The notes beneath the pieces were generated by a model. That model saw only the letters and a list, made by a program, of their open reading frames with translations. It had not been told where the DNA came from and made no database searches. A stretch of DNA of 20,000 nt, taken from an uncultured virus (IMG/VR IMGVR_UViG_3300005588_000005) (lineage: Duplodnaviria > Heunggongvirae > Uroviricota > Caudoviricetes). The DNA lies in IMG/VR virus record IMGVR_UViG_3300005588_000005. One strand, given 5' to 3'. Shown piece after piece: positions 1 through 20,000 of the stretch; positions within the stretch are counted from its first letter, which is position 1, and every line of letters begins with the position of its first letter. The position numbers were made by a program, and so were the translations under genes.

Positions 1-1
1 T

Positions 2-268
2 ACGCCACGGAACGGTGCACTCAATCGACACGTCAATCACACGAGCAACGTCTTGAGCAAAAAACCCAACGTTACGGGCGTTCCCCGTGTTTTGTGTCTT
101 CAACTTGAAGTTGATGTCTTTGCCGCCTTGTTCCTTCACCGACTTGTCGTTGATGATGGTGTTGGCGACGTATTCTTGGTGCTCAAGAGAGATGTCGGTC
201 CAACTGCGTCGCTTGAAAAGCGACAGAGTCAGATTCATCAGGTCGTGAACTTGGTCAGGGTACAACAT
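2..268 (-). CDS. Major capsid protein, N-terminal part (runs off the window)
   Basis: Not in the ORF track because it has no stop in the window. Manual translation from ATG at 268: MLYPDQVHDLMNLTLSLFKRRSWTDISLEHQEYVANTIINDKSVKEQGGKDINFKLKTQNTGNARNVGFFAQDVARVIDVSIECTVPWR. It sits directly after the scaffold-like gene in terL-portal-scaffold-MCP order, and the sequence resembles phage major capsid N-termini. Confidence 0.75.
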   Translation of the reverse strand, partial: MLYPDQVHDLMNLTLSLFKRRSWTDISLEHQEYVANTIINDKSVKEQGGKDINFKLKTQNTGNARNVGFFAQDVARVIDVSIECTVPWR

Positions 269-362
269 TGAAAGTCTCGCCTGTGAGAGGAATTTGGCGG
301 CAACCAAAGCCGCGTCACTCCCTAAATCTGACCAGTTCTGAAATCCGTCTCAACTCAAAAAT

Positions 363-1592
363 TTAGTCCTGGTTGTTCTCGCGGTTGAACCGGGCCCAAA
401 GTTTCTTCATTTGAGGTGAGTTTGCGATGTCCGAAGGATTGTCGCTTTGCACCGGCGGAGCCTGCCTCGTGGACGTCCTTCCGCTGACTCCCGACGGCCG
501 GCGTCGACGGCTTTGCGACTGAATTTCCCGTGTTTTGCCGGTTTGGTTCGCAACTCGCGGCGTTGTCCCAACCTCGCCAAACACCACGTTCACAGCCCGC
601 TTTGCCAGCTGCGCAACGGAAATGTTTCGTTGCCCCTGCTTTTCCAGGGCGTCGTACATGCTGGCCATCTTGCTCAGAACCATTTGGCGGTTTGCCGTAT
701 GAAGGCCTCCGAGATCCTGGTTCACCGAACCGTTTTTGCCGACGACGCGACCGAAAGTGTTCTGATCCATCCCGTCGAGCGATTGGTGGAATTCGATTAA
801 AACGCGGTCAGTTTCCTGTTGCTTGCGAATCTCATCCTCCTGTTGCCGACGAGCCGCTTCACGCTCCCGTTCTTCGATGATCAGATTGTGCTGTTCCGCC
901 ATCATAATGTCGTCTTCTGAATAGTTTTCCTCCTTCATCTTCGCGATGTCGCGTTTCTTGAACTTCGGGGTATCGCTTTGCTCTGTCTGCTCAGGCTGTT
1001 GTTGCGGAGAGTTCTCCGGTCGGTATCCGGGCAAAAGCGGGTTGTTCGTCCGCGGCGCCGGTTGCTGGAATTGTTGGTAACCGGGTCCGCCGGCGGCTGT
1101 GAGGTTCTGGTCGTACATCCGACCAAACCGGTCCAACTCTTCTCGACTCGACAGGTCTTTGATGTCGTCTTCCGAAAGACCGTAGCTTTTCGCGAATTCA
1201 ATCGTGTCCGGATCCTCGTACCACTTGGCAGCATCCGGATCGTCATCGTCAAGTTCTTCGTCGTCAAACTCGTCGATCGAGGAACCCCGCTCGTCGTAGA
1301 AGTCCGATCCAGTGTCATCGCTAGCCGACCAACCGTCCTCGGGAGCGTAGTCCTTTTCGTCTCGGTCCCCGGTGTCGTTGGAGGCACTGGTACGGCGGAG
1401 AGGTTCATCGTCAAGGTCGTCGTCGCCTTCGTATTGTTCAGGCTGAGGAGCGGCCGACGGTCGTCGCGCGCCGGGCGGCGGATCCTGCGAACCTGGAAGT
1501 TTGCCGTTGGGTAGCGATGAAGCCCCATCGTCACCGAAGTCGGCTTTTGCGCGAGCGATTTGAGCGGGGGTAAGGCTGATTGATCGGGCCAT
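363..1592 (-). CDS. Putative capsid scaffolding protein
   Basis: 409 aa with a very acidic, disordered N-terminal half, a coiled coil (EEREREAARRQQEDEIRKQQE) and a basic C-terminal tail. It lies between portal and MCP. AGGA-type RBS upstream. Confidence 0.65.
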   Translation of the reverse strand: MARSISLTPAQIARAKADFGDDGASSLPNGKLPGSQDPPPGARRPSAAPQPEQYEGDDDLDDEPLRRTSASNDTGDRDEKDYAPEDGWSASDDTGSDFYDERGSSIDEFDDEELDDDDPDAAKWYEDPDTIEFAKSYGLSEDDIKDLSSREELDRFGRMYDQNLTAAGGPGYQQFQQPAPRTNNPLLPGYRPENSPQQQPEQTEQSDTPKFKKRDIAKMKEENYSEDDIMMAEQHNLIIEEREREAARRQQEDEIRKQQETDRVLIEFHQSLDGMDQNTFGRVVGKNGSVNQDLGGLHTANRQMVLSKMASMYDALEKQGQRNISVAQLAKRAVNVVFGEVGTTPRVANQTGKTREIQSQSRRRRPSGVSGRTSTRQAPPVQSDNPSDIANSPQMKKLWARFNRENNQD

Positions 1593-1659
1593 TTTCTGTT
1601 CCTTTTAGGAAAACAAGGGTTTTGAGTGCTGTTGTTGTAGGCAGGCGGTCATAAAAAAA

Positions 1660-2172
1660 TCAACGGCTTGGTTTCAGGCTCTTGCGTTTCTTCTTGTCCG
1701 CAACACGCCCTAAGATCTCGCAGGCGTCCCGGATGTCCTTCGCCGAAATTGCCTGTCCGCCGCCGTTCCGACTGTTCTGGTCGGTGAATTCCCGAGACTT
1801 CATGTACTCGGCTTTCGACCTCTCACTTCCGCAGACAACGGAATAGAAGTGGGTTTCGGGGTCCCGCCGGAATTCGATGTCCGTGAAGTTGTTGCGCTTG
1901 CGATGTTCCTCCATCTCCGCAAACTGGTGTTCGCCGAAGCCCATCGCGTCGCTAACAATCTCCGTCCGGCCGGCAACCTTCTTCGTCTTGATCTTCTGCG
2001 TCGGCCGGTTCGTCCGTCGCGCCCACACTCCCGGTTTCACCTCCAAGAACCCGTCCCGGGCTTTCATCGCCTGGTGGAAGTCCACGTAGATGATCGTCCC
2101 GTCGTCCATCTTGAACGGAATCCCGGTGGTGTTGGATGACTTCTTCTTTCGTTTGTTCTTGGATCTTCCCAT
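1660..2172 (-). CDS. Conserved-looking phage head-module protein (hypothetical)
   Basis: Part of ORF 1660..2253; likely start is ATG 2172 (MGRSKNK...). Protein-like sequence (IVSDAMGFGEHQ...IEFRRDP...KAEYMKSREFTDQN) between portal and scaffold. Confidence 0.6.
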   Translation of the reverse strand: MGRSKNKRKKKSSNTTGIPFKMDDGTIIYVDFHQAMKARDGFLEVKPGVWARRTNRPTQKIKTKKVAGRTEIVSDAMGFGEHQFAEMEEHRKRNNFTDIEFRRDPETHFYSVVCGSERSKAEYMKSREFTDQNSRNGGGQAISAKDIRDACEILGRVADKKKRKSLKPSR

Positions 2173-2482
2173 CGTTATCAATGACAACTGCCTTGGTTCC
2201 TTCAGGTGCGTACTTGAACATTTGATTTGTTGCCCACTCGGACAACTGAGCATCGGTCATCAGCGTATCGTCAACCAACGCGTCGATTTCTTCAGGTGTC
2301 CGCCTTTTCAGGCCGAGCGTCACGCGGACATTGATTTCCTTTTGGCAGTGCGGACAGGCTATCGACTTGTCAGGATGGATGTATTTGCCTGGTTCTATGG
2401 CAAACACAATCTTTTCCTTGCATTTTCCACACTTCCCTTCAAGTTTGTCTGCAATGACAGAAGGGCTTGATTCGGTGTTCAT
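1952..2482 (-). CDS. Zinc-ribbon hypothetical protein
   Basis: CGKC...CPHC motif pair. Start overlaps the upstream stop (ATGA, 2479-2482). The C-terminal part overlaps the next gene in another frame. Confidence 0.55.
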   Translation of the reverse strand: MNTESSPSVIADKLEGKCGKCKEKIVFAIEPGKYIHPDKSIACPHCQKEINVRVTLGLKRRTPEEIDALVDDTLMTDAQLSEWATNQMFKYAPEGTKAVVIDNDGKIQEQTKEEVIQHHRDSVQDGRRDDHLRGLPPGDESPGRVLGGETGSVGATDEPADAEDQDEEGCRPDGDC

Positions 2483-2667
2483 TCGTCTTCATCCTCCACG
2501 GGGTGACTGGTCATGTTGTGGCACTCGCCACACTCCAAAGAAACGATCGGTTCGTCGTAAGATTCCTCGATCGCAATTACTGAAACCTGGACGTGGTTGC
2601 AGATAGAGCACTCTGTTTCGCCGGTCCACCACTTGTATCCGCATGGCAAAGGCTTGCATTTACTCAT
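2479..2667 (-). CDS. Small zinc-ribbon protein
   Basis: MSKCKPLP...CSIC...CGEC. ATG 2667 overlaps the stop of the upstream gene (ATGAGTAA), suggesting translational coupling. Confidence 0.6.
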   Translation of the reverse strand: MSKCKPLPCGYKWWTGETECSICNHVQVSVIAIEESYDEPIVSLECGECHNMTSHPVEDEDE

Positions 2668-2962
2668 TTGAATACTCGAAGGAATAATTCTTCCATGGGA
2701 GAGGTTTTGGATCATCCCGGGCAGCCCCATGCTCTTTGTAGTGGATGAACGCTTGCACTAAGTTGATTCCATGACCGCATTTTGGGCAGATAATCCAGTC
2801 ACTTTCCGAAAACACATCGCTTTGCTTCACCAAGACTGACCAAGTGTGATCGCATTGCCAACGCATACAGCGGAGGGTTTCAGGTCTGACAGATTGATTC
2901 TTGGTAAGGAAGCATGGGATCAATGTCGCAACCATTGATTTGAACCACGATCGTCTTTTCAT
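2660..2962 (-). CDS. Small hypothetical protein with CPKC motif and twin-arginine-like N-terminus
   Basis: 100 aa; TGATG overlap with the portal stop; begins MKRRSWFKSMVATLIPCFL. Confidence 0.55.
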   Translation of the reverse strand: MKRRSWFKSMVATLIPCFLTKNQSVRPETLRCMRWQCDHTWSVLVKQSDVFSESDWIICPKCGHGINLVQAFIHYKEHGAARDDPKPLPWKNYSFEYSNE

Positions 2963-4929
2963 CAGGTCATTCCCCCAGGTGTTTGAGGACCGGCCGTCGC
3001 AGCTGCATTCATCATCTGCGATGACTGGGCCATCGGACTATTCTGTCCGGCAGAAACGTTCTCCCGGACATACCGGCGCGTGCCGTTGGGAGGCGACGAC
3101 GGAACCTTGGTCAAAGGTTGCAGTTCCATGTCATCGCCAGATCCGCCCATGAATTTGACCACATTCCGCAACTCAGGAAGGTTCATCAGTTCGGAGAACG
3201 TCTCGACCAAAGCAAACATGTCGACCATCCCTCCTTGCTGCTGAAGGTACGGCGCCAACGGCATGATGACTTGCTGGACGACGGTCGTAAGCTTTTGGAT
3301 CTTTTCTTCCGGACCCTCGTATCGCATCGAGTAAATGTCGACGTCGAAGTTGAAGTCAATGAAGTTCCCTTCCCGATCGCCAGGCTTCCATACTTCGGAA
3401 ACGGTAATGCTCGTCCCGGGAATCGGAATCTCCATCACAATTTCCTTGACCGAGTCTTGCCACAGCATCATGCCGAGGCAGCGAAACAGGCGGGAAGTCT
3501 TCTCAATCACCCGCTTGCCCATTTTGTCGACCTTCCGCGACGCGGCTCCGTGGATCAGCCTGTCCTGTCCGAGAGTCCCCGCTTGGGCGCCGAGTCCCAG
3601 TTGTGCGGAAAGGTTGCCGGCCATCCGGTCGAACAGTTCGATGCCGCCGATCATGAAACCGTGGGTCCCGGCGTCAACGCCGCCAAACGTCAATTGACCA
3701 ATCTCGTTCGGATCGTTCACGCAAACCGTTCCGCCGTCTTCTGTGATCGCAACGTTCTGGACGTCCTTCGCAGCGCCAGCGGTGTACGTCGTGACCGTCT
3801 TCTGGGCTCGAGCCTGTGTCGATTCCTTCCGCATCAGGTCGTTCACAAGCGTTTCCAGCAATTCCAAGTTCGCCGCCGGCGACGAAGGCATGATGTTTTC
3901 CGGAACATCGTGAAAGCCGAGAAGGTGGTATGGTCCAAGCTCGTCGCCCGTCCATTCCTCGACAGCAATCGGACCGGGTCCGGCCAGGGACATTTTCGTC
4001 CTGTCTTGGATGACGTACGTGTAAACGACCCCGTGCCGCGGAACCCAAAGATCGATCAGATCAATCATGTCCTCCAAGTCGTCTTGGTCATTCTCTTGTG
4101 ACCGACTCATTCCCTCGACACGATCTCGCTCGTCGTTCTGGGTCAACGTCGACGGCTGGTGATCTGACATCGCATCTTCGCCGAAAATGTCGATCGCCTC
4201 TTCCCACGACAATCGGTACATGTCGCCGGCGTACCGCACTTCCGACCACTTGTTCGCCTTCATGTCGTAAACGAAGTCGTCCAGAGCGATGTTCGAAGCA
4301 AACGGCCGACCAGGATCCATCCACAAATCTGTCTCGACCTGGACCATCCCAGCATTGGCCATGTGGGTTTTGATGATGCCAACACAGAAGTACGCGTCCA
4401 TGATCCACTGTTCCAGAGTCTCCGGAAGGTGGATTTCCTTCACAAGCGCGTTCAACGCACGCTGGAAGTGCTTGGAAAAGGCCTTGTATTGAGGGAATTC
4501 GGTCGACACCAGCGCCCGAGGCTTGTCCGACACAAGATTGATCTGAGCAGCTTCAACAGCCTGTTGTATCAGATTCAAATAGCGGTTCGGATGATTTTCG
4601 TCCTCGCCGTAGGAGGAACCGCCGTAAAGCTCCGTCAGACTGTGATTCATCTCACGGAATGGCTCGAGACTGCGGTACGATCGCTCAACCGATCGCATGA
4701 ACCGAGATTGATCGCCGTCGTACCGCAATCCGCCGCCGCCGCCAAACAGTTCTTCCAACCGGTCTTCGTCGGCAGGCGCTCGAGAGGCAAAAGGCCCTTC
4801 GCCGGTATAAACTCCCGGCCTGACTCGCAGCCGATCGGGCATGTACTCGCCATCCCTGACGTTTTCGTACATGGACTTTGGAGAGAAGTCGGCTTCCGAA
4901 TCGTCGTCTACAACCGGCATTGAATACAT
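2962..4929 (-). CDS. Phage portal protein
   Basis: 655 aa, downstream of terL and upstream of scaffold/MCP. Size, helical character and the Q/M/P-rich C-terminal tail fit P22-like portals. Confidence 0.8.
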   Translation of the reverse strand: MYSMPVVDDDSEADFSPKSMYENVRDGEYMPDRLRVRPGVYTGEGPFASRAPADEDRLEELFGGGGGLRYDGDQSRFMRSVERSYRSLEPFREMNHSLTELYGGSSYGEDENHPNRYLNLIQQAVEAAQINLVSDKPRALVSTEFPQYKAFSKHFQRALNALVKEIHLPETLEQWIMDAYFCVGIIKTHMANAGMVQVETDLWMDPGRPFASNIALDDFVYDMKANKWSEVRYAGDMYRLSWEEAIDIFGEDAMSDHQPSTLTQNDERDRVEGMSRSQENDQDDLEDMIDLIDLWVPRHGVVYTYVIQDRTKMSLAGPGPIAVEEWTGDELGPYHLLGFHDVPENIMPSSPAANLELLETLVNDLMRKESTQARAQKTVTTYTAGAAKDVQNVAITEDGGTVCVNDPNEIGQLTFGGVDAGTHGFMIGGIELFDRMAGNLSAQLGLGAQAGTLGQDRLIHGAASRKVDKMGKRVIEKTSRLFRCLGMMLWQDSVKEIVMEIPIPGTSITVSEVWKPGDREGNFIDFNFDVDIYSMRYEGPEEKIQKLTTVVQQVIMPLAPYLQQQGGMVDMFALVETFSELMNLPELRNVVKFMGGSGDDMELQPLTKVPSSPPNGTRRYVRENVSAGQNSPMAQSSQMMNAAATAGPQTPGGMT

Positions 4930-4938
4930 CTGGGATTC

Positions 4939-5310
4939 CTACTTTACGTCTGGGTCGTCGTCCTCCCCACACCAACACAAGATGCACGGCAAGGAAACGA
5001 TTGGTTTGTGGCATTCCGGGCAGTTGAACCGACTCATCAGCGACACCGATGCCGATGCCGGAAGACCGTTTCTCCTGCAAAACGAAACTGCTACGTTATC
5101 GCACGTCCACAGCATACGATTCAATCCAATAAATTCCCCCGGAGAAAGCCCACAAACACGGGCTTTATCCCTGATCGCCAAAGAATGGTACGACCAAAAG
5201 CCAATCACGCGACGCGCTGGGATGATTAGATGCCGCGCCAAATAGGGGTTCTGGACGTTGGAAATCCAGATACTCTTGACCGGTTTCCCGGACAGAAAGT
5301 ATTGGCTCAT
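4939..5310 (-). CDS. Hypothetical protein with C-terminal Zn finger (CPEC...PCILC)
   Basis: ATG 5310 (MSQYFLSG) overlaps the terL stop (ATGA). The extra N-terminal part of ORF 4939..5505 lies inside terL and is unlikely to be translated. Confidence 0.6.
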   Translation of the reverse strand: MSQYFLSGKPVKSIWISNVQNPYLARHLIIPARRVIGFWSYHSLAIRDKARVCGLSPGEFIGLNRMLWTCDNVAVSFCRRNGLPASASVSLMSRFNCPECHKPIVSLPCILCWCGEDDDPDVK

Positions 5311-7292
5311 CGTCTTCTCTTCAGCACACTGCCCACCCATCTGTCCCGCCTTTTGTTGAGTTCTGCTGCCCGATCCTCCTGACGGTACATGTCCACACGC
5401 TCCGCCATCGTCCCGCTGATTGACTGAGATTTGACCATCGCCTTTCCCTGCTCGTCCATAATAACCCCAACGTATTCGCTCGGACGATCTAGCAGTTGCT
5501 GACAATTCACCCCGAAAGCAATCACGCGGTCACCGTGGGCCTTCCCTTTGCTCGAATCATCCTTCGTCGTCAGACTTTGGGCGTGCTCAATCTTCCCGTT
5601 GATCATCACGTACTGCCGGAATTCCAACGCAAGTTTCTTGCACTTGACGATCGCTTCGGAAGCACGAACAGCCCGGGTCATCTCCGAAAACATGATCCCT
5701 TTCGAATAATCGTCCGTGTGGAAACCCAAGTCGGTCGTGACAGTCCGCTTCTTCTTCTTGAACGAATGACGGCGATAACAGTTCGGGTACTTCAGATCCT
5801 TGATCCGCTTGGTGAATGCACCGCCCTGCTGGCCGTTGGATTCCCACCCCAAATACGCACCGTAAAGCCACAGCGCTGCAGCAACAGAAAGGTCAGCAAA
5901 TTCCGACGGTTCGATCGTGTTCGCCGCATACCCCAAAATCTGCTCGTGGGTCGACAGGTCGGATCCGTACAACGTCGAATTGCTGGTGTGACTCCCGCCA
6001 AGACCGGATGAAATGTCAGCCGACAACGCGTACATCCCTTTCGGTGGTCGCCCCTGGACGTTCAGCGGAACCCAAAGATCGACCGGACCGCTCCGGATCT
6101 CCTGGAATTCGGCTTTCATTACCATCTCGCCATCCTCAACATGGCTGGTCACCGAGAAATTGCCGGTGTGGGTCGGGACGGCAATCGACTGGTGAACCGC
6201 CTTGATGAACTCGTTGCCAAACACCAAGAACGACGATCCGCCATAATCCCGGTCAAGCTCCTGAGCGATAGACTGCGGCGTCATCCCAGCGCGATCGCAC
6301 TCATGGTCGTACCATGGACTCCGCTGAATTCGCTCCCCGTCCTTGTTCTTCTCAAGATTGAATCCCCGCGATCGCAATCTCGAGAACAGGTCGAGCACTT
6401 CCTTTGTCGGTGGGTTGTAGTGCGACGGCAACGGATTATTCACAGGGTCGACCGCAACCGGCTTCCCCCGCTTCATCACGTACAAGCCGCGATTCCGCGT
6501 AACGTTCTGCTTCCAGTCGATGACGACCGGCACCATCGCCGACGGTTCGTGCATCACGTTGTAATATTCGTTGTGACAGCCGTTGACCGTCGACACGAAC
6601 ACTCGGCAGTTCGTTGAACCGTGACTCGAATTCAAAGCCTCCGTGTCTTCGCCCTTGTTGAAGAAGGCGAATTCGTCCATCACAGCGTAAGTCAGACGAC
6701 CGCCGCGGAAGATGTTGCCGGTCGCCGCGCCAGCAGCGATTGAGGACCCCGTCCACTTGTGTGCCCAAGTGTGATTGTTCCGATTCCGCGTCCAATCCCT
6801 GCCTTTGATCCCCACCATCCATTCGGGAAGGCAATCCAACTCGTAGTCAATCTTCCATCCCAGCGAGTCGGAGTCGTCCGGGTTGTCAGCCGCAAGCTCT
6901 GTCCGGGAGACAAGACCGACTTTCGCATCCTCATCATTGACGAATGAATTACAAGCAAAAAGCACCGCGATCCAGCTCATCCCCTCACCACGGCTTTTCT
7001 CTACCCCGATGTCCTCGTGACCAAGATGCTCATTGATCTTGCGAATCGCGTCAACTTGGTGGGGCCAGGGAATGAACGGAACCCGCTTGCTGTACTTCAC
7101 CCCGTCCCGAATCTTCGGCCGAGGCTCGTAAACCCAGCAGAACGTCGAGAAGAACCACAAGACGTCATCCTTGCACGCGGACAACGCCATGTCCCGGAAC
7201 TTCTTCGAAAACTCGCACTTCTTCAGGATGTCATTGCGGTAACCGAGATTGTCATCCGTATCCAGCGGCACACGCGAAAACCAATCCGTCAT
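5307..7292 (-). CDS. terL: Terminase large subunit
   Basis: 661 aa. Adenine-binding PWPHQ, Walker A-type EKSRGEGMSW, Walker B GGRLTYAVMDEFAF, coupling motif VSTVNG, and RNase H-like nuclease residues in SADISSG and HGDRVIA. Confidence 0.92.
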   Translation of the reverse strand: MTDWFSRVPLDTDDNLGYRNDILKKCEFSKKFRDMALSACKDDVLWFFSTFCWVYEPRPKIRDGVKYSKRVPFIPWPHQVDAIRKINEHLGHEDIGVEKSRGEGMSWIAVLFACNSFVNDEDAKVGLVSRTELAADNPDDSDSLGWKIDYELDCLPEWMVGIKGRDWTRNRNNHTWAHKWTGSSIAAGAATGNIFRGGRLTYAVMDEFAFFNKGEDTEALNSSHGSTNCRVFVSTVNGCHNEYYNVMHEPSAMVPVVIDWKQNVTRNRGLYVMKRGKPVAVDPVNNPLPSHYNPPTKEVLDLFSRLRSRGFNLEKNKDGERIQRSPWYDHECDRAGMTPQSIAQELDRDYGGSSFLVFGNEFIKAVHQSIAVPTHTGNFSVTSHVEDGEMVMKAEFQEIRSGPVDLWVPLNVQGRPPKGMYALSADISSGLGGSHTSNSTLYGSDLSTHEQILGYAANTIEPSEFADLSVAAALWLYGAYLGWESNGQQGGAFTKRIKDLKYPNCYRRHSFKKKKRTVTTDLGFHTDDYSKGIMFSEMTRAVRASEAIVKCKKLALEFRQYVMINGKIEHAQSLTTKDDSSKGKAHGDRVIAFGVNCQQLLDRPSEYVGVIMDEQGKAMVKSQSISGTMAERVDMYRQEDRAAELNKRRDRWVGSVLKRRR

Positions 7293-7308
7293 GGTCGATC
7301 ATCCAAAA

Positions 7309-8061
7309 CTAAGATTGCAACATGACGTAGCTTGCAGGGTAAGTCGCTTCCATTCTCGTCGTAAATTCATCGTCGCTGGGACGCTTGTCTAGTGTGAAAA
7401 GACGACTCTTTGCAATGTGCAACGTTGCGTCGGCAATCGATTGTGGTGTCTGGAATGTGCTCAACGGGTCCGCAACCAGCCAATCATAACGACCAGCATC
7501 GGGAACACTTACCGCCGGTGAAACTTCAACAGTGACGCCAACGCGTTTATTGATCCAAGTTCTGGAAATTCCATTATGAAGAAACTCGACTTCAGTGTCG
7601 TGCATGAACAAAGGAAGCCTGGAAATCATCCATTCGAATTTCTGGCCAAGAGAATCCATGTCCTGAGCACAGTACGAAGATTCTTCGTTTCGACCAACCA
7701 AAAGAATACGCTTCAGATCGCTTGACCCAAGAGCGTATGCGTGCAACGCGACCATCAAAGCCAATTGCGTCGCGCCGTATTCCCGGTCGTACCAGAAAAC
7801 CACATCCTTCTTTCCGGCATTCAAGCAAATCTCACGAAGGTTCTCTTCCTGATTCTTCCGGCAAATGAACGGATTTTCTCTACCCGTACGTGGGTCAAAA
7901 ACCCATCCGAACAGATTGCTAAACGCGACAATGTCATCGCGAAACACACTCAGTAATCCATCGCCGTTGAAGTCAGACGTCGCCATGAACCAAGACCTGT
8001 ACACAAAGTTCAGCTGATGGTCAGTCGGAATGAATTTCGACACCAGATCGGATTGTGACAT
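7309..8061 (-). CDS. Degenerate paralog of the terminase ATPase domain
   Basis: 250 aa, colinear by eye with terL residues 1-240 (e.g. RDDIVAFSNLFGWVFDPR vs KDDVLWFFSTFCWVYEPR; DMDSLGQKFEWMISRLP vs DSDSLGWKIDYELDCLP). Walker A and B catalytic residues are substituted. Confidence 0.8.
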   Translation of the reverse strand: MSQSDLVSKFIPTDHQLNFVYRSWFMATSDFNGDGLLSVFRDDIVAFSNLFGWVFDPRTGRENPFICRKNQEENLREICLNAGKKDVVFWYDREYGATQLALMVALHAYALGSSDLKRILLVGRNEESSYCAQDMDSLGQKFEWMISRLPLFMHDTEVEFLHNGISRTWINKRVGVTVEVSPAVSVPDAGRYDWLVADPLSTFQTPQSIADATLHIAKSRLFTLDKRPSDDEFTTRMEATYPASYVMLQS

Positions 8062-8110
8062 TGCGAAACCTGCCGGATGGGGTTGAAGAAGAAATCGGAT
8101 TCAGAAACCG

Positions 8111-9100
8111 CTATTCGGCGGGAACTTCGCCGGCAGATTCACCGGTCAAGTAATTCCCGGCAGGACGATCGTTCAAAAGCTTCTGCTCAATCTCGCTGGA
8201 AGATTGACGGGTCACGCCAACCATGTCCTGCAGACAGCCGCCATCCTCCAACGTCTTTTTGAACGCCTCGCGAACATCGCCGACAGTCTGGTAACCAGCC
8301 GATTCCAGAACCCGACGCGTGTAATCCGAAACGCCGGCCGAAGCCAAATGGACATCATCGCCATGAACCGGGTACGTGGATGCCGGAGCCGGAAGATCGC
8401 CACCGTCCGTCACACCTTCCTGCGACTGTTCCTCCTGTTCCGACGCCGGCGAATCACAACCCTCACCACCATCCGAGGGATGAAACGTTTCATCCCCTTT
8501 CTGGGGAGTTCCGTCCGTTTCGCCCTCTTTCGCCACGTCATCGCAAACCGTTTCCTCCGGAGAGTAAGTCAGTGCGTCGCGCGGAACCTCCTCGCCGTCC
8601 GCGGCAGAATCCTCCACCGAGTTCACGCCCTCTGCTTGTGGCTCTCCTTCGGGAGAATCCATCTCCATCCGGCAAAGATCAATCCGGCGTGCCAAAACGT
8701 CCAAATATCGCTCCATGTGGTTGAACTGCTCTTGAAGCAGTTCCAAAGAAGTCAACGAAATGCCGCTAGGTGAACTGGACAAAACCAACTTCAAGCGAAG
8801 GCATCTCTCCCCAAGATCCGCGTATTCGGCCGTCAAACGGACAAACCAATCAGGAGCACCATCAGGTACGTGCATCAATTCCACATACCCAGATTCAAAC
8901 GACTCCGCCGGACATACAGACTGGTAATCGTCCTCGTACATCACAAAGTACGCGCCAGCATGCGGCGAATGACGCTGAAAGAAGTCGCTACGCAAAGGCT
9001 TGATCGCCTCGCCATTCTCGCCGTAAATCTTCCCGTTCTCTGTCCGTGAAATCTTGAAAGCACGAACAACACACTGACTCTTGTAAAGAGATCCCGTCAT
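8111..9100 (-). CDS. Multi-domain accessory protein (YEDxY phage domain + crAss001_48-like helical hairpin + alpha-CTD/HhH-like domain)
   Basis: Likely start ATG 9100 with CAGGAA upstream. Motifs: GAYFVMYEDDYQSVCPAESFESGY; WFVRLTAEYADL...LLQEQFNHMERYLDVLARRI; LASAGVSDYTRRVLESAGYQTVGDV...VGVTRQSSSEI. Confidence 0.7.
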   Translation of the reverse strand: MTGSLYKSQCVVRAFKISRTENGKIYGENGEAIKPLRSDFFQRHSPHAGAYFVMYEDDYQSVCPAESFESGYVELMHVPDGAPDWFVRLTAEYADLGERCLRLKLVLSSSPSGISLTSLELLQEQFNHMERYLDVLARRIDLCRMEMDSPEGEPQAEGVNSVEDSAADGEEVPRDALTYSPEETVCDDVAKEGETDGTPQKGDETFHPSDGGEGCDSPASEQEEQSQEGVTDGGDLPAPASTYPVHGDDVHLASAGVSDYTRRVLESAGYQTVGDVREAFKKTLEDGGCLQDMVGVTRQSSSEIEQKLLNDRPAGNYLTGESAGEVPAE

Positions 9101-9113
9101 CTTCTGTTCCTGT

Positions 9114-9157
9114 TCTGAGGGAAACAACGCCGCCGAACATCAGCGGCAACCCTCAGA
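9114..9157 (-). promoter_or_regulatory. Intergenic stem-loop upstream of the multi-domain gene RBS
   Basis: TCTGAGGG (9114-9121) and CCCTCAGA (9150-9157) are perfect inverted arms enclosing a GCCGC..GCGGC inner stem. Confidence 0.4.
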
Positions 9158-9159
9158 CA

Positions 9160-9834
9160 TTAACCCTTAGAACGAGCAGACGCCAGATCCGAAAGCCACT
9201 TGTCAATCTCATCACGCATCTTGTCTCGCTCCAAAGGCTCCTCCTCAACAGAATCCTCCTCCTCAACCTCAACAGGCGACTCCGAACCAGAAACAACCGG
9301 CTTCGACTTCAAAGCCTTCTGAACCCACTCCCGGTAAAAACCCTTCTTGTCACGCATCCAATGCTGCAACAAACCAACCGCAGCGCGACTCGGAGCATCC
9401 TCAATATCCGAAGCCAACAACTCATACTCGTCATCCCGCAAAACCATCGCCGGATGACTCTCCACCCAACGCAGTGCACCAACAGGATCCTTCTCAACAA
9501 CACTCAAACCCAAAAAAACACGCTCATACTCAGTCTGAGCAACCCGACGATTCTCCTCCGCAATCTCCGACAACTCCTCACGCTCAAGACGATTCGCCTC
9601 CTCACGCAACAAGCGGTCAAACTGACGCTTCATCGTGTCCTTCTTGTTCGAAGGAATCAACTTCTCCAACACCCGGTCCAAACAAGCTCCATACAAGCTC
9701 GCATCCACAGGCATCCCCGTCCGCTCCGACTCCTCCTTCGCCCAAACACGAGCAACCCGAATCATGTCCCCATGAATCCCAAGCTCCTTCGCCTCCTGAA
9801 TCCGAGCATTGCGGTCAAAACCTCGCTTCCCCAT
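9160..9834 (-). CDS. Putative terminase small subunit (first gene of the packaging operon)
   Basis: ATG 9834 (MGKRGFDR) preceded by GAGGA. Helical, ~224 aa, first gene of the operon containing terL. The assignment is mainly positional. Confidence 0.45.
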   Translation of the reverse strand: MGKRGFDRNARIQEAKELGIHGDMIRVARVWAKEESERTGMPVDASLYGACLDRVLEKLIPSNKKDTMKRQFDRLLREEANRLEREELSEIAEENRRVAQTEYERVFLGLSVVEKDPVGALRWVESHPAMVLRDDEYELLASDIEDAPSRAAVGLLQHWMRDKKGFYREWVQKALKSKPVVSGSESPVEVEEEDSVEEEPLERDKMRDEIDKWLSDLASARSKG

Positions 9835-9839
9835 ACCAC

Positions 9840-10900
9840 GAATCCTCATACGAAAAATGCCGGGCGAACGTGAGCCTTCACCCGGCATACTGAGAAATTG
9901 CGAGCTCCCCAGAAAGAGGGCAGCACCGAAACGCCGCCACCAACCACAAATGGAAGATGCTCACGACTCCACGAATCATAGACCCACAAACACACCTTTT
10001 CAATCAAACAAAAGGCACCCCCCATCACCAAAACCAAAATGGGGCCCCCGAAAACATCCCAAAACACCACAGAATGACACGCCAAAACCCGGTTTCGCTA
10101 AATCTGTCTAAACGGGCTAACTTAGGTACCAGCAATCGCGAGCCGGCGATCGCGGGTCAAAACTGAAATCCGGATGGGTCCCTCTTTTCCCCTTAGACCC
10201 AAAAACACCTCAATCAGGCGTGTTCTCGCCAAACCAAGGACCAACGTGTCATCGATCCTGCACCACCTAAGGACGCATAAACAATGGAGTGCGACCCTAG
10301 CTCAAAATCGTGGCGAGGACACGCCAGGACGCTGCCGAGCGAGCCCGTGGGGAGGCAGGCGAACACGACCAGACACGCACATTTTAGCTCGTTCGCCTCA
10401 TCTGTCGCCGTTTCGGTTGCTTGTTGGCGGCGTTGTGGTGTCTGTCTGTCGGTGCTGTGGGTTGCTTGGTTGGTTGTCGTCGTTCGCGTCGTCCGATGGC
10501 TGTTGTGGTGGCCTGGTTGCGTGTTGTTGGTCTGTCCGATGTGGTCTTCGTCGTGCGGTTTCTGTTGTCGTTCGTCGTGTTGTCGTCTTCCGGTGGTTGT
10601 TGGTCTTTGGTTGGTCTTGTGGTTATTGGTCTTTGGGAGGGAGCATTGGTCGGAAAATCTGGTTTTCGGATGTCGATCTGTTGTGCGGGTTCGGTTGTTG
10701 ATCGGGGTCGGAGCGGTCGCCGACTGACGAATCTACTGACAACCATGTCAGTAGCTGAAACACGGGGTTTTTGGCGTTTTGAAAACGAGTTTGTGTCTCC
10801 GTCGTCGAATGGGGTCGATAAAAAGTTTGAGAAAATTCTGATTTTGTTTGTAACATTTCGGTGGTTTGTCCGCTTAATACATTGCGAGCTCGTTCTTACC
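9840..10900. other. Non-coding divergent region with strand-composition switch (candidate pac/origin/control region)
   Basis: The plus strand is C/A-rich up to ~10380 and strongly G/T-rich from ~10385 to ~10720. The region separates divergently transcribed gene blocks, and ORFs here are low-complexity. Confidence 0.5.
10733..10754. promoter_or_regulatory. Perfect 9-bp inverted repeat, operator-like
   Basis: CTACTGACA-ACCA-TGTCAGTAG, ~175 nt upstream of the first plus-strand gene. Confidence 0.45.
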
Positions 10901-10928
10901 CACCACACCAAAAACTGAGAGACTGACC
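10901..10928 (+). repeat. Repeated translation leader, copy 1
   Basis: CACCACACCAAAAACTGAGAGACTGACC immediately before ATG 10929; nearly identical to 12261-12285. Confidence 0.8.
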
Positions 10929-11423
10929 ATGTACTACGCAGTAGTGACGTTCGGCACAAAGCCGCAACAGACAGTATTCGGCGACCTGGAAAGAGCCAGA
11001 GTAGCCGCGGCGCGTGCCGTTGGCTGCGGTTCTTGTACCGATTCCCGTGTCTACGCATGTGAGACGCGACAACTTGCCGAGACGGCGAACATCGGTGCTG
11101 TCCGTGCCGGTGAGTCGATTGTTCACACAAAGATGCTGGTGGACGAGGCGAAAACGGCTGATGTGCCGATTACGATTGATGGAAAGCCTGCGACAATCGC
11201 TGAAGTTGAAGCGTATGCAGAGACGCACGGTTGCGAACCGCTGCCCGATGATTTCCAGCCTGCCGAACTTGGCGATTCGATCCACGTCACCGAAAAGAAC
11301 GTGACCGGCTTTATTGTCGAAATCGATCCTTGTGAGTGGTGCTACGTCATTCGTACCGCTTCCGGCTTGGTTGTCGTTGGCTGGAATGAACCGCACACCG
11401 TAATTGACGGATCGCAAGCGTAG
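10929..11423 (+). CDS. Hypothetical early-type protein
   Basis: 164 aa ORF, ATG preceded by the repeated leader; first gene of the plus-strand block. Confidence 0.7.
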   Translation: MYYAVVTFGTKPQQTVFGDLERARVAAARAVGCGSCTDSRVYACETRQLAETANIGAVRAGESIVHTKMLVDEAKTADVPITIDGKPATIAEVEAYAETHGCEPLPDDFQPAELGDSIHVTEKNVTGFIVEIDPCEWCYVIRTASGLVVVGWNEPHTVIDGSQA

Positions 11424-11542
11424 CGGCTTGTCGGTCTGACTCGGCCGACGTGACCATGCCCCGGTTGCGTCGGTCCTTTCAGGCTTACAACGTCGTCAAG
11501 CTTGGTTTTGTTTCACTCCTATCCGCTACTATGGAGTCTGCT

Positions 11543-11875
11543 ATGTCTCGATCTTCTGAAGGGTTTTCCGACCCGTTTTCTCGGTCTTTCACGCTCGGAC
11601 AGGTGATGGCCATCCGTGAATGCGTCAATCGTGTGCTCGACAAGGCCAATCTTGCATCGCCAGAACGCCGCGAATTGTACGAGGCGATGCGATTGTCCAA
11701 TGACATCCTCGAACGTCACGGCGCACGCAAGGTGATGGACTTCGGCGGGGTGGAATTGGTCAATGAAGAGAATCATCGCCCAAACCCCTGCCCTCGTTGC
11801 TTTGGTCAACTGCCGGGACGGCTCGTCGATGGCGTCTGCGACCAGTGCGACCACGTTGTAAATGAGGTGGCCTGA
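11543..11875 (+). CDS. Hypothetical protein with C-terminal CxxC...CxxC
   Basis: ATG 11543 with GGAG RBS; CPRC...CDQC; TGATG coupling to the next gene. Confidence 0.65.
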   Translation: MSRSSEGFSDPFSRSFTLGQVMAIRECVNRVLDKANLASPERRELYEAMRLSNDILERHGARKVMDFGGVELVNEENHRPNPCPRCFGQLPGRLVDGVCDQCDHVVNEVA

Positions 11876-12201
11876 TGAACTGCCCAGATTGCAATGCGTT
11901 CGCCGTCGATCCCAAAACAGGCGTTTGCGGGGATTGTGGTGCACTTCGCTTTACCGACCGCACGTTTATGCGGTTGACGTTATTGTCGGCCAAGATGGAG
12001 AAAATGGCTGCGATTGCCGGACGTCGCTGGTCAACCGACCGGGATCTGTCTGACAAAGAGCGTGCCGAGTGGCAGCACTTGAACGCGATCACCGAAGCAG
12101 AATGCGAGCGGGAGGACGAACGACACCGGCGCCGGGATGCGTCTGCTGGTCTGTCCGGTTGCCTCCCGCTGTTCGATCAGCCAAGCGATGGCGCGTGGTG
12201 A
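11875..12201 (+). CDS. Hypothetical protein with N-terminal zinc ribbon
   Basis: MNCPDC...CGDCG; GAGG RBS; coupled start. Confidence 0.65.
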   Translation: MNCPDCNAFAVDPKTGVCGDCGALRFTDRTFMRLTLLSAKMEKMAAIAGRRWSTDRDLSDKERAEWQHLNAITEAECEREDERHRRRDASAGLSGCLPLFDQPSDGAW

Positions 12202-12260
12202 CGTCTCGCGGCTGAGGGCTCGGTAATTGCCGAGCCCGATCCCCTGCGACGTTGCAGGAT

Positions 12261-12285
12261 CACCACACCACACTGAGAGACTGAC
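12261..12285 (+). repeat. Repeated translation leader, copy 2
   Basis: CACCACACCACACTGAGAGACTGAC immediately before ATG 12286. Confidence 0.8.
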
Positions 12286-12516
12286 ATGAGCAGCTACGAA
12301 GACGGAAAGCTTGCCGCGCTGAATCACCCTGGTTGCGCGGCCGAGGCAATCCGCAAACTAAAGACTGACCCTGATTTCTGGCAGGGATTCCACGACAACC
12401 GGCCGAAATCGGCCTTTTCTCGTCCACTGATCGATCCAACACGCCCTGGTGGCTGGTGTTTTGTCGACACATCCGTTCCCACTGTCCTCAAACAAGGAAA
12501 CTCCAATGACTCCTGA
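12286..12516 (+). CDS. Small hypothetical protein
   Basis: 76 aa, preceded by the repeated leader. Confidence 0.55.
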   Translation: MSSYEDGKLAALNHPGCAAEAIRKLKTDPDFWQGFHDNRPKSAFSRPLIDPTRPGGWCFVDTSVPTVLKQGNSNDS

Positions 12517-12823
12517 AAAGTACATCGACATCCGAAAAGGTTTGGTTCAAGCACGAGACGAAGCACGCCGCCGTTGGTTTGCTGCACGAAATGTCAGAGA
12601 CAACTTAAACCAGACGCCAGTACGTGAAACCAAGTTATTAATGACTTTTCACAATGGAAGCGCATGGATAACGTCGGAGTTCAGATCTCCGCTAATCCCT
12701 GATTACATCGTGGAATTGTTTGTCAGTCACGCCAAGAAGTTGGCTGATGAAGCACAACGCGTCCTGGACCTGCACGACAGTCAATTCCGCAATGGAGGAT
12801 CGGACGATGAAACCGATGATTAA
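12506..12823 (+). CDS. Hypothetical protein
   Basis: ATG 12506 (MTPEKYIDIRK) with AAGGAA RBS. Confidence 0.6.
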   Translation: MTPEKYIDIRKGLVQARDEARRRWFAARNVRDNLNQTPVRETKLLMTFHNGSAWITSEFRSPLIPDYIVELFVSHAKKLADEAQRVLDLHDSQFRNGGSDDETDD

Positions 12824-13142
12824 GCAACTGATTGCTGCGTTAGAACCTTTCGGTGGGAAGGCGTTCAAGCACATGTACACGGTGTTTCGGTCGGACTACG
12901 ACGAATCGCCAGAACCACCTGGGGGAATGTTCAATCAGGTTTACACGTCACTCGACAAGGCAAAAGAGAGTTGCCGCGCTGATTTGATTGACCATCGCAT
13001 AAACCTGGAACTTGACGGTCCTGGTGCAGAGTGGGCCGTATGCAATAGCCGGAACGGTTGTTGGGTTCTTGATGATGAAGAATCTGGAATCGTCTTCCAC
13101 GTTCTTGAATGCAACATCGACGACGAGGCATGGCTTAAATGA
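12807..13142 (+). CDS. Hypothetical protein
   Basis: ATG 12807 (MKPMIKQL) with GGAGG RBS; overlaps the upstream stop. Confidence 0.65.
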   Translation: MKPMIKQLIAALEPFGGKAFKHMYTVFRSDYDESPEPPGGMFNQVYTSLDKAKESCRADLIDHRINLELDGPGAEWAVCNSRNGCWVLDDEESGIVFHVLECNIDDEAWLK

Positions 13143-13273
13143 TTGATATGAAAACCATCGAGATGATCAAGCGATCCACCGGGCAACCATGTGATTCGCT
13201 GGAATACAACGCGATCGTAAAGAAAATCAACGCGGCAACTCTTTTTTGCCTTGTCGAGTGCCGCAAAGGATAA
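13139..13273 (+). CDS. Possible 44-aa small protein
   Basis: Manual translation MIDMKTIEMIKRSTGQPCDSLEYNAIVKKINAATLFCLVECRKG; ATGA overlap with the upstream stop. Confidence 0.3.
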   Translation: MIDMKTIEMIKRSTGQPCDSLEYNAIVKKINAATLFCLVECRKG

Positions 13274-13388
13274 GTGGGTCCGACTCGCATCACCCTGGTT
13301 GTCATTTTTCCCAACCTGACAACAGCCGAATGTTTCGGAAACAGGGTGATGCCTCTCGGCTCCACTATCACTACTAAAGAGGAATCAG

Positions 13389-13613
13389 ATGATTCAATGC
13401 TATTCAAAAAGTTCTAGGAACGGCCTGCAAGCCTTCTCAGACCGGAAATCGGCAATCACAAAAGAAGATTATTCCGGGATGAATGTGGCGCTGATCTTCG
13501 GTGACACTACCGACGAACTCGAACGGAGGTTGCACAAGTACAACGGCCCAGAAACCATCGTCGAACGCATTGGTTTTTCTCCGACCGAGCAACACAAACC
13601 GTCGGACAACTAA
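13389..13613 (+). CDS. Small hypothetical protein
   Basis: 74 aa; GAGGAA RBS; ends 6 nt before the methyltransferase start. Confidence 0.5.
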   Translation: MIQCYSKSSRNGLQAFSDRKSAITKEDYSGMNVALIFGDTTDELERRLHKYNGPETIVERIGFSPTEQHKPSDN

Positions 13614-13619
13614 ACGAAG

Positions 13620-15248
13620 ATGATGGACACAATTGACTTGTTTTGCGGCGCTGGCGGTACATCCATCGGCGCCCATCTGACCGGCGGGGTAAAGATCAAG
13701 CTTGCACTCAATCATTGGCATCGTGCCATCGAGACGCATTCACTGAACTTTCAAAACGTTCGGCATATCAACAGCCGGATTGAAGACGCCAGCCCATCGG
13801 AAGCAGATAGCTGTGATTTACTGTTTGCCTCGCCAGAGTGCATCCATTTCAGCAAAGCACGAGGGGCGAGACCAACATCCGACCAACAACGCGTCGGTGC
13901 CAACCATGTTTTGCCATGGATTGAACACCATCGGCCGGAATACGTTGTGATTGAGAACGTTACCGAATTCTTGGATTGGGGACCTGTCCACCGAATTGGT
14001 GAACGCGCTGGTCGACCGATCATCGCCCGGAAAGGCCAGTATTTCCGGAAATGGTCGGCCTCAATCAAGAATCTAGGCTACACCCTCGATTGGCGAACAC
14101 TGAACGCGGCTGACTTTGGAGCTGCCACGTCACGCAATCGCTTGTTTGTTATCGCTCGGCGAGGTCGACGAAAACCACGCTGGCCAAAACCGTCACATGC
14201 AAACGATGGCGGTGGGTTGCCGTTGTTCGCCGATGGCGGTGGGTTGCCGGCATGGCGCGGAGCAATCGAGATCATCGACTGGTCGATACCGTTGCCGTCT
14301 GTATTCGCTCGTACGCGGCCGTTGGCAGACAAGACGTTGGCCAGGATCCAAAAGGGATTAGACCGGTACGTCGCCCCGTTCGTTGTCACGCTGCGAAACC
14401 ATGGCGAGGCTTCCGACCCTGATCGCCCTATCGGCACGATCACAGCGGGAGGACTTCATCACGGCGTTACACTGCCGTTTGTCACAAAGTACAACGGAAA
14501 CACCGCCCAGGGCGACTTTCGTAATCATCCGATGGATGAGGCATTGCGGACACTCGACACTTCCAACCGGTTTGGAGTGGTTGCGCCATTCATCGCAACG
14601 GTCAACCACGGATATTCTGGTGGTAGTCGTACGCGGTCTGTGGATTCTCATTTGCCGACGATCACCACACGTCGCGGCGAAGCGATTGCAGCCCCGTTCA
14701 TCCTATCCGCTGGTGGCTGCGAAATCACGCCACGAGACGGAGGACGACCGACCCCGACGATCCTGACGCGGCAGGGGCAGGCGATCGCCGTTCCGATCAT
14801 CATGTCGTCACAGTACGGCGGCGGAGTGAAGGATCCAGGCACCTCACCAGTACCGACGATCACAACAAAGACTGGTTCGCAGATTGCCGTTCCGTTCATC
14901 ACAACGTTCAACGGGACTTTTCAGGCGGGCGCCGGTCCAGAAGGATCACCATTGCCGACGATCACGACCGTGGAACGGCACGCGGCTACGTTGGCGGCGT
15001 TGGGCATTCCATCGCTTCCGACTCCACGATCGGCAGCAGAGAGACGTTTACAGGATCGCATGAAGGAACTCGGCGTCTTGGAAATTGGTTTTCGGATGTT
15101 GTCGAACGAAGAATTGGCAAACGCCCAAGGGTTTCCAGCCGACTATCGCTTCACTGGTCCGAAAAAGGATGTGACGAAAATGATAGGCAATTCGGTATCA
15201 CCACCGGTCGCCAAAGCCATTACCGAATCAATCTTGGGGACAGTATGA
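13620..15248 (+). CDS. DNA cytosine-5 methyltransferase (orphan, phage type)
   Basis: Motif I DLFCGAGG, IV ASPECIHFS, VI IENV, VIII LNAADFGAATSRNRLF, IX RML..ELANAQGFP, X IGNSVSPP. Confidence 0.95.
   Translation: MMDTIDLFCGAGGTSIGAHLTGGVKIKLALNHWHRAIETHSLNFQNVRHINSRIEDASPSEADSCDLLFASPECIHFSKARGARPTSDQQRVGANHVLPWIEHHRPEYVVIENVTEFLDWGPVHRIGERAGRPIIARKGQYFRKWSASIKNLGYTLDWRTLNAADFGAATSRNRLFVIARRGRRKPRWPKPSHANDGGGLPLFADGGGLPAWRGAIEIIDWSIPLPSVFARTRPLADKTLARIQKGLDRYVAPFVVTLRNHGEASDPDRPIGTITAGGLHHGVTLPFVTKYNGNTAQGDFRNHPMDEALRTLDTSNRFGVVAPFIATVNHGYSGGSRTRSVDSHLPTITTRRGEAIAAPFILSAGGCEITPRDGGRPTPTILTRQGQAIAVPIIMSSQYGGGVKDPGTSPVPTITTKTGSQIAVPFITTFNGTFQAGAGPEGSPLPTITTVERHAATLAALGIPSLPTPRSAAERRLQDRMKELGVLEIGFRMLSNEELANAQGFPADYRFTGPKKDVTKMIGNSVSPPVAKAITESILGTV
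14204..14249 (+). repeat. 19-bp direct repeat with 27-nt period inside the MTase
   Basis: CGATGGCGGTGGGTTGCCG at 14204-14222 and 14231-14249, giving DGGGLP-LFA-DGGGLP. Confidence 0.85.
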
Positions 15249-15637
15249 GAATCGGAAGACTGACCGTCCGTTGGTACGTTGAACCAACACCGCAATTAGC
15301 GATCCACTGGAACCACATCCCACCGCCAACGTATCGTTACGCCGAGCGACACTACGTCATGCTTGGCTGGCTTTTCCTTTGGCGCCGTTCGTTGTGGATC
15401 GGGTGGCGCGATAAGAGCCACCAACGCACTGACATGTTCACTTGCGTCTGGTGCGGAATCATGGCAGACATCGCGCCGCCTGATGGATCACTCGAACATT
15501 CGGTTTGCCCTGATTGCTGTGTCAAGCATCTCGACGGGCACGAATGGACGTATTGTCGCGATGAGCGGCAAACTGTGTGTGAATACTGCGGGACGCCGGA
15601 TCTAGATTCTGATCCGTACGACCACTTCATCCCTTGA
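15245..15637 (+). CDS. Cys-rich hypothetical protein
   Basis: 130 aa; ATGA overlap with the MTase stop; CVWC, CPDCC, CEYC motifs. Confidence 0.6.
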   Translation: MRIGRLTVRWYVEPTPQLAIHWNHIPPPTYRYAERHYVMLGWLFLWRRSLWIGWRDKSHQRTDMFTCVWCGIMADIAPPDGSLEHSVCPDCCVKHLDGHEWTYCRDERQTVCEYCGTPDLDSDPYDHFIP

Positions 15638-15670
15638 GAACCATTCCACAACAACCAAAAGAGAAGAAAG

Positions 15671-15910
15671 ATGAAAATGAATGACCTGAACGGAAAGTTT
15701 GAAGACTACGTCGAGAAAACAGAGCCAGAAACTGTTGCTGCATTCCTTAATCCGAGTCATCCGATGTTTAAGCCGTTTCTTCAAACCGTGTTTAATGCTG
15801 GTGCTGCTTCAATGCTTTCCTTACTTACCAAAGGAGTACCACCAGAAGATATTAAAAAAGAGATCATGTCACACGCTGACAGTATTGAAGAAACGTTCAA
15901 GGGTCACTAA
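15671..15910 (+). CDS. Small hypothetical protein
   Basis: 79 aa ORF, last gene before the terminator. Confidence 0.65.
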   Translation: MKMNDLNGKFEDYVEKTEPETVAAFLNPSHPMFKPFLQTVFNAGAASMLSLLTKGVPPEDIKKEIMSHADSIEETFKGH

Positions 15911-16000
15911 CCGGCCCCGCGATCGTTCTCTCAGTCGATCGCTAAGTGTTGTGGTGACACGGGCCAGCGTCCACCGTTTCGGCGGTGGGCGTTTTTTTGT
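15911..16000 (+). ncRNA. Candidate c4-like antisense RNA
   Basis: Closing stem GGCCC(15913-17)/GGGCC(15961-65) encloses hairpin GCGATCG-TTCTCTCAGT-CGATCGC and hairpin GTGTT-GTGGT-GACAC, followed by a terminator. Both hairpins are complementary to the repeated leaders. Confidence 0.5.
15967..15999 (+). terminator. Rho-independent terminator of the plus-strand block
   Basis: GCGTCCACCG-TTTCGG-CGGTGGGCGT followed by a T run. Confidence 0.85.
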
Positions 16001-16008
16001 ATAGGCGC

Positions 16009-16044
16009 AAAAAAAGAACCGGCCTGCTGTGTCAGACCGGTTCT
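16009..16044 (-). terminator. Rho-independent terminator of the convergent minus-strand block
   Basis: AGAACCGG...CCGGTTCT stem preceded on the plus strand by an A run (T run on the minus strand). Confidence 0.8.
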
Positions 16045-16092
16045 GTCTCTAGGAGTTTACCTCAGGTGAGGTGCTCGAATTATAGCAATGGC

Positions 16093-16455
16093 TTAGCTCA
16101 ATGCTACTCCATCGTTTGAAGCAATGCGCCAAACGTACGCGGTACCCTTCTTGATCGACCGCAAGGTGATCTCATCGCCCGCGTCGGCCAGCGTCATCAC
16201 CGTGTTGCCGGTCTGGTTGATACCCGTCGCGGCCGTCACCGCAACATCACCGCCGCCGTCGGTTTGAAATCCAAGCGTAATCTGTAAACCGGCTTTTTCC
16301 GGATCGCTTAGCGTACGCGTTTCGCCAGAGGCGCCGGAAACGAGATTGACCACACCGCCCCAACGCTGGGGCGAGGCAATGTTTTTGCCGTCGCCCGGAT
16401 CGTCAATCTGGAAGTCGGCGTCGGCCATTTGCTCCGGTGCATTGTGTCCTGACAT
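16093..16455 (-). CDS. Beta-rich virion-like protein (possible head decoration protein)
   Basis: ATG 16455 with CAGGAG RBS; 120 aa, rich in G/T/A/D (ETRTLSDP, TDGGGDVAVT, DAGDEITL, WRIASNDG), a composition typical of virion proteins. Confidence 0.5.
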   Translation of the reverse strand: MSGHNAPEQMADADFQIDDPGDGKNIASPQRWGGVVNLVSGASGETRTLSDPEKAGLQITLGFQTDGGGDVAVTAATGINQTGNTVMTLADAGDEITLRSIKKGTAYVWRIASNDGVALS

Positions 16456-16541
16456 CTGAAATTCTCCTGAAAATGGAAAAAAGGTTGCAACCAATCAGGA
16501 CAATTTAACCGGCAATCGAAACCCGCGTCACTCAGAAATCC

Positions 16542-16811
16542 TCACGCTTCGGAGCCCACCACATCGCCAGGGCGAAGCACAGCACCATGATCAACCACAC
16601 TAGGGCGAATGGATTGATCAGGTACAGGATCGTCGTCTGGAACCATTCCATCATCTTCATTCCCCTCAAGTTCAGAACGTATTATCCGATGGTGATCAGA
16701 CGCCTTGATCCCAACTCGTACCCGATTCCCCTTCACGCCGAGGACAATGAACTCAATGTCTTGTCCAACGACTTGAATCCCTTCACCTGCTTTCCGTGAC
16801 AGTACCAACAT
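16542..16811 (-). CDS. csrA: Carbon storage regulator (CsrA/RsmA family) homolog
   Basis: MLVLSRKAGEGIQV...IEFIVLGVKGNRVRVGIKA...IIRSEL matches the CsrA consensus, including the conserved Arg of the C-terminal R-x-E motif; C-terminal extension; GGAG RBS. Confidence 0.9.
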   Translation of the reverse strand: MLVLSRKAGEGIQVVGQDIEFIVLGVKGNRVRVGIKASDHHRIIRSELEGNEDDGMVPDDDPVPDQSIRPSVVDHGAVLRPGDVVGSEA

Positions 16812-16920
16812 CCTAGAAACTCCAAAATTGAGAAACGAAACATTCCATGCTGCTGATTTATCAGATCGTCCGCATCCGGCGAAAGATCAGTTTTTTAATC
16901 GACATCAGGTTCGTCGTCGT

Positions 16921-17577
16921 TCATTCCTGCGTCACCGTCCTGCTGATCATTGAGGGTACGACGGCAACGATATTCAATTGGACTTCGAACGGGCCAAAGT
17001 AAGACGTTGCTTCACCAAAATGACACCACGCTTCGGCAAAGACTCGTTCCGTCGGAAACGTGCCAAGTTCCTTCACGAATTTGACCGCTGCTTCTTCCGC
17101 GTTGTTCGGAATCGATTCTTCCGCGCTGTAGTACTCGATGATCGGTTCTATATCGCCACACGACAAACGGACCAACATCCGATCCTGTGGCATACTGGTT
17201 ATCAGGTCAGACAGGGTGTCGTCATCGTCGTCAAACGTGTGGTCGTCGTCCTCGGCGATTTCGCTATCCGTCTCGTCGTCGTCCAGTTCCTCGTCATCCT
17301 CATCGTCTGGATCCGGGAACGTAACGATAAAAGAGTTTCGGACCGCCATGTCCGGGCAATCGCCGTTTTCCCTGTGAACGTTTAGCGGGTTGTTGCACTG
17401 CGGACACAAGAACCCAACCCAGCCGGTTTCTTCTTCTTCGACAAGCGCCGGCCTCTTGTCGGTCGCGTCGCGGACAACGACATACCGGCGTTTCTTCCGT
17501 GGCTTCGGTGCAGGAGCCTTGTTCTGGACTTCCGATTGCAATTGCGCGCGGCGGACTCGGCGTTTTTTTCTGGTCAT
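16921..17577 (-). CDS. Hypothetical protein (basic N-terminus, CPQC, acidic tract)
   Basis: Likely start ATG 17577 (MTRKKRRVRR); in operon context. Confidence 0.6.
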   Translation of the reverse strand: MTRKKRRVRRAQLQSEVQNKAPAPKPRKKRRYVVVRDATDKRPALVEEEETGWVGFLCPQCNNPLNVHRENGDCPDMAVRNSFIVTFPDPDDEDDEELDDDETDSEIAEDDDHTFDDDDDTLSDLITSMPQDRMLVRLSCGDIEPIIEYYSAEESIPNNAEEAAVKFVKELGTFPTERVFAEAWCHFGEATSYFGPFEVQLNIVAVVPSMISRTVTQE

Positions 17578-17607
17578 AATCAATTCCAAAGGTTAGAGAG
17601 ACAAAAA

Positions 17608-18273
17608 TTACTTGGTCCAGTCGTCGTCGTCATTGGCGAAGGCGTCGGGCAGTGTACCGTTATCCAACGCGTGCAAATACGTGTTGGTGATGCTGATATT
17701 GCAGTGTCCTGCAGCGTCGCGGACGGCGGCGGCAGAGTGGCCGATATTGAGCATGTGAGAGCAGAACGAATGTCGGCCAGAGTGCGGGCTTAGTTGCTTG
17801 CATCGTTCTTCACCGAGACACCGTATCGCGTTCATGAATCGACGGTACATCTTCTTGCGTTCGACGATCTTGGTTTGGTCGCGCTGGTACGGGTGCATGA
17901 TGAAGTAGGCCGTCGGATTGTCGTTCGTCTGTAACATCCGGTAGTTCCAGAAGTCTTCGAGGTCGAACTTGGTCCCGTGGTCCCACCACAGTGGAATTTT
18001 GCGTGGACGTGGGTTCGGGCCTTTCGTCGCTTCCTTCCGTACCTGGACATACGGGCGTTCGCCGGCAAAGTGAAAGTCTCGCAATTGGGAGTGTTGAATC
18101 TCCTTGCATCGCATCCCGCAGCATGTCGCCAGGCGGAAAACCGCGAGGTTCCGAAAATGGCTCTCGGAGTGGACACCGGTGGTCGACGTCCGCTTAGCTC
18201 TGAGGTCGTCCACCACCTTGAGGATTTCCGGAAGCAGGAAAACACGCGTCTGAAGTTCGATCAGGCTATTCAT
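17608..18273 (-). CDS. Tyrosine recombinase, catalytic domain only
   Basis: RNLAVFRLATCCGMRCKEI (R), TKG (K), PHSGRHSF (HxxR), AGHCNISITNTYLH (H, Y); 221 aa. Confidence 0.92.
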   Translation of the reverse strand: MNSLIELQTRVFLLPEILKVVDDLRAKRTSTTGVHSESHFRNLAVFRLATCCGMRCKEIQHSQLRDFHFAGERPYVQVRKEATKGPNPRPRKIPLWWDHGTKFDLEDFWNYRMLQTNDNPTAYFIMHPYQRDQTKIVERKKMYRRFMNAIRCLGEERCKQLSPHSGRHSFCSHMLNIGHSAAAVRDAAGHCNISITNTYLHALDNGTLPDAFANDDDDWTK

Positions 18274-18886
18274 TCTCGTTTCTCTCCTTTCGCTTTTGTC
18301 GGTACAGGAACTTCACAAGGTCGACGTATCGGATCCGGAGCAACCGCCTGCTGCCTTCCGTTCGGCTGACATCGCATGTTCGCAGGCCGTTGGAAACCCA
18401 CACGTTGACCGTTGTTCGATGAACGCGGCACAGTTCGGCCACTTCGCTTACGGTAAGCAGTTCGCTAGGAAGGAATTTCATGACTTCTTTCAGAGTGATT
18501 CGAAAGGGCGCCCGTGGTGACGTCAGTTCAAGATACGACACAAGGTCAAAATCCTTCGGTCTCTTCGATGCCAACAACGCGAGTTGCCAGGCTTCTTCGT
18601 GCAACTGACGATCGGTGAATGCGCCGTTACATGACCAGCAGAGGACCAGCGTCGCATACCGTTTATCCAACGCTTTCTGGCGATCCGGACCGCAGCAGAT
18701 CTCGTGAACACACAATTGCGAAAGTTCCAGCGGCAAGCTGTAGTCCGGATCGTTTTCGGAATGTCCGCAGTTCTCGCATTCGCCGGCCTCCTTAATCAGA
18801 GCCAGGCGTTTCGGTTTGGCTTCGGCTTCCCGCTTCCGTCTCTTCTCGCTCATTCTTCGCATTTTCCTGTCGCTCATTCTTCGCAC
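18266..18886 (-). CDS. HNH-like Zn domain fused to excisionase/MerR-type HTH
   Basis: N-terminal CENC...VHEI...LVLCWSCN; C-terminal LLTVSEVAELCRVHRTTVNVWVSNGL...LRIRYVDLVKFL. Start uncertain (18886, 18877, 18862 or 18853). Confidence 0.7.
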   Translation of the reverse strand: MRRMSDRKMRRMSEKRRKREAEAKPKRLALIKEAGECENCGHSENDPDYSLPLELSQLCVHEICCGPDRQKALDKRYATLVLCWSCNGAFTDRQLHEEAWQLALLASKRPKDFDLVSYLELTSPRAPFRITLKEVMKFLPSELLTVSEVAELCRVHRTTVNVWVSNGLRTCDVSRTEGSRRLLRIRYVDLVKFLYRQKRKERNENE

Positions 18887-19259
18887 TTCTCGGATCCTCG
18901 ATAACGATGGCTATGCCGCTGATCATTTGGAATGGACTTGTTCTTGCACCTGATTCCCTGACGTCTTCATCGACCAACTTTTTCAAGTCGTCCGCGTAAT
19001 GAATGCAGGCGAACATCACATTGTTTTTGATGCGTGTTTTATGCCCACAAAATTCGCATGGTTTTGCCCGAGAATTAAATTCTGATTCGGCTTCCTTTTG
19101 TTCCGCTCGGATCCTCTGTTGTACTTCCGCAGTCCGTTGCAGTAACGAACGTGTGATCGTCGGCAATTGCTGGCTGATTGAATGCCGTGGGTCGGCGGAC
19201 AGACCCGTGTCGGGAACCGTATCCCAAATCGGTGGTTTTCGTCGTTTAGGCGGTTTCAT
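18792..19259 (-). CDS. Hypothetical protein (CEFC motif)
   Basis: ATG 19259 (MKPPKRRKPP) with CAGGAG RBS. Confidence 0.55.
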   Translation of the reverse strand: MKPPKRRKPPIWDTVPDTGLSADPRHSISQQLPTITRSLLQRTAEVQQRIRAEQKEAESEFNSRAKPCEFCGHKTRIKNNVMFACIHYADDLKKLVDEDVRESGARTSPFQMISGIAIVIEDPRSAKNERQENAKNEREETEAGSRSQTETPGSD

Positions 19260-19306
19260 CTTCGTCTCCTGGGCGATCGGCCCGTTGTTCGTTGACACTA
19301 TTCCAA

Positions 19307-19519
19307 TTAACTGTAATGACCATCGGTCACAAGATTTAAGCCGAATGGCCCACGGCTTCTCTCCACACACTTACTCGGAAATCCAGTGCCTTTTTCGTGC
19401 GGAATCAAAACACGAATCTCTGACCCATCTGGCCGACTCAAAGTAACCGTGTAGTCATCGGCATCATGCTGGCACCGCACGACGACCACCTGCGGTTCTC
19501 GTTCTTCAGGTTGGTTCAT
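19307..19519 (-). CDS. Small hypothetical protein
   Basis: 70 aa; GGAG RBS; overlaps the upstream stop. Confidence 0.55.
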   Translation of the reverse strand: MNQPEEREPQVVVVRCQHDADDYTVTLSRPDGSEIRVLIPHEKGTGFPSKCVERSRGPFGLNLVTDGHYS

Positions 19520-19838
19520 CTTCGTCTCCGTAAATAAGTTCGTCGTAACCGTCTCGGTACCGAATCAAGATCCGAGTCAGCGGGATGTATTCCGTCAGGT
19601 AGACGCACTTGAAAAGGTCCATCAGAACGGAAATGATCTCGCGATTGCTCGGCTTCCAGAATTGATTCAACTGGTCGAATAGAGCAAACGCCCGAGGACA
19701 GAGCGTGAATTTTGTGTTGACCCGCCCTCGATCGACAAGTTCGGTCAGCGCGCCCATCACCCAAAGGTGCGGACGGTTCTCTTCTTCAATGTCCTCTGCA
19801 CGTTTGACAGAGTCGTCGTCTCCCAGGTCTTCAAACAT
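19506..19838 (-). CDS. Hypothetical protein
   Basis: 110 aa; GAGG upstream; start overlaps the upstream gene's end. Confidence 0.6.
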   Translation of the reverse strand: MFEDLGDDDSVKRAEDIEEENRPHLWVMGALTELVDRGRVNTKFTLCPRAFALFDQLNQFWKPSNREIISVLMDLFKCVYLTEYIPLTRILIRYRDGYDELIYGDEDEPT

Positions 19839-19998
19839 CGCTCTTTGGCCTCAAAATGGACATGGCTTCGGAGTGTGCTTCCTCGTACCCGTCTCCGATA
19901 CGGCAGTACAACCGTTTCTTTAGATCCTTTGGAAGCGACGAATAGCACTTCCGGCAGAACGACATGTGAGTGTTTTTCGTCCCTCCGCACTGGCAGGT
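19831..19998 (-). CDS. C-terminal part of a Cys-containing phage protein (enters from the window edge)
   Basis: Manual translation TCQCGGTKNTHMSFCRKCYSSLPKDLKKRLYCRIGDGYEEAHSEAMSILRPKSDV*; not in the ORF track. Confidence 0.6.
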   Translation of the reverse strand, partial: TCQCGGTKNTHMSFCRKCYSSLPKDLKKRLYCRIGDGYEEAHSEAMSILRPKSDV

Positions 19999-20000
19999 CT

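Follow-up and report, generated by a model that had tools for sequence, protein, structure and literature searches.

Large terminases (TerL) are regarded as homomeric motors encoded by one gene, and terminases are the proteins through which bacterial Avs receptors detect infection. The closest described parallel to the locus studied here comes from phage CBB, in which a gene with an incomplete gp17 domain, CBB_274, lies beside the gene for the full terminase, CBB_275; the passages of the CBB report that treat this pair call it unusual and name no function (Buttimer et al. 2017, PMC5259590). According to the same passages, a truncated large terminase next to terL is also found in other Rak2-like phages and in phages phiM12 and phiN3, and the terminase identity of CBB_274 was assigned through a match in CDD (PMC5259590). 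A different kind of parallel is Ksap2, which the relevant part of its description presents as weakly similar in structure to the TerL ATPase domain and as an activator of KpAvs2 (PMC11564622). In the literature covered, we found no terminase decoy and no work on what a dead TerL paralog does, and the remark on CBB is the only one of its kind (PMC5259590).

We analyzed a stretch of 20,000 nucleotides from an uncultured virus (hereafter, the window), in which a 250-codon open reading frame (ORF) ends shortly before a full terL. The initial annotation of this stretch had proposed the ORF to be a catalytically dead terminase paralog and knew of no described system like it. The latter statement needs correction, given the truncated large terminases reported beside terL in CBB, the other Rak2-like phages, phiM12 and phiN3 (PMC5259590). 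Here we examine the homology of the ORF product to TerL, the fate of its catalytic motifs, its distribution and origin, and the roles that it might have.

The paralog gene and its homology to TerL

The genes of interest lie on the minus strand in the order g242, g338, paralog, terL, a small ORF and the portal gene, followed by more head genes (Table 1). The assignment of terL is supported by its match to phrog_2 (E 5.8e-18). No promoter- or terminator-like sites were found between g338, the paralog and terL, which are on the same strand and separated by gaps of 49 and 16 nt. The starts of the paralog and terL are 770 nt apart, and a read-through fusion of the two products was ruled out because their reading frames differ. 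An assembly artifact was likewise ruled out: a protein identity of 25% is too low for a collapsed repeat, and both genes lie together on one contig of 18,292 bases in a public run. The stretch is present in two public marine-sediment runs, in contigs identical to the window with zero variant letters; these runs may be the sample from which it derives, and no RNA run is among the public runs listed as containing it. The identical protein is recorded from contigs that reach 72,131 bases, giving a phage of ~72 kb. The window also contains an integrase gene, and the phage may thus be temperate.

Table 1. Features of the locus and their positions in the 20,000-nucleotide window
Feature	Position	Strand	Remarks
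g242, 242 aa, all-helical	9160..9888	minus	small-terminase candidate by position only
g338, 338 aa	8111..9127	minus	PF21825 (crAss001_48 / Sequestin) domain at residues 92-150
49-nt spacer, g338 to paralog	8062..8110	minus	
Paralog (P0001), truncated, motif-dead TerL ATPase-domain homolog, 250 aa	7309..8061	minus	ends TAG; approximately T4 gp17 residues 58-315
Degenerate Walker A, residues 90-98, WYDREYGAT	7768..7794	minus	TerL K99 is Y91 and W107 is Q99; R93 and G96 retained
Walker B remnant, D198-P199	7465..7470	minus	Asp retained; catalytic Glu (TerL E207, T4 E256) is Pro
Lost coupling (C) motif, T223-L224-D225	7387..7395	minus	V-S-T in TerL (T4 TTT); family-invariant Thr is D225
16-nt spacer, paralog TAG to terL ATG	7293..7308	minus	ATG at 7292
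terL, 661 aa, full large terminase	5307..7292	minus	deviant Walker A KSRGEGMS intact, Walker B DE, nuclease half
Portal gene, downstream in the same gene string	2962..4929	minus	SU10_portal, E 1.8e-7
Integrase	17608..18273		

The initial annotation had aligned the ORF with TerL by eye, and this alignment is borne out by BLASTP (66.6 bits, E 7e-17, 53/210 identical positions with 15 gap positions), which pairs residues 11-207 of the paralog with TerL residues 8-215 and includes every block that had been quoted. The homology reaches the start of both proteins, where MSQSDLVSKFIPTDHQLNFVYR aligns with MTDWFSRVPLDTDDNLGYR, and the similarity extends almost to the stop codon of the paralog. Chance was ruled out as a source of either the similarity or the open frame; the shuffled gene averages 12.6 stops and was open in 0/2000 shuffles. 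We also searched 1.84 billion representative proteins exhaustively with phmmer, which gave 177 matches at E<=1e-3, the best other than the paralog itself at 1.4e-14, and among the matches listed all 149 non-self proteins align via a TerL-type N-terminal domain. Thirteen shorter matches (174-331 aa) were inspected individually; all 13 carry an intact KSR-type Walker A, and by their sequences they are TerL fragments, not dead copies. Against curated models, Terminase_6N and phrog_2 included, the paralog gave no match, with limits of E<=1 for Pfam families and E<=0.1 for PHROGs; the Pfam negative says little, as the true TerL scores no better than E 0.066 on Terminase_6N.

An AlphaFold2 model of the paralog, computed from an alignment with 41 TerLs, reached a pLDDT of 88.8 and has the RecA-like terminase ATPase fold. 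The model partly inherits this fold from its TerL alignment; the sequence homology holds independently of it. Its structural matches include the terminases of T7, PhiV-1, P74-26, HK97, Sf6 and D6E. The last residue of the model corresponds to T4 gp17 residue 315, at the end of the RecA-like subdomain, and the nuclease domain is absent, as had been claimed. The slot just upstream of terL raised the possibility that the paralog is the small terminase, which was ruled out on account of its fold, that of a RecA-like ATPase rather than of a small helical DNA-recognition protein. A predicted complex of TerL (alignment A1) with the paralog (alignment A2) scored 0.00 and 0.26, versus a mark of 0.32, and counts neither for nor against binding.

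We fixed the motif positions with a profile of 30 family TerLs compared with T4 gp17 (E 2.3e-8). In this comparison, the family KSRGEGMS pairs with LSRQLGKT of gp17 (Walker A), MDE with IDE (D255/E256) and VST with ITTT (the coupling motif). The family Walker A has its lysine at the start of the loop, which we take to be the deviant type described for some terminases. All three losses read from the sequence in the initial annotation agree with the family alignment and with the gp17 profile. The Walker A segment EKSRGEGMS of TerL has become WYDREYGAT, with K99, invariant in 41/41 TerLs, replaced by Y91; Walker B DE has become DP, with E207 replaced by P199 and D198 retained; and FVSTV has become FTLDK, with L224 and D225 in place of S234 and T235. 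To judge from its sequence, the paralog can act neither as a packaging ATPase nor as a nuclease, and it cannot hydrolyze ATP because the P-loop lysine, the catalytic glutamate and the coupling motif are missing. Across the 41 TerLs, 32 columns show conservation of 90% or more; the paralog retains 20 of them (P12, N18, R22, D43, P57, R58, P64, F65, Q71, G83, D86, R93, G96, K141, P150, N171, G190, R191, D198 and R220), and the 12 near-invariant columns that it has lost include the lysine, the glutamate and T235.

Distribution, origin and maintenance of the gene

We found no ortholog of the paralog, and no non-TerL relative, among the 1.84 billion representative proteins. A 90%-clustered protein collection returned the paralog alone (216 candidates), and tblastn against 50,697 cultured-phage records gave no match. 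Scans of viral and metagenome data recovered only the same 4857-base contig and one 46-residue match (38%) in locus L086, which has no tblastn match at E<=1e-3. The TerL N-terminal domain was matched in 53 cultured-phage records, at a single place in each. We then considered the neighborhoods of 118 TerL-family loci (80 viral and 38 from genomes), 82 of which include the TerL N-terminus and at least 800 nt upstream. The initial annotation had called for a survey of related phages for the tandem pair; none of these 82 informative loci has a second TerL-like copy at E<=1, save for a 60-residue match of E 0.44 in L043, and decayed, stop-containing copies were found in none of them.

The PF21825 domain of g338 scores 46.6 bits against a cut-off of 24.8; the family is named Sequestin in the Atlas and linked there to Tad2-like proteins, and the portion of a preprint that concerns it describes PF21825 proteins as sponges for the Thoeris signal 3'cADPR (10.1101/2025.07.12.664507). 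Going by this domain, g338 is probably a counter-defense gene. The model of g242 is all-helical (pLDDT 75), and its fold has no match in BFVD at E<=0.001 and no usable match in the Atlas. A match to the C-terminal part of g242 lies just upstream of terL in eight viral relatives (L008, L009, L010, L011, L016, L018, L019 and L023), with gaps of ~0-170 nt, and the ORFs with a g242-type match end 0-67 nt before the TerL match; L064 has a short g242 match nearby, but no comparable ORF ending there. This position makes g242 a small-terminase candidate. The closest relative with context (L087) is a Planctomycetota metagenome-assembled genome, whose intein-bearing TerL is 63% identical. Its order is a g242-like gene (229 aa), a g338-like gene (192 aa, without the middle part), an 8-nt gap and terL, with no paralog; its g338 homolog lacks the Sequestin domain and directly adjoins terL. 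Because the order there runs g242-like, g338-like, terL, the paralog is, on this comparison, a ~770-nt gain of its own lineage, in a slot that also acquired g338 and, later, the middle domain of g338.

The gene would be a partial copy, specific to this lineage, of a terL gene, comprising its 5' ~775 nt, with the start codon at one end and the limit of the RecA-like ATPase subdomain at the other. The simplest route would be a tandem duplication at a junction just upstream of terL, reaching about codon 258, since the starts are homologous and the similarity runs nearly to the stop. The 16 nt preceding the ATG of terL and the 16 nt preceding that of the paralog are unlike by eye; no likeness is expected at such divergence. 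In a quick tree, the paralog sits near the midpoint and outside the clade of the neighboring TerL, and its branch is 5.4 changes per site long, against a median of 0.74. A clade uniting the paralog, the neighboring TerL and P0003 was not rejected by the AU test (p 0.54), the constrained tree being 0.85 lnL better than the free one. The gene may thus stem from local duplication or from capture of a foreign fragment, as the AU test does not separate the placement in the tree from a sister position to the neighboring TerL.

We used a neutral simulation as a reference for the intact frame. The first 774 nt of terL were subjected to random substitution with their own base composition and a transition bias of 2, ignoring indels. 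The frame remained open in 240/3000 runs at 80% amino acid identity, in 33/3000 at 66%, in 1/3000 at 47.5%, and in 0/3000 at both 35% and 25%. The case that applies here corresponds to 66% identity or worse, even if the source was an unsampled, very divergent TerL, because about one third of the sites that are unchanged in every working TerL have changed in the paralog. Conserved columns are kept in 20/32 cases, versus 39/201 other columns that match the neighboring TerL (Fisher p 1.5e-6), and uniform decay is disfavored because conserved positions are preferentially kept. From these comparisons simple decay appears unlikely, and the intact frame argues for selection, in line with the suggestion of the initial annotation. 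That annotation had also considered that absence from related phages, together with neutral evolution, would indicate a decaying duplicate; the absence is real (0/82 loci), whereas the frame and conserved-residue tests speak against neutrality. The composition of the gene differs from that of its neighbor, with a GC content of 0.48 versus 0.555 in terL, a GC3 of 0.53 versus 0.705 and a codon-usage score of 0.083 versus 0.164, which is still best in its own frame. The low GC3 and weak codon score fit relaxed constraint or a foreign origin.

The main competitor to any functional reading is that the gene is a non-functional remnant, either an incomplete duplicate of terL or the 5' part of a foreign terL brought into a variable slot by illegitimate recombination, which is drifting and still open by luck. 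We consider this somewhat unlikely. It would agree with the status of the gene as a singleton, absent from 82/82 informative relatives and from L087 and without an ortholog in the protein collections, as well as with its low GC3 and codon score and with its very long end branch (5.4-5.7 changes per site versus a median of 0.7). The slot upstream of terL is indeed variable, as more distant relatives have no g338 and L087 has no Sequestin domain. Moreover, open frames were what drew attention to the locus, which biases it toward rare survivors, and a neutral survivor at the ~1% level is possible. However, even the scarce neutral survival at 66% and 47.5% identity leaves indels uncounted, conserved fold positions are kept three times as often as others, and the truncation coincides with a domain boundary. 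Frequent duplication and decay would also predict decayed copies in relatives, and none were found.

Possible roles of the paralog

The product of the paralog would keep the terminase fold without catalysis or nuclease, with selection keeping the gene open and foldable. It is probably produced together with TerL, because both genes lie in the same gene string, and it would work by binding rather than by catalysis, taking the place of the TerL N-terminal domain at one of its usual contacts, be it to a second TerL or to the small-terminase candidate. We therefore suggest a non-catalytic partner or modulator of the terminase as the most likely reading, and put it forward tentatively. Candidates for the retained contact, or for a nucleotide pocket, are the N-terminal motif (P12/N18/R22), the Q motif, the P-loop arginine, G190-R191 and the Walker B aspartate. 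This reading has a cost, in that a dead subunit made beside TerL would be expected to poison the ring motor.

Among the functional readings, counter-defense comes second, after a terminase partner, and we regard it as unlikely. Here, the paralog would be a mimic of the TerL fold that binds a terminase-recognizing host sensor (STAND NTPases of the Avs1-3 type) without activating it, or that masks TerL monomers. The anti-Thoeris Sequestin domain of g338 next door raises the prior for a role in defense, but adjacency is the sole link, and one such neighbor does not make an anti-defense gene cluster. The paralog has lost its active site, yet Avs sensors reportedly read active-site residues and the bound nucleotide (Gao et al. 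2022). No terminase decoy was found in the literature covered, and Ksap2, the documented small TerL-ATPase-like protein, is described in the part of the study that deals with it as activating KpAvs2 rather than blocking it, which means that an extra TerL-like protein could be a liability (PMC11564622). A variant of the same idea, in which the paralog and the Sequestin-domain gene form a two-gene counter-defense unit before terL, with the mimic engaging terminase-sensing receptors or shielding TerL, strikes us as quite doubtful. If it were true, the independent births of such genes in unrelated phages (the Rak2-like jumbo phages and this ~72-kb phage) would amount to a general, undescribed escape from terminase sensing. 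A further possibility is that the paralog is a weapon against competitors, a dominant-negative TerL fragment that spoils the packaging motors of related phages entering the same cell, by co-infection or superinfection; the TerL of the phage itself would be spared through sufficient divergence. The retained TerL fold and N-terminal family motif would suit such a fragment, and so would the integrase in the window, since the phage may be temperate. However, the gene is embedded among the late packaging genes and has no promoter-like site to itself, unlike the typical exclusion genes that lysogens express. We consider the idea improbable. We give even less weight to a nucleotide binder, in which the dead pocket would hold an adenine nucleotide or an immune signal nucleotide, as a switch or as a sponge beside the Sequestin-domain gene. 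Several residues of the pocket persist (Q71 on the adenine side, R93 and G96 of the P-loop, D198 of Walker B) and the gene adjoins one with a sponge domain, but the P-loop lysine and its neighboring residues are gone, and the known sponges, in the preprint's account of them, are small homo-oligomers with pockets at their interfaces (10.1101/2025.07.12.664507). Such a function would come as a considerable surprise.

Whichever role is correct, a non-catalytic terminase partner or another, the paralog shows which residues are retained once catalysis is dropped, namely the N-terminal motif, the Q motif, the P-loop arginine, G190-R191 and the Walker B aspartate. These residues are candidates for a shared binding surface, which makes the role of truncated terminases testable by mutagenesis and pull-downs. 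One uncultured singleton is insufficient by itself to settle that role.

Comparison with known truncated terminases

With respect to the N-terminal ATPase domain of TerL, as known from T4 gp17 (2o0h, 2o0j and 3cpe) and from the terminases of P74-26, HK97, Sf6 and D6E, the paralog lacks the P-loop lysine, the catalytic glutamate, the coupling motif, the second half of the ATPase subdomain and the nuclease. Ksap2 of phage Bas60 is, like the paralog, a small stand-alone phage protein resembling the TerL ATPase domain, in what the source says of its structure, and it is connected with terminase-sensing immunity (PMC11564622). We also examined vs.8 of T4, which matches Terminase_6N with E 0.14 over 37 residues and has an hhalign probability of 0.12 against the TerL alignment, no PDB terminase match and a GRQSGKS P-loop; we do not count it as a parallel.

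The nearest counterparts are the truncated terminases of the Rak2-like phages, with which the paralog shares a similar size (250 aa versus ~230 aa), an ATPase-type domain only, and a position directly upstream of a full terL on the same strand. In phage 121Q, this gene is gp3 (227 aa, phrog_27915, positions 1570-2253), just upstream of and overlapping by 23 nt the TerL gene gp4 (2231-3868). Relatives of 121Q gp3 are found in 47 records with identities down to 29%, and most of the matches listed adjoin a terminase annotation or partly overlap it. The case for a terminase nature of gp3 is built on the CDD match stated for CBB_274 in the relevant passage (PMC5259590) and on a structural match in BFVD. 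The model of the paralog matches the 235-aa CBB protein A0A1L2CV01 in BFVD (E 2.9e-5, TM 0.57/0.60), along with other short terminase-fold proteins, for example a 244-aa protein of Agrobacterium phage Atu_ph07. By sequence, the paralog is not a member of the Rak2-like family: against 121Q gp3, it gives a BLASTP E of 0.12 and an hhalign probability of 0.05, and it has no PHROG match. The Rak2-like gene is common to 47 records, whereas the paralog is a singleton in a ~72-kb phage. Moreover, the paralog can still be matched clearly to the TerL of its own phage, whereas 121Q gp3 has lost such similarity (BLASTP E 5.6). Because there is no sequence relationship beyond the fold, because one gene is conserved and the other a singleton, and because they differ in their likeness to their own TerL, the comparisons indicate that the paralog arose independently of the Rak2-like truncated terminases.

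Several unrelated phage groups are now seen to carry, beside terL, a catalytically dead copy of its ATPase domain that lacks the nuclease. The present one is a young case, and its likeness to the neighboring TerL points to partial duplication of the 5' part of terL as a route by which such genes arise. It belongs to a kind that was already known in passing, and is an independently arisen case of it in another TerL lineage and in a mid-sized phage.

Genes flanking the packaging block

Upstream of the terL half-copy, the minus strand carries g338 and, preceding it, g242 (see table). In g338, the Sequestin domain, an anti-Thoeris sponge domain, has an N-terminal domain on one side (residues 7-84) and a C-terminal part on the other (residues 251-322). 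We compared this layout with L087, the closest relative with context, a Planctomycetota metagenome-assembled genome. Its homologue of g338 (L087 3686-4264, 192 aa) shares 59% identity with g338 over residues 7-84. Because this homologue lacks the middle part, the conserved gene preceding terL appears to have received the sponge domain by insertion.

The product of g242 shares the invariant motif H..AM / D..APS..A...L..W......F with the ORFs found in the same place in eight relatives (alignment A3), and they also have in common an acidic tail with a helix at its end. Its predicted fold is all-helical, with one helix of 45 residues, and a structural search with this fold returned no match. We regard g242 as a small-terminase candidate by position only.

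At the other side of terL, relatives' matches to the 188-aa ORF begin only at residue ~52-70, and its true start is therefore probably a codon inside the ORF that lies past the 3' end of terL.

Features of the window discussed in this part
Feature	Coordinates	Strand	Remarks
188-aa ORF	4939-5505	-	199-nt overlap with terL 3' end
g338	8111-9127	-	Sequestin (PF21825) domain, residues 92-150
g242	9160-9888	-	alignment A3
Divergent intergenic region	9889-10173		between (-) packaging genes and (+) genes
Promoter-like site TTGAAA-17-TATGAT	10003-9975	-	within the intergenic region
C-5 cytosine DNA methyltransferase, 542 aa	13620-15248	+	PF00145, E 1.8e-38
Phage-borne CsrA homologue	16542-16811	-	Pfam CsrA, E 4.1e-15
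Short tyrosine recombinase (221 aa) and 206-aa HTH_17 protein	17608-18886	-	recombinase: Phage_integrase, E 2.1e-17

Intergenic switch and other window genes

Both GC and AT skew switch sharply in the divergent intergenic region. Among the remaining genes, the methyltransferase matches PF00145 in two widely separated stretches, and this spacing suggests a long insert between its conserved halves. The tyrosine recombinase overlaps the end of the 206-aa protein, whose HTH_17 domain is excisionase-like; the phage may be temperate.

terL and its family

Assemblies share a break point inside terL, at about 6966-6969 in the window, around codon 108-110 and just past Walker A. Both IMG/VR contigs (4857 and 6679 bases) and both contigs of X2, one of two public marine-sediment sequencing runs holding the stretch, are broken there; the other run, X1, runs across it. 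The shared break may reflect strain heterogeneity at that point, for example an intein-bearing variant.

Among 82 loci, the sole hint of a second TerL copy comes from the related terL locus L043, where a 60-residue stretch directly upstream of terL (L043 4808-4978) bears a weak likeness to TerL residues 5-64 (31.7% identity, E 0.44), which is probably due to chance.

Several TerLs of the family reach 950-1018 aa (L087 4273-7254; P0004, P0017, P0029, P0039, P0046 and P0051), and LAGLIDADG (PF14528) domains are found in P0004, P0017, P0039 and P0046. The extra part of the L087 protein is placed after TerL residue 147, and the match coordinates of the protein search suggest other insertion sites in P0029 (near Walker A) and P0051 (before about residue 60). 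In the family alignment A1, which includes the product of terL (5307-7292, minus strand), Walker A reads KSRGEGMS, with Met at the position of T4 K166 and the invariant Lys of the family standing six residues before it.

Follow-up and report, generated by a model that had tools for sequence, protein, structure and literature searches.

Does the short structured stretch that closes a gene block in an uncultured tailed phage give rise to an RNA that pairs with the leaders of genes in that same block, or does its complementarity to them have another origin? The window considered here, that is, the whole stretch of 20,000 nucleotides that was analysed, is part of a phage genome of ~72 kb and is found in two sequencing runs, both of them marine-sediment DNA metagenomes, with no RNA run listed. 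An earlier note on this DNA had described a three-way junction whose two hairpins are antisense to repeated early-gene leaders, and had likened it to the c4 RNA of phages P1 and P7, with the suggestion that it may shut off or time the plus-strand genes. The block in question occupies ~9957-15910 on the plus strand and comprises a C5 DNA methylase (13620-15248) and otherwise orphan genes, and the label "early genes" is an assumption. The window also carries, on the minus strand, an SU10-type portal (2962-4929), the large terminase (5307-7292) and a second minus-strand block with a CsrA-like RNA-binding regulator (16542-16811; Pfam CsrA, 4e-15), 600 nt from the structured stretch, and an integrase-family gene (17608-18273). 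By its terminase, the phage falls in a large family with contigs of up to ~65-73 kb, the closest member being 66% identical. Among terminase-related loci from species-representative genomes, 14 of 27 lie in bins that we take to be Planctomycetota or a subgroup thereof, some of the name-to-phylum assignments being presumed, and the closest such locus (63% identity) is among these Planctomycetota-bin loci.

Some of these genes are of interest in their own right. Beside the terminase, a 250-aa protein (7309-8061, minus strand) matches the N-terminal part of large terminases at 26-28% identity, a resemblance seen in 128 of 171 related loci; by this similarity it is a paralogue of the terminase ATPase region. 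Several relatives of the terminase (P0025, P0038, P0060 and P0067) are ~1000 aa long with a LAGLIDADG homing-endonuclease domain (PF14528), which suggests inteins within this terminase family. The C5 methylase gene is unusually long (542 aa), with 99-nt-spaced repeats (33 aa) at 14646-14968 (families D3, D5 and D15).

The first step is to establish what lies at the end of the block. The final open reading frame of the block (15671-15910, 79 aa, an orphan) ends with TAA at 15908-15910, 2 nt ahead of a Y-shaped three-way junction at 15913-15965 on the plus strand; the coordinates and sequences given in the earlier note for this element and for the leaders all proved correct when checked on the letters of the window, and RNAfold returns exactly the three-way junction that had been proposed between the last plus-strand stop codon and the terminator. 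A closing stem, GGCCC/GGGCC (15913-15917 / 15961-15965), encloses two hairpins. Hairpin 1 (15919-15942) has a 7-bp stem (GCGATCG, 15919-15925 / CGATCGC, 15936-15942) and displays the 10-nt loop TTCTCTCAGT at 15926-15935 (also written UUCUCUCAGU), while hairpin 2 (15946-15960; GTGTT-GTGGT-GACAC) is built of a weak 5-bp stem and a 5-nt loop. Abutting the Y fold and beginning 56 nt past the stop codon is the intrinsic terminator of the plus-strand block (15966-16000), with a hairpin at 15966-15993 (12-bp stem, 4-nt loop) and a T7 tail. Together, element and terminator (96 nt) fold at -43.7 kcal/mol (z -4.34), a stability reached by 0 of 200 shuffled sequences in RNAfold. Taken by itself, the Y part folds at -22.5 kcal/mol (z -2.38; 3 of 200 shuffles as stable) and its opposite strand, equally stable, at -22.2 kcal/mol (z -3.12), so that folding does not tell which strand is used. 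When the element is placed in 341 nt of context, the minimum-energy fold preserves hairpin 1 and the terminator but pairs the closing stem and hairpin 2 differently; the centroid retains the full Y.

Position speaks more clearly about the strand. A convergent intrinsic terminator of the minus-strand genes (16008-16044, minus strand) stops short of the element, and minus-strand transcription of the element is therefore not expected. A sigma-70 scan, which may not suit this host, detected no promoter of the element's own, and ARAGORN found no tRNA-like gene or fold at the element. With regard to the letters of hairpin 1, the idea of a HIP1-like palindrome was set aside, as CGATCG is enriched only mildly in the window (23 observed against 13.9 expected). 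Separately, the exact 10-mer CGATCGCGGG occurs three times, at 6365-6374 (minus), 10147-10156 (plus) and 15916-15925 (minus), one copy lying in a conserved non-coding island and another making up the element's 5′ arm; if a single mismatch is tolerated, its five occurrences against 3.1 expected are not above chance.

The second step concerns the complementarity itself. As had been claimed for the loop of hairpin 1, box B′ (15927-15935) is an exact complement of ACTGAGAGA, a sequence with just three exact matches in the window: two on the plus strand, at 10914 and 12272, and one on the minus strand, at 15927. The complement in box B′ falls wholly within the loop. The claim for hairpin 2 holds equally: box A′ (GTGTTGTGGTG, 15946-15956) complements CACCACACCAC at 10 of 11 positions, and CACCACACCA occurs exactly at 10901 and 12261 and with one mismatch at 15947 (minus). 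At both leaders the two boxes are adjacent, in antiparallel order and over the ribosome-binding zone. The best predicted target, leader cassette 2 (12260-12285), reads TCACCACACCAC-ACTGAGAGA-CTGAC and then ATG at 12286, with box A at 12261-12271 and box B, which includes a weak Shine-Dalgarno-like GAGAG, at 12272-12280; it precedes a putative target gene of 76 aa (12286-12516) of unknown function and without a family. Leader cassette 1 (10900-10928), with weaker predicted pairing, reads CCACCACACCA-AAA-ACTGAGAGA-CTGACC and then ATG at 10929; the putative target gene that follows (10929-11423, 164 aa, function unknown) is, given its 21 relatives at E<=0.001, a real gene by sequence comparison. 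The GAGAG in box B is the only Shine-Dalgarno-like stretch of either gene. The two leaders have CACCACACCA..ACTGAGAGACTGAC.ATG in common (~24 of 27 nt) though the downstream genes are unrelated, and a near-identical 24-nt leader on two unrelated genes fits control by a common factor. Both target sets lie upstream on the element's strand with no strong terminator between them and the element, and we infer that targets and element share one transcript.

Two qualifications apply to this picture. The weak third site that had been proposed upstream of ATG 15671 (15646-15665, plus strand; 8 + 6 nt of complementarity) is present in letters, as CCACAACA at 15646-53 and AGAGAA at 15660-65, but not in energies, since no net pairing is predicted there (ddG -0.5 and 0.0) and its net cofold gain is zero. 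In addition, CA-rich leaders recur in the block (before 9957, 10929, 12286, 13620 and 15671), as do GT-rich repeats (10420-10700; family D1, which includes 15934-15956), and the match between A and A′ is consequently less informative than its length suggests.

The region around the first cassette has further features. The ~1 kb from 9957 to 10900 is CA-rich in one half (9957-10100) and, in the other (10420-10700), GT-rich and full of repeats; compared with positions 530-2010 (minus strand) of the related locus L175, the islands GGGCTAACTTA and ATCGCGGGTCAAAAC and the layout are conserved, with no flanking accessory gene in common. The open reading frames 9957-10166 and 10174-10701 are probably not genes, and possible roles for the segment are those of an origin of replication, of a large leader and of a non-coding RNA. 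At 10734-10814 (~80 nt) lies the palindrome CTACTGACA-ACCA-TGTCAGTAG, covered at ~3x the surrounding depth in both runs and found in contigs with differing flanks, which looks like a regulatory module common to several co-occurring phages. The exact 10-mer TTGCGAGCTC, at 9898-9907 and 10882-10891 and thus 47-58 nt upstream of the starts at 9957 and 10929, may be a promoter or operator element, and a sigma-70-like match is present at 10827-10856. Farther downstream, a 53-nt inverted repeat (12946-12998 / 13211-13263; 87% complementary, arms 212 nt apart) spans the open reading frames 12720-13142 and 13139-13273.

Third, would the predicted pairing stand out from what any such sequence could do? 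The 86-nt element was cofolded with the 60-nt start regions of the 31 translation starts of the window, and the net gain was -9.5 kcal/mol at 12286, first of the 31, and -5.9 kcal/mol at 10929, the fourth. A sliding 60-nt scan across the whole window puts three plus-strand sites (-17.3, -15.3 and -14.8) above the leader (-14.3), and 11 of 60 shuffled Y sequences reach -9.5 with leader 12286, a null that is lenient to the shuffles since they lose the Y's own structure; a naive duplex scan that ignores accessibility is dominated by GC stems and uninformative. The energies thus permit pairing without singling out the element and its leaders. For leader 12286, the best antisense local alignment on the whole strand is the element itself, with a score of 13.7 reached by 0 of 200 shuffles (mean 9.77, sd 0.92, maximum 12.7). 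Leader 10929 by itself is not significant (score 9.1, reached by 170 of 200 shuffles), and among the 31 leaders that of gene 2660-2962 scores higher still (14.5), at an irrelevant site.

These figures bear directly on the reading that an ordinary extra stem-loop before an intrinsic terminator merely happens to complement a leader, with neither common origin nor pairing function. The better, irrelevant match of leader 2660-2962 is in keeping with it, as are net pairing energies that fall in the range of shuffled sequences and the fact that the site was picked from a very large scan. The earlier note's idea of counting both boxes against a null gave a divided answer. At equal strictness (9 exact, with 10 or more of 11 adjacent; target gap 0-3, partner gap 0-15), 40 first-order Markov simulations yield 0.93 two-box inverted pairs per 20 kb, so that about one is expected in a random stretch of this length, and the real window holds four: the element's, one genuine long inverted repeat and two irrelevant pairs, the last of which again speak for coincidence. 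As a configuration before a terminator, however, the match is rare. In the 60 nt before 500 predicted terminators, drawn from the window and ~190 related loci and compared with same-strand leaders up to 8 kb upstream, this element alone gives a two-box match (9 exact, with 10 or more of 11), 1 of 500, and the reversed control gives 0 of 500; at the next looser setting there are 2 of 500 before real terminators and 1 of 500 in the control. Leader complements of at least 9 nt are as common before terminators (36 of 500) as in the reversed control (37 of 500), and the related phages have no general tendency to carry them there. The two-box configuration is rare, a few per thousand terminators; raw complementarity is not. 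For coincidence to suffice, the target would also have to fall on a ribosome-binding zone, and its partner in the loop of the sole structured non-coding segment that closes that operon, which is just the configuration whose frequency was measured directly. We regard coincidence as an unlikely account, one still to be taken seriously.

Fourth comes the search for relatives. We fetched 187 terminase-related loci and searched 198 loci for the block and its boxes: none of the 13 plus-strand block open reading frames has a relative in the 198, and the leader boxes are absent from all of them. A covariance model built from the single sequence gave no convincing homologue in 161 related loci (best non-self E values 0.047 and 0.19), the flanking proteins of 130 and 79 aa are orphans with no relative among 5.8 billion clustered proteins, and blastn against the phage GenBank collection gave no match. 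Pattern scans of IMG/VR for the two loops and for the two leader boxes returned 12 and 2 matches, near a rough chance estimate. Among these, L014 is the same phage and not an independent relative, and L001 and L013 are gene leaders of unrelated contigs with no proteins in common; for this phage IMG/VR contains identical fragments only, the nearest record (G001) being an identical 4.9-kb fragment without the element. The element is identical between two metagenome strains, with no variant in the contigs of both DNA runs. The gene block thus appears, by sequence comparison, to be unique to this phage among the loci and databases searched.

What the search did reveal is variation at a leader. A variant contig from one run (X1) parts from the window between 12259 and 12260, precisely where cassette 2 begins, and continues with a different CA-rich leader; the boundary of the cassette is hence a recombination joint, and gene 12286 with its leader a strain-variable cassette. 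In the nearest relative, L175, a duplicated leader cassette of its own, different in sequence, likewise stands ahead of two successive small genes (~620-540 and 215-145, minus strand; AAGTGACGYGATGTCACTT ... TGGAGAC ... ATG). Both observations lend themselves to the reading that the ~25-nt leader cassette is the boundary of a mobile module and the element a third copy, inverted, interrupted and left behind by recombination, whose complementarity goes unused; the Y fold and terminator would then be a 3′-end structure only, serving termination and protection from 3′ exonucleases. The reverse complement of 15923-15957, minus a 10-nt insert, agrees with leader 2 at ~22 of 25 positions, against 24 of 27 between leaders 1 and 2, and the symmetry of the fold between strands points the same way. 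Such a relic would nevertheless be an inverted copy with no minus-strand gene after it, and its history leaves unexplained why box B′ should be framed exactly by a perfect 7-bp palindromic stem with the box in the loop. We hold a mere relic to be unlikely, if by no means negligible. Nor are relic and function mutually exclusive, since an inverted leader copy on the same transcript could still pair.

The recurrence of the cassette also invites an explanation without RNA–RNA pairing, in which CACCACACC...ACTGAGAGA is recognised by a protein, be it a translational repressor acting on RNA, as T4 RegA does, or a DNA-binding regulator, with the inverted copy as a third site for looping or titration, for example. 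Three copies of both boxes would suit such a protein, as would a 10-bp insert in the third copy that amounts to about one helical turn and the proximity of the CsrA-like gene. The spacing of the boxes (0, 3 and 10 nt), however, is a poor fit to a rigid DNA-binding protein, the GGA motif of CsrA-type proteins is absent, by eye, from boxes and loops, and no candidate repressor was identified. We judge a protein site quite improbable.

Fifth, how close is the likeness to c4? In the P1 record, c4 lies at 48343-48419 and icd at 48470, with targets a1/b1 (7 + 8 nt) and then a2/b2, b2 falling 11-18 nt before icd, at its ribosome-binding site. Its sequence and Rfam alignment place the b′ complement in the loop of the second hairpin and a′ 3′ of it in the junction, with a long closing stem around both. 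In a published account, P1 c4 is described as an RNA of three stem-loops that is processed by RNase P to ~77 nt and whose b′ segment occludes the ribosome-binding site (PMC5320573). The element resembles this design in several respects: a closing stem surrounds two hairpins, as in P1/P7 c4; the complement of the ribosome-binding-site box sits in a ~10-nt loop and that of the upstream box 3′ of it; and the boxes are short, 7 + 8 nt in P1 and 11 + 9 nt here. The order 5′-b′..a′-3′ in the P1 RNA against 5′-a..b-3′ in its target is the same logic as that of the element, in which stem-enclosed hairpins, a loop facing the ribosome-binding region and a second segment facing the upstream box are found in antiparallel arrangement. 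As in P1, two target sets would lie upon the RNA's own transcript, and the spacing of the boxes is variable.

The differences are no less instructive. Whereas c4 lies 5′ of the genes it regulates, between its target sets, and is excised by RNase P, the element is found 3′ of every target, 3.6-5 kb downstream of them, abuts the operon terminator and shows no tRNA-like feature to ARAGORN. Its two target sets precede two different genes, unlike those of c4, and its A′ is half buried in a weak hairpin, whereas a′ in c4 is a junction strand. The Rfam comparison for C4 and c4-2 that the earlier note had pointed to came out negative: no family is found in the whole window at gathering score, and neither RF01695 nor RF03163 appears at E<=10 in 15600-16300, where there is noise only, while in a positive control of equal length P1 c4 is detected at 68.8 bits (E 3e-13) by RF01695 and c4-a1b1 (RF03163) at 51 bits. 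Lack of a model match, a 3′ position fused to the terminator and lack of a tRNA-like feature together mean that the element is not a member of the C4 family. What stands of the c4-like proposal is the architecture of the fold and the antiparallel match of its two boxes to the ribosome-binding zone; family membership does not stand, and the RNA lies beyond its targets, not between them. By analogy, the element may work like c4 without belonging to it.

Two further systems offer parallels. The CI RNA of satellite phage P4, in the same Rfam clan as C4, pairs its seqB with seqA and seqC and acts by premature transcription termination; like the element as proposed, it is an operon-derived, processed RNA that pairs with two repeated targets in its own operon, but the window matches none of the clan's models. 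Bacterial small RNAs derived from 3′ untranslated regions share the intrinsic terminator of their mRNA and usually use a single-stranded seed against targets in other operons. The element, which follows a stop codon and runs directly into an intrinsic terminator with its U7 tail, likewise has its terminator in common with the upstream mRNA, but differs in that no 5′ end, processing site or promoter can be defined for it.

In our estimate the element has a probability of roughly 0.35 of being a functional anti-leader RNA, whether it works in cis or in trans. Starting from the fold, the complementarity and the positions described above, transcription, processing, pairing and an effect on translation would have to follow. 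Pairing would begin between the 10-nt loop of hairpin 1 and ACUGAGAGA, a box that includes a weak Shine-Dalgarno-like stretch and is followed, 5-6 nt farther on, by the start codons at 10929 and 12286. The weak hairpin 2 would then open, allowing pairing to spread to the adjoining upstream CA-box, and the resulting interrupted duplex of 20-25 nt would mask the ribosome-binding zone and reduce translation of both cassette genes. Such an RNA could act in cis, within the same long transcript, or in trans, as a 3′-end fragment that retains the terminator hairpin and U-tail. As the element is made only once transcription reaches the end of the block, the proposed outcome is delayed negative feedback. 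The broader proposition, that in a phage of a Planctomycetota-associated family a c4-like antisense RNA with two sites arose independently, placed at the operon's 3′ end, fused to the terminator and outside the C4 family, strikes us as doubtful, albeit a live prospect.

If the element is not real as a regulator, it serves as a caution, for chance alone should yield a striking two-box complementarity about once in every 20 kb, and comparative or experimental support is needed before such a match is believed. If the anti-leader RNA is real, completion of the block would feed back on translation of the genes that have the 24-nt leader in common, in a phage lineage and host phylum in which, to our knowledge, there has been essentially no study of regulation by RNA. 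The c4 design, with a loop over the ribosome-binding site and a specificity box, would then have been invented a second time, independently, and in a different wiring that puts the regulator at the end of the operon. Finally, the anti-leader may have been born by inverted duplication of the leader cassette, and the element would thereby show a possible origin of such regulators, namely the inverted copying of a mobile leader cassette.
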